This document shows positions 1 through 64,000 of a DNA stretch of 64,000 nt, one piece after another. The stretch lies in contig OZ224045.1 in the NCBI GenBank assembly GCA_963665325.3, forward strand, positions 256,001-320,000, read 5' to 3'. Origin of the DNA: Alphaproteobacteria bacterium. Its GTDB lineage: Bacteria > Pseudomonadota > Alphaproteobacteria > Bin95. The translations under genes were made by a program, and so were the position numbers. The notes beneath the pieces are model-generated. The model was not told where the DNA came from. It did no database searches and worked only from the letters and a program-made list of their open reading frames with translations. Numbering within the stretch: position 1 is the first letter of the stretch; each line of letters starts with the position of its first letter.

Positions 1-2
1 TG

Positions 3-224
3 ATGGCCGCAGCAAGAGACTACGCGACCATCCTCAGGGACAGCGCGCCGCTCGTGCTGCGGACGGTCAAGCGTTTCGTGCGGGATACCGTGGTGGCGCG
101 AGGGCCGTCCGAGCTCCAGGCGCTGGCGCGGCGCGAATTGTTGTCGATCAGCCGCAGCGAAGACCAGAAGGAAGGCGGGCGCGCGTTCCGCGAGAAGCGC
201 AAGCCTGCCTTCAACGGCCGATGA
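3..224 (+). CDS. enoyl-CoA hydratase/isomerase family protein, C-terminal fragment (truncated by window edge)
   Basis: C-terminal crotonase motif SEDQKEGGRAFREKRKPAFNGR; stop overlaps next start (ATGA). Confidence 0.85.
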   Translation: MAAARDYATILRDSAPLVLRTVKRFVRDTVVARGPSELQALARRELLSISRSEDQKEGGRAFREKRKPAFNGR

Positions 225-1009
225 GCGCGGAGATCGTCTTCGAGGTCAGGGACAGGGTTGGCCTCATTCGGCTGAATCGGCCAGAAAAGCTCAATGCCTT
301 CACCAACCCGATGCTGGAGGACTGGCTGAGGGCGCTGGACGAGGCGGAGGCCCGCGAGGATGTGCGCTGCATCGTTATCACCGGCACGGGTCGCGGCTTC
401 ACCACCGGCGGCGATGTCTCGACGATGGGCGACGGCCGGGACAACAGCCCCCGAGCGACCAAGGACCGCATTTGGGAGACGATACAGGCAGTGCCCAAAC
501 GATTGGCGACAATGGACACGCCGACCATCGCCGCCGTCAATGGCGTCGCCACGGGCGGCGGGGTCGATGTCGCGCTCGCCTGCGATATTAGGGTCTGCGC
601 CGCCTCGGCGCGCTTCGCCGAGACCTATGCCCGGCTCGGCCTCATCCCCGGTGCTGGCGGGGCATACTTCCTGCCCCGCACCGTAGGCACGGCCCGTGCG
701 CTGGAGTTGCTCTGGACAGCCGAGTTCATCGATGCGGAGACGGCCGAGCGCATCGGGCTCGTCAACCATGTCTATCCCGACGAGAGCTTTCTCGATGACG
801 CGATGGCGCTTGCGGGGCGCATTGCCGCCGCTGCGCCGCTATCTGTGCGCTACATCAAGCGCACGGTCTATCGCTCGCTCGCGACCGACATGCTGACCAG
901 CTTCGACCTAGTGTCCTCGCACATGACCGTCGTGCGCTCGTCCGAGGACCATGTCGAGGCCGTCGCGGCCTTCCGCGAGAAGCGTGCGCCCGAGTTCAAG
1001 GGTCGGTGA
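221..1009 (+). CDS. enoyl-CoA hydratase/isomerase family protein
   Basis: LNRPEKLNA, FTTGGD, AAVNGVATGGG, GLIPGAGG, AFREKRAPEFKGR. Confidence 0.93.
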   Translation: MSAEIVFEVRDRVGLIRLNRPEKLNAFTNPMLEDWLRALDEAEAREDVRCIVITGTGRGFTTGGDVSTMGDGRDNSPRATKDRIWETIQAVPKRLATMDTPTIAAVNGVATGGGVDVALACDIRVCAASARFAETYARLGLIPGAGGAYFLPRTVGTARALELLWTAEFIDAETAERIGLVNHVYPDESFLDDAMALAGRIAAAAPLSVRYIKRTVYRSLATDMLTSFDLVSSHMTVVRSSEDHVEAVAAFREKRAPEFKGR

Positions 1010-1036
1010 CGGTCCTCGCATGCGGCCGCACCGAAA

Positions 1037-1072
1037 CATGACAATTCATGACATCCCATGACACCTCATGAC
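1037..1072 (+). repeat. four CATGAC direct repeats with exact 10-bp period
   Basis: catgacaatt catgacatcc catgacacct catgac at 1037, 1047, 1057, 1067; intergenic. Confidence 0.9.
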
Positions 1073-1150
1073 GCCTCTGCCCTTCCGGCGGTCTCCGGCG
1101 CGGGGCATATTGGCCCCTCCGGTTGCCGCTTCCATCAGGAGAACTGAACC

Positions 1151-1858
1151 TTGTCCAAGTTGACCGCAGAAGATCTCGCCGCGCTGCGCGCCCTCGACAC
1201 CCCCACGATCTGCAACGCGCTGGAGGTCGTGGCCGGCGGCCGGCTGAACACCGGCTTCACCGTCGAGCCGCTTGTCTGCCCGTTCCCAGACCTGCCGCCC
1301 ATCGTCGGCTATGCGCGCACCGGCACGATACGCTCGCAATTCCCGAGTGCCGTCGCGGGTGACGAGGCAACGAAGTTGCGCGTGGCCTATTACGACTATG
1401 TCGCCCATGGCGGTCCGACGCCGCAAATCGTGGTGCTGCAGGACCTGGACGGACCGAGGGCCGGGTTCGGCGCGTTCTGGGGCGAGGTCAACTCCAACAT
1501 CCACAAGGCGCTGGGGTGCCTCGGCGTCGTCACCGATGGCTGCATCCGCGACATCCCCGACTGGGCGGACGGGTTCCAGGCCATTGCCGGGTCGATCAAG
1601 CCTGCTCATGCCCATGTCCATGCCGTGGATTTCGGCGGGCAGGTGAGCGTGGCCGGCATGGTCGTCAACAGCGGCGACCTGGTGCATGCCGATCAACACG
1701 GCGCGGCGGTTATTCCCATCGACCAGGCCCGCGAGGTGCCGAAGGCGGCGGCCGAAGTCGCGGCGAAGGAAAAAATCGTGCTGGATGTCTGCCGCGGCGC
1801 CGGCTTCACCTTCGAGAAGCTGAAACGCGCCATGGTAGGCCCCGAGGACGTGCACTAA
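1151..1858 (+). CDS. RraA/HMG-aldolase family protein
   Basis: DTPTICNAL, GYART, AFWGEVNS, VTDGCIRD, GDLVHADQHG; TTG start after AGGAG. Confidence 0.88.
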   Translation: MSKLTAEDLAALRALDTPTICNALEVVAGGRLNTGFTVEPLVCPFPDLPPIVGYARTGTIRSQFPSAVAGDEATKLRVAYYDYVAHGGPTPQIVVLQDLDGPRAGFGAFWGEVNSNIHKALGCLGVVTDGCIRDIPDWADGFQAIAGSIKPAHAHVHAVDFGGQVSVAGMVVNSGDLVHADQHGAAVIPIDQAREVPKAAAEVAAKEKIVLDVCRGAGFTFEKLKRAMVGPEDVH

Positions 1859-1872
1859 GCGCGGCTGCCTTC

Positions 1873-2391
1873 ATGCGCCTGCCCCTCCTGCCCCTGGCCG
1901 CCATGACCGGGCTGGTCGCACTCTCCAATGTGCTCGTCCAGTATCCGCTCAGCGACTGGCTGACCTGGGGCGCGTTCACCTACCCCGTCTGCTTCCTGGT
2001 CACGGACCTGACCAACCGGATGCATGGCGCGGCGACGGCGCGGCGGGTCGTCTATATCGGCTTCGCCGCCGCCGTGGTCCTGTCCATCGTGCTGGCGACG
2101 CCGCGCATCGCCGTCGCCTCGGGCCTGGCGTTCCTGGTGGCCCAGCTTCTGGACGTCTCCATCTTCGACCGGATGCGGCGACGGATCTGGTGGCAGGCGC
2201 CGCTGGTCTCCTCGATGCTTGGCTCGGCAGTCGATACCGCGCTGTTCTTCTCCATTGCCTTCTACGGCACGGAACTGCCCTGGATAACGCTCGGGATCGG
2301 CGACTTCCTCTGGAAAGCCGCTTTCGCACTCGCCATGCTGATCCCGTTCCGGCTGTTCATGCCGATGACGGGCGGCCGGTTGGCTCAATAG
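1873..2391 (+). CDS. VUT family (YhhQ-like) queuosine precursor transporter
   Basis: Hydrophobic; SNVLVQYP, TWGAFTYPVCFLVTDLTNR, RIAVASGLAFLVAQLLD, DTALFFSIAF; start moved to ATG 1873. Confidence 0.85.
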   Translation: MRLPLLPLAAMTGLVALSNVLVQYPLSDWLTWGAFTYPVCFLVTDLTNRMHGAATARRVVYIGFAAAVVLSIVLATPRIAVASGLAFLVAQLLDVSIFDRMRRRIWWQAPLVSSMLGSAVDTALFFSIAFYGTELPWITLGIGDFLWKAAFALAMLIPFRLFMPMTGGRLAQ

Positions 2392-3140
2392 TTGGAGACG
2401 CCGCCCTCCGCCGGGATGACCGCGCCATTCACCATGCGCGACTCGTCCGACGCCAGGAAGAGCCCGATATTGGCGATGTCCTCCGGCTGCCCGATGCTGA
2501 AGGGATACTGGTTGAAGACGGCGAATTGCCCCTCGTTCACGCGTTCCCGGTCGGGCGGCAGGCGCGCGAGGATCCGTTCGGTCAGGATGAGGCCGGGGCA
2601 GATGACATTGGCGCGCACGCCGTCGTCGGAATAGGAGCCGGCGAGCGAGCGGGTGAAGGAGATCAGCCCGCCCTTCGCAGCCGAATAGACATGCGACGGG
2701 ACGAAGCCGCGCAGCGCCGCGACCGACGAGATGTTGATGACCGCGCCGCCGCCGCCCGCGATCATGTGGGGCACGACATGCCGGCACATCAGCATCGGCC
2801 CCTTGAGGTCGAGCGGGATCGTGCGGTCCCAGACTTCGAGATCGACCTCGTGGATCTTCGTGTCCTCGGGGACCGACCCGCCGGCGCAGTTGAACAGGAT
2901 GTCGATGCGTCCGAACGCGGCCATCGCCGCCGCCGCGCAGGCCGCAGCCGAGGCGTCGTCGGTCACATCGGTGCGGTGAAAGACGGCGCCGGTCTCGGCC
3001 GCCGTCGCGGAACCGGTCGCTTCGTCGATCTCGGCCGCCATCACCTTCGCGCCCTCGCGGATAAAGATACCGGTGGCCGCTTTGGCGATGCCGGTTCCCG
3101 CGCCGGTAATCACCGCGATCTTGCCTTCCAGGCGTCCCAT
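2385..3140 (-). CDS. SDR family oxidoreductase
   Basis: TGAGTGIA, NCAG, YSAAKGG, VRANVICPG. Confidence 0.93.
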   Translation of the reverse strand: MGRLEGKIAVITGAGTGIAKAATGIFIREGAKVMAAEIDEATGSATAAETGAVFHRTDVTDDASAAACAAAAMAAFGRIDILFNCAGGSVPEDTKIHEVDLEVWDRTIPLDLKGPMLMCRHVVPHMIAGGGGAVINISSVAALRGFVPSHVYSAAKGGLISFTRSLAGSYSDDGVRANVICPGLILTERILARLPPDRERVNEGQFAVFNQYPFSIGQPEDIANIGLFLASDESRMVNGAVIPAEGGVSNY

Positions 3141-3152
3141 GTGTTGCGCTCC

Positions 3153-3911
3153 TCAATAAGCGGAGATACCGCCCTCGGCAGGGATCACCGCACCGTTCAC
3201 CATGCGCGACTCGTCGGATGCAAGGAAGAGCCCGATATTGGCAATGTCCTCCGGCTGGCCGACGCCGAATGGATAGCTCTCGAATGTGGAGACCGACCCC
3301 TCGCGCGGCCGCTCCTCGTTCGGCTGGCGGTAGCGGGCGCGGATGCGCTCGGTCAGGATAAGGCCGGGGCAGATGACATTGGCGCGCACGCCTTCGTCGG
3401 AATAGGAGCCGGCGAGCGAGCGGGTGAAGGAAATCAAGCCACCCTTTGCAGCCGAATAGATGTGCGCCGGATGGTTGCCGCGCAACGCTACGACCGAGGA
3501 AATATTGATGACGGCCCCGCCGCCGCCCGCGACCATGTGAGGCACGACATGACGGCACATCAGCATCGGCCCCTTGAGGTCGAGCGGGATCGTGCGGTCC
3601 CAGACCTCGAGATCGACCTCGTGGATCTTCGTGTCCTCGACGACCGATCCGCCGGCGCAGTTGAACAGGATGTCGATGCGCCCGAACTCCGCCATTGCCG
3701 CCGCCGCACAGGCCGCCGCCGAGACATCGTCGGTCACGTCGGTGCGGTGGAACGCAGCCCCGGCGTCCGCCGCCGTTGCGGCTCCGGCCGCCTCGTCAAT
3801 CTCGGCCACCATCACCTTCGCCCCCTCGCGGATGAAGATTCCGGTAGCCACTCTTGCGATCCCGGACCCGGCGCCGGTAATGATTGCGACCTTCCCTTCG
3901 AGGCGTCCCAT
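3153..3911 (-). CDS. SDR family oxidoreductase (tandem paralogue)
   Basis: MGRLEGK start at 3911; TGAGSGIA, YSAAKGG; near-identical to 2385-3140. Confidence 0.93.
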   Translation of the reverse strand: MGRLEGKVAIITGAGSGIARVATGIFIREGAKVMVAEIDEAAGAATAADAGAAFHRTDVTDDVSAAACAAAAMAEFGRIDILFNCAGGSVVEDTKIHEVDLEVWDRTIPLDLKGPMLMCRHVVPHMVAGGGGAVINISSVVALRGNHPAHIYSAAKGGLISFTRSLAGSYSDEGVRANVICPGLILTERIRARYRQPNEERPREGSVSTFESYPFGVGQPEDIANIGLFLASDESRMVNGAVIPAEGGISAY

Positions 3912-3951
3912 CTCTTGCCTTCCTTCCGATCCCGGCGCTAGGGTCGCGCCC

Positions 3952-5598
3952 ATGGCACAAGAGCTTATCAATCCCTGCGGCATCTACCAGCGCAATAGCG
4001 GCGCGCTGGCGCCGCGCCGCTCTCTGGAGGACGTCAAGGTCGTCGGCCTGTTCTCCAATCTCAAGGCCAATGCGGACCGCTATCTGGAAGAGTTGTCGGA
4101 GCGGCTGAAGGCCCGCTATCCGCATCTGGAGTTCGAACTCTTCCAGAAGATCGCGAGCGAGCCCGCCAACTTTTCCCAGCATTGGCTCGACCGGGTCCAC
4201 GCGGTGGCCGCAGCTTTCGGGGACTGAGGCTCCTGCACGTCGTGGTGTATCCATGACGCGATCAAGCTTGAAGAGCGCGGCATTCCCGTAGCCGTCACCT
4301 GCACGGACGAGTTTTTCGCCCTTGGCAAGGCGGAGGCCGAATGCCTCGGCATGGCCGGCCTGCCGATTGCCGTCGTACCGCATCCGGTGGCGAAACTGCC
4401 TCCGGCCGGTGTGGCGGAGATCGCCGACGAGGTGATAGACCAGATTGTCCATATGCTGGAGGCCGAGGCCGGCGAACTGGCGGAGGAGTGCCGCAACCGC
4501 CCGCTGCCGAAACGCGGGCGAATGCGCTATCGCTCGCTGTTCGAGGGCGATTTCAACGCGCCCGGTGCGCCGGAACGGATTTCCGGCCCCGACTCGCCGG
4601 AGGCGTTGAACCGCGTCTTCTACCAGCGCGGCTGGACGGACGGCCTGCCTTTCGTGGCGCCGACGCCCGACCGCTGGGATGCCATGCTGGGCGGACACGA
4701 TCCCGAAGAGGAAATTGGCTTCATCGAACCGCGCCTTGGTCTTGCGACGGTCGGAAAGGTCGCCGCCAACGCCGTGATGGCCGGGGCGACGCCGGCCATG
4801 ATGCCGACGATCCTGGCCGCAACCCGCGCCATGACCGCCGAGCGGCTGAACCTGAAGGCGCTACAATCGACGACTCATCCTTGCGGCCTGCTGACCGTTG
4901 TACACGGGCCGATGGTGGAGGAACTTGACGTTGCATCGGGTACCAATTGCATGGGTCAAGGTGCCCATGCCAATGCCGCGATCGGACGTGCTGTCCGGCT
5001 GGTGTTGAACAATATTGGGGGCGCGCAGCCTGCCGTCCTCGACCGTGCCACAATGGGAACGCCCGCCAAATACAGCTACTGCTTCGCGGAGAACTTGGAA
5101 GCCAATCCCTGGGCCGCCTTCCATACGGAGCGCGGCTTCGATGCAGAGCAGAATGCCGTCACACTCGGCGGCGTCGAGGGGCCGCACAATGTCAACGACC
5201 ACTACAGCGAAACGGCGGAAGACGTTCTGTTGACGATCTGCGGCACCATGGCCACACCCGGCTGCAACAACTCCTACTTCCACGGCGAATACCTGGTCGT
5301 GATCGGCCCCGAACATGCCGAGGTCATCGCGCGCGAGGGCTGGTCGAAGGAGGATGTCGAGCGCTTTATCATCGAGCGGGCGATCATTCCGCGCTGGCAT
5401 ATCGGTAAGGCGCAGATGGCGCTCTATCGCCAGCAGGTCCCGGAACGGTTCGTCGGCCCAGACGGTCGGGACGGTGTGCGCATCGTGAGCGAGCGGGAGC
5501 AACTCATGGTCATGGTCGCCGGCGGGGCCGGACGCCATTCCTGCGTCATCCCGTCCTTCGGGAGCACGCTCTCCGTCACCGAGGCGATCCGCGACTAG
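3952..5598 (+). CDS. UGSC-family selenoprotein (Sec at TGA 4225-4227) fused to a large C-terminal domain of unknown function, ~548 aa
   Basis: ORFs 3574-4227 and 4351-5598 share a frame with no other stop between them; readthrough gives [26 protein letters not shown]; SECIS-like hairpin follows. Confidence 0.85.
4238..4258 (+). promoter_or_regulatory. putative bacterial SECIS element
   Basis: Stem CGUCGUGG/CCAUGACG (one G-U), loop UGUAU starting 18 nt after the UGA, with G at loop position 2 followed by U. Confidence 0.7.
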
Positions 5599-5602
5599 CC
5601 GC

Positions 5603-6583
5603 TCATCCGCGCAGGTCCGTGAGCAGCGGCATGACGTTGCTGGCGAAGCGTTCGATCTGCTCCGAGCGCCGGTCGTAGGGACCTACGAGATCGACCACGA
5701 CATGCTTGGCGCCCGCCCGATGGAAATCGCGGATGCGCTCGGCCACCTGCTCGCCGGTTCCGAGCGCCGCATAGCGCGCGGCTGCCTTGCGAAAGTCCAT
5801 GGCATAGCGTCGCGACAGCGACTCGGTCGCGATATCGAGTGCGCGCTCATAGCTGTCGTCGATGCGTGCGAACAGTAGATGGCCGGTGCCGAACGGCACC
5901 TCGCCGCGTCCTGCCGCCTCGGCCGCCTGCCCTATTTGGTCCAGCGCCCGCGCGAACATATCGGGCGTCACCACATAAGAGACATAGCCATTCGCGAGCC
6001 GGCCCGCGCGCCGCAAAGCTGGCGGACGCCGTCCGCCGCACCAGATCGGCGGGCCGCCCGGTTGCCTCGGCGGCGGCAGCATCGGCACATCCTCGAAGGA
6101 GAAATAGCGGCCGGAGTAGCTTGCCGGCCTGCCCGACCAGAGCGCGCGAATCGCTTCGATGCACTCGGTCAAGCGGCGCCCGCGCTCCTCGCGAGGCACG
6201 CCGCATACCTCGTATTCCTTGGGGAACTCACCGCCGACACCGACGCCGAAGATAAACCGCCCCTCCGTCAGGTGGTCGAGCGTAGCGGTCATCTTCGCGA
6301 CCGGGCCCGGATGGCGAAGGGGCAGGAGATAGAAGCCCGTACCGAAGACCAGTCGCCGGCTCGCCACTGCCGCCTGAGCAATCATGAGCAAGGGATCGAG
6401 GAAGGGGATCGCGAAGGAGACATGGTCGCCCAACCAGATCTCGTCGAAGCCCTTCGCGTCCACGTCCTCGACAAACGACACCAGGTCATCGATCCGCGGC
6501 TGCCACGGGCCGGTCGGCGAGTCGCCCTCACGGTGGATCGTCTGGATTCCGAGTTTCAGTCCCTCTTCGAGCCGGAGCGCCAT
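5603..6583 (-). CDS. LLM class flavin-dependent oxidoreductase
   Basis: IWLGDH, LRHPGPVAKMTATLDHLTEGRFIFGVGVG, PPIWCGG. Confidence 0.9.
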   Translation of the reverse strand: MALRLEEGLKLGIQTIHREGDSPTGPWQPRIDDLVSFVEDVDAKGFDEIWLGDHVSFAIPFLDPLLMIAQAAVASRRLVFGTGFYLLPLRHPGPVAKMTATLDHLTEGRFIFGVGVGGEFPKEYEVCGVPREERGRRLTECIEAIRALWSGRPASYSGRYFSFEDVPMLPPPRQPGGPPIWCGGRRPPALRRAGRLANGYVSYVVTPDMFARALDQIGQAAEAAGRGEVPFGTGHLLFARIDDSYERALDIATESLSRRYAMDFRKAAARYAALGTGEQVAERIRDFHRAGAKHVVVDLVGPYDRRSEQIERFASNVMPLLTDLRG

Positions 6584-6650
6584 GCGCCTCCCTCCCCCGT
6601 GGCTGGCGTTTTGGGGTATAGAGCGTCATCCGCAGGGGAGACGCAATGCG

Positions 6651-7973
6651 ATGAACGGGTTTGCATCGCTGGTGGACGACCGTGCCGGCGAGGGCGTCTT
6701 TCGGGTGGACCGGGCGGTCTATACCGACCCGGACGTCTTTGCCGCCGAGATCGAGGCGATCTTCGAGGGCAACTGGATTTATCTCGCGCATGAGAGCCAG
6801 ATCGCGGCGCCGGGCGACTACCTTGCCGTCTGGATGGGCCGCCAGCCGGTGATCGTCAACCGGCGGGCTGACGGCTCTGTTGGCGCCATGCTGAACGCCT
6901 GCGCCCATCGCGGCGCCCGCCTGACGCCCACCCGGCAGGGCAAGGCGACGACCTTCGTGTGCCGCTATCACGGCTGGTGCTACGATACCTTCGGCGCCTG
7001 CACGAAGATCAAGGACGAGCGCACCTCTGCATTGCCGCCCGGCGCATCGCGCGCGGATTTCGGTCTCAAGACGGTGCCATTGGTCGAGAGCTATAAGGGC
7101 TTTGTCTTCGGCTCGCTCAAACCGGACGCGCCGCCGCTCGCCGAACATCTGGGCGAGGCGCTCCCGGTCATCGACCTGCTCGCGGACCAGTCGCCCGACG
7201 GCATGGAGGTTGTTCCGGGGCAGGCAAGCTATGTCGTGGACGGGAACTGGAAGCTCCAGACCGAAAACGGCGTGGACGGTTACCACGTCTCCACCGTGCA
7301 CCGGAACTTCGTCACCACCATCCAGCGCCGCGATCTGAAATCGCAGGCAAGCGGTACTAAGCGGACGGACAACAGCCGCTTCATGGGCGCGACCCGCAAT
7401 GGCTGTTACGACCTCGGCAATGGCCACAACCTGATATGGACCGAACGTGGGATGCCGGAATCGGCACCGCTCTGGGAGGCGAAGGACCGTTTGCTGCCGC
7501 TTGTCGGCGAACGCAAATGGACATGGATGTGCGCGCGGGGCCGTAACCTGCTGCTCTTTCCCAATGTGTTTCTCATGGATCAGTCCTCAACGCAGATTCG
7601 CGTGATCCGTCCGCTGTCGCCGAGCCGCACCGAAATCACGGTCTATTGCATCGCGCCGAAGGGAGAGAGTCGAGCGGCGCGCACGGCGCGGATGGCGAAG
7701 TTCCGTGACTTCTTCCTGATGAGCGGGTTGGCGACGCCCGACGATTCGGCAGCGCTGGAAGATACGCAAGCTGGCTGCGAAGGCCGTCTGGACCGCTGGA
7801 ACGACCTCTCGCGCGGGCTCTCCGCGATGTGCGACGGCGGCGACGATGCGGCCAGCGACCTCGGCATCCACCCGGTTTCCAGCAGCCCGCGCTGGGACCA
7901 CGAAACGCTCTATCACGGGCAGTATCGCCAATGGCGCCGCCTTATGGCGCGTGCTGACAGGACTGCCGCGTGA
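6651..7973 (+). CDS. Rieske aromatic ring-hydroxylating dioxygenase alpha subunit (BenA/AntA-like)
   Basis: Rieske CAH...CRYHGW; mononuclear Fe motif NWKLQTENGVDGYHVSTVH; ATPDD; start ATG 6651. Confidence 0.92.
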   Translation: MNGFASLVDDRAGEGVFRVDRAVYTDPDVFAAEIEAIFEGNWIYLAHESQIAAPGDYLAVWMGRQPVIVNRRADGSVGAMLNACAHRGARLTPTRQGKATTFVCRYHGWCYDTFGACTKIKDERTSALPPGASRADFGLKTVPLVESYKGFVFGSLKPDAPPLAEHLGEALPVIDLLADQSPDGMEVVPGQASYVVDGNWKLQTENGVDGYHVSTVHRNFVTTIQRRDLKSQASGTKRTDNSRFMGATRNGCYDLGNGHNLIWTERGMPESAPLWEAKDRLLPLVGERKWTWMCARGRNLLLFPNVFLMDQSSTQIRVIRPLSPSRTEITVYCIAPKGESRAARTARMAKFRDFFLMSGLATPDDSAALEDTQAGCEGRLDRWNDLSRGLSAMCDGGDDAASDLGIHPVSSSPRWDHETLYHGQYRQWRRLMARADRTAA

Positions 7974-8470
7974 AGATCGACCCGGAACTGCAACTCGCCA
8001 TCGAGCGGGTCATCCATCTCGACGCATGGCTTCTGGATGAACGCCGCTTCGAGGACTGGCTGGCGCTGTTCACCGAAGACGTGACGTTCTGGGTTCCCGC
8101 CTGGACCGGCGAGGAAACTCTGGCGCGCGATCCCGAGACCGAGCTTGCGCTCATCTATATCCGGGGCAAGGCGGGGCTCGACGACCGCGTGTTCCGCATC
8201 GGCACGCGGGATAGCTACGCCTCTCTTCCCTTGCCGCGCTCGTGCCATGTGGTGGGCAATGTGCTGATCGTTTCGGCCGACGCCGGGGAAGTCGAAGCCG
8301 TCGCCTCCTGGACGGTGCATCAATATGCCTCGCTCAAGGGCGCGCGCGTGCATGGCGGGCGCTACCGCTATCGGCTCCGTCTCGAAGACGGCGAATGGCG
8401 GATCGCCGCCAAGACCGTGACCTTTCTGAACGACGGGATCGATGTAGCCTTGGATATCTACAATGTCTGA
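7970..8470 (+). CDS. aromatic ring-hydroxylating dioxygenase beta subunit (BenB-like)
   Basis: AWLLDERRFEDWLALF, GLDDRVFRI, C-terminal LDIYNV; GTGA overlap with alpha subunit. Confidence 0.9.
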   Translation: MKIDPELQLAIERVIHLDAWLLDERRFEDWLALFTEDVTFWVPAWTGEETLARDPETELALIYIRGKAGLDDRVFRIGTRDSYASLPLPRSCHVVGNVLIVSADAGEVEAVASWTVHQYASLKGARVHGGRYRYRLRLEDGEWRIAAKTVTFLNDGIDVALDIYNV

Positions 8471-9035
8471 ACCGAACACGGCGCCGAAGGGCCTCCGTTT
8501 TGCAGTGGATTACGGCCCGCTACTGGTCTTCTTCGTCACCTATTACGCCGCGGGCATCATGTGGGCGACGGCGGCGATCATGGCGGCCACCACGATCATG
8601 CTGGGTTTCTCCTGGTACTTCGAGCGGCGGTTGGCTCCGCTGCCTCTGGTGACAGCGGGCATCGTTGCAGTGTTCGGCGGGCTGACGCTGGTGTTTGCGG
8701 ACGAGACTTTCATCAAGATGAAGCCGACCATCGTGAAGGCCCTCATGGCAGCGGTCCTGCTGGGAGGCCTCGCATTCGGCAAGCCACTGCTGAAATACGT
8801 CTTCGCCGCCGTCTGGAAGATCGACGACCGGGGCTGGCGGACGCTGACGCTGCGATTCGGGTTGTTTTTTCTCGCAATGGCGGTGCTGAACGAGATCGTC
8901 TGGCGCACGCAGTCCACCGATTTCTGGGTCAACTACAAGCTGTTCGGCACGATCGGCCTGACATTCGCCTTTTCGCTGACGCAGATACCGGTCTTCCGCC
9001 GCCACTGGGTCGAAGAACCGGCGGAAAGCGCGTAG
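8463..9035 (+). CDS. ispZ: intracellular septation protein A (YciB/IspZ)
   Basis: DYGPLLVFF, FGGLTL, ETFIKMKPTI, LNEIVWR, FWVNYKLFG. Confidence 0.9.
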   Translation: MSEPNTAPKGLRFAVDYGPLLVFFVTYYAAGIMWATAAIMAATTIMLGFSWYFERRLAPLPLVTAGIVAVFGGLTLVFADETFIKMKPTIVKALMAAVLLGGLAFGKPLLKYVFAAVWKIDDRGWRTLTLRFGLFFLAMAVLNEIVWRTQSTDFWVNYKLFGTIGLTFAFSLTQIPVFRRHWVEEPAESA

Positions 9036-9046
9036 CCCCTCCCGTC

Positions 9047-10378
9047 TCAGGCGGCCCGCTGCGCTGTTTCAAGCAGGTCGTTAACGACACGCTCCAGGTG
9101 GTTGAGCGTGTTGCATTCGCGCAAGAGATCACAATAGGGCCGGTAGCGGCGCATCTCGCTGTCTCCGGTGCCCCAGAGCGGCGGCGGTTCCGGATTGAGC
9201 CAGATGAGCCTCTTGCAGCGCTCGTGCATCTCTTTCAGATACTCCGCCTTGGGGTCGGTATTGTTCGACCGGGCGTCGCCGAGGAAGATGATCGTGGTGT
9301 TCCGGTCCACGTCGGCCAGAAAACTCTCGCGGAAATTGGTAAGCGATTCGCCGTAATCCGTCGGCATGTAGCCGACCTTCTGCATCACCTTGTCGGCGGC
9401 TTCGTCCGCAATGTTGTCCTTGAAGTGCTCCGAGACCTCGATGAGGTAGCCGGAAAAGGCAAAGCTCCGAATGTCATGCAGGAGCTCGTGCAGCTCATAG
9501 AGGAACTGCAGCAGGAACCGCGCAACGCTCGCCACGGAACCGCTGACATCGCAGATCGCCATGACCCGGGGCCGGTCGAGCTTGCGTTTCTTCCATTCCA
9601 GCTCGAACAGCACGCCGTCATTGCCGTAATTGCGGCGCATGGTGCGGCGGATGTCGAGCTGGCCCCGGTTCTTCATCTTGCGCCGCCGGGAATGGAGCGC
9701 CACCAGCCGGCGGCAGATCTTCTCCACGATGCGGCGCATCTGCTCGCGGTCGCGACGGTCGAGATTATCGAGCCGGGACCGCCGCAGACGGTCCTCGCGA
9801 AGCTCCTGCGAAGTCGCCGCGCCCTGCAGCGAAAGCTGCTGCTCGACATAGTTCCGCACCTGCTCGAACAGCCAGGCACGGCTTTCCTGCAAGGCCTGTC
9901 CGGCGCTGCCGCCGCCGCCCTGCCCGCCCATCGCCTGGATCTGCGCATCCACGCCTTCGACGCCCATCTGCTGGAGAACGCGCTGGGTATAGAGGCCGCG
10001 CTGGGTGAAAAAGCGGATGTTCTCGACGCCGACCTCAACTGCGGCCTCCTGCATGGCGAGCGCCAGCGCGGCGCGGTCGCCGGCTTCCAGCTTGGCGAGC
10101 AGGTCTCCGCCGTCAGCCTGTTCGTTCTCCTCCGTCTCCTCGCCGTCCCGGCGGTCATGAAAGCTCTCGAAGGCGAAGAATTCATCGAAGATACGGGTGA
10201 AGCCGGTCTTTTCCTCGGGCGTCTTGGCCAGCGCCATGGCAAGGGCGTCGTGCAGGCTTTGACGGTCCGACCAGCCCATCAGCCGCGCCGTTTCCATTGC
10301 ATCGAGGGTCTCGGCGACCGAAACGCGGATATCGGCCCCACGCAGGGCGGAGAGGAAGTTGGTAAAGGTGCGCTCCAT
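9047..10378 (-). CDS. VWA domain-containing protein, CoxE-like
   Basis: LDIRRTMRRN, MIDAS DVSGS, TDYG, GDARSN, IWLNPE; start MERTFTNF at 10378. Confidence 0.88.
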   Translation of the reverse strand: MERTFTNFLSALRGADIRVSVAETLDAMETARLMGWSDRQSLHDALAMALAKTPEEKTGFTRIFDEFFAFESFHDRRDGEETEENEQADGGDLLAKLEAGDRAALALAMQEAAVEVGVENIRFFTQRGLYTQRVLQQMGVEGVDAQIQAMGGQGGGGSAGQALQESRAWLFEQVRNYVEQQLSLQGAATSQELREDRLRRSRLDNLDRRDREQMRRIVEKICRRLVALHSRRRKMKNRGQLDIRRTMRRNYGNDGVLFELEWKKRKLDRPRVMAICDVSGSVASVARFLLQFLYELHELLHDIRSFAFSGYLIEVSEHFKDNIADEAADKVMQKVGYMPTDYGESLTNFRESFLADVDRNTTIIFLGDARSNNTDPKAEYLKEMHERCKRLIWLNPEPPPLWGTGDSEMRRYRPYCDLLRECNTLNHLERVVNDLLETAQRAA

Positions 10379-11334
10379 CAGGCACGCGCGCCGTCGGCCT
10401 TCTTCGCCTGGCGGGTAAACCCGTAGAGGTCCGCATCGACCGACTGGATGTCTTCCTCGAATTTGAGGAAAACATTGAGCGTTTCCCGAACCATGTCCGC
10501 TTCGAGTTCGTCGGCATGCAGGAGCAGCAGCACGCGCGCCCAGTCGATGGATTCGCTGACGGAGGGATGCTTCTTCAGGTCCAGTTCGCGCACCTGCTGC
10601 ACGAAGGAAACGAGCTGGTATTTGAGGTTGCGGGGAATCTCCGGAATGCGGGCCTGGATGATCTCCCGCTCCAGCCGTGCATCGGGAAACGGCACATAGA
10701 GATGCAGGCATCGCCGCTTGAGCGCGTCGCTCATCTCGCGCGTATTGTTGGAGGTGAGGAACACGACAGGGCGCCGCTCCGCCTTGATCGTCCCGAGTTC
10801 CGGAATCGAGACCTGGAATTCGGAGAGGATTTCCAGAAGGAAGGCTTCGAATTCGTGGTCCGACTTGTCCACTTCATCGATCAGCAACACCGCACCGCCG
10901 GGTTCGCGCAGTGCTTTCAGTAAGGGGCGCGGCGCCAGGAAACGCTCTGAGAAAAAGACATCCGCATGGGCATGCAGCCGGTCCATGGACTCTTTGATTC
11001 CCTGCGCCTCGCCCAGCACTTCTCCCAGCTTGTCCCGCAGAATCTGTGTGTAGAGAAGTTGCTTGGCGTAGCGCCATTCGTACAGCGCCTTGGACTCGTC
11101 CAGACCCTCGTAACACTGCAGCCGGATGAGCGGCAGGTCCAGATAGGCTGCCGTCGTGTTCGCAAGCTCCGTCTTGCCGACGCCGGCAGGGCCCTCGACG
11201 AGAACAGGCTTGCCGAGATGGCCCGCAACATAGATCGCCGTTGCAATCTGGCGCGAACAGATATAGCCGAGTTCCGCGTAGCCTTCGCGGACGCGTTCGA
11301 TGGACTCCAGCTTTTCCAATTGTTCAGGGGTCAT
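10378..11334 (-). CDS. MoxR-family AAA+ ATPase, CoxD-like
   Basis: Walker A GPAGVGKT, RLQCYEGLD, LLIDEVDK, LTSNNTREMSDALKRRC. Confidence 0.9.
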   Translation of the reverse strand: MTPEQLEKLESIERVREGYAELGYICSRQIATAIYVAGHLGKPVLVEGPAGVGKTELANTTAAYLDLPLIRLQCYEGLDESKALYEWRYAKQLLYTQILRDKLGEVLGEAQGIKESMDRLHAHADVFFSERFLAPRPLLKALREPGGAVLLIDEVDKSDHEFEAFLLEILSEFQVSIPELGTIKAERRPVVFLTSNNTREMSDALKRRCLHLYVPFPDARLEREIIQARIPEIPRNLKYQLVSFVQQVRELDLKKHPSVSESIDWARVLLLLHADELEADMVRETLNVFLKFEEDIQSVDADLYGFTRQAKKADGARA

Positions 11335-11459
11335 ATCTTGTCCGGAGAAGAGAGAGCGGCGGATATTGCCCGCTGCTTCGGGTCGATACAACCGATCCAA
11401 GTCGTGTGAAACCGCCGCATGACGCGCGCTTGCTCATATCCCGAATTGCGCCTGCTTTC

Positions 11460-12332
11460 ATGAGGCCGGACAAGCCGGGGCGCGGCATCGCCCTCATGAT
11501 CCTCGCTATGGCGATGCTGGCCGGCCTCGACGCCATCGGCAAACTCGCGACCCAGACCTATCCGGTGTCGCAGGTGCTGTTCCTGCGCTTCGCCATGTTC
11601 CTCGCTTTCGCGCTGGCTCTCGCTGCCCGGCGCGGCGGCATCCGGGCGAGATTGCGCACGCGGCACGTTCGCCTCCAGGTTTTCCGGTCCCTGGTTCTGG
11701 CGCTTGAGATGTGGCTGTTCGTCTATGCGATCTCGAAGCTGGCGCTGGCGGATGTCCACGCGGTTGCGGCCGTTTCGCCTCTGATCGCAACCGCGCTTGC
11801 CGTGCCGATTCTGCGCGAGCGGGTGGGTCCATGGCGCTGGGCCGCAGTGGCGGCAGGCTTCGTCGGCACGCTGATCGTGATACGGCCCGGTATCGGCGTA
11901 TTCGACCCGCTGACCATCGTGCCGCTCGTCGCGGCCTTCGGGTGGGCCTACTACCAGATACTGCTTCGGCGCCTGCGGGAGGAACCTCCCGAGACGACGC
12001 TGCTCTACACCGCGATCGTCGGCGCGGCAGTCTGGAGCGCGTCCGTGCCTTTCGCCTGGCATCCCCCGGACGCTTATGGATGGGCGCTCCTCGGCGCGGT
12101 CGGGGCGATCGGAATTGTCACGCACGGCCTCCTCATTCTTGCAGCGCGGGAGGCCCCGGCATCGGTACTGCAACCGTTCACCTACACCCTTCTGGTCTGG
12201 GCAACGCTTTGGGGATGGGTCGGGTTCGGCGCCTTTCCCGATTCCTGGACGATTGTCGGGGCATCTGTCGTCGTAGCCAGCGGGCTCGTCGCAATCTGGC
12301 GGGAACACCGGCATGCCGCGCGCCATCTGTAA
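11460..12332 (+). CDS. DMT/EamA family transporter
   Basis: About 10 hydrophobic segments; LRERVGPWRW, LIVIRPG, APASVLQPFTY. Confidence 0.88.
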   Translation: MRPDKPGRGIALMILAMAMLAGLDAIGKLATQTYPVSQVLFLRFAMFLAFALALAARRGGIRARLRTRHVRLQVFRSLVLALEMWLFVYAISKLALADVHAVAAVSPLIATALAVPILRERVGPWRWAAVAAGFVGTLIVIRPGIGVFDPLTIVPLVAAFGWAYYQILLRRLREEPPETTLLYTAIVGAAVWSASVPFAWHPPDAYGWALLGAVGAIGIVTHGLLILAAREAPASVLQPFTYTLLVWATLWGWVGFGAFPDSWTIVGASVVVASGLVAIWREHRHAARHL

Positions 12333-12410
12333 CGATCCGGGGAAGCCTGCCATACCGGCCGGGCCCGGCAATTCGTGCATAATGCAGGCAACGCAAATCG
12401 GGGGCTTTCC

Positions 12411-13421
12411 ATGCAGTTCGTTCTGGCAATTCGGGGCCAGTTTCCACCCGGAGACGACATGAATGTGCGTTTCGAAGAGCTGATGGAGCAGGTCCGTCTG
12501 GCGAAACGGCTCGGCTTCAACGGCATCGCCAAGTCCTGCCACTACAGCTCCTCGCCCTGGCAGGAAATCCAGCAGATTCCATTCCTCGCCCGCGCGGCGG
12601 CGGAGGCCCCCGGCCTCACCTTCCTCACCTCCATCGTGCTGCTGCCCCTGCACAAACCGCTGGAGATTGCCGAGCAGGCCGCGGCGCTCGACCTGTTCAC
12701 CGGTGGGCGTTTCATCCTCGGCGTCGGCATCGGCTACCGCGATGTCGAGTTCAAGGCGTTCGGCACCAGCCAGAAGGAGCGCGTGCCGCGGCTGGTGGAG
12801 AATATCCAGGCGATCAGGCGTTTGTGGACCGAAGATGCGGTGACGATGAAGGGCTCGCATTTCGAGCTCGACGGCGCGGTCTGCTCGCTGAAGCCCAGTC
12901 GCCCGCCGCCTATCTGGATCGGGGCCAATGCCGATCCGGCTATCCGCCGGGCAGCCCATATTGCCGACAGCTGGATGATCAACCCGCACAACCGTATCGA
13001 CACGATCCTGCGCCAGATCGAGGTTTACAAGCGGGCCTTGGACGAAGCGGGCAAGCCCTGGCCGGAAACATTGCCGCTGGCGCGGGAGATGTTCGTGGCC
13101 CGCACCCGCGCCGAGGCGATTCGGCTCGCCCGTCCCTATCTCGAAGCCAAATACAAGGCGTATGACAGTTGGGGGCAAGGCGCCGCAATGCCGGAAGGCG
13201 ACAACGATCTCGGCCAGGCGTTCGACGATCTCGCCCGCGACCGGTTCCTGTTCGGCTCGGCCGACGAGGTGGCCGAGCAGATCGTGGGCATGATGCGGGC
13301 GACCGGCGCCAACCAACTGTCCTGCCCCATCCAGTGGCCGGGAATGCCCCATGAGGTTGTCGTCGAACAGATGCATGTGATGGCGGAAGAGGTCGTGCCG
13401 CTTGTGAAGCAGGGACTGTAG
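12411..13421 (+). CDS. LLM class flavin-dependent oxidoreductase
   Basis: LLPLHKPLEIAEQAAALDLFTGGRFILGVGIGYR, PPIWIGAN. Confidence 0.9.
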   Translation: MQFVLAIRGQFPPGDDMNVRFEELMEQVRLAKRLGFNGIAKSCHYSSSPWQEIQQIPFLARAAAEAPGLTFLTSIVLLPLHKPLEIAEQAAALDLFTGGRFILGVGIGYRDVEFKAFGTSQKERVPRLVENIQAIRRLWTEDAVTMKGSHFELDGAVCSLKPSRPPPIWIGANADPAIRRAAHIADSWMINPHNRIDTILRQIEVYKRALDEAGKPWPETLPLAREMFVARTRAEAIRLARPYLEAKYKAYDSWGQGAAMPEGDNDLGQAFDDLARDRFLFGSADEVAEQIVGMMRATGANQLSCPIQWPGMPHEVVVEQMHVMAEEVVPLVKQGL

Positions 13422-13424
13422 GCC

Positions 13425-14441
13425 ATGCAATTCGGGTTGATGACGCGCGGCCAGTACGAGCTTGGCGACGACATGCAGCGCCGCTTCGCGGAGCTTGCAG
13501 AGCAGGTGCGGCTGGCGGACCGCCTCGGGTTTGCGTCCCTTACCAAGGGCTCCCACTACAGCGCCTGGCCTTATCAGGACTTCCAGCAGCTGCCCTATCT
13601 CACCCGGATGATGGCGGAGGCTCCCAATCTGCGGCTCAATGCCGGCATCATCCTGCTGCCGCTGCACAAGCCGCTCGATCTGGCCGAGCAATTGGCCACC
13701 ATGGATGTGATGTCGGGCGGGCGCATGATCGCGGGTGTCGGCCTCGGCTATCGAGATGTGGAGTTCGACGGCTTTGGTACGAACCGCCCGGAACGGATTC
13801 GCCGCTTCGAGGAGAACCTTGAGGCGATGAAACGCCTCTGGACGGAAGACAAAGTCACCATGGAGGGCACGCATTTCGCGCTCCGCGAAGCGTCCTGCCC
13901 CACCAAGCCGGTCCAGAAGCCGCATCCGCCGATCTGGATCGGCGCCAATGCCGACTCCGCCATCCGCCGGGCGGCCCGACTCGGAACCTGCTGGTACATC
14001 AATCCCCACAACCGGATTTCGACGATCCGCGAACAAATGGATGTTTATCGCCGTGCGCTTGACGAACTCGACAAGCCTATGCCCGAGGAGTTGCCGATCC
14101 GCCGCGAGGTGTTCGTCGCCGACAGCCGCGAGGAGGCGATCCGGCTCTGCGGCCCGCATCTGGCAGGCAAATACGCCGTCTATGCCTCCTGGGGCCAGGA
14201 CAAGGCGATGCCGGCTGGGGATTCCGATCTGACCGCTGCCTTCGAGGACCTCGCCCGCGATCGCTTCCTCGTCGGCTCCGCGGACGAAGTGGCAGAGCAG
14301 ATGATCGCGCTGGCGCGCGCCACCGGCGTCAACCACATCGTAATGAGCATCCAGTGGTCCGGCGTGCCGCAAAGCCTTGCGTTGGAGACCTTGCAACGCC
14401 TTGCCGAGGACGTGTTCCCCAAGGTCCGCCAGGGGCTGTAA
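13425..14441 (+). CDS. LLM class flavin-dependent oxidoreductase (tandem paralogue)
   Basis: LLPLHKPLDLAEQLATMDVMSGGR, PHPPIWIGAN; collinear with upstream gene. Confidence 0.9.
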   Translation: MQFGLMTRGQYELGDDMQRRFAELAEQVRLADRLGFASLTKGSHYSAWPYQDFQQLPYLTRMMAEAPNLRLNAGIILLPLHKPLDLAEQLATMDVMSGGRMIAGVGLGYRDVEFDGFGTNRPERIRRFEENLEAMKRLWTEDKVTMEGTHFALREASCPTKPVQKPHPPIWIGANADSAIRRAARLGTCWYINPHNRISTIREQMDVYRRALDELDKPMPEELPIRREVFVADSREEAIRLCGPHLAGKYAVYASWGQDKAMPAGDSDLTAAFEDLARDRFLVGSADEVAEQMIALARATGVNHIVMSIQWSGVPQSLALETLQRLAEDVFPKVRQGL

Positions 14442-14481
14442 CGGCCGCCGCGGGGCCTCATCCCCGGGGAGGGGGTGCGGG

Positions 14482-14970
14482 ATGTCATGAAATGTCATGT
14501 TTTGCAGATTTCCCTGTTTTGTCCTGCCTGCACCAGCCTTTCCTTCCGCTCCCGTTTCGTTCCGACCGCCAGGGAACCCGGGGGGCGTCATGAAATGTCA
14601 TGTTTTGTCGTGTTCCGGGGCATCGCCTGCCTTTCCATGCCGGGTCTCTCCTGCATCGTTTCTCCTTCCCGTTCCCCGCCTCCCGGCAGCGGGACCCTTT
14701 TTCGCGCGTATCGCGCGCGGGGGGGCGGGCGCCCGTTGGCGCCGGCGCGGTTTGCGCGCCTGATTGCGCCTGCGCGCGCCCGTGCGCGTGACCCCGGGCG
14801 CGGGGCGCACGTCTCCCGTCGGTTTCTCAAGGGTCTTTTCGCGCCGGCGCGAACCGGGGGAAGAGGCGGCCCCGCGCGGATGCCGCTCCTTTTCTCCCGC
14901 CTTATATCGGAACGAGCTTCCCGATGTCAATCTTTTTCAGGAAATAATTCTAACAAAAAAAGAACAAACG
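14482..14970 (-). repeat. dispersed ~350-bp structured intergenic element, copy A, plus a partial duplicate of its repeat end (14482-14586)
   Basis: Shares ordered blocks with 32965-33325: GTCATGAAATGTCATGTTTTGTCRTGTTCC, CGCGCGTATCGCG, GCGCCGGCGCGGTT, CCTGATTGCGCC, TTCGCG-CGGCGCGAA, CGCGCGGATGCC, GTCAA. Confidence 0.85.
14901..14930 (-). promoter_or_regulatory. sigma70-like promoter of repeat copy A
   Basis: Minus strand TTGACA-N18-TATAAG, with an AT-rich tract upstream (14931-14970). Confidence 0.6.
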
Positions 14971-15037
14971 ATTGCAATCGGATACAGTTGTCCGATTCTC
15001 CTCCGGCTTGCGGGAGCGGCCGGAGCGTGAGGCCGGG

Positions 15038-15418
15038 TCATTCGACGGCGATGAGCGCGGCGGCGACACGACGGTCTTCCGCCATCAGCACATTGTAGGT
15101 GCGGCAGGCCGCGCCCGTATCCATAGCGTCGGCGACCATACCCTCGGCCCGGATCGCCTCGCGCAACGTCCGGGGAAGAAGTTCCGCCCGGCCGCCGCAG
15201 CCGATGAGGAGGATTTCGGGGGTGTCCTCTCCCTCCGTCAACGGCATGAGGCTTTCCAGCGTAAGGTCCTGGAAGTCCGTCACGGGCCAGGCGGACGCAA
15301 TGTCGGGACGCAACAGGACCGAACCGGCCCACACGGTTCCTGAAATCCGGAAACCCCCGCCCCCGTAGCTTTCGACGACCTGCCGGCCTTGCGGAACGAC
15401 AGGGCTGATGTCGGTCAT
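15038..15418 (-). CDS. Mth938-like domain protein
   Basis: YGGGGFRISG, ILLIGCG, MDTGAACRTYNVLMAEDRRVAAAL; usual position after secF. Confidence 0.92.
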   Translation of the reverse strand: MTDISPVVPQGRQVVESYGGGGFRISGTVWAGSVLLRPDIASAWPVTDFQDLTLESLMPLTEGEDTPEILLIGCGGRAELLPRTLREAIRAEGMVADAMDTGAACRTYNVLMAEDRRVAAALIAVE

Positions 15419-16365
15419 TGGTCGCCGAGCGTGCGCGCGACTTCGGCATCGTCAGGCAGGTCGTCCGTTGCGCTTGGACGCACCCCCATCCACAGCAGCG
15501 TGGCCGATGCGATCCAGACCGAGGAATAGGTGCCGATGATGACGCCCCAGATCATCGCGAAGGCGAAATCGCGGATGACCTCGCCGCCAAGGAAGAACAG
15601 GGAAAGCAGGGCGAGCAGCGTGGTCACGGAGGTCATGACCGTGCGCGACAGGGTCTCGTTGACCGACCGGTTCAGCAGATCAATCATCGGCAGGGTCTTG
15701 TAACGGCGCAGGTTCTCGCGCACCCGGTCGAAGACGACCACCGTGTCGTTGATCGAATAGCCGGCGATGGTCAGCACGGCGGCAACGGTCGATAGGTTGA
15801 ATTCCAGCTGCAGGATCGAGAAGATGCCCACCGTCGTGATGACGTCGTGGGCCAGCGCCAGCACGGCGCCCACACCGAATTGCCATTCGAACCGGAACCA
15901 GATGTAGGCCATGATCGCCAGCAGCGCGAGCGCCACGGAAATCGCGCCCGCCTCGATCAGCTCGCCCCCGACCTTGGGTCCGACGACCTCGACCCGGCGA
16001 TACTCCTCGACACTGTCGCCGAGCGCCTCTTTCACGGCGGCGACCGTGGCCTGCTGGGCGGCATCGCCGCCCGGCTGTTGCTGGATGCGGATCAGCACAT
16101 CGGTCGGCTGGCCGAACTCCTGCAGGCCGACCTCACCTCTGTCCAGTGCGGAGAGCGTCTGGCGCATCCCCGAGATATCGGCCGGTCCCTTCGTGCGCAC
16201 CTCGATCAGGGTGCCGCCGACGAAATCGATGCCGAAGTTCAGGCTCTGCACCGCCAGCGACGCTACCGAAACCAGGATCAGAACGATCGAGACGATATAG
16301 GCGCGCTTGCGCAGCGCAATGAAGCGGTAGTTGGTGTCGGGCGGTATCAGCCGTAACGGTCGCAT
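15415..16365 (-). CDS. secF: protein translocase subunit SecF
   Basis: NFGIDFVGG, VGPKVG, IWFRFEWQFG, GYSINDTVVVFDRVREN. Confidence 0.97.
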   Translation of the reverse strand: MRPLRLIPPDTNYRFIALRKRAYIVSIVLILVSVASLAVQSLNFGIDFVGGTLIEVRTKGPADISGMRQTLSALDRGEVGLQEFGQPTDVLIRIQQQPGGDAAQQATVAAVKEALGDSVEEYRRVEVVGPKVGGELIEAGAISVALALLAIMAYIWFRFEWQFGVGAVLALAHDVITTVGIFSILQLEFNLSTVAAVLTIAGYSINDTVVVFDRVRENLRRYKTLPMIDLLNRSVNETLSRTVMTSVTTLLALLSLFFLGGEVIRDFAFAMIWGVIIGTYSSVWIASATLLWMGVRPSATDDLPDDAEVARTLGDQ

Positions 16366-16381
16366 TGTTCCTGCCCGCCCC

Positions 16382-17944
16382 TCAGATCGGCAACATTTGC
16401 GGGCGCCGGCGGCGAACCCACAAAACGACCATCAGCCTCGTGACCCAGATCGCGGTGAACATGGAGGTCACGATGCCGATGGCCAGCGTAACGGCGAAGC
16501 CCTTGACCGGCCCGGAGCCGAACCAGAACAGGAGGGTCGCGGCAATCAGGGTTGTGAGGTTCGCGTCGATGATTGTCTTGAGCGCCCGGTCGTAGCCGGC
16601 GTCGATGGCTCCGATCACGCCGCGCCCGACCCTCGCTTCCTCGCGAATGCGCTCGAAGATCAGCACATTGGCATCCACCGCCATGCCGATGGTCAGCACG
16701 ATGCCGGCGATGCCGGGCAAAGTGAGCGTGGCCTGGAGCAGCGACAGCGCGCCGAAAATGAGCGCCATGTTGAACACCAGCGCGATGTTCGCCATGAGGC
16801 CGAAGAGGCCGTAGACCACGACCATGAAGACCAGCACGGCGACCATGCCGATGATGCTCGCCGCCTTGCCGGCGTCGATGGAGTCCTGCCCGAGGCCCGG
16901 GCCGACCGTGCGCTCCTCCAGATAGATCAGGGGCGCCGGCAGCGCGCCGGCGCGCAGCAGCAGCGCCAGGTTCTGCGCTTCGGTCAGTGAGAACGACCCG
17001 GAAATGATGCCCGATCCGCCGAGGATCGGCTCGTTGATTCTGGGCGCGCTGATGACCTCGTTGTCGAGCACGATCGCCAGGGGCCGCCCCACATGCTCGC
17101 CCGTGGTGCGGCCGAACTGCCGCGCGCCGACCGAGTCGAAGCGGAAGCTAACCACCGGCTGCCCGTCCTGGAAGGTCTGCTGGGCATCGACCAGGCGCTC
17201 GCCCGAAACGCGCACCCGCTTTTCGACGAGATAATCGATCACCTGCCCGACCGGGTCCGTGCCCTTGAGCCAGCGCGCGCCGGGCGGCGCCGCGGCGGTC
17301 GGGTCCGCATTCCTCTGGTCCAGAAGATGGAAGGTGAGCTTGGCAGTCTGGGTGAGAAGCTCCTTGATGGCGTCCGGATCGTCCACGCCCGGAAGCTGCA
17401 CGATGATGCGGTCTGCGCCGTGGCGCTGGATCGTCGGTTCCCTGAGCCCGAGCTCGTTCAGCCGGATACGCAGGATTTCCAGCGTCTGCTCGACGGCCGC
17501 ACTCTCGACGTCGACGACCACTTCCGGGGGATATTCCAGCCGCGCGGCCCCGCTGTCGTCGATTTCGACTAGCACGAGGCTGTCCCGCTCGGCGATCAGG
17601 CGCCGCGCGCTTTCGATGTCCCTCACGTCGCGCAATGAGAACACAACGGCGTTGCCCCGCACTCCGAGGCCCCGATAGCCGATCCGGACATCGCGCAGGC
17701 CGCGGCGGACGTTATCCTCCACCGCCTCGAGGCGTTCCTGCATCACGGCGCTCGTCTGCACCTCGATCAGCAGGTGCGCGCCGCCTTGCAGGTCAAGCCC
17801 GAGATTGACGGTCTTGTGCGGTATCCAGCTCGGCAGGTCCGTTCCGAGATTGTCCGACCGCCAGAAATTCGGCGATGCGTAGATCAGGCCGAGCGCGCAA
17901 ATCGCCAGGATGACGACGATCTTCCACCTGGCGAAATAGAGCAT
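16382..17944 (-). CDS. secD: protein translocase subunit SecD
   Basis: LGLDLQGG, LLLRAGALPAPL, LTLPGIAGIVLTIGMAVDANVLIFERIREE. Confidence 0.97.
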   Translation of the reverse strand: MLYFARWKIVVILAICALGLIYASPNFWRSDNLGTDLPSWIPHKTVNLGLDLQGGAHLLIEVQTSAVMQERLEAVEDNVRRGLRDVRIGYRGLGVRGNAVVFSLRDVRDIESARRLIAERDSLVLVEIDDSGAARLEYPPEVVVDVESAAVEQTLEILRIRLNELGLREPTIQRHGADRIIVQLPGVDDPDAIKELLTQTAKLTFHLLDQRNADPTAAAPPGARWLKGTDPVGQVIDYLVEKRVRVSGERLVDAQQTFQDGQPVVSFRFDSVGARQFGRTTGEHVGRPLAIVLDNEVISAPRINEPILGGSGIISGSFSLTEAQNLALLLRAGALPAPLIYLEERTVGPGLGQDSIDAGKAASIIGMVAVLVFMVVVYGLFGLMANIALVFNMALIFGALSLLQATLTLPGIAGIVLTIGMAVDANVLIFERIREEARVGRGVIGAIDAGYDRALKTIIDANLTTLIAATLLFWFGSGPVKGFAVTLAIGIVTSMFTAIWVTRLMVVLWVRRRRPQMLPI

Positions 17945-17950
17945 TGCCGG

Positions 17951-18340
17951 TTAGTTGCCCCTGCGGCCGAACAGTCCGCCGAGGAGGCTGCCGCCCCCTA
18001 CCGGGCCAGCCGGCGCAGCTGCCTGGCCCGGCTGGGGTTTGGACAGCACATCGGTAATCTGCGAACGAACCATGCGTACTCGCACGCCTTCCGCAATCTC
18101 CACCAGCACTTCGTGCTCGTTGCTTACCCGAGCGACCACGCCCATGATTCCGCCGGCTGTCACCACCTTGTCACCGCGCTTGAGCGCCGCCACCAGTTCG
18201 CGATGCGCCTTGGCCTTCTTCTGCTGCGGGCGGATCAGCAGGAAGTAGAACACGACGAAGATGAGGATGATCGGCAACAGGCCGGTCAGCATGTCGCCGC
18301 CGCCCCCGCCTGACTGTGCGTAGGCCGGTGAGATCAGCAT
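17951..18340 (-). CDS. yajC: preprotein translocase subunit YajC
   Basis: FYFLLIRPQQKK, GDKVVTAGGI. Confidence 0.96.
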   Translation of the reverse strand: MLISPAYAQSGGGGGDMLTGLLPIILIFVVFYFLLIRPQQKKAKAHRELVAALKRGDKVVTAGGIMGVVARVSNEHEVLVEIAEGVRVRMVRSQITDVLSKPQPGQAAAPAGPVGGGSLLGGLFGRRGN

Positions 18341-18409
18341 GGGAAGGCCCCTCCGAAAGGACGCGCGACTATAGCCGCCGATGCCGTCCGCGCAAGCGCC
18401 GTTGCCCGG

Positions 18410-19216
18410 TCACGCCGAGGGCTCGGCGCCGAGGTCGAACACGATGCCTTCGAGGTCGGCGCTCGGGGCGGGGTATCGGGCCGTCACGAGCTGGTCATGG
18501 CCGGGAACCAGCCGGTCGAGCGAGCCTGCGAGCGCAAGGCAGCGGCGGTAGCCTTCGACCATCTTCGCCAGGTCGTAGAAGATCGCGAAGGGCCGCTCGT
18601 CGGTCACTTCCTCGAACAGGTGGACCGCGTCCGAGGCAAGCAGTATCCAGCCCCGCCTGCTGTGGACGCGCAGCACGGTCTGGCCGCGCGCATGCCCGCC
18701 GATCAGGTGCGATTCGAGGCCGGGCGCGATTTCCACGACCTGCTCGGTATCGAAGCGCAGCCTGTCCTCATAGACGAGCTGCACCAGGGCCTGGGTGTCG
18801 CGCAGATGGTAGGCGTGGCGAAAGGCCGGATGCGTCATGTCGGGACCGGTGATGGATGCCATTTCCTCGGCATGCATACGGAACGACGCGGCCGGATAGT
18901 CGGCGAGATTGCCGACATGGTCGAAATGCGCGTGGGTCAGCAGTACGTCGGTCGCCGTCTTCGCTTCAACACCGAGTCGGCCGAGAACCGCCGCCGGGTC
19001 GTGCAGATGCATGCGGCCGCCCTCGCCGGAAATGTCGGACTTGAAGCCGGTGTCCACGATCCAGGTGCGCCCGGCCCCCGTTATGACATAGGTGAAGAAG
19101 TCGAGGCCCGGGATCATCTTCGCCGGGTCGCCGCCCATGAAAGTCGAACCTTCCGGGCGCTCTTTCTGCTCGCCATAGCGGATTGCAAGGACATCGTAGG
19201 ACGGCAGGCCATTCAT
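18410..19216 (-). CDS. N-acyl-homoserine lactonase family metallo-beta-lactamase-fold hydrolase
   Basis: VDTGF, THAHFDH (HxHxDH), GGH, LASDA, VPGHD. Confidence 0.85.
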   Translation of the reverse strand: MNGLPSYDVLAIRYGEQKERPEGSTFMGGDPAKMIPGLDFFTYVITGAGRTWIVDTGFKSDISGEGGRMHLHDPAAVLGRLGVEAKTATDVLLTHAHFDHVGNLADYPAASFRMHAEEMASITGPDMTHPAFRHAYHLRDTQALVQLVYEDRLRFDTEQVVEIAPGLESHLIGGHARGQTVLRVHSRRGWILLASDAVHLFEEVTDERPFAIFYDLAKMVEGYRRCLALAGSLDRLVPGHDQLVTARYPAPSADLEGIVFDLGAEPSA

Positions 19217-19255
19217 GCGGGGACTCTCCGATGCTGCTAATGTGCCGCCGCTCCT

Positions 19256-20092
19256 GTGGAGGACGGCTTCCTGGCGCCCAGTCTAGCACCGACGGTCAGC
19301 ATTCTGGTCCCGTGTTTCGAGGCTGCCGCAACGATCGGCAAGGCCGTCGAAAGCGCGCTTGCCCAGACGTTCGACGACATCGAGGTGATCCTCGCCTCCG
19401 ACGACGGCGAGGACTATGCGGCCATGCTCGGCTGCGCCGACCCACGTGTAAGGCAGGTCTCCACCGGGCGGATCGGCAGCGGCGACGGGCCGGCGCGAAA
19501 TGTCGCGCTCGGTGCGGCCCGCGGGCGTTTCGTCGCCAATCTCGATGCCGACGACACCATACGACCGGAACGCCTCGCCCATATGCTGCCCTATGCGGAG
19601 CGATACGGCGCGGCGATAGACAACACGGCGCTCTGGATCGACGGCAGCTTGACCAAGACGGCGTTCCCGCCGGCCCCGGCCGACTTCCGGTTGACTGCGG
19701 AGGCGATCCTCGGTCCCCGCCTGCCGATGAATGCACTCCTGCGGCGCAACCTCGCGGGCGAGGGGTGGCCCGCATTCGATTTCTGCAGCGATGTCGTGTT
19801 CAACCTCGAAGTGCTGAGCCGGTGCCCGGATTTCCGGGGCCTTGCCCGCAGCGGTTACGACTATGTCAAGCGGGACGGCTCGATCACGCAGTCGCCGGAT
19901 ACGGCCGATAGGGCGGCGCGGGGCTATGCGGCGATTATCGCCGCCATCGACGCCGGCGAACTCGATCTCACTCCCGAAGTCGCAGCGGCAGCGCGGGAAG
20001 AATTCGCCGCAAACGCCCGCGCCAACGAGGCGTTCCGGGCCGCTCACAGGTCCGGCGCTGTCGAGAACCTGGAAGCCTGGCTCGCATCGTGA
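19256..20092 (+). CDS. glycosyltransferase family 2 protein
   Basis: VSILVPCF, SALAQT, ARNVAL, LDADD (DxD); start uncertain (GTG). Confidence 0.85.
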   Translation: MEDGFLAPSLAPTVSILVPCFEAAATIGKAVESALAQTFDDIEVILASDDGEDYAAMLGCADPRVRQVSTGRIGSGDGPARNVALGAARGRFVANLDADDTIRPERLAHMLPYAERYGAAIDNTALWIDGSLTKTAFPPAPADFRLTAEAILGPRLPMNALLRRNLAGEGWPAFDFCSDVVFNLEVLSRCPDFRGLARSGYDYVKRDGSITQSPDTADRAARGYAAIIAAIDAGELDLTPEVAAAAREEFAANARANEAFRAAHRSGAVENLEAWLAS

Positions 20093-20823
20093 CGGTCGTA
20101 CTCGTTACCGGCGCAGCACGGCGCATCGGTCGCCATCTGGCGCTCGCCTTCGGCCGCTCGGGCTGTTCCGTTGGCGTTCACTACAATGGCTCGCAGAGCG
20201 AGGCCGAGACGCTTGCAAAGCGAATCGAGCATGCCGCCCTGCTGCCCGCCGATCTTGCGGAGTGGGACGCAGCGGAAGCCCTGATTGCCGGTTGCGAAGC
20301 CGATCTGGGGCCCGTCGATGTTCTCATCAACTGCGCTTCCACCTTCGAGTATGACGACATGGAAACGCTGGAAGCCGGAACCTGGGACCGCAATATGGCG
20401 GTCAATCTGGCGGCCCCGGTGAATCTAATCCGGGCCGTCGCCGCCCGCGGGCGTCCGGCCGTCGCCGTCAATTTTCTGGATTTCAAGGTCTGGCGGCCGA
20501 GTGCGTCCTTTCTCTCCTATACGCTGGCTAAGACCGCGCTGCAGAACGCCACGACGATGCTGGCACAGGCGCTGGCGCCGACCGTGCGGGTCAATGCGGT
20601 CGCTCCCGGCGTCGTGCTGCCCAGTGGCGGCCAGAGCGCCGACGAATACCGGGCGGTCGTCAGCTCTACCCTCCTGGAGCGAGAGATCGCGCTGGACGAC
20701 CTGTTCCGGGCGGTGCGTTACCTGGTCGAAACGGAGAGCATTACGGGCGAGACGCTCTATGTTGACGCCGGATTCCGCTTTCAGGACTATGAGGACGTCG
20801 AGACGGCGATGATCGAAGAATGA
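20089..20823 (+). CDS. SDR oxidoreductase, pteridine reductase/FolM-like
   Basis: TGAARRIG, VHY, VNLAAP, YTLAK, LAPTVRVNAVAPG; adjacent to folB. Confidence 0.85.
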   Translation: MTVVLVTGAARRIGRHLALAFGRSGCSVGVHYNGSQSEAETLAKRIEHAALLPADLAEWDAAEALIAGCEADLGPVDVLINCASTFEYDDMETLEAGTWDRNMAVNLAAPVNLIRAVAARGRPAVAVNFLDFKVWRPSASFLSYTLAKTALQNATTMLAQALAPTVRVNAVAPGVVLPSGGQSADEYRAVVSSTLLEREIALDDLFRAVRYLVETESITGETLYVDAGFRFQDYEDVETAMIEE

Positions 20824-21185
20824 CGCGGACTTGGCAGCGAGTTGCCCTCGAAGATGTTGCCGTCGAGGCCAAAGTCGGGGTTGCGGATTGGGAACGTCAT
20901 CCCGACAGGCGTCAGCGCCTGCTCGTCGATGTCGAGATGACCCGGCCCGAATGGGAGATGGCCCGCAGCCTCGACGACTGCATCGACTATGACCGTGTCT
21001 ATGCGTACGTGACCTCGGAGTGGCCGAACCGCCCGCATACCGACCTGCTTGAAACGCTGGTGGACGAGCTTCTGGAACTGTGCCTGCAGGACCCGAAGGT
21101 AGCGTGGTGCCGGGTTCGGGTGCGCAAGCCGGATGTCTATAACGGCCGGGCCGTGCCGGTCGTCGAGGCGGCGCGCGAAAGATGA
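20820..21185 (+). CDS. folB: dihydroneopterin aldolase
   Basis: GVADWE, QRLLVDV, IDYD, LLETL, VRVRKPD. Confidence 0.8.
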   Translation: MTRTWQRVALEDVAVEAKVGVADWERHPDRRQRLLVDVEMTRPEWEMARSLDDCIDYDRVYAYVTSEWPNRPHTDLLETLVDELLELCLQDPKVAWCRVRVRKPDVYNGRAVPVVEAARER

Positions 21186-22726
21186 CGGCCGGCGCGGTGC
21201 AGGCCGCCCGCACCCTTCCCGGCCTGCTGGATGCGCTTGCGGAAAGCGCTCCGGAGCACGAATTCCTGGTCTATGGCGGCGAACGCTGGAGCTACGCGGC
21301 CTTTCGCGACGAGACCGCCCGACTTGCCGCCGGCCTTGCATCCTTGGGAATCGGACGCGGCGACAATGTCGGGCTGTTGATGGGCAATCGTGCCGAGTGG
21401 CTCACCACAATGTTCGCCGCGCTCTCGCTGGGCGCGCGCGTGGTCGCGGTCAACACCTGGTTTCGCGCCCGCGAACTTCGCCATGTGCTCGCCAAGGCGG
21501 ACATCGCGCTGCTGGTCGCCGCAGACCGCTATCTGGGGCAGGACTACCTGTCGCTGCTCCGCGAAGCCGAAGCGTTTCGGAAGGTCGGAACCGTTGTCAT
21601 TCTGGGCGAGACGCCGCCCGACGCCTTACCCTTCGCCCGCCTCCGCGGCAGTCCCGGCGCCTTTCCCGGTCCGGACCCCGACGACACGGCGCTGATCCTG
21701 TTTACTTCAGGCACGACCGCCATGCCGAAAGGCGCGCAGCTCACTCATCGCGGCATCGTGGAGAACATGCGAGCCATCGGCGAGCGGATGCGGCTCGAAC
21801 CGCAAGACCGGGTGTGGCTCGCGATCAACCTCTTCTGGAGCTTCGCTGCGGCCAACGCGCTCGGCGCCGCACTCACCCACGGGGCGACGATCGTCCTCCA
21901 GCATGCTTTCGAGCCCGGCGAGGCGATGGCGTTGATCGAGCGGGAGCGATGTTCGGTCTTTTACGGCCTGCCCAACATGGCGCATGCGATGTGGGAACAT
22001 CCGGACCGTCCGTCACGCGACCTTTCGTCCTTGCGAACCGGGCTTTCCATCGGCACGCCAAGCGAGATGGCGCTGATCGAACGGCTCGGGGTCGAGCGAA
22101 TCCTTCAGGTTTACGGCCTGACGGAAGCCTATGGGAACTCGGCGGTTTGCGATTACGACGACCCGGTCGAAGTCCGTCACACGACATGCGGTCGGCCGCT
22201 GCCCGGTCAGGACTTCCGCCTTGTCGATCCCGAGACCGGTCTGGACGGCGACCGGGGCGAAATCTGGCTGCGCGGTCGAAATATGCCGGGATACTACAAC
22301 GACCCGGAACGCAATGCCGAAATCTTCGCCGCGGACGGCTGGATGAAGACCGGGGACCTCGCCGCCTGGGACGATGGCGGCCGGCTGCTATTCCAGGGGC
22401 GTCTCAAGGAAATGCTGAAATCGGGCGGTATCAACATCGCGCCGCGCGAAATCGAGATGTTCCTGCAGGACCAGCCGGGCGTCGCGGAGGCGTATATCGT
22501 CGGCCTGCCGGACACCGCGAAGGGGGAGGTACCCGTGGCGGTCGTGGTCGCCGAACCCGGCGCGTCGCCGGACGCCGAAACGCTAAGGCGGGCCTGCCGG
22601 GCGGAACTCGCCGCCTACAAGACGCCGCAGCGCATCGAGATCGTCGAGCGAGCAGCCCTGCCGGTCACGGCGACCGGCAAGGTCCGAAAGCTCGAACTCG
22701 CAGAACGGCTGGCTCAGCCGTCGTAG
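21182..22726 (+). CDS. AMP-binding acyl-CoA synthetase family protein
   Basis: FTSGTTAMPKG, YGLTE, GWMKTGD, GRLKEMLKSGG, TGKVRK. Confidence 0.92.
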   Translation: MTAGAVQAARTLPGLLDALAESAPEHEFLVYGGERWSYAAFRDETARLAAGLASLGIGRGDNVGLLMGNRAEWLTTMFAALSLGARVVAVNTWFRARELRHVLAKADIALLVAADRYLGQDYLSLLREAEAFRKVGTVVILGETPPDALPFARLRGSPGAFPGPDPDDTALILFTSGTTAMPKGAQLTHRGIVENMRAIGERMRLEPQDRVWLAINLFWSFAAANALGAALTHGATIVLQHAFEPGEAMALIERERCSVFYGLPNMAHAMWEHPDRPSRDLSSLRTGLSIGTPSEMALIERLGVERILQVYGLTEAYGNSAVCDYDDPVEVRHTTCGRPLPGQDFRLVDPETGLDGDRGEIWLRGRNMPGYYNDPERNAEIFAADGWMKTGDLAAWDDGGRLLFQGRLKEMLKSGGINIAPREIEMFLQDQPGVAEAYIVGLPDTAKGEVPVAVVVAEPGASPDAETLRRACRAELAAYKTPQRIEIVERAALPVTATGKVRKLELAERLAQPS

Positions 22727-22738
22727 TCCATCCTGTCC

Positions 22739-23620
22739 TCAGGATCGCGGCAATCCGCGCAGCCAGTCCGAGAGCGCCTTGCCGATCTCGTCGGGGGAGT
22801 CTTCCTGGATGAAGTGGCTTCCCTTGACCTTTGCTACGGTCTGGTTCGGCCAGCCGAGGCAAAAGTCGCGCTGCGGGCCCGTTAGGATGGCTCCGGGTTC
22901 GGCATCGATGAACAGCTTGGCGACATCCGAGGCCGCCAGCCATTCCGAATAGGCGCGGACGATCTCCACCACGTCTTCCGGTTCCCCAGAGATGGGAATC
23001 TCGCGCGGCCAGGTCAGGGTTGGGCGGCGGTCCTCGCCCGGCGTCGCGAAAGGCCGGCGGTAAACCACCATTTCCTCCTCGGACATCTTCCGCAGGATGG
23101 AACTCGGGAGCACACGCTCGACGAACACGTTCTTCTCCAGCACCATCCCTTCGCCAGCCGGCGAGCGGAAGCCCTGGAACACGGCCTTCGCCGCTTCCGG
23201 CCATTCCTCCCAAGTCACCGGCCGTACGAGCGCCTCCATGTAGCAGAAGCCCCGCACCCGGTCGCGGTGCCGGTTGCCCCAGTCGAAACCGAGCGCCGAA
23301 CCCCAGTCGTGGATGACGAAAACGGCATTGCCTCCGAGGCCGACGGCATCGAGGAATCCGTCCAGATATTCGCGGTGTTCCACGAAGCGGTAGCTGCCGG
23401 GCCCGGGATCGTCGAGCTTGTCGCTGTCGCCCATGCCGATCAGGTCCGGCGCCAGACACCGGGCCTGCCCTGCAACATGCGGCATGATGTTGCGCCAGAG
23501 GTAGGACGATGTCGGATTGCCGTGCAGGAACACGACCGGGTCGCCCTCCCCCATCTCGACATAGGCCATCCGCTTGCCCTTCACCTCGACAAAGGACTTC
23601 GGCAGTTCGGCTGCATTCAT
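22739..23620 (-). CDS. haloalkane dehalogenase (LinB/DhaA type)
   Basis: [19 protein letters not shown] nucleophile, [20 protein letters not shown]. Confidence 0.93.
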
Positions 23621-23626
23621 GGACGG

Positions 23627-24415
23627 CTATTTCCCGGTAAAGTTCGGTTTGCGTTTCTCGGCGAAGGCCCCTACGCCCTCGCGCCCGTCAGCACTGGCAG
23701 CGCGGGCGGCGATGGAACGGGACTCCAGCTCCATCTGCGTTTCGAGACCGTTCTGGAAGCTCTCCATCATCAACCGCTTGACCATGCCATAGGCTCCTGT
23801 CGGTCCTTCGGCGAAGGCGCGCGCCTGCTTTTCCGCCTCCACCATCAACTCGCCGTCCGGAACCACGCGATCGACGATGCCGAGTGCCATGGCTTCGGCG
23901 GCGCTCAGCAGCCTGTTCGTGAGCGCCAGTTCCTTCGCACGGCGGAAACCCGCCAGCCGGGGCAGGAACCAGGTCGAGCTGCCGTCCGGCGACAGTGCGG
24001 CCGCGGTATAGGCCATGGTGAACCTGGCGCCCTCGCCCGCGAAGACGACGTCTCCCGTCATCGCGAGCGACATCCCGCCGCCGGCCGCCATACCGTTGAC
24101 AGCGATGACCACCGGGGCATCCATCCGGTTCATCACGGCAATGCCGGTATGAAGGCTCGTGGTCATCTCGGCCAGCACCGACTCGACCTTGTCGCCCGCC
24201 TGCAGGAAGAACTTGAGGTCGCCGCCCGCGCTGAACATCTTGCCGGCACCGGTCATCAGCACGGCCCGCACCGCCTTGTTCTTGTCGCAGTCGATCATGA
24301 TGCGGTGGAACGCCCGGACGAACTCCAGGTCGAAGGCATTGGCGGCGTCGGGGCGATTGAGCGTCACATAAGCGAGGCCGTCGCGGACTTCGTAGAGGAT
24401 CGAATCTTCGGACAT
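23627..24415 (-). CDS. enoyl-CoA hydratase/isomerase family protein
   Basis: TLNRPDAANA, FSAGGD, AVNGMAAGGG, AFAEKRKPNFTG; start MSEDS at 24415. Confidence 0.92.
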   Translation of the reverse strand: MSEDSILYEVRDGLAYVTLNRPDAANAFDLEFVRAFHRIMIDCDKNKAVRAVLMTGAGKMFSAGGDLKFFLQAGDKVESVLAEMTTSLHTGIAVMNRMDAPVVIAVNGMAAGGGMSLAMTGDVVFAGEGARFTMAYTAAALSPDGSSTWFLPRLAGFRRAKELALTNRLLSAAEAMALGIVDRVVPDGELMVEAEKQARAFAEGPTGAYGMVKRLMMESFQNGLETQMELESRSIAARAASADGREGVGAFAEKRKPNFTGK

Positions 24416-24422
24416 CGCGCGA

Positions 24423-25403
24423 TTACTCCACCAGCAGGACCGTCGAACCGGTCGTCTTGCGTCCTTCCAGGTCCTCATGCGCTTTCCTGGCGTCGGCGAG
24501 CGCATAGGTCTGGTTGACCTCGATCCTGACCTTGCCCGACTCCACCATCGCGAACAGCGCCCCGGCCGAGTCCTGTACTTCCTGCTGCGTCACGGCGTAA
24601 TTGGCCAGGGACGGACGAGTGACATAGAGCGAGCCCTTGGCTCCGAGAACGCCGGGCGCGAAGGGCTCGGCCGGGCCGGAGGCATTGCCGAAGGAGACCA
24701 TCAGGCCGCGCGGGGCCAGACAATCCAGCGATTCGTCCCAGGTGGACTTGCCGACGCTGTCATAGACCACCGGAACGCCCGCGCCGCCGGTCAGCTCGCG
24801 CACCTGCCGGGCTATGCCGCCTTCCTTGTAGTCGATCATGTGGTCGTAACCGTAACCGCCTGCGAGCGCGCATTTCTCGGGCCCGCCCGCCGTGCCGATG
24901 ACGGTGGCGCCGAGCGCCTTTGCCCACTGTCCGGCAATCAGGCCGACACCGCCGGCCGCCGCGTGGAACAGGATGGTCTGTCCCGCGCTCACCTCAAAGG
25001 TACGATTCAACAGATATTCCACCGTCATGCCCTTGAGCATCATGGCGGCGGCCTGCTTGTCATCGATCCCGTCGGGCAGCTTCACCAGGCGGTCGGCAGG
25101 CATGATGCGCGCCTCGGAGTAAGAGCCCGGCGGGCCCATGGCGTAGGCGGCGCGGTCTCCCGGCCGGATATGTTCGACGCCTGCGCCGACCGCCTCGACA
25201 ACGCCTGCGCCCTCGGTGCCGATGCCGCTCGGCATGGGCAGTTCATACAGCCCGGAGCGGTGGTAGGTGTCGATGTAGTTCAAGCCGATGGCCGTTTGAC
25301 GAATCAGGGCTTGGCCGGGTCCGGGGTCGCCCACCGTTACCGTGCGAAGTTCCATCGCCGATGGCGGACCCGGCCTATCGATCTGGATGGCTTTGACCTG
25401 CAT
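24423..25403 (-). CDS. qor: NADPH:quinone oxidoreductase (zeta-crystallin/Qor type)
   Basis: GLNYIDTYHRSG, LKGMT, HAAAGGVG, VSFGNASG, GRKTTGS. Confidence 0.9.
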   Translation of the reverse strand: MQVKAIQIDRPGPPSAMELRTVTVGDPGPGQALIRQTAIGLNYIDTYHRSGLYELPMPSGIGTEGAGVVEAVGAGVEHIRPGDRAAYAMGPPGSYSEARIMPADRLVKLPDGIDDKQAAAMMLKGMTVEYLLNRTFEVSAGQTILFHAAAGGVGLIAGQWAKALGATVIGTAGGPEKCALAGGYGYDHMIDYKEGGIARQVRELTGGAGVPVVYDSVGKSTWDESLDCLAPRGLMVSFGNASGPAEPFAPGVLGAKGSLYVTRPSLANYAVTQQEVQDSAGALFAMVESGKVRIEVNQTYALADARKAHEDLEGRKTTGSTVLLVE

Positions 25404-25471
25404 CTTGCCTCACTTTATGTAGCGTCTTCCCGTTGTTTCGCGCATCGCCGCAGATTCCGCAAGGAGCGTCC

Positions 25472-26689
25472 ATGACCCGTTACGCCGACATGCCGGAAGG
25501 AATGGCCAAGCATCTGGCCCGTCTGTCGCTGCCTGAAATCGAGGGCGGCGCGTTCGTGTCCGGGCCGCCGCTCGCCGAACGCCGGATCGCTGTCGTTTCC
25601 TCCGCCGGCCTCGGCAGGCGAGGCGACCGGCCATTCGGTCCGGGAGCCGTCGACTACAGGGTGCTCCCGTCAGATACCGACGCGAACGACATCCTGATGA
25701 GCCATATCTCAGTCAACTACGACCGGACCGGCTTCCAGCAGGACCTCAACATCGTCTATCCAGTGGAGCGGCTGAAGGAAATGGCCGCCGGCGGCGAGAT
25801 CGGCGGCGTTGCAGCCCACCATTACTCCTTCATGGGCGCCAGCGATCCTGTGCCGATGCAACCCTTTGCCGAGGATGTTGCGGCCGCCATGCAGGCCGAA
25901 GGCGTCGACACCGCGCTTCTGGTCCCCGTCTGACCGAACTGCACGCGCGCCGTGTGCGCGCTCGCCCACTATCTGGAACGCAAGGGCATCGCGACCGTGG
26001 TTGTGGCCCTCGTGCATGAACATGCCGAGGCGATCGCCAATCCCCGCACGCTGTCCGTGCCCTTCGAGCTCGGCCGGCCCCTCGGAGTTCCCGACAATCC
26101 GGAATTCCAGCTTCGGGTGTTGCGCGCTGCGCTTGCACTGCTCGACCGGCCGGCCGGCCCCGTGCTGGAAGAGTTTCCCGATCCGGCGCCGCAGCCTGCG
26201 GATTACGATGGCTGGGCCTGTCCAATAGCCCTTCCCCGGCCCGAGACGGTCCCGGAAAACGGCCACAAGCGGCTTGTCGCGGAGGAAGTCGCGCGTCTGC
26301 GGCCCTGGTGGGACCTGGCAAAGGAGCGGCGCGGGCGCACCACCGTCGGCGCCAGCGGCTATGACATCGAGGAGGCAGCCCGGATGGTCTGTCGCTACGC
26401 GGATGGCGGCAAACCGGACGATCCGGGAGTGGAACGCAAATTGTCGCTCTCGCTGAAACTCGCTTGCGACGACCTGATGGCCTTCTACACGGAAGCCGCA
26501 ACGGCGCAGCCCGGAGGGGCCGGCTCGCAAGACCTCTCCGACTGGTTCTGGGGCGAAACGGCAGCTGGCAAGGCGCTGCTTGCGTTGCGCGAGCGGGCGG
26601 GCGGCGAAGAGGACAAAGGCATGAAACTGGTCGGCAGTCTGCTCATCCTGCCGAGAAATCAGGCGCACCGCGCAAGGGCCTCGAAATAG
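25472..26689 (+). CDS. GrdB/PrdB-like (glycine/sarcosine/betaine/D-proline reductase selenoprotein B family) selenoprotein, Sec at TGA 25931-25933, with extra C-terminal domain, ~405 aa
   Basis: AAGGAG then ATG 25472; IAVVSSAG, DLNIVYPVERLKEM, HYSFMG; in-frame readthrough LLVPV-U-PNCTRAVCALAHYLERKGI...PFELGRPLG. Confidence 0.87.
25945..25961 (+). promoter_or_regulatory. putative bacterial SECIS element
   Basis: Stem GCGCGC/GCGCGC, loop CGUGU starting 17 nt after the UGA, with G at loop position 2 followed by U. Confidence 0.62.
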
Positions 26690-26714
26690 CCTGATTCTTG
26701 GGCCTATATGGCGC

Positions 26715-28802
26715 ATGGCGCGACAGGGCGACAAGAGAGGCAAAGGAAGCGCGGGGCAGCGGCGCCGTGGTGGTCCGAGTCTGCGCAAAGAGCCGGGCGG
26801 CAAAGCCGGCCCCGCCGCGAAGCCGCCGCTTTCGCCCGGTCGAAATCTCCAAGGGAAAGCGGGGACAGCGGCGTCCGGGAGGAAACCGGCGAGGCGAACC
26901 CGCAGCAGGAGAAGAAGATCCGGTGGCGCGTCCGGCGCGCGTCGATCCCTGTGGCGGCGTTTGTTCTCGGGGATTGCGGTCGCCGGCGTATGGGGACTAA
27001 TCGCCCTTATCGCGGTACTCGCCTATTTTTCCTACACCTTGCCCGACGTCGAGCAGGCTGCGGAAAGCGGCCGGCGTCCCGGCATTTTCCTCAACGATGT
27101 GGACGGCAATCCCGTTCTCGCGAAGGGCGACCTTTACGGCGACCCCGTGAATGCGGCCAAGCTGCCTGACTATGTGCCGCGCGCCGTCATCGCAATCGAG
27201 GACCGGCGCTTTTACGACCATAGCGGCATCGACCTGATCGGCCTGGCCCGGGCCTTGTGGGTCAATATCGTCCAGGGAAGCGTGCGCCAGGGTGGCAGTA
27301 CGATTACCCAGCAATTGGCGAAAAACGTCTTCCTCACGCCGGAGCGGTCCATCGAGCGCAAGATTCGCGAGGCGTTGCTCGCATTCTGGCTAGAGTGGCG
27401 TTACGACAAGGACCACATCATTTCGCTATACCTGAACCGGGTCTATTTCGGTTCCGGGGCCTACGGCATCGACGCCGCCGCAAGGCGCTTCTTCTCCAAG
27501 CCGGCCGCCGAACTCGGCCTCTGGGAAGCCGCTGTGCTCGCCGGCCTGCTGAAGGCGCCGAGCCGCCTCTCGCCCGTGGCCAATCCGGCGGGCGCCGGCG
27601 AACGCGGTCGGCTTGTGCTGAGAGCGATGGCCGACGCCGGCTTCATCTCCGCCGAGCGGGCCCAGAAGGCGGCCGCTTCCACCTTGCGGACCAGCGCCGA
27701 ACCCGATGGACGCGGCTATTTCGCGGACTGGGTACTGGGCCAGGTCAACCGGCGCATGGGAATGGTGGACCGGGACCTCCGTATCGCCACGACCTTCGAT
27801 CCCGGCCTGCAACGTCTGGCGGCCGAAACGGTTGACGCAGCGCTGGCGGGCAAGGCCAATCCCTCTCAGGCGGCGCTTGTCGCGATGTCGCCCGATGGCG
27901 CCGTGCGGGCGATGGTAGGCGGAAGGGACTATGGCACGAGCCAATTCAACCGCGCGACGCAGGCGGTCCGCCAGCCGGGCTCGGCCTTCAAATTGTTCGT
28001 ATATATGGCGGCGCTGGAGCGAGGCCTGCATCCGGACGACATGGTGACCGATGCCCGGGTCGATGTGGGCGGCTGGAAGCCGAGGAATTTCGACGGCCGG
28101 TTCCGCGGCTCTGTCCCCATGCGGGAAGCCTTCGCGCAATCGCTGAACGCCGCTGCCGTCCGTCTTGCCGACCGGGCCGGGCGCGCGCGCGTTGCCGAAG
28201 CCGCGCGCCGGCTAGGCATCACCTCGGACCTGGCGCCCGATCTCACCATTGCGCTCGGCTCCAGCGGCGTGAGGCTCATAGAGTTGACCAGCGCCTACGC
28301 CACCTTCGCGAATGGCGGCGCAGGCGTAATCCCGTACGGCGTTCGGGAGATCGAGGGCATATTCCGGCGGGCCGGCACCGGCGCGGGCGAGGCCGTGGCG
28401 CCGGGCGTGGTGGCATCCATGAACGATCTTCTGGCCGCCGTCGTTTCGCAGGGCACCGGCGAGGCCGCCCGGCTTGCCGACCGGCGGTCCGCAGGCAAGA
28501 CAGGCACCAGCCAGTCCTTCCGCGACGCCCTCTTCGTGGGGTTCACCGGGAACCTGGTTGCCGGCGTCTGGGTCGGCAACGACGACGGCACGCCCATGGA
28601 CGAGGTTACGGGCGGCGGACTGCCGGCGCGCATCTGGCACGATTTCATGGCGGCGGCCCATGAAGGCGCACGGGCGCGCCCGATTCCCGGTATCGGCTCG
28701 GGCAGAACGCTCTACCCCTTCCGTCCGAAGATCGGCGGCCGGGCCTCGGCGACATCTGTCGTGCCGTCCGCAGCGCCGCCCGACCCGTCCAACGACCCTT
28801 AG
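26715..28802 (+). CDS. class A penicillin-binding protein (PBP1A family)
   Basis: Transglycosylase EDRRF, GGSTITQQLAKN, RKIRE; transpeptidase SAFK, SLN, KTG. Confidence 0.95.
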   Translation: MARQGDKRGKGSAGQRRRGGPSLRKEPGGKAGPAAKPPLSPGRNLQGKAGTAASGRKPARRTRSRRRRSGGASGARRSLWRRLFSGIAVAGVWGLIALIAVLAYFSYTLPDVEQAAESGRRPGIFLNDVDGNPVLAKGDLYGDPVNAAKLPDYVPRAVIAIEDRRFYDHSGIDLIGLARALWVNIVQGSVRQGGSTITQQLAKNVFLTPERSIERKIREALLAFWLEWRYDKDHIISLYLNRVYFGSGAYGIDAAARRFFSKPAAELGLWEAAVLAGLLKAPSRLSPVANPAGAGERGRLVLRAMADAGFISAERAQKAAASTLRTSAEPDGRGYFADWVLGQVNRRMGMVDRDLRIATTFDPGLQRLAAETVDAALAGKANPSQAALVAMSPDGAVRAMVGGRDYGTSQFNRATQAVRQPGSAFKLFVYMAALERGLHPDDMVTDARVDVGGWKPRNFDGRFRGSVPMREAFAQSLNAAAVRLADRAGRARVAEAARRLGITSDLAPDLTIALGSSGVRLIELTSAYATFANGGAGVIPYGVREIEGIFRRAGTGAGEAVAPGVVASMNDLLAAVVSQGTGEAARLADRRSAGKTGTSQSFRDALFVGFTGNLVAGVWVGNDDGTPMDEVTGGGLPARIWHDFMAAAHEGARARPIPGIGSGRTLYPFRPKIGGRASATSVVPSAAPPDPSNDP

Positions 28803-28821
28803 CCCGCATTTCTGGCGAAGG

Positions 28822-29796
28822 TCATGGTCCCCGCGCGGCGCCGGGTCGTTGTCCCCTGCCCTCGTTCAGCCTGGCCAGAATGCGCTCCTCGAGCGGTGTC
28901 CAATCGTCGGCGGGTATTCGGCCTGCCTCGGACAAGGTCTTGAAGATCTCCGCAAATCTCGTGTCGAGGTCGACCGCCGGCGCCCATGAGAACGCGTTCG
29001 AAAATGCGGTTGGATCGGCCGTGCAATGCACATCGTGGAACGGGAACCATTCCCTTGCTCTTGCATCGCCGTTGGCGGTTCCGACGCATCTGATCTCGAC
29101 CTCGCGGCCCGCAGCCCCGGCCAACCTGTGCACCAGATCGGTCGTGGCAATCATTTGAGGATCGGCGACATTGAAGGCGCGAAAGCCCTGAGGGGCATGT
29201 CGCAGCCATGCGCATACGGCCGTGCCAAGGTCATCCTCATGCACGAACTGGCACCACGCGTTCCCTGACCCCGGTACAAGCACAGGGCGGCCGGCGAGAA
29301 TCCGGCGGAAGAACCAGGTTTCACGGTCGAGATTGTTGTTCGGCCCGCAGATATAAGGAGGGCGCAAGGCCGTCGCGGCAGCGAACCCGCCAGCGGCATA
29401 TACATGTTCGACCTCGGTCTTGCCCCGACCGTAGTCCGCCCATGCCGCCGCGCCGCCGATGGGCTCGGTTTCGGTCGGCGGTTGACGGACATTGTCGGCA
29501 TAGACCGCCACGCTGGTGACGACCACTGCGGTCGCGACGCGCCCGCCCAGTGCCTCGATCAGGATTTCGGCCTGCCGCGGGGTATAGCAGTTCGTATCCA
29601 CAACCGCGTCGAACCGCCGGTCCCCAAGGGCGGCCGTCACCGCAGACGGGTCATTCCGGTCAGCGGTCAGTTGGGTCGTGCCCGCGATCGGACGCGACCC
29701 GCGGTTCAACAGGGACAGGTCGTGTCCTTCCGCAAGCAGCGCCCGCACGATGGCGTGGCCGACGAAGCCCGATCCCCCGATGACAAGTATGTTCAT
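28822..29796 (-). CDS. NAD-dependent epimerase/dehydratase family protein
   Basis: GGSGFVG, NRG, YGRGK, LRPPYICG. Confidence 0.88.
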   Translation of the reverse strand: MNILVIGGSGFVGHAIVRALLAEGHDLSLLNRGSRPIAGTTQLTADRNDPSAVTAALGDRRFDAVVDTNCYTPRQAEILIEALGGRVATAVVVTSVAVYADNVRQPPTETEPIGGAAAWADYGRGKTEVEHVYAAGGFAAATALRPPYICGPNNNLDRETWFFRRILAGRPVLVPGSGNAWCQFVHEDDLGTAVCAWLRHAPQGFRAFNVADPQMIATTDLVHRLAGAAGREVEIRCVGTANGDARAREWFPFHDVHCTADPTAFSNAFSWAPAVDLDTRFAEIFKTLSEAGRIPADDWTPLEERILARLNEGRGQRPGAARGP

Positions 29797-30419
29797 CCCG
29801 CAGGGAGCGTGGCGGCGCGGAAGCGGTCCTTGGCGAGGGCAGCGTCCAGGGAACGCTTGACTGCCGGCGGCCCCGTCTCGGGCGTCACCTTGAGCAGGAC
29901 GAACGACGTGCCGTTGGCCTCACGGAGCAGCCGGCCCGCTTCCTCGATCTCATCGGATTCGGATACCGAGCGAACCGCCGGGACTCCGGCCCCCGACGCC
30001 ATCGCGGCGAGGTCCACGCCCAGCGAGGTGTGGCTCTTCTGGTAGCCCGTCTCGCCGTAATGGCCGTTATCGACGCAGACGATGGAGAGGTTGGGCGGAT
30101 TCAAGATCGCGACGGTGGCGAGCGAGCCGACATTCATCAGTAATTCTCCGTCGCCCGTCAGCACCAGAATCCGGCGGTCCGGCCGGGCGAGCGCGAGGCC
30201 CAGTCCCATGGCGACCGCACCGCCCATGACGCCTGCGCAGGCGAAATAGTTGGCCTCCGGCTCGCACATGGATGCCGTGTCCCTTGCCGTGCCAGCGAGC
30301 CCGGCGACGATCAACCAGTCCTGCGCGTTGCCGACGAGCGCCGGCACGGCCTCGCGCCTGTCCAGGGTGCCGACGGGACTCATCTCGGCCGCAGTCCCGG
30401 CCCGGAATATCTCATTCAT
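29793..30419 (-). CDS. ThDP-dependent decarboxylase beta subunit (ComE/Ppd-like)
   Basis: MGGAVAMGLGLALA, GDGELLMN...DNGHYGETG ThDP motif. Confidence 0.82.
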   Translation of the reverse strand: MNEIFRAGTAAEMSPVGTLDRREAVPALVGNAQDWLIVAGLAGTARDTASMCEPEANYFACAGVMGGAVAMGLGLALARPDRRILVLTGDGELLMNVGSLATVAILNPPNLSIVCVDNGHYGETGYQKSHTSLGVDLAAMASGAGVPAVRSVSESDEIEEAGRLLREANGTSFVLLKVTPETGPPAVKRSLDAALAKDRFRAATLPAG

Positions 30420-30435
30420 CGCTTCCATTTCCCCG

Positions 30436-30942
30436 TCAAAACGCCTTGGCGCCAATCAATTTCTGGGTCAGCAACACGCCCACCGCCTGCCCGGACTTGA
30501 AGACCATGGTGCAGGCTGCCCGCATCGCGCCCTCGACATCCTCCGGCCGGTCGATTCGCACGGTGATGAAGCCCATCGCCTCCATCACGGGCTCCACCGC
30601 TTGTCCCATCGGCATCTGCCAGGGGTTGCCCTCGCCGAAATCGCCGCGCATCGACACCAGCACCAGCATCGGAAAGAGGCCGTTCTTCACCAGCGAGAAC
30701 ATGTTGACGCAATTGCCGATGCCGGAGGACTGCATCGCCGCAACCCCGCGCGCGCCGCCGAGATGGGCGCCAGCGAGCATGGCAATCCCTTCCTCCTCCG
30801 TGGTCAGCGGCACGGAGTGCATCTCGGGGTCCTCCAGAGACTTGTCGATCAACACCCGGTGGCCGGCGTCCGGCACATAGTTCACCTGGCTGACCTCGAA
30901 CTCCTTGAGGACCCGGTAAAGGTCCTCCTGCCAATCCGTCAT
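30436..30942 (-). CDS. ThDP-dependent decarboxylase alpha subunit (ComD/Ppd-like)
   Basis: YVPD, TEEEGIAMLAGA, MQSSGIGN, RG..GE.NPWQ. Confidence 0.85.
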   Translation of the reverse strand: MTDWQEDLYRVLKEFEVSQVNYVPDAGHRVLIDKSLEDPEMHSVPLTTEEEGIAMLAGAHLGGARGVAAMQSSGIGNCVNMFSLVKNGLFPMLVLVSMRGDFGEGNPWQMPMGQAVEPVMEAMGFITVRIDRPEDVEGAMRAACTMVFKSGQAVGVLLTQKLIGAKAF

Positions 30943-30970
30943 CGTTTCATGTCCTCTCCGGGAGAAGGGC

Positions 30971-31939
30971 TCACAACTGCGCGCGAACCGCCGCCGCAAT
31001 GCCGTCCGGCCCCACGCGCAACATGTCTTCGAGCGGCTTTGCGTAAGGGATCGGGACGCGCGGCGCGCCGAGCCGCTTCACCGGTGCCTTCAGGCTGCCG
31101 AACAGCGCTTCCGAGACGGTTGCGGCGACCTCAGCCCCGAAGCCGCCCACCGAAACCGCTTCATGCGCCACCACCAGCCGCCCTGTCCTGCGCACGGAGG
31201 CCAGCACCGTCTCGCGGTCCCAGGGCCAGAGCGTGCGCAGGTCGATGACCTCCACCGACACGCCCTCCTCCGCAAGTGCCTCGGCCGCAGCATCGGCATT
31301 GCGGACCATGGCGGACCAGGAAACCACGGTTGCGTCGCTGCCCTCGCGGACGATCCGCGCGGTGCCTAGCGCGTCGGGCGGCTCGTCCTCGCCGAGCTCC
31401 TCCTCGATCCCCCACAGGTCCTTGTGTTCCATATAGACGACAGGATCGTCGCTGCGGATGGCGGCCTTCAGCAGGCGCAGATTGTCTCTGGGCGTCGCCG
31501 GCGTGACCACGGTCAGGCCCGGAATATGCACATACCAGGCTTCCAGCGACTGCGAGTGCTGCGCGGCGGAAGACCGCCACATGCCCATCGGCTCGCGGAC
31601 GACCAGCGGCACACCGCCCTGCCCGCCGAACATGTAGCGGGCTTTAGCCGCCTGGTTCACAAGCTCGTCCACGGCGCAGAGCGCGAAATCGGCGAAACGC
31701 ATCTCCACCACAGGGCGCGTTCCCGCCAACGCGGCCCCGACCGAGGCTCCGAGAATCGCGGCTTCGGAAATCGGCGCGTCCGATATCCTGAGCGGCCCGA
31801 ACTCCTCGACCATGCCCGCATACTGTCCGAACACGCCGCCGCGCCCGAGGTCCTCGCCGACTGCCCACACGGTCGGATCGCGGCGCATCTCCTCGGCGAG
31901 CGCCCGCCGTCCAGCCTCCATATAGGTGGTCGTCACCAT
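30971..31939 (-). CDS. 2-oxoacid/acetoin dehydrogenase E1 beta subunit
   Basis: GEDL, DAPISE, PVVEMRFADF, AAQHSQ, EVIDLRTL. Confidence 0.92.
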   Translation of the reverse strand: MVTTTYMEAGRRALAEEMRRDPTVWAVGEDLGRGGVFGQYAGMVEEFGPLRISDAPISEAAILGASVGAALAGTRPVVEMRFADFALCAVDELVNQAAKARYMFGGQGGVPLVVREPMGMWRSSAAQHSQSLEAWYVHIPGLTVVTPATPRDNLRLLKAAIRSDDPVVYMEHKDLWGIEEELGEDEPPDALGTARIVREGSDATVVSWSAMVRNADAAAEALAEEGVSVEVIDLRTLWPWDRETVLASVRRTGRLVVAHEAVSVGGFGAEVAATVSEALFGSLKAPVKRLGAPRVPIPYAKPLEDMLRVGPDGIAAAVRAQL

Positions 31940-32943
31940 CGGAATACTGCCTCGCGCGGGTCGCCCACATCTTGCACATCCGCATAGAGGGCCGCCGTCT
32001 CCGGCCATGGCGCGGCCCTGGCCTCCTCATAGGCGGCTTGCATCTCCGCGACCGCAGCCTCGCGGTGGCCGGCAAGCGTCTCATCGCCTATGCCGTGGGT
32101 CCGCAAACTCGCCGCTGCGCGGGCGACCGGGTCGTCCTTCCAGCGCTCCTCGACTTCCCCGGCGTCGCGGTAGGCGGCCTTGTCCACGGCCGTGTGGCCG
32201 GTCAGCCGCCAGGTCTTCGCCCAGAGGAATTGCGGCCCGCCGCCCTCCAGGATTCGCTCACGCAATTCCGTCGTCACTTCCGCCACACGGTCCACATCGT
32301 TGCCGTCCACGGCACGCGAGGGAATGCCCAAGGACTCGGCGCGCGCCGCCGGTCCGGGGCCTCCCGTCATCGCCTCCGTTCGCGTCGTCGCGGCGAAGGC
32401 ATTGTCCTCGCACACGAACAGCACAGGCAGGTCGAACACCCGCGCCCAGTTCAAGCCTTCCAGGAAGGGCCCGCGATTGACCGCGCCGTCGCCGAAGATG
32501 CAGCAGACGATGCGCCGTTCGCCGCGCAGCCGGATGGCATGGGCCGCGCCGGCGGCGATGTTGATATTCGCTCCGACGACCCCGTTGGCGCCGAGCATCC
32601 CGACCGAGAAGTCGGCAATGTGCATGGAGCCGCCCTTGCCGCCACAATTGCCGCCGTCCCGCCCGAAAAGCTCGCGCATCATGGCGATGGCCGACGCGCC
32701 CTTCTCCAGCGTGTGACCGTGTCCGCGATGGGTACTTAGCAGCAGGTCATCCCGCGCGAGGCTGCCGACCACACCTACCGCGCAAGCCTCCTGGCCGATG
32801 GAGGGATGGATAGCGCCCAGCACCAGCCCTTCCTCCAGCGCGGCGACGGCCTGCTCCTCGAAGGCCCGGATGCGGTGCATCCGCCGATGCCGGTCCGCCA
32901 GCCGTTCGAGATCGAGATCGAGATTGGGCCGCAGGCCGCTCAT
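31933..32943 (-). CDS. 2-oxoacid/acetoin dehydrogenase E1 alpha subunit
   Basis: GQEA, STHRGHGH, GKGGSMH, FGDGAVN...EDN. Confidence 0.92.
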   Translation of the reverse strand: MSGLRPNLDLDLERLADRHRRMHRIRAFEEQAVAALEEGLVLGAIHPSIGQEACAVGVVGSLARDDLLLSTHRGHGHTLEKGASAIAMMRELFGRDGGNCGGKGGSMHIADFSVGMLGANGVVGANINIAAGAAHAIRLRGERRIVCCIFGDGAVNRGPFLEGLNWARVFDLPVLFVCEDNAFAATTRTEAMTGGPGPAARAESLGIPSRAVDGNDVDRVAEVTTELRERILEGGGPQFLWAKTWRLTGHTAVDKAAYRDAGEVEERWKDDPVARAAASLRTHGIGDETLAGHREAAVAEMQAAYEEARAAPWPETAALYADVQDVGDPREAVFRW

Positions 32944-32964
32944 GGCCGACCGTCCCCCCGGAAA

Positions 32965-33325
32965 TTGTCATGAAATGTCATGTTTTGTCATGTTCCGCTG
33001 TTGCGGCGGCCTTTCCTCCATCGCGTTTCGTTCCCTCCGCGCTCCTGCTCGCCGGGCCGGGACGCGGACCCTGTTCCGCGCGTATCGCGTGCGCGCCCGG
33101 GCGCGCGTGTCGCGCCGGCGCGGTTCGCGCACCTGATTGCGCCCGCGCGCGAGGCGAACGCAGGACACACTTCTCCCCTCCGTTTCTTCGGGGTTTTTTC
33201 GCGGCGGCGCGAAAGGGAAGGAAGCGGTCCGCGCGGATGCCACTTCCTCTCTCGCTGCCCAATATTGGCACGAATGTTCCTGGAGTCAAGCCCATGAAGG
33301 AATTAAATCTGAATTTGTGAACGAA
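32965..33325 (-). repeat. dispersed ~350-bp structured intergenic element, copy B
   Basis: Same ordered blocks as 14587-14970; GTCATG at 32967, 32977, 32987. Confidence 0.85.
33261..33290 (-). promoter_or_regulatory. sigma70-like promoter of repeat copy B
   Basis: Minus strand CTTGAC-N17-CAATAT (equivalently TTGACT-N17-AATATT); AT-rich tract 33300-33320 upstream. Confidence 0.6.
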
Positions 33326-33343
33326 CAGCCTGCACGGCCCCCT

Positions 33344-33376
33344 CCGTCATGCCCGGAAAAAGTTCGGGCATGACGG
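33344..33376. terminator. 12-bp perfect inverted repeat (REP-like hairpin / possible terminator of the acyl-CoA dehydrogenase gene)
   Basis: CCGTCATGCCCG-N9-CGGGCATGACGG, 35 bp downstream of the stop at 33411; no clear U-tract. Confidence 0.55.
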
Positions 33377-33410
33377 GAAGACGGCCGGGGCAATAGATGC
33401 GGGGGCCGGT

Positions 33411-34592
33411 TCAAAGACCCAGGACCCGCTTCGAGATGATGTTGCGCTGGATCTCGTTGGAGCCGGCGAAGATCGTGTGCTTGCGGTCGTTGAAATATTT
33501 CGCGGCAAGCGCGTTGGCGTAATCGGGACCGACGGGCTCCTCGTTCCAGCCATGCTCCATGGCCTCGATCTGGTAGGGATTGGCGTCGTAGGCCGCGGCT
33601 TCCATCTTGAGCTCGGAGAGGCGCTGCTGGATTTCGGTCCGGCGGATCTTGATCATCGACGATTCGGCGCCGATCTCCTTGTCCGCCGAAACGGCGGCGA
33701 GCATGCGGAGCATCTGCATCTCCAGCGTCTGGAGCTCGATCTCGACCTCCGCGACCTTGCGCATGAAGGTCCCGTCGCGGTCCAGCCCCTGGTCCGCCGC
33801 GATCTCCTTGAGCGAGCGCAGCCCGTTCTTCTGGGAGCCGAGCGCGCCGCCGCCCATGCGCTCGTGGCCCAGCAGGTATTTGGCGATCGTCCAGCCCTGG
33901 TCCACCTCGCCGACAAGGTTCTCGCGCGGCACGACAACGTCGGTGAAGAACACCTCGTTGACCTCATGCAGCCCCTCGAGGGTGATGAGCGGCTTCACCT
34001 CGATGCCGGGCGTGGCCATGTCGATCAGGACGAAGGAGATGCCCTCCTGCCGCTTGCCGGCGCTGGAGGTGCGCACGAGGCAGAAGATCCAGTTCGCCCA
34101 GTGGGCGGCGGTGGTCCAGATCTTCTGGCCGTTGATGACGAGGCGGTCGTCATGCACCACGCAGCGGGTCTTGAGTGCGGCGAGGTCGGAGCCGGCGCCT
34201 GGCTCGGAATAGCCCTGGCAGTAGATGCGCTCGCCGGAGAGGATGCGCGGCAGGTTGTCCCGCTTCTGCTCCTCGGTGCCGAAGGCCATCAGCACCGGTC
34301 CGCACATGGAGAGGCCGAAGGGGATCGGGCGGGGCGCGTTGGCGAGCGCCTGCTCCTCGTCCCAGATGTATTTCTGCGTCACCGTCCAGCCAGGCCCGCC
34401 CCATTCCTCGGGCCAGTTGGGCGCGATCCACCCCTTGTCGTACAGTTCCCGGTGCCAGGCCATCACCTCATCGAGCGTCGGCTGTATGCCGAGCCCGACC
34501 TTGCGCGCCACATCGCCCGGCAGCGTCTCGGCCAGGAAGGAACGGCACTCGTCGCGAAAGGCTTCGTCTTCGGGGGCGAAATTGAGGTCCAT
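33411..34592 (-). CDS. acyl-CoA dehydrogenase (PimC-like)
   Basis: CQGYSEPGAGSDLA, NGQKIWTT, NEVFFTDV, TIFAGSNEIQRNII. Confidence 0.93.
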   Translation of the reverse strand: MDLNFAPEDEAFRDECRSFLAETLPGDVARKVGLGIQPTLDEVMAWHRELYDKGWIAPNWPEEWGGPGWTVTQKYIWDEEQALANAPRPIPFGLSMCGPVLMAFGTEEQKRDNLPRILSGERIYCQGYSEPGAGSDLAALKTRCVVHDDRLVINGQKIWTTAAHWANWIFCLVRTSSAGKRQEGISFVLIDMATPGIEVKPLITLEGLHEVNEVFFTDVVVPRENLVGEVDQGWTIAKYLLGHERMGGGALGSQKNGLRSLKEIAADQGLDRDGTFMRKVAEVEIELQTLEMQMLRMLAAVSADKEIGAESSMIKIRRTEIQQRLSELKMEAAAYDANPYQIEAMEHGWNEEPVGPDYANALAAKYFNDRKHTIFAGSNEIQRNIISKRVLGL

Positions 34593-34674
34593 CAGGCAGC
34601 GTCCCGGCTCACGTCGAACTCGCCCGAACGCTATGGCCCCCCGCCCCGGATTGCAAGGCGGCGGGGGCGGACGC

Positions 34675-35616
34675 CTACCCCTTGCGGGAGAAGCGGCCTC
34701 GGGAGGCTTCGTAGGCGCCGAAGAGGGCGAGGGCGAGGGCCAGCGGCATGAGGAAATAGATGACGCGGTAGGTGATGATGCCTGCCGCCACGACGTGGGT
34801 CGGGACGGTTTCGGGCATCAGCACCAGCAGCACGGTCTCGAACACGCCGAGCCCGCCCGGCACATGGCTGATATAGCCGGCCATGTAGGCCAGCACATAG
34901 ACGGCGACGAAATGCCAGTAGGGCATGCCGAAGTCCGGCGGCAGCACGAGATAGAGTACGGCGCTGGTGAACACCCATTCGAGGATGCCGACGCAGAACT
35001 GGATCAGCCCGTGCCTGATTTTCGGCGGCGTCACCTCGCGCTCACCGACGCGGACGACCGGCTTGCCGCGGAGGCACCACAGGACATAGAGCGCACCGCA
35101 CAGCACCCAGACGGCTGCAACGGCGCGGATGAAGCCGGTGTCGAGTTCCAGCGCATCGGCAAGCGCCGCCGCATTGGAGAGCGTCAGCAGGCCGCCCACG
35201 GAGAGAGCGCAGAGGTAATAGACAATGCCGGCATAGAGGACGACGCGGGCAACGTCGCCGGGGGGAACGTCCCAGTCCGTATAGAACCGGAAGCGGACCG
35301 CGCCGCCGGTCAGCGCGCCGAAACCGAGATTATGGCTGAAGGCGTAGGAAATTGAGGAGACGAAAGCGACCCGGCCGAACGGCATGCGCCGCCCGATATA
35401 GCGGAAGGCCGTGTGGTCGTAGGCCGCCAGCACGAGATAGGCGGCAAAGGTTGCCGCCACGGCCGCCAAGATTCGCAGCAGCGGGATCGCTTCGAGCTGG
35501 CGGCCGAGCTCGTCCCACCGGAGGTCGCGCAACTGCCAGGTCAGCGCCCAGACGGCGGCGGCGAACACCGCTATCGCGGCGCAGACGACGATATATTGCC
35601 AGAAGCGTTTCTGCAC
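34675..35616 (-). CDS. lysylphosphatidylglycerol synthase TM/flippase-like membrane protein (MprF N-terminal type)
   Basis: GGAVRFRFY, SHVPGGLGVFE, YRVIYFLMPL; no C-terminal synthase domain. Confidence 0.83.
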   Translation of the reverse strand: MQKRFWQYIVVCAAIAVFAAAVWALTWQLRDLRWDELGRQLEAIPLLRILAAVAATFAAYLVLAAYDHTAFRYIGRRMPFGRVAFVSSISYAFSHNLGFGALTGGAVRFRFYTDWDVPPGDVARVVLYAGIVYYLCALSVGGLLTLSNAAALADALELDTGFIRAVAAVWVLCGALYVLWCLRGKPVVRVGEREVTPPKIRHGLIQFCVGILEWVFTSAVLYLVLPPDFGMPYWHFVAVYVLAYMAGYISHVPGGLGVFETVLLVLMPETVPTHVVAAGIITYRVIYFLMPLALALALFGAYEASRGRFSRKG

Positions 35617-35623
35617 CGCGCCT

Positions 35624-36031
35624 TCAGCCGGCCGGGCGGAACTTCGGGATCGTCAGCTCTTCCGAGACCTTGTCGAAGAACGCCTCGACCTGCTGGCCGA
35701 TATGGACCGCCCCGATATCGTCGGTCACAAGGTTGCTCACGATGCGGGCGCCCTCGTCCAACGTCACGCAGGCCACGACATAGGGCGTCTCGTCCCGGAA
35801 TGCCGGACCTGCCGGCGCATGGCAGACGGTGAAAGAATAAACGGTCCCGGCTCCCGTTGCTTCGATCCACTGGATATCGGTCTCGTCGGCGCCCGGCGCA
35901 AGGCGGCGCGAATAAAGGAAGCAGCGGCCGGTCCTGCCGCAACGCTGGATCATCAGGCGGCCTTCGCGGGCGCCGCTCCAGTAGGGTTCCGACTCGGCAT
36001 CGACGGCAGGCACCGGCTTCTCGTAGGTCAT
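35624..36031 (-). CDS. DUF35 OB-fold protein
   Basis: PYWSGAREGRLMIQRC, GTVYSFT, PYVVACVTLDEGARI, PKFRP. Confidence 0.88.
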   Translation of the reverse strand: MTYEKPVPAVDAESEPYWSGAREGRLMIQRCGRTGRCFLYSRRLAPGADETDIQWIEATGAGTVYSFTVCHAPAGPAFRDETPYVVACVTLDEGARIVSNLVTDDIGAVHIGQQVEAFFDKVSEELTIPKFRPAG

Positions 36032-36041
36032 GGCCGGGACT

Positions 36042-37220
36042 CTAGTCTTTCTCGGTTGAGAGGATGAGCGTTGCGCCGGAGGACAACACGCCGCCCGTGC
36101 CGTGGCACACGGCCGTGCGGACGTCCTCGACCTGCCGGTCGCCCGCAAGGCCCCAAAGCTGACGGGACGCCTCGATGATGGTGAACAGCCCGTACATGCC
36201 CGGATGGCAATAGGACAGCCCGCCGCCATTGGTGTTCACCGGGAACGAGCCGCCCGGTCCGGTCCGCCCGCCCTTCACGAAGTCCTTGCCCTCGCCATAG
36301 CCGCACAGGCCCAGCGCCTCCAGCGTCATCAGCACGGTAATGGTGAAGCTGTCGTAGAGCATGGCGAGGTCCATCCGGGCCGGGCCGCGCCCCGCCATGG
36401 CGTAGGCGGCCCGCGAGGAATGCTCGGCGACCTCGAGTTTCGCCATGTCCGGCATATGCGCGATGCTCGTGTGCGAGGCGGACGCGCCGTGTCCCAGCAC
36501 ATGGATCGCCGGCATGCGCAGGTCGCGCGCGCGCTCTTCCGTTGTCATCACCACGGCCCCGCCGCCATCGGTGACGAGGCAGCAGTCGTAGCGGCCGAGC
36601 GGCGAGGCGATCGTGCGCGCGCCCAGCACATCGTCCACCGTCATCGGGTCGCGGAATGCGGCGGCAGGGTTGAGCGCTGCCCAGGCGCGGGTCGCCACCG
36701 CGATTTCGGCGAGCGTCTCCCGCGTCGAGCCATAGACATGGGCGTGGCGGTGGGCCGCCATCGCATAGGCGCCGGCCGGCAGGGGCAACCCGGCTGGAAT
36801 ATCCCACTGGTTCGAGAACATCGCCGGCCGTCCGCCCAGCGCCCGCGCCGCCTGGCTCTTCTGGAGCGAGCCGTAGACGATCAACACCGTCTCCGCCTGT
36901 CCGGCGCGGATCGCCTCCGCAGCCCGGCCCGCATGCAACACGAAGGCCGCACCACCGACATTGGTGCCGTCGAGATAGCGCGGCCATTCGAGGCCGAGAT
37001 ATTCGGTCAACAGCACCGGCTGCATGGCGCCCGGCCCCGGCATGCCCCACATGCCGGCGACCGCGAGGCCGTCCACATCGCGGATTGTCAGCCCTGCCTG
37101 GGCAAGCGCCTCATGGGCGGCATCCCGCTGTATGGAAAGCACGGTTGCGCCCGGCAGCGCGCGTCCCCGGTCATGGGTCGGCGCGTCGGCAACGCCGACA
37201 ACGACCGGTCGGCGGCTCAT
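36042..37220 (-). CDS. SCP2/Ltp2-type thiolase-fold protein
   Basis: DCCLVTDGGGA, LYDSFT, VNTNGGGLSYCHPG. Confidence 0.88.
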   Translation of the reverse strand: MSRRPVVVGVADAPTHDRGRALPGATVLSIQRDAAHEALAQAGLTIRDVDGLAVAGMWGMPGPGAMQPVLLTEYLGLEWPRYLDGTNVGGAAFVLHAGRAAEAIRAGQAETVLIVYGSLQKSQAARALGGRPAMFSNQWDIPAGLPLPAGAYAMAAHRHAHVYGSTRETLAEIAVATRAWAALNPAAAFRDPMTVDDVLGARTIASPLGRYDCCLVTDGGGAVVMTTEERARDLRMPAIHVLGHGASASHTSIAHMPDMAKLEVAEHSSRAAYAMAGRGPARMDLAMLYDSFTITVLMTLEALGLCGYGEGKDFVKGGRTGPGGSFPVNTNGGGLSYCHPGMYGLFTIIEASRQLWGLAGDRQVEDVRTAVCHGTGGVLSSGATLILSTEKD

Positions 37221-39337
37221 GCTTCGGCGTTCTCCCGGACGGCGATCAGCGCGTCCACGGCAAGTGCGCCCTCCCCTTTCGGCAGCACGATGAAGGGATT
37301 GACGTCGATCGTCTCCAGCACATCGGCATTGGCGGCTGCAAACGCCGAGAGCCGGGCAAGCGCCTCGACAAGCGCATCTTCATCCGCCGGCGGCGCCCCG
37401 CGCACACCTTCCAGCATCGGATAGCCGCGCACTTCCCGGATCATCCTGCGCGCTTCATCCACGCCGAACGGCGCGATGCGGAAGGTCACGTCCTTCAGCA
37501 CCTCGACGAAAATGCCGCCGAGCCCGAACATCACAACCGGGCCGAACACCGGATCGCGAACGACTCCGAGAATCGTCTCGACGCCGCCGGAGACCATGGG
37601 CGCGACCAGAACGCCGTCGATCCGCGCATCCGGCGCATGCGCTTCAGCGCGCGTAAGCAGGTCACGGTAGGCCGTCTCCGCCGCCTCCCGCGACGCGACA
37701 TTGAGGATGACGCCGCCGATCTCGGACTTGTGGAGAATGTCCGGCGATACGATCTTCATGACCACCGGGAAACCCGCCGCTTCAGCGGCCTCGGCCGCTT
37801 CGCCGGCAGACCCCACGATCCTCTCCGGCACCGCCGGCACACCGGCAGCCGCCAGAATTCGCTTGCCCTCGACTTCGTTGATGTCGGTCCCGGCGGCAAG
37901 TTTCGGCGTATCCGCCGGCACGTCGGGCGGCGGCGCGCCCGCTCCCCGCTTCAAGGCTTCGGAATACCGCACCAGAACCCCGAGCGCATGGATCGCCCGG
38001 CTCGGATCCTCGTAACAAAGATAGCCCATCGCCTGAAGCCTGGCGCGGCGCTCGGGCGTGGTCAGGATAGCGAGCATGTGCAGATGGTCGGGGAATCGTT
38101 GCCGCACCGCGTCCAGGCTCGGCTCCAGTTCCTTCATCATCAACGGGTTCAGGCCGACGCCGGCCATGAAGCACACAGCGCTCGCATAGTCGCCGTCATC
38201 CAGAAGGGCCCCGTACATCGTTTCCATCAATGTCGCGTTATTGATGAACTGCGCCGTCACATCCAGCGGGTTACGGGTGCCGGCGAACGGCACCAGCGCC
38301 TTCATCCGTTCCTGCGTGGCATCCGGCAGCGCCGGCAGTTCGAGGCCGGCATCGTCGGCAGCATCCGCCATGATGACGCCGACACCGCCGGAGACAGTGA
38401 CGATGCCGGTCCTTGCGCTCCTCGGCAGCTGGCCGCCGGCGAAGGCGTAACCGACATCGAACATCTCGTCGATGCTGTGGGGACGATAGACGTTGTACTG
38501 GCGGAGCAGCGCATCGAAGACGGCATCGGAGCCTGTCAGCGAAGCGGTATGCGAGGCTGCAGCCGCCGTGCCGACCTCCGAGCGTCCGACCTTCATCAGC
38601 ACCACCGGCTTTTCGGCCGCGCGGGCGATCTCCAGGGCCTCGATCAGCTTTTCCGCGTCCTGCACACCTTCCATGTAGCCGAGCACGACGCTGGTGCCGG
38701 GATCCTGCGCCATATAGGCAAGGCAGTCCGAGAACTCGACATCGCACTGGTTGCCCATGGTTGCCCAGAGGTTGAGCCCAAGGCCGCGTTCGCGGGCGAG
38801 CGTGAAGCAATGGCCCCCGAATGCGCCGGATTGGGCCGCAACGGAAATCGTGCCGTTCTCGGGCCCCGTGTCGCCGATGGCGGAGATGAAGGTGGCGATC
38901 ATGCCGGTGCCGGTGTTCATCACGCCCATGCAATTGGGCCCCATGATCCTGAGCCCGCCCTCGGCGCCGAGATCGGCCAGGCGGCGCTGCGCGCGCGCGC
39001 CTTCGTCCGATATTTCCGCAAAGCCGGATGACAGCACGATGGCCGCCTTGACCCCCTTTTCGATGCACGCCTGCACGGCCGGTTCCACGTGCGGCATCGG
39101 CACGACGATTACCGCCATATCGACAGCGCCCGGAATGTCGCCAATGGCGGGGAAGGCTGGCAGGCCCTGGATCTCGGCAGCACCCGGGTTGACCGGAAAC
39201 ACCTTGCCGCCATAGCCCGAGATTTTCATGTTGTGGACCGGTCGACCGCCGATCTTCGCGAAGTTCGACGAGGCGCCGACAATGGCCACCGACCTTGGAT
39301 TGAAGAACGCGTCGAGCGTGTCGATGCGGATGGTCAT
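37217..39337 (-). CDS. acetate--CoA ligase (ADP-forming) family protein
   Basis: PRSVAIVGAS, GPNCMG, QSGA, NPLD, ILHKSEIGGV, FGPVVMFGLGG. Confidence 0.92.
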   Translation of the reverse strand: MTIRIDTLDAFFNPRSVAIVGASSNFAKIGGRPVHNMKISGYGGKVFPVNPGAAEIQGLPAFPAIGDIPGAVDMAVIVVPMPHVEPAVQACIEKGVKAAIVLSSGFAEISDEGARAQRRLADLGAEGGLRIMGPNCMGVMNTGTGMIATFISAIGDTGPENGTISVAAQSGAFGGHCFTLARERGLGLNLWATMGNQCDVEFSDCLAYMAQDPGTSVVLGYMEGVQDAEKLIEALEIARAAEKPVVLMKVGRSEVGTAAAASHTASLTGSDAVFDALLRQYNVYRPHSIDEMFDVGYAFAGGQLPRSARTGIVTVSGGVGVIMADAADDAGLELPALPDATQERMKALVPFAGTRNPLDVTAQFINNATLMETMYGALLDDGDYASAVCFMAGVGLNPLMMKELEPSLDAVRQRFPDHLHMLAILTTPERRARLQAMGYLCYEDPSRAIHALGVLVRYSEALKRGAGAPPPDVPADTPKLAAGTDINEVEGKRILAAAGVPAVPERIVGSAGEAAEAAEAAGFPVVMKIVSPDILHKSEIGGVILNVASREAAETAYRDLLTRAEAHAPDARIDGVLVAPMVSGGVETILGVVRDPVFGPVVMFGLGGIFVEVLKDVTFRIAPFGVDEARRMIREVRGYPMLEGVRGAPPADEDALVEALARLSAFAAANADVLETIDVNPFIVLPKGEGALAVDALIAVRENAEA

Positions 39338-39481
39338 GCCGGCTTCCCCCCTCGGGCCTCGAACCTGCGGCGGCGCACGCTAGAACAGCAGGAGTCCCGC
39401 TTCAAGGAGGGGCCCCGACAGCTCCGCGCTCACCCGCAGCGCCCTTGTGCCCGGCATCCGCCGGAGGTCGAACGCTTTCCT

Positions 39482-41131
39482 CTAGACCCGATAGGACTGC
39501 GACTGGCCGGTGAAGGGCGAGATGTCGCGCTCGTCGAGTTCGAGGTGGATCAGCGCCGGCCCCGGATGAGCGAGCGCGGCTGCGAAGGCGCCAGCGAACT
39601 CGCCGGTTTCCCGCACACGGCTTGCGTGAAGGCCATAGGCCCGGCCGACCGCTTCGAAGTCCGGACTCTCGATCCTCGTTCCGAAAATACCAGCGTCGCC
39701 GTAGCGCGTCTGCTGTGAGGTCAGGATCGATCCCCAGGCGTTGTTGTCGCAGACGACGATCTTCACCGGCAGGCGTTCCTGCACCAGCGTCACGGCCTCC
39801 TGTCCCGTCATCAGGAACCCGCCGTCGCCCACAAAGACCACGACCGGCGAACGGGGCCGTGCGAGCGCCGCGCCGATGCCGCCGGGCACGCCGTAGCCCA
39901 TCGCGCCGGCCATCGGCCCCGCCTGGGTGCGCGGATCGCCGAACCGGAAATAGCGATGCACCCAGCGCGCAAAGGTGCCGCTGTCGGTGATGACGACCGC
40001 ATCGGACGGTAATTGCCTTCGGGTTTCGGCAGTGATTTCCGCGAGATCGACACGACCGTGAACGGGCACGCCGCCGGGCTCCGAAAAATCCCGGTAGGCC
40101 CTGTTCAGGCTCGCCCGCCAATCGAGACGGTCCGGATTGCCGCTCGAAACGACGGCGGAGAGCGCCTCCAGTGCGGGCCCCGCATCGGCCCGGACCGCTG
40201 TTCCGGACGGCCAGCGTTCCAGGACAGCGGCGTCGGGATGAATATGGATCAACGTCTGGTCGTCCCGGATCATCGAAAAGTCTCGGGTCGTGATGCCGTC
40301 CAGACGCGCACCCGCGGCAATGACTAGGTCCGCTTCCTCCCAGCCTTGTTCCTGGAAGCTGTCGCGGTTGATCTCCAGATGACCGATATACGCCGGATCG
40401 TCATTGGCGATGGCGTCCTGGCACCTGTAGGCCGTGGTAACGGCCGCACCGCAGGCCGCAGCGAAACCGGCGAGCGAAGCCTCTGCGCCTTCGAACGCAA
40501 TCAGTTCGCCCGCGATCACGACCGGACGGCGGGCGGCGTCGATCAGGCGCGCTGCTTCGGCAATGTCCTCGGCGTCCGGCAGGAGCGGAGCGCGTGGAAC
40601 GGCCTGCGGCACGCTGGGCGTGCCGGCGTCGCCATCCGAAATATCCTTCGGCATGACCAGCACAACGGGACCCGGCCGCCCCGCCATGGCGACTTCGAGT
40701 GCGCGGGCCGCCTTGTCCGGCACGTCCGCCGCCGTTTCGGGTTCCAGCACCGCCTTTGCAATGCCGGAAAACATCTTGTGGTAGTCGATTTCCTGGAACG
40801 CTTCGCGGCCCTTGGAAGCCGTCGGCACGTCGCCGATGACCAGCAGCATCGGCACCGAGTCCTGCCGGGCGACATGCAACCCGATGGACGCATTGGTGGA
40901 GCCAGGACCGCGGCTGACCAGACCGACCGCTGCCTTGCCGGCGACCCGCCCGTAGGCTGCGCACGCGAAAGTGACCCCGGACTCATGGCGGGGCGTGATC
41001 AGGCGGATGCCGTTCGCTCTTCGTTGGAGCGCTGCGAGGACCGGAAGATAGCTTTCTCCGGGAACGGCAAAGGCCGCCTCGACGCCCCATGCCGCCAGCG
41101 TCTCCACCAGGGCTTCACCCCCGTCCATCAT
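39482..41131 (-). CDS. thiamine pyrophosphate-binding protein (acetolactate synthase-like)
   Basis: VPGESY, RHE, RGPG, AFQEID, GDGGFLMTGQE...DN. Confidence 0.9.
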   Translation of the reverse strand: MMDGGEALVETLAAWGVEAAFAVPGESYLPVLAALQRRANGIRLITPRHESGVTFACAAYGRVAGKAAVGLVSRGPGSTNASIGLHVARQDSVPMLLVIGDVPTASKGREAFQEIDYHKMFSGIAKAVLEPETAADVPDKAARALEVAMAGRPGPVVLVMPKDISDGDAGTPSVPQAVPRAPLLPDAEDIAEAARLIDAARRPVVIAGELIAFEGAEASLAGFAAACGAAVTTAYRCQDAIANDDPAYIGHLEINRDSFQEQGWEEADLVIAAGARLDGITTRDFSMIRDDQTLIHIHPDAAVLERWPSGTAVRADAGPALEALSAVVSSGNPDRLDWRASLNRAYRDFSEPGGVPVHGRVDLAEITAETRRQLPSDAVVITDSGTFARWVHRYFRFGDPRTQAGPMAGAMGYGVPGGIGAALARPRSPVVVFVGDGGFLMTGQEAVTLVQERLPVKIVVCDNNAWGSILTSQQTRYGDAGIFGTRIESPDFEAVGRAYGLHASRVRETGEFAGAFAAALAHPGPALIHLELDERDISPFTGQSQSYRV

Positions 41132-41370
41132 CAATGTCCTTCCGGGTGGTCGTGATTGTCGGGGTCCAGAAGACGGTGCAAGTGCACGACGTAATATCGC
41201 ATGTGCGCATCGTCCACCGAGGCCTGGGCCTTGCCGCGCCAGGCCCTGGCGGCCTCGGTGTAGTTGGGATAGATGCCGACGATATCGAGGGCTTCGAGGT
41301 CGGCGAATTCGGTTCCGTCCGGGTGCACCAGGCGCCCGCCGAAAACGAGGTGGAGGAGTTGCTGGGCCAT
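41131..41370 (-). CDS. DUF4170 domain protein
   Basis: QLLHLVFGG, DIVGIYPNY, AWRGKAQASVDDAHMRY..VHLHRLLDP. Confidence 0.85.
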   Translation of the reverse strand: MAQQLLHLVFGGRLVHPDGTEFADLEALDIVGIYPNYTEAARAWRGKAQASVDDAHMRYYVVHLHRLLDPDNHDHPEGH

Positions 41371-41530
41371 TCCGGAACTCCCTCGCTTGAGGGTTGCAGA
41401 CCTGAGGCGAATAGCAGCAAGCACAATGAGGCGAAACCCCGCCGGGCGGTCGAAAATCTCAAGCCCTCTATCGATTGCCGCTCTGTTTGTGTTAGCGTCC
41501 GGGGGACATTTGCTGGCGATTGGGGACATC

Positions 41531-42625
41531 GTGCCAGACCAAGAGCGCGCATTCGTCGAATTCGACGGAGTCCAGAAGAGCTATGACGGCGAAACGCTCG
41601 TCGTCAAAAACCTGAATCTCGAAATTGCGCGCGGCGAATTCCTGACGATGCTGGGCCCTTCCGGCTCGGGCAAGACCACCTGCCTGATGATGCTTGCCGG
41701 GTTCGAGGTGGCTACGCACGGCCGGATCAGTCTCGGCGGTCGCCCGATCAACAACATTCCGCCGCACAAGCGCGGCATCGGGATGGTGTTCCAGAATTAC
41801 GCACTCTTCCCGCATATGACGATTGCCGAGAACCTGGCATTTCCGCTGCAGGTGCGCCGGATGAGCCGCACCGAGGTCGATGAGAAGGTCCAGCGCGCGC
41901 TGGACATGGTCCAGATGGGTGGCTCGGAGTTTGCGGGACGCCGCCCGGCCCAGCTTTCCGGCGGTCAGCAACAGCGCGTGGCGCTTGCGCGCGCCCTGGT
42001 TTTCGAACCGGAACTCGTCCTGATGGATGAGCCGCTGGGCGCTCTCGACAAGCAGCTGCGGGAACATATGCAGTTCGAGATCAAGCATCTGCATGAGCGG
42101 CTCGGCGTCACGGTCGTCTATGTCACGCACGACCAGTCCGAAGCCCTGACGATGTCCGACCGGATCGCGGTCTTCAACGACGGCGTGATCCAGCAGCTCG
42201 CGACGCCGGAAGACCTCTACGAGAGGCCTGAAAACGCTTTCGTGGCGCAATTCATCGGCGAGAACAACAAGCTCGACGGCATGGTGACAGCGTTTGCGGA
42301 CAGAGAAGCGCGCGTCCATCTGGACGGCGCCGAGGAGATCGGCGCGCTGGCGGTCAATTGCCGAGGCGTTGGCTTCCGGACGATGTTGTCGATCCGGCCG
42401 GAACGCGTGCTGATTGCGGAACCCTCGGCGCCTAACCAGCTTGAGGGCAGGGTCGTGGAACTGATCTATCTGGGCGATCACATCCGCTGTCGGATGGAGG
42501 TCGCCGGACGGGATGACTTTATCGTCAAGATCCCGAATTCCGCCAAACATTCGGTGTTGAAGGTGGGAGAGACTATTCCCATAGGCTGGCTCACAAGCGA
42601 TTGTCGAGCCTTGGATGCGGCGTGA
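41531..42625 (+). CDS. polyamine-type ABC transporter ATP-binding protein (PotA-like)
   Basis: GPSGSGKT, VFQNYALFPH, LSGGQQQR, DEPLGALD, TOBE tail; GTG start inferred. Confidence 0.93.
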   Translation: MPDQERAFVEFDGVQKSYDGETLVVKNLNLEIARGEFLTMLGPSGSGKTTCLMMLAGFEVATHGRISLGGRPINNIPPHKRGIGMVFQNYALFPHMTIAENLAFPLQVRRMSRTEVDEKVQRALDMVQMGGSEFAGRRPAQLSGGQQQRVALARALVFEPELVLMDEPLGALDKQLREHMQFEIKHLHERLGVTVVYVTHDQSEALTMSDRIAVFNDGVIQQLATPEDLYERPENAFVAQFIGENNKLDGMVTAFADREARVHLDGAEEIGALAVNCRGVGFRTMLSIRPERVLIAEPSAPNQLEGRVVELIYLGDHIRCRMEVAGRDDFIVKIPNSAKHSVLKVGETIPIGWLTSDCRALDAA

Positions 42626-42706
42626 TGGTGACCCGGATGGTGTGCCGCTGTTTTTCTGTTACGCCGTACGTGGATTGAACGAGTGGTAAACAAGGGAGAA
42701 CGCCAC

Positions 42707-43804
42707 ATGAGACTCAGAACATTCCTTGCAGCCGGCGCGGTCGCCTCCGTGGCGATGGCCGGCGCAGCGCAGGCGGAGGACATGACCATCGTGTCCTGGG
42801 GCGGTGCCTACTCGGCATCCCAGATGAACGCCTACCACAAGCCCTACATGGAAATGAATGAGGGCGTGAACATCATCAACGATGAGAGCGCGGCGGAAGC
42901 GGTCGCCAAGCTTCGCGCCATGGCCGAAGCCGGCAACACGACCTGGGACGTGGTCGATGTCGTGGCATCGGACGCCATCCGGCTGTGCGACGAAGGCCTG
43001 GCCATGGAAATCGATGTGGATTCGGTGCTGGCGGCTGCGCCCGACGGCTCGCCTGCGTCCAAGGACTTCGGCGAGTTTCTCGTGACGCCCTGCTTCGTCC
43101 CGCAGATCGTCTACTCGACGACCTTCGGCTACCGCACCGACCTGGTCGGCGATACGCCGCCCAAGAACGTCTGCGCCGTGTTCGACCTGGAGAATTATCC
43201 GGGCAAGCGCAGCCTCGAGAAACGCCCGATCAACAACATGGAATGGGCGCTGATGTGCGACGGCGTCGCCATGGCGGACATTTACGACGTGCTGGCGACC
43301 GAGGAAGGCCAGGCGCAAGCCTTCGCCAAGCTCGATACGATCAAGGACGAGGTCGTGTGGTGGTCTGCCGGCGCAGATACGCCGCAGCTTCTGGCGGACG
43401 GCGAGATCGTGATCGGCTCCACCTATAACGGGCGCCTGTTCAAGCTGATCGAAGAGGACAAGCAGCCGGTCGCCATGCTGTGGGACGGCCAGGTGTTCGA
43501 CCTCGACGGGTGGATCGTCCCGGCGAACCTGAGCGACGAGCGCAAGAAGCGCGCGCTGCACTATCTGAATTTCGCCACCGACACCCAGCGCCTTGCGGAC
43601 CAGGCGAAATACATCTCCTACGGTCCGGCGCGCGCGTCCTCTGCGCCGCTGGTGGGCAAGCATGCGAGCCTCGGAATCGAAATGGGCCCGCATATGCCGA
43701 ACCACCCGGATAACTTGAGCAACACGCTGCTCTACAATTACGAGTTCTGGGCGGACTATCGCGACGACATCGACGCGAAGTTCCAGACCTGGCTCGCAAA
43801 ATAG
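42707..43804 (+). CDS. polyamine-type ABC transporter substrate-binding protein
   Basis: Signal peptide, SWGGAY, WDVVD, YNGR. Confidence 0.9.
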   Translation: MRLRTFLAAGAVASVAMAGAAQAEDMTIVSWGGAYSASQMNAYHKPYMEMNEGVNIINDESAAEAVAKLRAMAEAGNTTWDVVDVVASDAIRLCDEGLAMEIDVDSVLAAAPDGSPASKDFGEFLVTPCFVPQIVYSTTFGYRTDLVGDTPPKNVCAVFDLENYPGKRSLEKRPINNMEWALMCDGVAMADIYDVLATEEGQAQAFAKLDTIKDEVVWWSAGADTPQLLADGEIVIGSTYNGRLFKLIEEDKQPVAMLWDGQVFDLDGWIVPANLSDERKKRALHYLNFATDTQRLADQAKYISYGPARASSAPLVGKHASLGIEMGPHMPNHPDNLSNTLLYNYEFWADYRDDIDAKFQTWLAK

Positions 43805-43815
43805 GGCTGTTCTGA

Positions 43816-43837
43816 GGAGGGGCCTCCGGGCCCCTCC
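43816..43837 (+). terminator. intercistronic hairpin after the binding-protein gene
   Basis: GGAGGGGCC-TCCG-GGCCCCTCC followed by a pyrimidine tract. Confidence 0.55.
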
Positions 43838-43875
43838 ATCCTTTCCCGCTTTCAACCGAAGGCGAACGCAATCCC

Positions 43876-45144
43876 ATGGCGAACGGCGAAGGCGTTTCCG
43901 GACCGATCCTCGCGGCAGACGGCCGGCCCCTGAAGCAGTCGCTTGCCCGGGCTTTGCGTATGCAAAAAATGCGTGCGCTGGCGCTGATCGCGCCGCTGCT
44001 GATCTTCATTCTGGTCACCTTCGCCGCGCCGATCGCGGACATGCTGTTCCGGTCGATCGAGAACTCGATCGTGCCCGCCACACTACCGCTGACCGTGAAG
44101 GCGCTTGAAGACTGGGACGACGCATCCGGCAAACCGCCGGGCGAAGAGGCTTTTGCCGCGCTGCACAAGGACCTGCTGGTCGCGGTCGACGCCAAGGCGC
44201 ATACCAAGCTCGGCTCGCGGCTGAACTACGAGCAAACGGGCATTGCCAGCCTGCTGCGCAAGACGGGCCGGCACGTCAAGAGAATGAAGGAGGACGGCAA
44301 CCTCGCCGCCCAGTTTGCGAAGGTCCACAAGGGTTGGGCCGACCCGGAGACCTGGGGAACGGTCAAGCGGTTCTCGGGCTCCCACACATCCGGCTACTTC
44401 CTCAATGCGGTGGATGCCAGGCTGGGTTCGGGCGGCGTTGAGGCAAGGCCGGACAACGAACGGATCTACATTTTCCTGTTTGAGCGCACCCTGTTCCTCA
44501 GCATCGTCATCACGGTCTCCTGTCTCCTGATCGGCTACCCGGTCGCCTTCCTGTTGGCGACACTGCCGATGCGCACCTCGAACGTGCTGATGATCCTCGT
44601 GCTCCTGCCGTTCTGGACCTCCCTGCTGGTCCGGACCTCGGCCTGGAAGGTGCTACTCCAGCAGCAGGGGGTCATCAACGATACGCTGGTCTTCGTGGGG
44701 CTCGTCGCCGACGATGCGCGGCTTGCGATGATCAACAACCAGACCGGCACGATCATCGCCATGACGCATATCCTGCTGCCGTTCATGATCCTGCCGCTCT
44801 ATTCGGTGATGCGCACGATCCCGCCGAGCTACATGCGCGCCGCAAAGTCCTTGGGCGCGACGGACTGGACCGCCTTCTGGAGGGTCTATTTCCCGCAGAG
44901 CGTGCCTGGCATCGGCGCGGGCTCGATCCTCGTCTTCATCCTCTCCATCGGCTACTACATCACGCCCGAGCTGGTTGGCGGCACTTCGGGCACCTTCATC
45001 TCCAACCGGATCGCCTACCACATCTCGTCGAGCCTCAATTGGGGGCTGGCTGCGGCGCTGGGTGTGATCCTGCTGATCGTGGTGCTGGTCCTCTACTGGC
45101 TCTACGACAGGATCGTCGGCATCGACAACGTGAAACTGGGATAG
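43876..45144 (+). CDS. ABC transporter permease (PotB-like)
   Basis: LLPFWTSLLVRT, RAAKSLGA, GYYITPELVGG. Confidence 0.92.
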   Translation: MANGEGVSGPILAADGRPLKQSLARALRMQKMRALALIAPLLIFILVTFAAPIADMLFRSIENSIVPATLPLTVKALEDWDDASGKPPGEEAFAALHKDLLVAVDAKAHTKLGSRLNYEQTGIASLLRKTGRHVKRMKEDGNLAAQFAKVHKGWADPETWGTVKRFSGSHTSGYFLNAVDARLGSGGVEARPDNERIYIFLFERTLFLSIVITVSCLLIGYPVAFLLATLPMRTSNVLMILVLLPFWTSLLVRTSAWKVLLQQQGVINDTLVFVGLVADDARLAMINNQTGTIIAMTHILLPFMILPLYSVMRTIPPSYMRAAKSLGATDWTAFWRVYFPQSVPGIGAGSILVFILSIGYYITPELVGGTSGTFISNRIAYHISSSLNWGLAAALGVILLIVVLVLYWLYDRIVGIDNVKLG

Positions 45145-45149
45145 ACCGT

Positions 45150-46004
45150 ATGGCCGCTCTGCCGCCTTATGCATCGACCGGCCAAAAGCTTTGGTACTGG
45201 GGCTTCCGGGCAATCTGCGCGCTGGTCTTCTTTTTTCTGATCTTCCCACTGCTGGTCGTTGTCCCGCTCAGCTTCAACTCGCTGCCCTATTTCACTTTCA
45301 CGCCGGAGATGCTGAGATTCGCGCCGGGCGCTTACAGCCTGGTGAACTACAACGATTTCTTCACCAACTCCGACTGGCAGAACGCGCTCTACAACTCCGT
45401 GCGCATCGCGCCGGTGGCGACGCTCGTGTCGGTGAGCCTGGGAACGCTCGCCGCAATCGGCCTCTCGCAGAGCCATGTGCCGTTTCGCGGCGCGATCATG
45501 GCGGTGCTGATCTCCCCGATGATCGTGCCGCTCATCATCTCCGCGGCCGGCATGTATTTCTTCTATTCGCGCATCGGCCTCCAGGGTACTTATGTCGGCG
45601 TCGTGCTGGCCCATGCGGCGCTCGGCATACCCTTTGTCATCATTACGGTGACCGCGACCCTTGTCGGGTTCGACAGGAGCCTGACGCGCGCTGCGGCCAA
45701 TCTCGGCGCCAATCCGGTGCGGACGTTCTTCAAGGTGCAGGCGCCGCTGATCCTGCCGGGTGTGATCTCAGGCGGCCTCTTCGCCTTCATCACTTCCTTC
45801 GACGAGGTGGTCGTGGTGCTGTTCGTGGGCTCAGCCGGCCAGAAGACGCTCCCCTGGCAGATGTTCACCGGCCTGCGCGAGCAGATCAGCCCGACGATCC
45901 TTGCCGTCGCGACCATCCTCGTGGTCATCTCGATCTGCCTGCTGACCACCGTCGAACTGCTGCGGCGCCGTTCCGAGCGGCTCAGAGGCATGTCGCCACA
46001 GTAG
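45150..46004 (+). CDS. ABC transporter permease (PotC-like)
   Basis: SPMIVP, RAAANLGA, FITSFDEVVV. Confidence 0.92.
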   Translation: MAALPPYASTGQKLWYWGFRAICALVFFFLIFPLLVVVPLSFNSLPYFTFTPEMLRFAPGAYSLVNYNDFFTNSDWQNALYNSVRIAPVATLVSVSLGTLAAIGLSQSHVPFRGAIMAVLISPMIVPLIISAAGMYFFYSRIGLQGTYVGVVLAHAALGIPFVIITVTATLVGFDRSLTRAAANLGANPVRTFFKVQAPLILPGVISGGLFAFITSFDEVVVVLFVGSAGQKTLPWQMFTGLREQISPTILAVATILVVISICLLTTVELLRRRSERLRGMSPQ

Positions 46005-46090
46005 AGAATACCCCCGGCCAGGGCGCCGCGGCTTGATTGCGCCGCCCAGGGCATCACATCTTGCGGCAGCGCAAGGCAAAGGAACGCTCG

Positions 46091-46264
46091 ATGGGCACTG
46101 CGCTCGGTCTGGTCATGTCCGCCCTGGTCGCGATACTGGGGATCGTCGCCATGCGTATAGGCTTCGGCAGCGACGACGGCCTGCAGGCCAGGGTTGGCGG
46201 CAGCGTTATCACCGTTATCGGCATCGTTGGACTCGTCATCGGCCTGGTGGCGGCCTTCGATTAG
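46091..46264 (+). CDS. small hypothetical membrane protein (57 aa, 2 TM)
   Basis: AAAGGAA upstream; two hydrophobic helices; fills the intergenic gap. Confidence 0.5.
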   Translation: MGTALGLVMSALVAILGIVAMRIGFGSDDGLQARVGGSVITVIGIVGLVIGLVAAFD

Positions 46265-48291
46265 ACCGTCCGCGCCGTCCCCCGCCGGTTCATGAGCCAG
46301 CCCGCCGCTGCAGCCGGGGCACCCAGCACCACGGATACGATCAGCAATTGCGTGTGCGTATAGCCGGTCAGCTCGCCGCCTGGCAGGGCCAGCAGAAGGC
46401 CGGAAAAGAACAATGCGGCACGTATCGGCCATGCCGCCACCGGGTTGCCGGTGAGCGACCCGATGCCGATCAGATAGCCCTGAAGGGCTCCTGAGATCAG
46501 CACGACCCCGGCGAAGGCAAGCCCGCAGACAGTGATGACCTCGACGGTCGAGCCGTGGCCGATAAGCGCCGGGTTCAGCACGAAGAAGAACGGCACGAAA
46601 TAGATGATCGCGCCGAGCCGCATCGCCTCGAAACCTGTCGTAATGGGGTTGGCGCGGGCCACTGTCGCTGCCGCAAACGCACCGAGCGCGACGGGCGGCG
46701 TGATGAAGGAGATCATGCCCCAGTACATCATGTAGAGATGGACCGCGAGCAGGTCGAGCCGCCCACTGGCGGTAAGCGCGGGCGCAAGCGCGATGGCCAG
46801 GAAGAGATAGGCGGCCGTCACCGTCATGCCCATGCCGAGGATGAAGCTGGTCAGCGCCCCCATTACCAGCAGTATGAAGATCGAATCGCCGGCAAGATCG
46901 ACAAGCTCCAGCGAGAGGTTGCCGACTTTTCCGGTCAGCATCAGCGCGCCGATGATGAGGCCGACGCCCGCCAGAATGCCGGCGAGCTCCGTGAACAGCT
47001 TCGCGACACCGATGAGGAACTGCTTGCACCGCTCCAGGTTCCAGCGGTCGTGCGCCCGCACCTGGTTAATGACGATCAGAAGGGCTGCAGCGTAATACGG
47101 CGCCTGCGCTTCCTGCTGCATGACCAGCAGCATCACGATCAGCAGCACCAGCACGAAGATGAAGTGCCAGCCGTCGCGCATGACCTGCCGCGCTTTCGGC
47201 ATTTCTGACTTCGGCAGGCCGGTAAGGCCGAATCGGGCCGAATAGGCGTCGATCTGCATGAACAGGCTGAAATAGTAGAGCAGCGAGGGAATGATCGCCG
47301 CCATCAAAATCACCGCGTAGGAGATTTCGAGGAAGGTCGCCATGATAAAGGCGGTGGCGCCCATCACGGGGGGCATCAGCACGCCGCCTGTGGATGCGCA
47401 GGCCTCCACACCGCCCGCATAGGCCGGCCGGAAGCCCACACGCTTCATCGCCGGGATGGAAAGCGCGCCGGTGGTCAGCACGTTGGTGATGACCGAGCCG
47501 CTCATCGAACCCATCAGGCCGGACGAGAAGATCGCAACCTTGGCCGGCCCGCCGCGGTAGCGTCCGAGCAGGGCGAATGCCAGGTTCAGGAAGAAGGCCC
47601 CACCACCGGTGAATTGCAATGCGACGCCGAAAATAAGGAATCCGACCACCAGCGAGGCGAACGCGCGCATGGGAATGCCCATGACGCTTTCCGTGCCGAA
47701 CATGTGGAAGCTGGCGGTCACGGCCATGGACTCGGCCTGGCCTTCGAGGAAACCGGGCGCATGCTCCGCCAGGGCCGGGTAGAGCGAAACGACGAAGCAG
47801 ATGATGAAGATCGGCATGCCCCCTGCCCTGCGGGTCGCCTCGAGCACCATCGCCCACATGAAATAGGAGGCGTAGATTGCCCATTCTGGCGCGTCGTATT
47901 CCCAACCCTGCTCCAGGTTTTCTTCACCGTGCGCGGCAAAGACGAGCGAGACCGTAAACACGACGAGCGCGAGCAGCATGTCGTACCAGGGCACCCGGTC
48001 CATCGGCCCCACGCCCTTCCACGGCGGATAGAGCAGGAACACCAAAGGAAGAAGCATGGCGAACATGAAGTAGTAGTATTCGGTCTCCTCTCCGAAGATT
48101 TTGACGTCGATCATCAAATGGACGTTGAAGATGAAATAGATGGAGGCCAGCACCGACAGGCTGGATGCCGCCACCAGAATTGTCATCCAGATCGGTCCCA
48201 GATCGCGGTGGCGGCTGATGGATGCCTCCGCCTTTTCGACCGCGTCTTCCGCCTGACGGCTAAGCGCCGTCGGTTCGCCGGACTGAGCCAT
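46261..48291 (-). CDS. TRAP transporter fused 4TM/12TM permease (TAXI-associated)
   Basis: GGPAKVAI, SGS...N, EACASTGG.LMPPVMGA, ITPPVAL. Confidence 0.93.
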   Translation of the reverse strand: MAQSGEPTALSRQAEDAVEKAEASISRHRDLGPIWMTILVAASSLSVLASIYFIFNVHLMIDVKIFGEETEYYYFMFAMLLPLVFLLYPPWKGVGPMDRVPWYDMLLALVVFTVSLVFAAHGEENLEQGWEYDAPEWAIYASYFMWAMVLEATRRAGGMPIFIICFVVSLYPALAEHAPGFLEGQAESMAVTASFHMFGTESVMGIPMRAFASLVVGFLIFGVALQFTGGGAFFLNLAFALLGRYRGGPAKVAIFSSGLMGSMSGSVITNVLTTGALSIPAMKRVGFRPAYAGGVEACASTGGVLMPPVMGATAFIMATFLEISYAVILMAAIIPSLLYYFSLFMQIDAYSARFGLTGLPKSEMPKARQVMRDGWHFIFVLVLLIVMLLVMQQEAQAPYYAAALLIVINQVRAHDRWNLERCKQFLIGVAKLFTELAGILAGVGLIIGALMLTGKVGNLSLELVDLAGDSIFILLVMGALTSFILGMGMTVTAAYLFLAIALAPALTASGRLDLLAVHLYMMYWGMISFITPPVALGAFAAATVARANPITTGFEAMRLGAIIYFVPFFFVLNPALIGHGSTVEVITVCGLAFAGVVLISGALQGYLIGIGSLTGNPVAAWPIRAALFFSGLLLALPGGELTGYTHTQLLIVSVVLGAPAAAAGWLMNRRGTARTV

Positions 48292-48336
48292 ATCCTTACG
48301 CCTCGATGTCTGGAGCAACTGGTTCCGTCAAACGAA

Positions 48337-48365
48337 CGGACCCGCCGCTGGAAACGGCGGGTCCG
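48337..48365 (-). terminator. intercistronic hairpin after the TAXI gene
   Basis: CGGACCCGCCG-N7-CGGCGGGTCCG, 11-bp stem. Confidence 0.55.
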
Positions 48366-48420
48366 AGCCTGTCAGGCTCCCGGCGACGACACGCTCGCGC
48401 CGCCGGGGCCAGTCGAACGA

Positions 48421-49581
48421 TCAGGAGAACGGCGCGTCCATTCCGGCTGCCGTCAGCGCATCGCCGCGCGCCTTGAGCCATCCGGACAGGTAGGCGTCGT
48501 CGTCATCCATGTCCTTGTTCGCCGCATGATACGTCTTCCACGCGCCGATCAGCACATCCTGACGCTTCAGCATGGCGTTGTTGTGCGCCTCGGCATCCGC
48601 ACCCCAGGCGCCCGCTTCCTTGTAGTAGCGGATCGAGCCATCCGCATAGGGGAAGACCCATTTGAAGTTCTGCTGGGAAAGCTGGTAGCCGGCCGTGCCC
48701 CCTTGAGCCTTGAAGCCGTCATAACCCTCCATGACCGCCTTGGTCATGGCGTAGCTGAAGTCATCGCTCATCCCGCCGGCGAGCCCGACGATGATCGGAT
48801 ACGGGTAAATCTGGCCGTCGACCTCCGGCTTGCCGGTGACGTTGTTCTCGAGGCCGATGCCGAGCGTGACCTTGTTCGGGTTCCAGAACGGCGCAACGGC
48901 CTTGGCACGCGCCCAGCCCTCCTTGTCATCGGGAGGCAGCTGAACCCACCAATTGCCTCTCGGCGAAGCCATCAGGCGATTGACGTGCGGCGACATGGTC
49001 GAGACCATCACGGCATCCGCCTGGCCGCCGATCACACCGTCCACAGCCTGTTTCCAGCCGGGGAACTCGACGATGGTGACATCGTCCTCCGTCACTCCAC
49101 CGAAGGCCATCAAAGCCTTGAGGTTGGTGTTGAGCGCCGGCGAGCCCTTGATATAGGCCATCTTCTTGCCCTTGAGGTCGGCGGCTGTCTTGATTCCCGC
49201 GTCACCCGCGATCGCCGGCATCAGGCCGTGTGGTCCCTTGGTATTGTTGTACAGGTTGCGGATCGGCATCGGTCCCCAGTCCTTGGAGCCGAACATGAAC
49301 ACGCCTTCCTGGTTGAAGTAGGAAGAGATGCCGCAGGCGCAGATATGCGCGCGCCCCTTCTTCACCGGGATCATGCGCGAGACGTCGTTCTTGCCCGGAA
49401 TCACGCGCAACTCGACATCATGCGTCCGCTTGAGCATGGCGCCGATGGCAATGGACTGGGCGTAGCCGGACGACGTGGTGCCGTAAGCCGTAAGCGTCAC
49501 GGTCTTCGGCAGATCGGCCGCCAAGGCCGGAGCCGCCATCCCGGCGACCACCGCCGCCGCGGCAAGCATACGAAGGTTCAT
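48421..49581 (-). CDS. TAXI family TRAP solute-binding subunit
   Basis: Signal peptide; TAYGTTSSGY, IKTAADLKGK, PYADGSIRYYKEAG; upstream of the fused permease. Confidence 0.88.
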   Translation of the reverse strand: MNLRMLAAAAVVAGMAAPALAADLPKTVTLTAYGTTSSGYAQSIAIGAMLKRTHDVELRVIPGKNDVSRMIPVKKGRAHICACGISSYFNQEGVFMFGSKDWGPMPIRNLYNNTKGPHGLMPAIAGDAGIKTAADLKGKKMAYIKGSPALNTNLKALMAFGGVTEDDVTIVEFPGWKQAVDGVIGGQADAVMVSTMSPHVNRLMASPRGNWWVQLPPDDKEGWARAKAVAPFWNPNKVTLGIGLENNVTGKPEVDGQIYPYPIIVGLAGGMSDDFSYAMTKAVMEGYDGFKAQGGTAGYQLSQQNFKWVFPYADGSIRYYKEAGAWGADAEAHNNAMLKRQDVLIGAWKTYHAANKDMDDDDAYLSGWLKARGDALTAAGMDAPFS

Positions 49582-49751
49582 TGGGGTCCCTCCCTTTCGT
49601 TCTTCCCTTATCCTGCCGATTTGCGACGGGTTCCACAAGCGCCGACAAAAACCCGATTTCACAGGCAATTCCGTCCGATCCTTGCGCCTGCCGGACCGCC
49701 CGCATATGGTCGCGAGTTCGTGGAGCCTGGAACTGGACGGGGCGCCGGACG

Positions 49752-50174
49752 ATGACGGTGTATGACAATCTGGTGACGCCCAAGATCCTGAATCGCGACT
49801 TCCTGCACACGCTCTACGATGCGGCCTATATGGAGTGCGAGCAGGACGGCGACGGGGACTCCGTGATTACCGAGAGCGGGCTGAAATGCATCGCGACGCT
49901 ACCGACCCACCAGGATGCCGTCCATCTCGCGATCCTCTTTCCATTGAAGGAGAATGTGCCACTCCAGGAAAAGCTGGAATGCGTCAATCGGATAAACGAC
50001 CGCTATATCATCACTCGCGCGGCCGTCACCAAGGACGCCACCCTTCTCCTCTGCGACTACTACATATATCTGAACGGCGGTGTGTCGCGAAAGGCGATCG
50101 TGCTGGGGACCAAGAAGTTCATCGAGGTAACGCGGGAGGCCGCCGAAGAATACGCGGCGGACATCATCGCATAG
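49752..50174 (+). CDS. YbjN domain protein
   Basis: DGDGD, VNRINDRY, DYYIYLNGGVS pattern; 140 aa. Confidence 0.7.
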   Translation: MTVYDNLVTPKILNRDFLHTLYDAAYMECEQDGDGDSVITESGLKCIATLPTHQDAVHLAILFPLKENVPLQEKLECVNRINDRYIITRAAVTKDATLLLCDYYIYLNGGVSRKAIVLGTKKFIEVTREAAEEYAADIIA

Positions 50175-50198
50175 CGGTTTCAGGCGGACTGCAACAGC

Positions 50199-51293
50199 AT
50201 GGCTAGCGGAACCGAGGAAGCGGCCGCGGGAACAGTGCTCGTTTGCGGTGCACTCGGCACGGTCGGCCGGGCGATGGTGGAGCATTTCGATACGCTACCG
50301 GGCTGGCGGGTCGTCGGCCTGTCGCGGCGGTCACCGGATTTTCCGACCGGGGCAGAGTTCCGCGCTGTCGACTTGCGCGACCGGGCCGCTTGCGAAGCCG
50401 CGCTCTCCGACCTTCGCAACATCACCCATATCGTCTATGCCGCGGTGTACGAAAAAGCCGATGTGGCAAGTGGCTGGCGCGATCCCGACCATGCCGAGAC
50501 CAACCTCGCCATGCTCCGCAACGCGGTCGAGACCGCAGAGGCGTGCTCGCCCGGCCTCCGGCATGTCACGCTGTTGCAGGGGACCAAGGCATACGGCGCC
50601 CATCATGGGCCGTTCAAGACGCCTGCCAAAGAACGCGAGCCGCGCTATTGGGGGCCGAATTTCTACCATGACCAGGAAGACTGGTTGAGCCAACGGGCTG
50701 CCGGCGCCGGCTGGAGCTGGACAGCCCTGCGCCCGCAGGTCGTCTTCGGCGTCGCCATCGGCTCCAATATGAACGCGCTTGCCTGCGTGGCGGCGTATGC
50801 GGCGCTTTCGAAGGAACTGGGCATGCCGCTCCGTTTTCCCGGCGGCGAGCCGCGTATCCAGGAGGCGACCGATGCCCGGCTGCTGGCTCATGCCGCCGCA
50901 TGGGCCGGCCGGACACCTGCCGCCGGCGGCGAGGCGTTCAACATCGCGAATGGTGACTGCTATGTCTGGCACAATCTGTGGCCCCGCGTCGCCGAAGTCT
51001 TCGAGATGCCGATGGAGCAACCTTTCCCCTGCTCGCTGAGGCGGATCATGGCCGACAAGGGGCCGGTCTGGGATACCATGGTTGCACGCCACGGGTTGCG
51101 GTCCTACCGGCTGGAGCAAATTGTGCCGTCCTGGCAGTTTGCGGACTTCATCTTCGGTTACGGCCAGCGCCCTAATCCCGCTGTCGTCAGTACGGTCAAG
51201 GCGCGGCAATTCGGCTTCCAGGAGTGCATGGACACAGAGGATATGCTGGTGGCTCTCCTGCGGCAGTTTCGCCACGAGCGCATCGTGCCTTGA
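50199..51293 (+). CDS. SDR, PRISE (progesterone 5-beta-reductase/iridoid synthase-like) family
   Basis: GALGTVG, GLSRR, QGTKAYG, NFYHDQED, WTALRP, FNIANGD. Confidence 0.85.
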   Translation: MASGTEEAAAGTVLVCGALGTVGRAMVEHFDTLPGWRVVGLSRRSPDFPTGAEFRAVDLRDRAACEAALSDLRNITHIVYAAVYEKADVASGWRDPDHAETNLAMLRNAVETAEACSPGLRHVTLLQGTKAYGAHHGPFKTPAKEREPRYWGPNFYHDQEDWLSQRAAGAGWSWTALRPQVVFGVAIGSNMNALACVAAYAALSKELGMPLRFPGGEPRIQEATDARLLAHAAAWAGRTPAAGGEAFNIANGDCYVWHNLWPRVAEVFEMPMEQPFPCSLRRIMADKGPVWDTMVARHGLRSYRLEQIVPSWQFADFIFGYGQRPNPAVVSTVKARQFGFQECMDTEDMLVALLRQFRHERIVP

Positions 51294-51360
51294 GAGCCGC
51301 CGCCCGCCCGCCTAGGCTGTGAACGTCACCCGGAACCCTCCGTCAACAATGGAATCTCGC

Positions 51361-52539
51361 ATGCACACAAGAGGCAAAGCCTTTATTGCGGGTATCTTCG
51401 AACACCCCACCCGCAAGGCGGTCGACAAGTCGGTCGCCCAGCTCCACGCCGAGAGCGCAAGGGGTGCGCTGGAAGATGCCGGCCTTTCGATCGAGGACGT
51501 CGATGCGTATTACTGCGCCGGCGACGCGCCGGGCCTCGGCCCGCTGTCGATGATCGAATATATGGGCCTGAAGAACGTTCGCCACATGGACGCGACCGAA
51601 GTGGGCGGTTCATCCTATGTCGTCCATGTCGGCCATGCCGCACAGGCGATTGCGGCGGGCAAGTGCAAGGTCGCCCTCATCACGCTGGCGGGACGTCCGC
51701 GTGCGGATGGCATGGCCACAGGCACCGCGCCCCGCAACTATGGGGACGCTTCGCCCGACGTGCCCTTCGAGTTCATCTACGGCCCGACCGTGGTGAATAT
51801 GTATGCCATGGCCGCGCGCCGGCACATGCACGAGTTCGGCACCACCAGCGAGCAGTTGGCATGGATCAAGGTAGCCGCCTCGCAACACGCCCAGCACAAT
51901 GAGCACGCCGTGCTGCGCAACGTGGTGACGGTGGACGACGTAGTGAACTCGCCGATGATTGCGGACCCGCTTCACCGGCTCGATTGCTGCGTGATCTCGG
52001 ACGGCGGCGGCGCGTTCGTAGTGGTCGCGCCCGAGGTCGCGGCTTCTCTTGAACGCGATTGCGTCAAGGTACTCGGTTGCGGCGAAGCGCCGAAGAACCT
52101 GATGTCCGGCCAGGTGGACCTGACCTTCACGGGTGCGCGCTGGTCCGGCCCGCAGGCGTTCGAGGAAGCCGGCGTCGCGCCGGGCGACATCGACTATGCG
52201 TCGATCTACGACAGCTTCACCATCACGGTGCTGGAGACGATCGAGGACCTCGGTTTCTGCGAGAAGGGCAAGGGCGGGGCTTTCGTCTCGGACGGTAACC
52301 TCATCTCCGGCACGGGCAGCCTCCCCTTCAACACGGACGGCGGCGGCCTCTGCAACAACCACCCCATGAACCGGGGCGGGCTCACCAAGGTGTTAGAAGC
52401 CGTGCGCCAACTGCGGGGCGAAGCGCACCAGGCAGTGCAGGTGAAGGACTGCCGGCTGGCATTGGCGCACGGCACCGGCGGCTCCCTCGGCACCCGCATG
52501 GGCAGTTCCACAACGATCCTCGGGAGGGCCGACGCATGA
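51361..52539 (+). CDS. SCP2/Ltp2-type thiolase-fold protein
   Basis: VGGSSY, DCCVISDGGGA, IYDSFT, NTDGGGLCNNHP. Confidence 0.88.
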   Translation: MHTRGKAFIAGIFEHPTRKAVDKSVAQLHAESARGALEDAGLSIEDVDAYYCAGDAPGLGPLSMIEYMGLKNVRHMDATEVGGSSYVVHVGHAAQAIAAGKCKVALITLAGRPRADGMATGTAPRNYGDASPDVPFEFIYGPTVVNMYAMAARRHMHEFGTTSEQLAWIKVAASQHAQHNEHAVLRNVVTVDDVVNSPMIADPLHRLDCCVISDGGGAFVVVAPEVAASLERDCVKVLGCGEAPKNLMSGQVDLTFTGARWSGPQAFEEAGVAPGDIDYASIYDSFTITVLETIEDLGFCEKGKGGAFVSDGNLISGTGSLPFNTDGGGLCNNHPMNRGGLTKVLEAVRQLRGEAHQAVQVKDCRLALAHGTGGSLGTRMGSSTTILGRADA

Positions 52540-52922
52540 GCCCCCGCAAGATTCCGGCGCCGCCGGCCAGTGTCGAAAACCACGACTTCTGGGAGGCGTG
52601 CAACGAAGGCAGGCTCATGCTGCCCCGCTGCGGCGATACCGGACAGTTCTTCTGGTATCCGCGCAAGATCAGCCCTTTCACGCTCTCCGGCAATGTCGAG
52701 ACGGTCGAGGCCGCGGGGACGGGTGAAATCTATTCCTACTCGGTCATGCGCCGGGCCGATCCCCAATACGCGATCGGCTATGTGCGCCTGGACGAAGGGA
52801 TCACCATGATGACGAACTTCGTCGATTGCGACTTCGACAGCCTGGCCGTCGGCATGAAGGTCAAGCTTGCGTTCGTCGAGGCGGAAGGCGGCCAGAAGGT
52901 CCCCTGCTTCACACCCGCATAG
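52536..52922 (+). CDS. DUF35 OB-fold protein
   Basis: FWEACNEGRLML, GEIYSYS, YAIGYVRLDEG; ATGA overlap. Confidence 0.88.
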   Translation: MSPRKIPAPPASVENHDFWEACNEGRLMLPRCGDTGQFFWYPRKISPFTLSGNVETVEAAGTGEIYSYSVMRRADPQYAIGYVRLDEGITMMTNFVDCDFDSLAVGMKVKLAFVEAEGGQKVPCFTPA

Positions 52923-52926
52923 GGTC

Positions 52927-53769
52927 TCATGCCTGCTGGCAAGGAGTCCGGGAAACCGGCTCCGTGCCGGCGATGAACAGGCCCGCTTCATCGGCAAGGC
53001 GGACCGCCGACTCCCGGTCCACGACCAGCACGCCGCCCGCCTCGGCCGCAATTCCCCGAAGGCCGCCGGCGGTGGCGGCGGCGACCGTGGCCGGTCCAAT
53101 CACCGGCAAGTCCATGCGCCGATCCTGTTGCGGTTTGGCCATCTTGACCAGCACGCCTCCGGGGCCCTCGCGGCGCAGGCGGCCGGCGCGCGCGATCATC
53201 CGGTCGGTGCCCTCAGCCGCTTCTATCGCGAGCACGATCCCCTGCTGCACGACGACGGCCTGGCCGGCATCGGCTCGTCCGAGCGCTTCGGCGACCTCCA
53301 TACCGCGGCGGATGTCTTCGAGAGCCGTCTTGTCCGGGGCCAGTAATCCAAGCGGCCCGGGCTGCACCAGGGAGTCGCCAAGGATGGAAGACACCTCAAC
53401 CACCCTGAGCCCCTCGGCTTCAAATGCCTTGACTACATGACGCATCAGCCCGTCATCGCCCAGTGCCCTTGCACCAGTCCGGGCGAGCAGGCGGATCGTG
53501 TAGAGGTCCGGCCTGAGCGATGCGAAGGACGGCCGCCGGACATGGCCGGCGAATACCACCTCGGCCGCCTCCTCCTCGCGAATCGCCGCGACAACCCGCC
53601 CGACGGCGCCGATCCGGCCCCAACGGTGCGGATGGCCGCGCAGTGAATCCGCGTCGGCAAATCCCTTCAACGCGAGTACGAAATAAGGCCGTTCGCATGT
53701 TCGACAGGCCTCGGCCAGTGCGAGCGGCAGCGACCCTCCGCCGGCGACGATCGCAAGCTTATCCTGCAT
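52927..53769 (-). CDS. lpxI: UDP-2,3-diacylglucosamine diphosphatase LpxI
   Basis: AGGGSLP, GDDGL, DAGQAVV, EAAEGTD, KPQQDRRMDLPVIG. Confidence 0.93.
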   Translation of the reverse strand: MQDKLAIVAGGGSLPLALAEACRTCERPYFVLALKGFADADSLRGHPHRWGRIGAVGRVVAAIREEEAAEVVFAGHVRRPSFASLRPDLYTIRLLARTGARALGDDGLMRHVVKAFEAEGLRVVEVSSILGDSLVQPGPLGLLAPDKTALEDIRRGMEVAEALGRADAGQAVVVQQGIVLAIEAAEGTDRMIARAGRLRREGPGGVLVKMAKPQQDRRMDLPVIGPATVAAATAGGLRGIAAEAGGVLVVDRESAVRLADEAGLFIAGTEPVSRTPCQQA

Positions 53770-54568
53770 CCTCGGAACTTTCCGGCAGGCAGAGCCCTCG
53801 GTCCGACTCGGCGCTCATGAAGTCGACAATGCGGCGCACCATGGGATCGCCTCCATATTCGGCCGCAACGGCGTCTATACGCTCGCCGATAGCACCTTCA
53901 GCGTCGAACAGTTGCCGGAAGGCCTGGCGCATCAGCTTCAGCGTCTCTCGGCCGGTTCCGGCACGCTTCAGGCCGATCCAATTGAGGCCCCGCAATGTCG
54001 CACGGTCGCCGAACACCATCCCGTAGGGGATGACGTCCTGCACGACGGCGGAAAGCCCGCCGATCATTGCGTAGGTGCCGACCCGCACGAACTGGTGCAC
54101 CGCCGCCAGCCCGCCGATAATCGCGCCGTCCTCTATCGCGACATGGCCGCCCAGGGTGGCGTTGTTCGCGAAAACGCAATCGTTGCCCACCCGGCAGTCA
54201 TGCGCGATGTGCGCGCCCATCATGAACAAGTTCCGGTCGCCGACGACAGTGCGCATGCCTCCGCCTTTCGTGCCCGGGTTCATGGTGACATGCTCGCGGA
54301 TAATGTTTCCGGCGCCGATCTCGAGCGACGAGGGCTCGCCGGCATATTTCAGGTCCTGCGGCGGATGGCCGATCGATGCGAAGGGGAAGATCTGGGTCCC
54401 GGGACCGACATGCGTACGCCCCGCCAATACGACATGGGACTGCAGAACACAGCCATCGCCGAGGTGGACTTCCCCGCCTATGTGGCAGAACGGCCCGATC
54501 TTCACGTCTTCGCCGAGCGTCGCGCCTTCCTCGACAACGGCGTTCGGGTGTATGGAACGCCCCATCAT
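53759..54568 (-). CDS. lpxA: UDP-N-acetylglucosamine O-acyltransferase
   Basis: Hexapeptide repeats, PQDLKY, HIAHDC, LGGHV, VHQF. Confidence 0.96.
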   Translation of the reverse strand: MMGRSIHPNAVVEEGATLGEDVKIGPFCHIGGEVHLGDGCVLQSHVVLAGRTHVGPGTQIFPFASIGHPPQDLKYAGEPSSLEIGAGNIIREHVTMNPGTKGGGMRTVVGDRNLFMMGAHIAHDCRVGNDCVFANNATLGGHVAIEDGAIIGGLAAVHQFVRVGTYAMIGGLSAVVQDVIPYGMVFGDRATLRGLNWIGLKRAGTGRETLKLMRQAFRQLFDAEGAIGERIDAVAAEYGGDPMVRRIVDFMSAESDRGLCLPESSEDAG

Positions 54569-55020
54569 AGTCCTTGGATCATTGCGCTGTACTCTGCCTC
54601 TGCCACCAGAATCCCATCGACCTTGGCTTCGCCGCGGAACCGCCACACAGCCCCCCGGTGGCGACGCACCGCAACTTCGACGCGTACCTGGTCGCCCGGC
54701 ACTACGGGCCGGCGGAAGCGCGCATTATCGATCGTCATGAAATAGACCAGCTTCCCCCGCACATGCTCACCCATCGTCTTCACAACAAGCACGGCCGCCG
54801 TCTGCGCCATCGCCTCGACGAGCAGGACGCCCGGCATGACCGCCTTGGACGGGAAATGCCCCTGGAAGTGCCTCTCGTTGATGGACACATTCTTTATGCC
54901 GACTGCGCTCTCTCCCAGTCGGATTTCAATTACGCGGTCGATCATCAGGAAGGGATAGCGATGCGGAATCGTCGCCATCACCTCGCCGATCTCCGCTATA
55001 TCGGCGTCGTCAATCGTCAT
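54565..55020 (-). CDS. fabZ: 3-hydroxyacyl-ACP dehydratase
   Basis: PHRYPFLMIDR, GHFP..VMPGVL.VEAMAQ, FRRPVVPGD. Confidence 0.96.
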   Translation of the reverse strand: MTIDDADIAEIGEVMATIPHRYPFLMIDRVIEIRLGESAVGIKNVSINERHFQGHFPSKAVMPGVLLVEAMAQTAAVLVVKTMGEHVRGKLVYFMTIDNARFRRPVVPGDQVRVEVAVRRHRGAVWRFRGEAKVDGILVAEAEYSAMIQGL

Positions 55021-55055
55021 ATTCCCTCGCCGCAGGCTGCCGGGAGTTTCGCCGC

Positions 55056-55592
55056 CTATTGCGGCACTTCGATGGTTACACTCGGCAGGACCTCGTTCAA
55101 GCGTTCCAGGGCATCCTGGGTGAATTCCAGAGCCTTCTCGTCCGCCCAGACGAGAGCAGCCTTCTGGATTACGACATTCGCGCCGAATTTCCCGGCCAGA
55201 TCCCGGGAGACGCGCAGCAGCTGCACCTGCACCTTGCGCACCGCTTCGGACCGTGCACGGTCCAACGCAGTACGCTGGCGCTGGGCCTTGCTGCGCAGCT
55301 GTGCAAGCCTTTCGCGCAACTCCTGCACCTTTGCCTTGTAGGCTTCCTTGTTGAGCAAGCCGCGCTGATTCGTCAGCGCCTGGTCTTCCTGCCGCAAGCG
55401 CGCCTCTGCCGCCTTGAATTCGCTTCCGTAGCGGGCCCCGATGGCTTCCACCTGCCTGGCGATCTCGACCACAGCCTTGGCTTCGCGCATGATCCTGTTG
55501 GTATCGATGACGATGGCGACCGCCTGCGGCACAGCTGCCGAAACCGGCGCAGCACACAGGCACAGCAGAAACACCGCCGCCAGCTTCCGCAT
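55056..55592 (-). CDS. skp: OmpH/Skp family periplasmic chaperone
   Basis: Signal peptide, IVIDTNRI, coiled coil; lies between bamA and fabZ. Confidence 0.8.
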   Translation of the reverse strand: MRKLAAVFLLCLCAAPVSAAVPQAVAIVIDTNRIMREAKAVVEIARQVEAIGARYGSEFKAAEARLRQEDQALTNQRGLLNKEAYKAKVQELRERLAQLRSKAQRQRTALDRARSEAVRKVQVQLLRVSRDLAGKFGANVVIQKAALVWADEKALEFTQDALERLNEVLPSVTIEVPQ

Positions 55593-57880
55593 CAGAACTG
55601 CGTCCCGATGCTGAACAGGATGGTTTCGTCCTTGTCGAAGTTCTCTTTCAACACTGGCCAAGCGAAATCGAGACGAAGCGGCCCGAGCGGCGTCGTCCAG
55701 GAAATGCCGAAACCCAGCGAGCCGCGGATCGAGGACTCGTCGTAAAACTGATCGCTTCTGAGGTCGGTGTCGATCCCCGTAAGCGTGCCGAACTCAGCGA
55801 AGAGCCTTGCCTGGAGTCCCAAGTCCTCGGAAGACAATCCAACGGGGAAGATCACTTCGGTGGTCGCCGTAGCAAGGTAATTTCCACCCAATGCGAATCC
55901 GGAAGCAGCGCCTCCCTTTCTTCTCGGGCCAACGCCGCCGGACTCGAACCCTCGTAAGGTCCTGCCGCCGAGGAAATAGCGGTCGGAAACTGTAATATCC
56001 TCGCCGAGACCGACGATAGCCCCTGCCCTCGCCGACAGCGCCAACGTTACCGACGGGCGCTTCGACACCGGGAAATATTGCGACGCCCTGACATCAGTGC
56101 GGAGGAAGCGTGCATCGCCCCCGAGACCCGCCAGATCGTTGCCGATGCTCAAAATCCTGCCGGTCGTCGGGTTGAACCGGTTGTCCCGCGTGTCGTATGC
56201 AACTTCGTGTCCGACTGCCGACAATAGCGTGTTGGAATCCTGACGACCCAGAAGACTTTGATTGTAATCCGTAACACGCCGGCTCAGGGTGTAGCGCCAA
56301 CGTTGAGTCCAGTCTTCGGAAAGCTTGTAGCCGACCCTCAGGCGACCTCCGATGACTTCCTCTTCGTCCTCCACCCTGTCATCGTATTCGGTTATGGTCC
56401 TGAACACATCCGCACCCACGGAAATCGGCTGGTCGCGGAAATAGGGTTCGGTGAACGACAGGTCGATCTGGTTCTGTTGCTCGGATAATGTCGTAGCCAA
56501 TGCCAGCTCCTGTCCTTTTCCAAGCAGATTACGCTCGGCAAGCCTGACGTTGAACAATACGCCGCTTTCACTGGAATAACCCGCCCCTATGGAAAATTCT
56601 CCGGTAGAGGTTTCTTCAACCTCTACCGTGACTCTCGCCCGATCCGAAGCACTTCCCGGTTCATTCGAAACATCGACCTTCTTGAAGTAACCGAGGTTTC
56701 GAACCCGGCGGGTCGCCCGAGCGATCTTCGAAGTGTTGAAGGCATCTCCTTCTACGATACCGAACTCACGCCGTATAACGCGGTCAAGAGTACGCAGATT
56801 TCCTTCTATATCGATGCGCTCGACATAGACTCTGGGTCCTTCATCTACAACAAATACGAGATCGACTTTCTGTTCCTTCCTTAGCGTCGTCGAGCGCGGC
56901 TGCACGTCTACGAATGCAAAGCCGTAAGTCCCTACCTCATCGACCAGATCATCCACCGTTTCGCGGACGAGGTTGTTGTCATAAATTTCTCCTGAGCGCG
57001 GTTTGAGAAGTGGCGACAGGCGAAAATCGGGGATATCCGTTAGCTGATTATCGAGCGAAATCGCGCCGAAGGTATATTGTGAGCCTTCTTCGACGGTGAA
57101 AGTCAGGATGAATCCGTCCCGATCCGGAGTGAGCTCGGCTACGGCGGACGGTACCCGGAAATCTACATAACCTTGCGAGAGATAAAACCTGCGCAGTAAT
57201 TCGCGGTCAAAGGCGACACGGTCCGGATCGTAAACATCGTCATTCGACAGAAACCGGTACCAGGCTTCCTCTTTGCTGCTGATCTCGCCTATCAGGGCGC
57301 TGTCGCTGAATTGCGTATTGCCGATGAAGACGATTTTCTCGATAAGCGTCTGGTCCCCTTCGACGATTTCAAAGGCTACGTCCACGCGATTTTGCGGAAA
57401 TTCGATCAGTTTGGCTTCGACGCTCGCTGCGAACCGGCCCGAACGACGGTACAATTCCAGAATGCGTTTGACGTCCCTTTCGGCTGCTGACCGCGTAAAT
57501 ATCTGCCGCGGTTTCAGCTGTACCTCCGGGCCCAGGGTTTCGTCGTCGATCCGTCGATTGCCCTCGAAGGCAATTCGGTTGACGATCGGATTTTCCACAA
57601 CCGTTACCACCAGTACATCGCCGCGCAGGTCAATGCTGACGTCCGCGAAATAGCCGGTCTCGAACAGGCTCTTGAGTGCATCGCTGATGCTGCGCGAGCC
57701 AAGGACGTCGCCGGGCCGCACCTGCATATAGGAACGGACGGTATCGGGATCCACGCGCTGCGCACCGACGACCTCTATATCGCGGACGGCGGTGCCGCTC
57801 TGGGTATTGGCAACTGCTGGCTGCAGCAGCACGGCGGCAACCAGTGCCCATGCGGCAAGCGCGGCTCGCCATTTGTCCAT
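55592..57880 (-). CDS. bamA: outer membrane protein assembly factor BamA
   Basis: POTRA repeats, GN.RT.DRVIRRE, ERNLLGKGQ, LRGF, TPLGPLRLDFA, C-terminal F. Confidence 0.96.
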   Translation of the reverse strand: MDKWRAALAAWALVAAVLLQPAVANTQSGTAVRDIEVVGAQRVDPDTVRSYMQVRPGDVLGSRSISDALKSLFETGYFADVSIDLRGDVLVVTVVENPIVNRIAFEGNRRIDDETLGPEVQLKPRQIFTRSAAERDVKRILELYRRSGRFAASVEAKLIEFPQNRVDVAFEIVEGDQTLIEKIVFIGNTQFSDSALIGEISSKEEAWYRFLSNDDVYDPDRVAFDRELLRRFYLSQGYVDFRVPSAVAELTPDRDGFILTFTVEEGSQYTFGAISLDNQLTDIPDFRLSPLLKPRSGEIYDNNLVRETVDDLVDEVGTYGFAFVDVQPRSTTLRKEQKVDLVFVVDEGPRVYVERIDIEGNLRTLDRVIRREFGIVEGDAFNTSKIARATRRVRNLGYFKKVDVSNEPGSASDRARVTVEVEETSTGEFSIGAGYSSESGVLFNVRLAERNLLGKGQELALATTLSEQQNQIDLSFTEPYFRDQPISVGADVFRTITEYDDRVEDEEEVIGGRLRVGYKLSEDWTQRWRYTLSRRVTDYNQSLLGRQDSNTLLSAVGHEVAYDTRDNRFNPTTGRILSIGNDLAGLGGDARFLRTDVRASQYFPVSKRPSVTLALSARAGAIVGLGEDITVSDRYFLGGRTLRGFESGGVGPRRKGGAASGFALGGNYLATATTEVIFPVGLSSEDLGLQARLFAEFGTLTGIDTDLRSDQFYDESSIRGSLGFGISWTTPLGPLRLDFAWPVLKENFDKDETILFSIGTQF

Positions 57881-57900
57881 GGAAACCCCCAGCGACAGCA

Positions 57901-59013
57901 TCAACCGACGACGCGTTCCAAGAACGCCACGACCTGAAAGTACACCAAGTCGTTCCAGGTTACGAACAACATCAATGCAACGACCATGCCCAGGCCGATC
58001 CTGAACCCGATCTCCTGCGCCTTCTGTCCGAGCGGGCGGCCCCTGATTGCCTCGATTGCATAGAAGACGAGATGCCCGCCGTCCAGAAGCGGAATGGGGA
58101 ACAGGTTGATGAGACCCAGATTGATCGACAGCAGGACCATGAAGTGCAGATAGGCCGAGAAGTCGATCTTCGCGACCTCGCCGGCAAGATGCCCGATGCG
58201 CAGCACGCCGCCCAGTTCATCTGTCGAGCGGCTTCCTTCGATCATTTCCCCGACAAAGGTCAGGATGGTGGCCGTCATGGTCCAAGTGTAGTCAACGGCC
58301 GCGACAAGCGCTTCTCCGGGACCGTGGCGGACCATCTCCGTCGCCCTGCCGCGCACGCCGAGCAGGCCGAACTCATGCACGTTGCCGAGACTGTCGGTCT
58401 CGCGGGCGACGCCGGGCGTAACCGTGAGCAGGGCTTCCGCGTCGCCGCGCATGAGCGTCGCGTCCAGCGGCCGGCCCGGGCTCAGGCGCACAATCCGCTG
58501 CAGGTCTTCGAATCGTGCAATCGTCTCGCCGTCCAGTTCGATGAACCGGTCTCCGGCCCGGATGCCGGCCGTTTCGGCAGCGCCGCCTTCCACGACCTCG
58601 GTGACAACCGGGCTGGTATGCCGCTGACCGTAAGTCATGAACATGAGGGCGGCGACGAGGATCGCGAACAGGAAATTCGCCGCCGGCCCGGCAACGACGA
58701 TGAAGGCCCGCTTCCCGAGGGATTTGTCCCCGAAGGCGACAGCACGCTCCTCCGGCGTCAGCGGCCGGGCGCCCGTCGTCTCTCCGGCGTCGCCAAACAT
58801 GCGCACATAGCCGCCAAGCGGGATGAGAGCGATCTTCCAGCGCGTTCCTGCGCTGTCGGTCCGGCCCCAGAGTTCCCGGCCGAAGCCGACCGAGAAGACC
58901 TCAACCCGTACTCCGCAGCGCCGCGCCGCCCAGTAGTGTCCGAACTCATGCACGAATACGAGCACGCTCAGAAGGAACAGGAACGGCGCCAGGTATTCCC
59001 AGAGAAAGCTCAA
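57901..59013 (-). CDS. rseP: RIP metalloprotease RseP
   Basis: HEFGH, PLGGYV, PDZ domain, NLFPIPLLDGG. Confidence 0.95.
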   Translation of the reverse strand: MSFLWEYLAPFLFLLSVLVFVHEFGHYWAARRCGVRVEVFSVGFGRELWGRTDSAGTRWKIALIPLGGYVRMFGDAGETTGARPLTPEERAVAFGDKSLGKRAFIVVAGPAANFLFAILVAALMFMTYGQRHTSPVVTEVVEGGAAETAGIRAGDRFIELDGETIARFEDLQRIVRLSPGRPLDATLMRGDAEALLTVTPGVARETDSLGNVHEFGLLGVRGRATEMVRHGPGEALVAAVDYTWTMTATILTFVGEMIEGSRSTDELGGVLRIGHLAGEVAKIDFSAYLHFMVLLSINLGLINLFPIPLLDGGHLVFYAIEAIRGRPLGQKAQEIGFRIGLGMVVALMLFVTWNDLVYFQVVAFLERVVG

Positions 59014-59025
59014 CCGGCGACCTCC

Positions 59026-60201
59026 CTATCGGGGTCCCGCGCCTGCGGCCCGAATGACAAATCTCTCAGCCACTTCCCGCGCCTCTCCGTCGGTGGACCG
59101 CACATCGTCCAAGCTTTCAAGCCGGCGCGACCCTAGTGCAGCAACGGTGTCGCCCGCAATGTCGGCGATCTGCAGGAAGCCAATCCGTTCCGCAAGAAAG
59201 GCTGCGACCGCCACCTCGTTCGCCGCGCTGAGCGCCGCCGGTTCCGCACCGCCGTGTTCCAGCGCCGTGCGAGCGAGCGCAAGAGCTGGGAACCGTTCCG
59301 GATCGGGCGGTTCGAAATCGAGGCGGCCCACCGCCGCGAGGTCGAGGCGCTCGCCCGAAATCGGCAGCCGGTCCGGCCAGGCAAGCGCGACGGCGATCGG
59401 GGTACGCATGTCCGGCGTTCCCAACTGCGCCAGCACGGACCCGTCCGAATATTCCACCATGGAATGCACTATGGACTGCGGATGAACGAGGATGTCTATC
59501 GCATCGCCGGGCATTCCGAACAGGTGATGAGCCTCGATGAGTTCCAGGCCCTTGTTCATCATGGTCGCCGAATCAATGGTAATCTTGGCGCCCATGTCCC
59601 AGTTGGGATGTTTCAGCGCCTCCGCGGGCCGCACGGCAGCCATGTCATGCCTGCCGGCCGACCGGAACGGACCGCCCGAAGCCGTGAGAATAAGGCGGCG
59701 GACCGCCTTCCGGCGCCTGGCGTCGAAAACCTGGAAGATCGCATTGTGTTCGGAATCGACGGGCAGGACGGTGCTCCCCGAGGCCCGCGCGGCAGCCATC
59801 ATCAGCTCGCCCGCGCACACCAGGCTTTCCTTGTTGGCAAGGGCGACGACCGCGCCGCGCTCGACCGCGGCGAGCGTCGATTCGAGGCCTGCCGCACCGG
59901 CGATTGCCGCCATCACCCATTCGGCATCGCGCCTCGCGGCTTCCACCACGGCCTCCGGTCCGGCCGCCGTCTCGATTCCGGATCCGGCCAGCCCTGCCTT
60001 CAATGCCGCATAGCCGGCCGGGTCGGCGATGGCGGCGAACCGGGGCCGGAAGATCCGCGCCTGCTGCACAAGGGCGTCGGCGTTTTTTCCCGCGGCGAGG
60101 GCAATGACCCGGAATCGTTCGCGATGCTCTCCGATGACGGAGAGCGTGTTCGCGCCCACCGAGCCCGTTGAACCAAGGACCGTCACCTGCTTTGCCGTCA
60201 T
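59026..60201 (-). CDS. dxr: 1-deoxy-D-xylulose-5-phosphate reductoisomerase
   Basis: LGSTGSVG, LANKESLV, PVDSEH, HPNWDMGAKITIDSATMMNKGLE. Confidence 0.97.
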   Translation of the reverse strand: MTAKQVTVLGSTGSVGANTLSVIGEHRERFRVIALAAGKNADALVQQARIFRPRFAAIADPAGYAALKAGLAGSGIETAAGPEAVVEAARRDAEWVMAAIAGAAGLESTLAAVERGAVVALANKESLVCAGELMMAAARASGSTVLPVDSEHNAIFQVFDARRRKAVRRLILTASGGPFRSAGRHDMAAVRPAEALKHPNWDMGAKITIDSATMMNKGLELIEAHHLFGMPGDAIDILVHPQSIVHSMVEYSDGSVLAQLGTPDMRTPIAVALAWPDRLPISGERLDLAAVGRLDFEPPDPERFPALALARTALEHGGAEPAALSAANEVAVAAFLAERIGFLQIADIAGDTVAALGSRRLESLDDVRSTDGEAREVAERFVIRAAGAGPR

Positions 60202-60980
60202 GTCCAGCGCCACCCGCAAGCCGTGAGCAGCATGGTGGCGGCCGCTCCCGCCAGAAGCGCGTCGACGCGGTCGAGCAGGCCGCCATGCCCGGGGATCAGG
60301 CGTCCGCTGTCCTTGACGCCGAACCGGCGCTTGCAGGCGCTTTCGAACAGGTCGCCCGCTGCGCCCGCCGCTCCGACCAGCAAGCCTGCGGCGAAGCCGC
60401 TGCCGGCGACTTCGGGCGCAACGAATAGGGCGCTCGCGGCACCGCCGGCCAAGCCCGCAGCGGCGACCCCGCCGACAAAGCCGCTCCAGGTTTTTGCGGG
60501 GCTCCAGACAGGCGCCAGTTTCGGGCCGCCGAACCGGCGCCCCGTCCACCAGGCCGCAATATCCCCCGCCCAGACAACGACGAACAGCCAGCCCGCCAAT
60601 TCCAGTCCCCCGAATTCCGGACGCCTGAGGGCGATGAGGCACATCGCCGGCAGCGCAATGTAGAGAACCCCGACGGCAAGCGCCTTTCGCCTGAGGAACA
60701 AGCCGGCGGCAACGGCTGCGCCCAGGGCAACGGCGCCCTGCACAACCGCCGAGGCGGAAAACAGGGCAGCCGCCACAGCTGCCGCCGGAATCGCTGTGAA
60801 CGCCCTGACCGCTTCCGGTTCCGCCATCGCGGCCCATTCGCGCCCGGCGACCAGCGCGCCGGCGAGCACCAGCGCCTCCCAGAAGGGGGTCCCGGCCCAC
60901 ACCGCCAGAATCGCCGCAGGCATCAGGACGAGGGCGGCAATCGAACGCCGGAAGGTGTCGTCAGGCAGCCCGAGCGCCAT
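60198..60980 (-). CDS. cdsA: phosphatidate cytidylyltransferase
   Basis: SPAKTWSG, GDLFES..KR..GVKDSG.LIPGHGGLLDRVD. Confidence 0.95.
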   Translation of the reverse strand: MALGLPDDTFRRSIAALVLMPAAILAVWAGTPFWEALVLAGALVAGREWAAMAEPEAVRAFTAIPAAAVAAALFSASAVVQGAVALGAAVAAGLFLRRKALAVGVLYIALPAMCLIALRRPEFGGLELAGWLFVVVWAGDIAAWWTGRRFGGPKLAPVWSPAKTWSGFVGGVAAAGLAGGAASALFVAPEVAGSGFAAGLLVGAAGAAGDLFESACKRRFGVKDSGRLIPGHGGLLDRVDALLAGAAATMLLTACGWRWT

Positions 60981-61707
60981 AACGCCGTTCTCGCCGGCCG
61001 AATTCTACAAGCGCCTCTTCCAGGTCCGATCTCGCGAAATCCGGCCAGAGCCGGTCGGTAAAGAAAAATTCCGCATAAGCCGCCTGCCACAGAAGGAAAT
61101 TGCTGATGCGCATCTCGCCGCCGGTGCGAATCATCAGGTCAGGGTCCGGAATGTCGGCGGTGTCCAGCTTCCCTGCGAAGGCGGCTTCATCGATTTCTGC
61201 CGGCGACAGCCTGCCTGCAAGCCCGTCTTCGACCAGGCGCCGGACGGCGCGCACGATCTCGCCGCGGCCGCCATAGCTGAACGCGACCTGCACGAGAACT
61301 GCGTCGTTACCGGCGGTCAGCGCTTCGGCATGGGCAATCCGGTCGCGGACGTCGGCCGGCAAGCGGTCCCGTTCGCCGATCACCCGCAGCCGGACGCCGT
61401 TGCGGTGCATATCGTCCAGTTCCCTGCCGAGATAGTAACGCAGCAGGCCAAGCAGGTCGTTCACCTCCTCCGGCGAGCGGCGCCAGTTCTCCGACGAGAA
61501 GCTGTAAAGCGTCAGGATCTCGATGCCGAGGTCGCTCGCCGCCCGAACCGCGGCGCGCGCCGCCTCCGCGCCGCGTGCGTGGCCGGCCGCACGCGGCAGC
61601 CGGCGCCGGGCCGCCCAGCGCCCGTTGCCGTCCATGATGATCGCAACATGGCGCGGCAGGGATAGCGGCAGCGCAAACGACCGTGTCTCGACCGCCATAG
61701 CGGTCAC
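60961..61707 (-). CDS. uppS: undecaprenyl diphosphate synthase
   Basis: [37 protein letters not shown]. Confidence 0.96.
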
Positions 61708-62264
61708 ACCTGCATGATTTCGGATTCTTTGGTGGCGACGGCATCGTCGATTTCCTGGACGAACCGATTCGTCAGCTCCTGCACCTCTTCAGACCAGAGA
61801 TGCTGGTCGTCCTGGGAGAGTTCGCCAGCCCGCTCCATCCGCTTGAGCTTGTCCATGCCGTCCCGGCGAACATTGCGGACGGCGACCCGCGCCTGTTCGG
61901 CGTAGCGTTGCGCGACCCTGGCGAGTTCCGTGCGGCGTTCCTCGCTCAATTCGGGGATAGGCACCCGGATCAACTGGCCGTCGGAGGCAGGATTGAGTCC
62001 GAGCGCCGACTCGCGAATGGCCTTCTCGACCGCCTTCACATTGCCCCTGTCCCAGACCTGCACCGTCAACATGCGCGGCTCAGGAGCGCCAAGCGTCGCC
62101 ACCTGGTTGATCGGCATCTCGGAGCCGTAGGCTTCCACCGTCAGCGGTTCGAGAAGCGATATACTGGCCCGGCCGGTTCTCAGGCCCCCAAACTCGCGCT
62201 TCAGCGCCTCGATGGCGCCCTTCATGCGGCGTTCCAAATCGTCGATATCCGGATCTTCGGACAC
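61704..62264 (-). CDS. frr: ribosome recycling factor
   Basis: [27 protein letters not shown]. Confidence 0.97.
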
Positions 62265-62279
62265 GAGAACCTCGCTTTC

Positions 62280-62996
62280 CTACTGGATGATCGTCGATGC
62301 CTCTCGGCCCGTCAACGCGCGGGCGAACGAACCGGCATTATGCAACGAAAAGACGAGAATCGGAATGCGATTATCCCGCGCCAGAGCCACGGCGGCGGCG
62401 TCCATTACCTTGAGGTCGCGCTCCAGAACTTCCTTGAACGTCAGCGCGTCGTAGCGCTTGGCGTCCGGCTCCCGCTCCGGGTCCGCCGAATAGACGCCAT
62501 CCACCTTGGTCGCCTTGAGAACTGCGTCGCAGCCAAGCTCGCTCGCCCGCAATATTGCAGCAGAGTCCGTGGTGAAGAACGGGTTGCCGGTGCCGCCGGC
62601 CAACACCAGAACGCGGCCGCGACGGAGATGGCGTTCGGCGCGTTCGCGAATGAACTGTTCGCAGACCGTATGCATCGGGATTGCGCTCTGCACCCGGGCC
62701 TCGACGCCAGCGTCCTCCAGCGCGCCGCGCAGCGCGAGCGCGTTGATGACCGTGGCGAGCATTCCCATATTGTCACCGGCAACGCGGCCAACCCCGATTT
62801 TCGCGGAGTTAGCGCCCCGGAAGATATTCCCGCCGCCGACAACGACCGCGACCTCGACACCGAGCGCGCGCACTTCGGCGATGTCGCTGGCAATGCGCCG
62901 CATCGTAGAGGGCGCGATGCCGAACTCTTCACCGCCCATCAAGGCCTCGCCGGACACCTTGAGCAGCACGCGGCGAAAGCGAGGTTCCTGCGCCAT
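62280..62996 (-). CDS. pyrH: UMP kinase
   Basis: LLKVSGEAL, GGGNIFRG, GTGNPFFTTD, KVDGVYSADP. Confidence 0.97.
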   Translation of the reverse strand: MAQEPRFRRVLLKVSGEALMGGEEFGIAPSTMRRIASDIAEVRALGVEVAVVVGGGNIFRGANSAKIGVGRVAGDNMGMLATVINALALRGALEDAGVEARVQSAIPMHTVCEQFIRERAERHLRRGRVLVLAGGTGNPFFTTDSAAILRASELGCDAVLKATKVDGVYSADPEREPDAKRYDALTFKEVLERDLKVMDAAAVALARDNRIPILVFSLHNAGSFARALTGREASTIIQ

Positions 62997-63022
62997 AAAT
63001 TCTCCCGTCAGGGACCGGCTTG

Positions 63023-63943
63023 TCAGTCGCCGAGCGTCTGGGCCACTTCCGCGGCAAAGTCCTTCTCTTCGCGTTCAACGCCTTCGCCGAGCGCGAAACG
63101 CACGAAGCCGGTGCAGGACACCGGCGCGCCGACATCGCCCGCCGCTTCGTCCAACACCTTGCCGACCGATTTGTCGGTATCCATGATGAAAGCCTGCTCC
63201 GCGAGCACGACTTCCTCGAAATACTTGCGCATGCGCCCTTCGACCATCTTCTCGATGACGTGGTCGGGACGGCCGGACGCCCTTGCCTGGTCCGCCAGGA
63301 TGGCACGTTCGCGCTCGACCGCCGATCCGTCCACATCGTCCCGGGCGACCCACCGGGGATTGGCCGAGGTGACATGCATCGCGATCTGCTTGCCCAGCGC
63401 GGCCAGCTTTTCCTTGTCGCCGGAGGACTCAAGCCCAACCAGGACGCCGATCTTGCCAAGGCCCGGCGCCGCTGCGCCGTGCACATAGCCGGCGACGACG
63501 CCGTCCCGGACCTTGAGTGTGGCGTAGCGCCGGAGGTTCATGTTCTCGCCGATGGTGGCGATCAGGCCGGTGACATACTCCTCGGCCGTCTGGCCCTCGA
63601 TCTTGCTGCCCTTGAGGATATCGAGACCGCCGTCAACGGTGAGCCCCAGCGCCGCCAGCTTGGCGACCGCTTCTTGAAACCCTTCGTTGCGGGCAACAAA
63701 GTCGGTTTCGGAGTTGAGCTCGACCAGCGCGCCCCGACCGTCGTCTAGCGCCATGCCGACCAACCCTTCCGCGGCTGTGCGGCCCGCTTTCTTCTGCGCT
63801 GCGGCCAGTCCCTTCTTGCGTAGCCAGTCCAGCGCCGCCTCGATATCGGCGCCGTTTTCCGTCAACGCCTTCTTGCAGTCCATCATGCCCGCGCCGGTCC
63901 GCTCGCGCAGATCCTTGACCAGCGCTGCCGTCACCTGAGCCAT
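63023..63943 (-). CDS. tsf: translation elongation factor Ts
   Basis: VKDLRERTGAGMMDCKKAL, ELNSETDFVARN, FVRFALGEG. Confidence 0.98.
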   Translation of the reverse strand: MAQVTAALVKDLRERTGAGMMDCKKALTENGADIEAALDWLRKKGLAAAQKKAGRTAAEGLVGMALDDGRGALVELNSETDFVARNEGFQEAVAKLAALGLTVDGGLDILKGSKIEGQTAEEYVTGLIATIGENMNLRRYATLKVRDGVVAGYVHGAAAPGLGKIGVLVGLESSGDKEKLAALGKQIAMHVTSANPRWVARDDVDGSAVERERAILADQARASGRPDHVIEKMVEGRMRKYFEEVVLAEQAFIMDTDKSVGKVLDEAAGDVGAPVSCTGFVRFALGEGVEREEKDFAAEVAQTLGD

Positions 63944-63964
63944 CGGTGTTCGCCCTTCTTGCGT

Positions 63965-64000
63965 TCAGTTCTTCTCATCTGTATCGGCCGCCTCGGCGCC
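63965..64000 (-). CDS. rpsB: probable 3' end of 30S ribosomal protein S2 (truncated by window edge)
   Basis: Acidic tail GAEAADTDEKN* directly upstream of tsf; assigned by synteny only. Confidence 0.5.
   Translation of the reverse strand, partial: GAEAADTDEKN

Follow-up and report, generated by a model that had tools for sequence, protein, structure and literature searches.

A gene-less intergenic unit of an uncultured alphaproteobacterium, probably a remnant of a dispersed cassette family with a promoter-like head and a CATGAC repeat tail

Copies A and B and their surroundings

The window, by which is meant the whole 64,000-nt stretch of DNA analysed, contains the unit under study (copy A) between a luciferase-like monooxygenase gene on the plus strand, ending at 14441, and a DUF498 gene on the minus strand, ending at 15038, which comes after yajC-secD-secF. 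These two gene ends confirm the placement between convergent genes that had been given in an earlier note on this DNA. Copy B is flanked by an acyl-CoA dehydrogenase gene and by an E1-alpha/E1-beta dehydrogenase gene pair, all on the minus strand, with the E1-alpha gene (31933-32943, minus strand, ATG at 32943) directly downstream. A site that comprises only a tail lies between an enoyl-CoA hydratase gene and an RraA-like gene, 79 nt upstream of the latter. The features are as follows.

14482-14970, minus strand: copy A, a gene-less copy of a unit of ~400 bases
14931-14970, minus strand: copy A, AT-rich tract upstream of the promoter-like head, an AT-rich block aligned in 20 copies
14901-14930, minus strand: copy A, promoter-like head, TTGACA (14930-14925), 17-18 nt, ATATAA/TATAAG
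14863-14889, minus strand: copy A, hairpin P1, 8-pair stem with one A.C mismatch
14690-14862, minus strand: copy A, GC-rich leader (the "core"), with the near-invariant block 14738-14779 inside
14588-14656, minus strand: copy A, remnant mini-ORF of 22 codons, MQERPGMERQAMPRNTTKHDIS, with its stop within the tail
14587-14612, minus strand: copy A, tail 1, three units with a 10-nt period (CACGAC, CATGAC, CATGAC)
14484-14499, minus strand: copy A, tail 2, two CATGAC units, 87 nt past tail 1
32965-33325, minus strand: copy B, the same blocks in the order of copy A
33261-33325, minus strand: copy B, AT-rich tract and promoter-like head, TTGACT, 17 nt, AATATT
33221-33246, minus strand: copy B, hairpin P1, from alignment and pair counts
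33066-33220, minus strand: copy B, GC-rich leader, from nhmmer
32968-33021, minus strand: copy B, remnant mini-ORF of 17 codons, MEERPPQQRNMTKHDIS, ending in the tail
32967-32992, minus strand: copy B, tail of three CATGAC units, with the E1-alpha ATG 22 nt further on
1037-1072, plus strand: tail-only site, four CATGAC units, no core

Copies A and B were aligned over 14470-14990 (minus strand) and 32930-33345 (minus strand) at a mean column identity of 76%, with indels of 3, 13, 1, 4 and 10 nt between blocks; by pairwise similarity they are 70% identical over 334 nt. Every block previously listed for the pair was recovered in this alignment, in the same order in both copies. Exact blocks of 12-13 nt are confined to A and B within the window, and matches with one to two mismatches elsewhere in the window occurred at chance frequency (17 against 13.9 expected, and 15 against 15.9). 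Run over the window with the family profile, nhmmer detected two cores only, those of copy A (E=9.6e-51) and copy B (E=8.4e-55). In copy A the 5' edge of family similarity, taken as the start of the family-profile match, is at ~14953, and the mini-ORF is preceded by GAAGGAG 5 nt ahead of its ATG.

The CACGAC first unit of the copy A tail, tail 2 of copy A and the tail-only site at 1037-1072 (plus strand) had been missed in the earlier note. Tail 2 was considered as a duplication of linker plus tail, and this was rejected: only the tail matches, and the segment between the tails is no clear copy of the linker.

Distribution in related genomes

Public genomes were scanned with the three-unit CATGAC tail as the pattern. 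At least 106 stretches were obtained, of which at least 61 belong to at least 15 MAG genomes titled "Alphaproteobacteria bacterium" or "Rhodospirillaceae bacterium", with at least nine in one genome; the other 45 among the matches listed fall in scattered unrelated taxa and include microsatellite-like runs. A surplus of minus-strand matches in the list probably reflects how it was compiled and was given no weight. Loci were fetched around the tails, those numbered L081-L106 with ~300 nt of flank each. A core profile built from A and B gave at least 38 further matches in the fetched loci, and a profile built from 20 copies gave at least 47, every one on the strand of the tail. Of 48 merged cores among the matches listed, 46 are followed by a tail on their own strand and the remaining two run off the end of the locus, a count biased by the fetching of loci via the tail; the unbiased cases are the cores of the window (two of two).

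The core matches in at least 15 related MAG genomes bear out the earlier proposal of a dispersed multicopy family. That this family lies outside Rfam was likewise upheld: Rfam 15 gave no match at the gathering score over the whole window (best sub-threshold match 22.8 bits against a gathering score of 155), and sensitive Rfam searches of A and B gave nothing near the gathering score. The DNA of copy A had no match in phage and plasmid collections.

Read on one strand, the family unit consists of an AT-rich tract, a promoter-like head, hairpin P1, a GC-rich leader (150-230 nt), a ribosome-binding site with ATG, an ORF and the tail. Twenty full copies align from the AT-rich tract through the head and are divergent upstream of it.

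The finding of two cores only in the window, 70-76% identical, would fit the view that there is no element at all and that A and B remain from a single regulatory region duplicated locally as a segment. Against this stand the at least 47 further core matches in other genomes, beside unrelated genes, and the closer similarity of A and of B to a copy in another genome, L023 (82% and 78%, respectively), than to each other, so that a purely local origin is scarcely credible.

The region around 1037-1072 is ~90% identical, tail included, to L042 (over 4 kb) and L100 (over 532 nt), which places the window organism close to two of these MAGs.

The CATGAC tail

Allowing up to one mismatch, CATGAC-N4-CATGAC was matched nine times in the window against 0.25 expected, and none of 100 shuffles reached nine. 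Adjacent CATGAC motifs up to 60 nt apart were separated by exactly 10 nt in 184 of 201 cases among the matches listed. With one mismatch allowed per unit, arrays of two, three, four and five units numbered 12, 64, 19 and 1, sizes that are biased to at least three units by the scan pattern. The spacers are non-uniform, AAAA being the commonest, followed by the A-T-rich ATTT and ATTC. The tail-only site at 1037-1072 is kept at the orthologous place in L042 and L100.

The 10-nt period brings TGA and ATG into all three frames within 26 nt, and it also equals one helical turn. Unstructured, G-poor sequence can serve as a loading site for a termination factor. The tail may act as a three-frame translational stop, as a protein-binding array or as a termination-factor loading site, roles that the sequences at hand do not separate.

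Other roles for the tail were tried and rejected. A promoter within it (ATGACA-16-GACAAT in B and L007) depends on bases after the tail and is not general. A regulon or operator site does not agree with the unrelated nature of the downstream genes, and for an OmpR/PhoB-type response-regulator site the period of 10 fits, but the neighbours are unrelated and 11 of them are convergent.

Promoter-like head

The consensus of the head is TTGACn, ~15 nt, TGnTAnnAT. Of 33 copies, 25 have TTGACn and 28 a TAnnnT hexamer; the spacing is 15 nt in 25 of these 28, and in 18 the hexamer is preceded by TG two bases ahead. In copies A, B, L023, L005 and L054 the hexamer at a distance of 16-18 nt is a different AT-rich one. 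When scanned under strict sigma-70 criteria, the head was flagged in one of four copies (in B, not in A, L007 or L059), the match in B being 9/12, with two sites against 0.1 in shuffles. The usual spacing of 15 nt is short. Alphaproteobacterial housekeeping promoters tolerate shorter spacers. From its conservation and position, the head is a putative promoter.

Open reading frames in full-length relatives

In full-length relatives a ribosome-binding site and ATG follow the core, and an ORF is present between leader and tail. The ORF here called X1 (322 or 345 aa, in L036 and L025) matches Pfam Terminase_2 at its N-terminus (E=2.8e-13 in L036, 2.5e-10 in L025) as well as phrog_51, and a profile search of the PDB returned SF6/SPP1 small-terminase (TerS) DNA-binding domains only. 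A TerS-family protein is encoded beside the repeats in relatives L036, L025 and L019. The match of X1 to phage small terminases covers the first ~75 residues only. An AlphaFold model of X1 was all-helical, with a mean pLDDT of 57.7 and confidence in the helix-turn-helix region only; in this low-confidence model the long C-terminal part is acidic and helical or disordered. The idea of X1 as a hidden transposase was rejected, no catalytic fold being present in the same low-confidence model. A full-length relative thus abuts a candidate gene of the element, the TerS-like one, which is no recombinase, reverse transcriptase or HUH gene.

The final codons and stop of X1 are the tail itself (ends HDIS and HDRT, each followed by the stop). 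A tail-encoded end HD[IKR][SAT] was read by eye from the alignment in 28 of 30 aligned X1 proteins, and the C-terminal letters of the mini-ORF of copy A are those of these tail-encoded ends. Among the scored candidates, 299 database proteins are related to X1, with identities of 67-91% for the best 120 of the 299, and several distinct 90%-identity clusters occur on one contig, so that X1 is multicopy within genomes. An X1-like gene of L048, a MAG less closely related, is 57% identical and is followed by a degenerate four-unit tail with 10-nt phasing.

A second ORF, X2 (209 aa, in L028 and L077), also ends in the tail; its two versions are 54% identical over 171 aa. X2 gave no family match and has no TerS domain, and kinship between X1 and X2 was rejected, the matches being compositional only (E ~6e-4 with composition correction off). 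In L005 the ORF between core and tail is of the isochorismatase family and stops 42 nt short of the tail.

No X1 or X2 gene was found within the window. Copies A and B each retain a ribosome-binding site and ATG for their mini-ORFs. They match the ORF-bearing cassettes in core and tail only, and what remains of an ORF in them is limited to the tail-encoded letters; their descent from ORF-bearing cassettes is therefore drawn from family membership.

The association of the tail with X1 raises the reading of the tail as a phased array in double-stranded DNA, bound by the TerS-like protein in the manner of a pac site or by another direct-repeat regulator, with cassettes and remnants alike as scattered sites of binding. 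The spacing of exactly one helical turn and the tight array size of three to four units would suit it, as would the position of the tail at the 3' end of a TerS-like gene in near and distant genomes, the persistence of tails at orthologous places without a core, and the SPP1/SF6-type TerS DNA-binding domains that are the nearest solved relatives of X1. In phages of the SPP1/SF6 type the pac region contains direct repeats beside the terS start codon (PMC4737164), and the X1 cassette is alike in coding for a DNA-binding protein of the TerS family with short direct repeats in the region of its own gene. It differs from a terS-pac region in being stand-alone and multicopy, in the length of X1 (twice that usual for TerS) and in standing apart from packaging genes: among the 88 flanking ORFs scanned, none was for a large terminase (terL), a portal or a capsid protein. 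The 10-nt period is explained equally well by stops and starts in all three frames, and X2 cassettes have the tail with no TerS domain. A binding array of this kind is unlikely on balance. A more extended proposal, that CATGAC tails are pac-like arrays for the dispersed TerS-like proteins and that cassettes and their ORF-less remnants (copies A and B and the tail-only site at 1037-1072 among them) mark many headful-packaging start points on the chromosome for a phage- or GTA-like machine, is very unlikely; if true, it would mean sequence-addressed transfer of host DNA, or a new selfish element spreading by packaging. A multicopy TerS-like gene with a phased 3' repeat is unusual and offers a concrete candidate protein-DNA pair, and the TerS-like link is the aspect most worth following up.

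Short copies, spread and mobility

Short copies could be mapped onto the longer cassettes. In L021, 264-588 corresponds to 1275-1590 of L036 and 590-636 to 2481-2527, so that in L021 the core runs into the opening 44 nt of X1, which are joined to its final 35 nt and the tail. L007, L012, L035, L040 and L074 map onto the X2 cassette of L028 as internal deletions, L074 retaining an extra internal piece of it. By this sequence mapping, the short copies derive from longer ones by internal deletion, with head, first codons and tail retained.

Among the matches listed, a copy is usually most similar to another copy of its own genome at a non-orthologous place. Such pairs include L007/L040 (96% identical) and L070/L022, L030/L008 and L021/L004 (92-93%), and in L070/L022 (92%) as in L007/L040 the two copies are next to different genes. 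Pairwise similarity spans head to tail and then ends, the 5' edge being ragged among recent duplicates. Going by its distribution, the family may be mobile.

No inverted repeat joins the head and tail ends in A or B, and no transposase belongs to the unit in the flanks scanned, both as first observed. Neither a recombinase nor target duplications were found, and the fetched loci included no orthologous empty site. Genes of insertion sequences are present beside some copies (IS110-type and DDE_Tnp_1 in L036, rve and IstB in L032).

Correia elements and MITEs are short, non-autonomous derivatives in intergenic DNA which can donate promoters or make antisense RNA. The cassette resembles a MITE in that its copies are short, multicopy deletion derivatives of longer units, dispersed in intergenic DNA, and an ordinary MITE, in which a DDE-type insertion sequence shortened by deletion is mobilised by its parent's transposase acting in trans, would also be consistent with the IS genes at L036 and L032. 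The cassette is unlike MITEs and Correia elements in having no terminal inverted repeats, no transposase parent and a strict polarity with differing 5' and 3' ends. The longer units encode TerS-like or uncharacterised proteins, not a transposase, and together with the ragged 5' ends this makes an ordinary MITE highly improbable.

The earlier note had left two options, an undescribed multicopy RNA family and a non-autonomous mobile element. The second fits better, given the deletion mapping, and a structured non-coding RNA family is unlikely.

Neighbouring genes and orientation

The first same-strand ORFs after tails include those for CysRS, methionine aminopeptidase, GST, SDR, enoyl-CoA hydratase, urocanase, hydantoinase, P450 and solute-binding proteins, among others. 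The 25 downstream genes named by Pfam belong to many unrelated families with no common function. Many post-tail ORFs "start" at a tail ATG, 30-60 codons before the Pfam domain, and in Pfam scans of the opposite strand six of 12 unnamed post-tail ORFs proved to be shadows of real convergent genes. The view that tails always precede a same-strand gene was therefore wrong, the ORFs having begun at the tail's own ATGs. With Pfam support, the downstream gene is co-directional at 27 loci (including copy B and the 1037 site) and convergent at 11 (including copy A), counts that include orthologous pairs and are not independent; two more loci are convergent by codon statistics only. From the 11 convergent loci it follows that the setting of copy A is common and that the unit behaves as self-contained.

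Tests of RNA structure

Hairpin P1 directly follows the head and has an 8-pair stem, with 91.8% of cells paired over 32 distinct copies and four of the eight pairs changed on both sides. Its score was matched by none of 500 shuffles, and slid controls gave 45-68% against 84%. On the element strand 17 G:U were counted against five A.C, by which the element strand is favoured as the RNA. P1 overlaps the GGCATCCGCGCG block of the earlier note, in which GGCATCCGCGCG was not called a hairpin. In one subfamily (L059) P1 is followed by a U-rich run and was called terminator-like.

An alignment of 26 copies showed near-invariant core blocks (e.g., 14738-14779) amid spacers that vary in sequence and length. 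Four core helices were tested: the AATCAGG hairpin, the GCGCCGGCGC palindrome, the CGCGCG-ATA-CGCGCG hairpin and a CCCC/GGGG stem (the last absent from the earlier note). In these, 80.0% of cells were paired against 79.7% in shuffled alignments, and 168 of 500 shuffles were as high. By RNAalifold the element strand scored -7.4 kcal/mol, with 0 compensatory pairs, and the other strand -10.25 kcal/mol, with two. When A and B were folded singly, each on both strands, the z-scores were -1.76, -0.77, -0.76 and -0.10 (-1.76 and -0.77 on the element strand) and uninformative. The structured GC core first described was not sustained by these results, covariation backing P1 alone.

The claim that the constraint acts on nucleic acid and not on protein stood for the core and failed for the tail. 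A single protein through the core was rejected, copies of the core being 150-233 nt long with indels that are not multiples of three; the tail, in contrast, ends a conserved protein gene. In the one orthologous pair compared, L012/L035, identity was 88.3% in the core, 76% in the head and 100% in the tail, against 91.3% at third codon positions of the neighbouring gene. Core and head are thus no better kept than third codon positions, and individual copies look unconstrained. Most likely, the conservation of blocks reflects the needs of active source copies and not a function of each inserted copy.

These results bear on the reading of the unit as an RNA, either a multicopy small RNA or a riboswitch-like leader with a folded GC core that would sense a signal and control the sequence downstream. 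The near-invariant blocks between variable spacers and the support for P1, with its G:U pairs on the element strand, speak for an RNA, and P1 with a U-rich run, as in L059, would suit attenuation. The core helices that did no better than shuffles, the lack of compensatory pairs on the element strand, the element-strand z-scores and the empty Rfam searches speak against it, as do downstream genes that share no function and the 11 Pfam-supported loci that face a convergent gene. No same-strand (minus) terminator-like site was predicted in A or B. An RNA of this kind is distinctly unlikely as the explanation of the unit.

Interpretation

Copy A is best explained, with a probability of about 60%, as what is left, non-autonomous and without an ORF, of a cassette from a multicopy family specific to a lineage of uncultured Alphaproteobacteria, and it is probably decaying. 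In such a remnant the head would fire as a housekeeping-type promoter, P1 would mark the RNA's 5' end and act there as a stabiliser or early attenuator, and the tail would close whatever remnant ORF remains. Copy B would supply a promoter and 5' UTR to the E1 dehydrogenase operon, and copy A would read antisense into the convergent monooxygenase gene. On sequence grounds, the minus-strand RNA of ~300-400 nt that had been proposed for copy A, antisense into that gene, may be made; that it represents a structured non-coding RNA family is unlikely.

Should the cassette-remnant reading be true, a dispersed cassette takes its promoter-like head, its leader and its tail of stops and starts in three frames round the chromosome and offers host operons a ready-made promoter and 5' UTR, as copy B does before the TPP-dependent E1 dehydrogenase operon, which would bear on rewired regulation in these uncultured bacteria. 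The cassette also explains long spurious ORFs that begin at tail ATGs, and its profile is usable for masking or annotating the units.

Comparison with known elements

Putative mobile promoters are similar promoter-bearing non-coding sequences before unrelated genes, within and across related genomes (Nijveen, Matus-Garcia, van Passel; PMC3575422). Their mode of movement is unexplained, they are not in Rfam, and they are recognised by at least 80% identity over at least 50 nt in the region -150 to -50 of a start codon; Correia elements and MITEs are named as promoter-bearing repeats in the same work (PMC3575422). The cassette shares with them the occurrence of similar upstream sequence before non-paralogous genes of one genome, as in L070/L022 and L007/L040. 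It differs in being a unit of ~400 nt with head and tail modules and a possible ORF, and in pointing at a convergent gene at the 11 Pfam-supported loci. The A/B pair as a whole (70% over 334 nt) is under the 80%-over-50-nt rule, copy A is without a downstream gene, and the positions of cassettes relative to start codons vary. A limited search of the full-text literature on mobile promoters and on intergenic repeats and MITEs in sponge symbionts found no description of the element.

BIME/REP and RIME elements are modular, clade-specific intergenic repeats of short palindromic units, the modules of which recombine. The cassette is likewise modular and clade-specific, with several alternative modules before the tail, and is unlike BIME/REP and RIME in its promoter-like head, its ORF or ORF remnant and its tail of direct repeats. 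Besides the several alternative pre-tail modules, other palindromic repeats were observed in the fetched loci.

Intergenic repeats and tail-only sites

Catabolic genes are dense across the whole window and include three luciferase-like monooxygenases, a Rieske oxygenase, enoyl-CoA hydratases, thiolase-like proteins, and acyl-CoA dehydrogenase and ligases, accompanied by TRAP and ABC transport genes; housekeeping genes, for instance secDF-yajC and PBP1-type, rseP-like and cdsA-like genes, lie next to them. One intergenic space of this region carries a tail (CATGAC units at a 10-nt period) without the GC-rich core of the full unit:

1037-1072, + strand, four-unit CATGAC tail without GC core, flanked by genes for an enoyl-CoA hydratase and an RraA-like protein

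Two related MAGs (scan loci L042 and L100) have kept the core-less tail at the orthologous position; its flanks are ~90% identical there, and it comprises 3 or 4 units depending on the site. At another scan locus, L012 (oriented 661-1180), ~455 nt directly upstream of the core are missing from the orthologue L035. This extra DNA consists of other dispersed palindromic repeats, which were found in both orientations at at least 10 other loci. The intergenic DNA of these genomes is a mosaic of several repeat families.

Motif and inverted repeats beside the tails

Many loci have in common a motif starting TGGAGTGGGCCC, located 3' of the tail. Its positions, and that of an inverted repeat in the window, were as follows:

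L016, L019, L028, L059, L088, L005 and L007, 8-10 nt past the tail, TGGAGTGGGCCC motif
L032, oriented 2036-2526, reverse complement of the motif, 4 nt ahead of a tail, located where an ORF encoding an rve integrase-core domain ends
Window 33344-33376, perfect 12-bp inverted repeat with a 9-nt loop, including GTCATG/CATGAC, in the stretch from the acyl-CoA dehydrogenase stop codon to copy B

The rve-domain ORF of L032 adjoins an IstB gene. Judged by eye from the sequences, the motif looks like a candidate terminal inverted repeat, belonging to an IS whose insertions would lie next to tails. Hairpins of the form gtcatgcccgg..., similar by eye to the 33344-33376 repeat, were also seen 3' of tails elsewhere, e.g. 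in L094.

Opposite-strand hairpins and open frames

Within the core, the strand complementary to the element shows terminator-like hairpins followed by T-runs, since A-runs lie next to the GC stems on the element strand itself:

Copy A core, window 14681-14694, + strand
Copy B core, window 33178-33193, + strand
L007 core, 2739-2754 and 2868-2882, + strand

Counts of terminator-like sites in copies A and B showed no clear excess over shuffles. The core hairpins could block transcription arriving from the tail side.

The ATGs of tails give spurious N-terminal extensions in many relatives, and in the window the first ATG of a long open frame lies within the copy A tail:

11331-14591, - strand, 1086-codon open frame

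This frame crosses both monooxygenase genes in antisense, a Pfam search with it returned no match, and it is a shadow frame, typical for high-GC DNA.

Among the matches listed, the tails of the 61 clade loci (15 related MAG genomes) were tallied by eye as 44 minus and 17 plus on the record strand, a skew that probably stems from which loci are among those matches and not from biology.

Follow-up and report, generated by a model that had tools for sequence, protein, structure and literature searches.

The region from position 25472 to 26689 of the window, the whole 64,000-nucleotide stretch of alphaproteobacterial DNA that was analysed, is by its sequence one intact gene for a predicted selenoprotein of 405 residues and about 44 kDa, in which the UGA at 25931-25933 is read as selenocysteine. 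Sequence comparison likewise places the gene in a large and very widespread family, for which we use the working name 'long PrdB-like' family. The explanation that best accounts for the observations overall is that the gene encodes a selenocysteine-decoded member of this family which likely acts as a standalone selenol/thiol-based reductase. The features of the locus are as follows.

24423..25403, minus strand: divergent NADPH:quinone reductase gene at a distance of 68 bp from the ATG, given for context only (NF008024, 381.4 bits; cut-off 348)
25461..25466, plus strand: Shine-Dalgarno sequence AAGGAG, read directly from the sequence, 5 nt upstream of the ATG (25472-25474)
25472..26689, plus strand: complete coding sequence of the 405-residue PrdB-like selenoprotein, TAG included, one frame with one TGA
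25568..26143, plus strand: PrdB-like alpha/beta domain, residues 33-224 (TIGR04483, 100.3 bits; Pfam GRDB, 27.1 bits)
25931..25933, plus strand: selenocysteine codon UGA (U154 in U-P-N-C); full-length homologues have Cys at this position
25940..25942, plus strand: codon of Cys157, the partner of U154 in UxxC, an invariant column in alignment A2 (48 sequences)
25945..25961, plus strand: SECIS hairpin, stem GCGCGC 25945-25950, loop CGUGU 25951-25955, stem GCGCGC 25956-25961
26219..26221, plus strand: codon of Cys250 in an invariant Cys-Pro within a low-confidence interdomain linker, invariant in alignments A2 and A4
26264..26686, plus strand: family-specific all-helical C-terminal domain, residues 265-405 (helices 265-404 in the AF2 model)

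A single frame on the plus strand runs from the ATG at 25472 to the TAG at 26687-26689, and its sole internal TGA, at 25931-25933, falls on residue 154, where the local translation is ALLVPV-U-PNCTRAVC. This agrees with the initial annotation, which had described the same frame, broken only by the TGA, and the same Shine-Dalgarno sequence. Identity to relatives is 85-90% over residues 1-405. Exactly one in-frame stop was present in 78 of 78 complete relatives, and in all of them the start codon lies 148-158 codons upstream of that stop (152-154 codons in 75). A scan of positions 25200-27000 returned no promoter-like site and two terminator-like sites, which is within shuffle expectation and does not define the transcription unit.

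Each of the four prerequisites for decoding UGA as selenocysteine is in place. The in-frame UGA aligns with Cys of homologues: the column of U154 is occupied by Cys in full-length homologues of 405-419 aa, and these Cys forms are single continuous polypeptides, which answers the concern that the two halves might always be translated separately. TGA is found at this codon in 80 of the 80 best relatives and in 32 further loci from many phyla, TGC or TGT in 16 loci. Because the same TGA recurs throughout these related loci, a sequencing error at 25931, which the initial annotation had named as a possible refutation, is excluded. C161, which in the window would extend the motif to UxxCxxxC, is not conserved across the long PrdB-like family (48-sequence alignment).

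Just downstream of the UGA lies the hairpin, with a stem of 6 bp and with G/U in its apical loop. The stem and loop had been recognised in the initial annotation, but not at the right distance: instead of 17 nt downstream, the stem begins after a spacer of 11 nt (25934-25944), 14 nt from the U of the UGA. The spacing between UGA and SECIS in E. coli fdhF is likewise 11 nt. Single-sequence folding of the hairpin in this G+C-rich DNA gave an energy no better than that of shuffled sequences (z = 0.90), and we therefore turned to comparative evidence. In an alignment of 81 sequences 92.5% of the cells pair, and two of the six pairs are changed on both sides (10 cells), a covariation that none of 500 shuffles reached. 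Among relatives the hairpin, counted when at least 5 of its 6 pairs form, is present at 111 of 113 TGA sites as compared with 0 of 16 TGC/TGT sites. That the hairpin tracks the TGA and is lost in the Cys forms is a new observation. The geometry is the same in two paralogues of the same genome, with different stem letters. An Rfam scan of positions 25000-27000 with E up to 10 yielded no SECIS family and only two chance-level matches, to MH_s10 (16.1 bits against 81) and to sR28.

The same genome encodes the machinery needed to read the codon. Profile scores, in bits, were 442.2 for selB, 535.3 for selA and 270.6 for selD, each over its cut-off, and a tRNA-Sec with anticodon tca is located on contig C5, so that selA, selB, selC and selD are all present; a lack of sel genes had been put forward earlier as evidence that would speak against a selenoprotein. 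Among 301 sampled genomes of Alphaproteobacteria the TGA form occurs in 22, of which 20 also carry selA, and the two without selA are 69% and 92% complete. No selA was detected in the 8 sampled genomes with only Cys forms. Conversely, the TGA form is carried by 20 of the 39 selA-positive genomes of the sample. Sel genes are also the most widely spread neighbours of the gene, in 22 of 127 loci. This tight link of the family to sel genes in Alphaproteobacteria is new here.

An alternative reading is that the TGA is a true stop, which would leave two genes or a pseudogene, or an assembly error, and gene callers do treat it as a stop. Accordingly called, the 33 closest database homologues are C-terminal pieces of 233-248 aa, and 148 of the 150 best representatives with the C-terminal domain are 291 aa or shorter. 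Against this, the TGA is conserved across phyla jointly with the 153 codons before it and with the hairpin; the Cys forms are continuous, and the TGA forms track selA. Contigs of runs from two studies, which derive from mixed communities and of which no single piece spans the whole gene, cover the codon with no difference among the matches listed. A contig of 217 nt from an RNA library, which belongs to a relative and has 26 differences, also crosses the TGA and the hairpin; because DNA carry-over is possible it is not counted as evidence of expression. We therefore attach hardly any credence to a gene without selenocysteine. The miscall is instead systematic, since nearly all of the best C-domain representatives are such cut-down pieces.

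The initial annotation had assigned the protein to the GrdB/PrdB superfamily, and profile searches bear this out. Pfam GRDB (PF07355) matches residues 79-151 above its gathering cut-off (27.1 bits against 22), and the best NCBIfam match is PrdB (TIGR04483) with E 1.1e-28, residues 33-224 aligning with profile positions 26-218 of 238. The description as a hidden orphan could not be upheld: relatives are encoded in at least 572 species genomes, and NCBI already names the Cys forms 'glycine/sarcosine/betaine reductase selenoprotein B family protein'.

The stretch after the PrdB-like region, noted earlier as an addition of about 150 residues, is indeed there but measures about 180 residues (225-405); it is helical and includes the invariant Cys250. 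Homologue alignments show it to be a constant part of the whole family and not an extra of one gene. Among the best 150 matches to a profile of the C-terminal domain, every occurrence of the domain is in a protein of this layout or in the piece of one that follows the TGA. The family layout, a PrdB-like domain followed by a Cys-Pro linker and a helical C-terminal domain over about 400 aa, is that of the gene described here. In the 48-sequence alignment U/C154, C157 and C250 are invariant, as are R63, D84, D91, N93, R192 and R202, and R287 and R289 are nearly so.

The AF2 model of the whole protein has a pLDDT of 91.7 and a pTM of 0.92. The N-terminal domain is modelled as a Rossmann-like alpha/beta fold in which U154 sits between strand 147-151 and helix 155-170; the mean pLDDT drops to 59 (residues 241-250) and 67 (residues 251-260) in the linker around Cys250, and is 88.1 in the model of the C-terminal domain. 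With VIA-align 2 the best match of the N-terminal domain reached Z 8.4, and 738 chains scored at Z ≥5. These modelled similarities are of a generic Rossmann type (SDR, LacI-type); they show no function, and their generic character counts against the explanation that we favour. Foldseek returned no match at E 0.001 or better for the whole model, and the family profile, searched against PDB sequences, found none at E up to 1. For the C-terminal domain alone, for which a structural comparison had been suggested, no solved relative was found: the best Foldseek match had E 2.8, the best VIA-align 2 match Z 4.6 with no chain at Z ≥5, and a Pfam search of 40 C-terminal domains assigned a family to none of them, with nothing better than E 0.08. 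These weak matches do not prove a new fold.

Among the closest known systems are the selenocysteine-containing subunits of Stickland reductases. One rival reading is that the protein is itself the B subunit of such a reductase, acting on glycine, sarcosine, betaine or D-proline, with partners encoded elsewhere or too diverged to be recognised; in its favour are the best family matches, which are PrdB, GrdH, GrdF and GrdB. PrdB of D-proline reductase, known from Clostridium sticklandii (Kabisch et al. 1999, cited in PMC1088965), is the best-scoring family for the gene and shares with it selenocysteine in UxxC. The 100.3 bits obtained are nevertheless far below the TIGR04483 equivalog cut-off of 300, and PrdB has a 238-position profile, as against 405 residues here, and lacks the added 180-residue helical domain with its invariant Cys. 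With GrdB, GrdF and GrdH (PF07355, TIGR01917/TIGR01918, NF040794/NF040795) the homology extends over the selenocysteine-bearing C-terminal region of GrdB (about 270-418 in profile positions), whereas the N-terminal ~270 residues of GrdB are missing from the gene and every NCBIfam cut-off of this group is missed: GrdB (TIGR01917) gave 40.4 bits against 602.2, the TIGR01918 subfamily 45.4 against 65.45, and a further equivalog 53.8 against 775. GrdB carries a UxxCxxC motif according to the passage on it in PMC13188914, and its third Cys is not found at that spacing here.

The partner proteins point the same way. As the initial annotation had remarked, no PrdA, GrdE or GrdA gene lies beside this one, and profile searches found none elsewhere: PF09338, PF04723 and TIGR04480 had no match in the genome, which is rated 100% complete, although these negatives are weak because none of 14 control genomes gave a match either and a positive control is thus lacking. 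Judged by PF04723 and PF09338, the genome would lack the GrdA and GrdE of a glycine reductase complex, and by TIGR04480 and PF09338 the PrdA that accompanies PrdB in a true proline reductase, with the same reservation about the controls. Nor does a partner of this kind recur next to the gene in the 127 loci compared. The host moreover encodes a haem-copper oxidase (COX1), which supports the earlier description of an oxygen-using organism; it respires oxygen and is aerobic. Taken together, and despite the name 'proline reductase' given to the family in the relevant survey passages, a Stickland-type subunit seems very unlikely to us, and the non-Stickland function that had been proposed is, from the sequence, a reasonable reading.

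We also looked for a conserved metabolic neighbour in the 127 loci, calling neighbouring genes with a GC3 criterion suited to high-GC DNA, and none emerged apart from lineage-local gene order: single neighbour families recur in at most 14 of the loci. In a cluster of 11 loci the NADPH:quinone reductase is the first upstream neighbour in 9 and lies two genes downstream in 3 further entries. Other redox-flavoured neighbours are a MerA/Lpd-like FAD disulfide oxidoreductase (5-7 of the 127 loci) and a GST-type disulfide oxidoreductase (4 loci). Each of them is restricted to a few lineages, and local gene order may be all that it reflects. A type II haloacid dehalogenase is next door in 5 of the 127 loci, and a haloalkane dehalogenase, whose family adjoins the gene in 3 of the 127 loci, is encoded two genes upstream in the window.

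From the failure to find a pyruvoyl partner (PrdA/GrdE) or GrdA in the genome we infer that the protein would act alone, although it may have a partner of a family not yet recognised. In the mechanism that we favour, SelB and tRNA-Sec read the UGA as selenocysteine, guided by the hairpin 11 nt downstream. The protein begins with an alpha/beta domain that is homologous to PrdB and the C-terminal half of GrdB and in which a helix starts at U154-x-x-C157; a flexible linker holding the invariant Cys250 leads on to the helical domain, which is specific to the family. The substrate, oxidised or electrophilic, would be attacked by the selenolate, a selenenylsulfide would form between U154 and C157, and cellular thiol systems would reduce it again, possibly via Cys250.

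What the substrate might be is where the remaining readings differ. The protein could be a general selenol/thiol-disulfide oxidoreductase without a carbon substrate, either a reductase of protein or small-molecule disulfides or a scavenger of peroxides or electrophiles, with selenocysteine kept for its reactivity under oxygen. The position of UxxC at the N-terminus of a helix in the AF2 model is consistent with this, as are the NADPH:quinone reductase and the FAD and GST-like disulfide oxidoreductases among the neighbours, the lack of a conserved metabolic partner, and the assignment of the family to thiol-based redox proteins with UXXC in Table 3 of PMC1088965. The fold, on the other hand, is shared with the substrate-specific B proteins of the glycine and proline reductases and not with thioredoxin, and the invariant and near-invariant Arg, Asp and Asn residues listed above suggest from the alignment a defined small-molecule pocket; we consider such a general oxidoreductase possible but rather unlikely. 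Clearly less likely again is a self-contained chemistry of the GrdB/PrdB type, in which the selenolate would attack the alpha-carbon of a carboxylic acid. No pyruvoyl subunit would be needed, because the substrate would already have a good leaving group of its own; examples would be alpha-halo acids and carbonyls with other alpha substituents. The pocket would be closed by the helical domain, and the selenenylsulfide would be resolved or recycled by Cys250 on its flexible linker. On this view it would also be chiefly for this family that many aerobic Alphaproteobacteria retain the selenocysteine machinery. Weak hints of this reading, with reductive dehalogenation as an example of the chemistry, come from the dehalogenase neighbours, the adjacency to sel genes and the share of selA-positive genomes with the TGA form.

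The gene can also be compared with earlier surveys of marine selenoproteomes. In their passages on this group, Zhang, Fomenko & Gladyshev 2005 (PMC1088965) and Zhang & Gladyshev 2008 (PMC2398784) list a pfam07355/UxxC 'Proline reductase PrdB' among the most abundant selenoproteins, and the latter gives 235 Sec forms against 110 Cys forms for the GOS 'PrdB' family. Compared with the entry in Table 2 of PMC2398784, the gene shows both the pfam07355 match and UxxC; abundance in non-clostridial bacteria, oxic marine ones among them, and the excess of Sec over Cys forms are further likenesses. The survey set, as given in these passages, differs in that the long 405-aa form is not split from short forms or from true PrdB, and the passages mention neither the C-terminal domain nor a lack of PrdA. 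By these sequence features, the 'proline reductase PrdB' of the surveys is probably the long PrdB-like family. Entries named 'proline reductase' in the relevant parts of PMC1794560 and PMC1976440, from Anaeromyxobacter, Geobacter uraniumreducens and the Olavius delta-1 symbiont, are probably of the same kind; one of our loci (L054) comes from an Olavius delta-1 record.

A literature search on PrdB-like selenoproteins found no paper that characterises the non-clostridial family, whose members come without PrdA and with a domain of their own. In the sampled Alphaproteobacteria the family closely tracks the selenocysteine machinery and often adjoins sel genes, so that its function would explain much of the selenium use of aerobic marine bacteria. 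In the annotation of this genome, a single selenoprotein of 405 residues should be entered where there would otherwise be two fragments or no gene. The same genome contains two further, short PrdB-like selenoprotein genes, which are also reported here for the first time and need the same correction.

The initial annotation rightly spotted a real selenoprotein gene: the single frame it described, running from ATG to TAG across one TGA, is seen in the sequence. The following elements were read from it:

25461-25466, forward strand: AAGGAG ahead of the start codon
25472, forward strand: start codon ATG
25931-25933, forward strand: in-frame TGA, the sole interruption of the frame
25945-25950 and 25956-25961, forward strand: the two arms of the hairpin stem, enclosing the loop CGUGU
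26687-26689, forward strand: stop codon TAG

The readthrough product has 405 residues, with ALLVPV-U-PNCTRAVC surrounding residue 154. A word-indexed search scored 8000 candidates, of which 633 proteins reached E 0.001 or better. The 33 closest homologues (70-95% identity) were every one called as a 233-248-aa piece beginning right behind the TGA. Remoter homologues (405-419 aa, 37-46% identity) are uninterrupted and have Cys at the aligned position, so that the Cys-containing relatives looked for are indeed found. Scanning one genome per species revealed at least 572 related loci, and the description of the protein as an orphan is not borne out. The best 80 of these loci come from Alphaproteobacteria, Desulfobacterota, Chloroflexota/SAR202, Binatia, Gemmatimonadota and Beta/Gammaproteobacteria, and TGA is present at the equivalent codon in all 80. 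Two are interrupted by contig ends; in each of the 78 complete genes TGA is the sole in-frame stop, the start codon lies 148-158 codons 5' of it (152-154 in 75 of 78) and the protein measures 398-446 aa. A second scan with a Cys-form seed gave 46 loci, adding 32 further TGA sites and 16 TGC/TGT sites. Metagenome contigs from runs of two studies cover the UGA codon and show no difference among the matches listed.

We also assessed the hairpin. It exists as first noted, although the spacer behind the UGA is 11 nt and not 17 nt. Taken alone, it has no folding advantage over shuffles of this G+C-rich DNA (z = 0.90) and matches none of the Rfam families; its reality must therefore rest on comparison. 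Across 81 aligned sequences, 92.5% of cells in the 6-bp stem are paired, and pairing falls to 18-73% when the partner is shifted by 1-3 columns. Two of the six stem pairs show double-sided changes (10 cells), a result reached by none of 500 column shuffles. Synonymous third positions within the stem hold solely pairing-preserving bases, whereas their counterparts in the loop and beyond the stem are free to vary. At least five of six pairs form at 111 of 113 TGA sites versus 0 of 16 Cys sites (maximum 4): the hairpin accompanies the TGA rather than the protein sequence. Summed contig depth at 25912-25962 leaps to 332, 700 and 123 in three metagenome runs, versus about 13-240 in other bins, and many loose contig ends lie at 25924-25928 and 25960-25980. 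Contigs of many other organisms and of paralogues stack on this ~50-nt UGA-SECIS block because of its strong DNA-level conservation.

A lack of sel genes had been named as grounds against a selenoprotein. The genome holding the window (5 contigs, rated 100% complete) encodes selA (535 bits), selB (442 bits), selD (271 bits) and one tRNA-Sec. Among 301 sampled alphaproteobacterial genomes, 30 hold a relative at E 1e-30 or better. In this sample selA occurs in 20 of 22 TGA-form genomes (the two exceptions being 69% and 92% complete) and in none of 8 genomes having stop-free forms only, an association that is descriptive only because related genomes are not independent. Conversely, 20 of 39 selA-positive genomes in the class sample carry the TGA form, and in 8 of these 20 no more than 10 kb separate selA from the gene. 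Homologues, related loci, hairpin and machinery are four independent lines by which, on sequence grounds, UGA 25931-25933 is assigned as a selenocysteine codon. The alternative that this is not a Sec gene has all four lines against it, and we give it next to no credence.

The SelD of this genome is a 720-aa fusion (contig C1, ~977950-980109, forward strand; locus L010:334-2493) of SelD (268 bits, cut-off 125) with a pyridine nucleotide-disulfide oxidoreductase domain at its N-terminus (TIGR03169, 434 bits, cut-off 310). The same fusion adjoins the PrdB-like gene in 9 related loci (e.g. L131).

The proposed search with Pfam GRDB across the TGA gave 27.1 bits, above the cut-off of 22. The top NCBIfam model was PrdB (TIGR04483) at residues 33-224, with 100.3 bits against a far higher cut-off of 300; GrdH, GrdF, GrdB and the subfamily model TIGR01918 each stayed under their own cut-offs. 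The protein thus belongs to the superfamily and is neither PrdB nor GrdB. Invariant in a 48-sequence alignment are, among others, U/C154, P155, C157, C250, R63, S80, D84, D91, N93, R192, F-x-L-G-R-P-L-G-x-P at 198-207, Q213, W279, E341 and P347; C161 is variable.

An AlphaFold model from the 48 sequences (pLDDT 91.7, pTM 0.92) shows the following parts:

residues ~32-240: alpha/beta domain
residues 241-260: low-confidence linker with the invariant Cys250-Pro251 (mean pLDDT 59 for 241-250, 67 for 251-260)
residues 265-404: all-helical domain

In the alpha/beta domain U154 follows strand 147-151 and precedes helix 155-170, whose first turn contains C157. The alpha/beta domain has generic Rossmann-type matches only (best Z 8.4, rmsd 3.1 Å, 141 aligned); Foldseek returned nothing at E 0.001 or better for the model, and the family profile found no solved relative by sequence. 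Modelled separately, the C-terminal part reached pLDDT 88.1. The suggested Foldseek search with it was run and gave no match (best E 2.8); the best structural Z was 4.6, with 0 chains at Z 5 or more, and none of 40 C-terminal domains contained a Pfam family. When 1.84 billion proteins were searched with a C-domain profile, 976 representatives scored E 0.001 or better. Among the best 150 of these, 148 are 291 aa or shorter, with the domain mostly from near residue 76, and are post-TGA fragments; the remaining two measure 368 and 411 aa, and no other architecture occurs among these 150. The "extra domain" is therefore a constant trait of a large family, not something special to this gene.

Available passages of surveys and of later papers list selenoproteins under the name proline reductase: "Proline reductase (PrdB)", UXXC, with 42 sequences the third most abundant family in the Sargasso Sea (PMC1088965); "Proline reductase PrdB, pfam07355, UxxC" with 235 selenoproteins and 110 Cys homologues in GOS Table 2 (PMC2398784); and, in the later papers, those of Anaeromyxobacter, Geobacter uraniumreducens and the Olavius delta-1 symbiont (PMC1794560, PMC1976440). 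In the available passages of reviews from 2022 and 2026 the name denotes the clostridial D-proline reductase only (PMC9312934, PMC13188914). We infer that the family counted in the marine surveys is probably the one described here. Our literature search found no paper characterising the long PrdB-like family (PrdB-like domain, Cys-Pro linker and helical C-domain, ~400 aa) or setting it apart from true PrdB; the gene is a new member of a family already catalogued but uncharacterised.

The gene neighborhood contains the following genes:

24423-25403: NADPH:quinone reductase, divergent, 68 bp away (381 bits, cut-off 348)
22739-23620, reverse strand: haloalkane dehalogenase (NF002938), two genes upstream (433 bits, cut-off 241)
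neighboring: enoyl-CoA hydratase and acyl-CoA ligase
downstream: PBP1A-family gene

Two long ORFs of 332 and 416 aa (24477-25475 and 23267-24517, forward strand) are antisense to the genes for quinone reductase and enoyl-CoA hydratase. Neither has a Pfam match, and both resemble high-GC shadow ORFs; the former terminates in an ATGA that overlaps the start of the selenoprotein gene and could lead gene calling astray. Across 127 loci no general metabolic neighbor was found. The largest clusters, TauD and a VTT-domain protein in 13-14 Halieaceae loci, are confined to one lineage. The widest-spread neighbors are sel genes, with selA, selB and plain or fused selD adjoining the gene in 22 loci, as checked with Pfam on one representative per BLAST cluster. 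NADPH:quinone reductase occurs in 11 loci, a MEDS/HTH regulator in 6-8, family III CoA-transferase in 7, a MerA/Lpd-like FAD oxidoreductase in 5-7 and a GST-type disulfide oxidoreductase in 4. A type II haloacid dehalogenase (TIGR01428, 150 bits, cut-off 125) occurs in 5, directly downstream in 4 and upstream in 1; the dehalogenase neighbors are so infrequent that they serve as a lead only.

One gene, its UGA decoded with a SECIS, yields a UxxC pair that the model places at a helix N-terminus and a third invariant Cys, Cys250, on a flexible linker. We propose as most likely that this PrdB-like protein would act alone, without pyruvoyl partner. The selenolate would attack a substrate, a U154-C157 selenenylsulfide would form, and thioredoxin-type or flavoprotein systems might reduce it, perhaps via Cys250. 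A general redox protein could use the same UxxC pair and is a possible, if less probable, reading; the many invariant charged residues favor a small, defined and probably anionic substrate over general disulfide exchange. A Stickland-type subunit with a hidden partner would agree with the GRDB match and appears improbable. The genome search called for at the outset found no match to the pyruvoyl partners PrdA/GrdE (PF09338, TIGR04480) or to the further partner GrdA (PF04723), weak negatives because these models matched in 0 of 14 control genomes; the genome also encodes haem-copper oxidase subunit I. A non-Stickland, stand-alone role may reasonably be inferred.

Contig C4 of the same genome holds two further, short PrdB-like selenoprotein genes on the forward strand. 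The one at ~442352-443233 (L094:1453-2334; 294 aa) has PV-U-PVC at residue 166, scores 96.9 bits with TIGR04483, shares 29% identity with the window protein at residues 33-230 and is flanked by MFS transporter and enoyl-CoA hydratase genes. After its UGA come an 11-nt spacer and the stem UCAGAC/GUCUGA with loop CGUGA, which is the window geometry with entirely different stem letters. The other, at ~88160-89050 (L141, TGA 2150-2152), has AN-U-PVC, an 11-nt spacer and the stem CCAGAC/GUCUGG with loop CGUGA, the first stem pair being changed on both sides between these two genes. Two betaproteobacterial or unassigned contigs, L111 (TGA at 3765 and 5817) and L140 (TGA at 5763 and 9852), both hold a pair of PrdB-like genes with TGA, one reading PI-U-PKC and one PV-U-PNC; the two lie 2-4 kb from each other, and every gene has a hairpin of its own.
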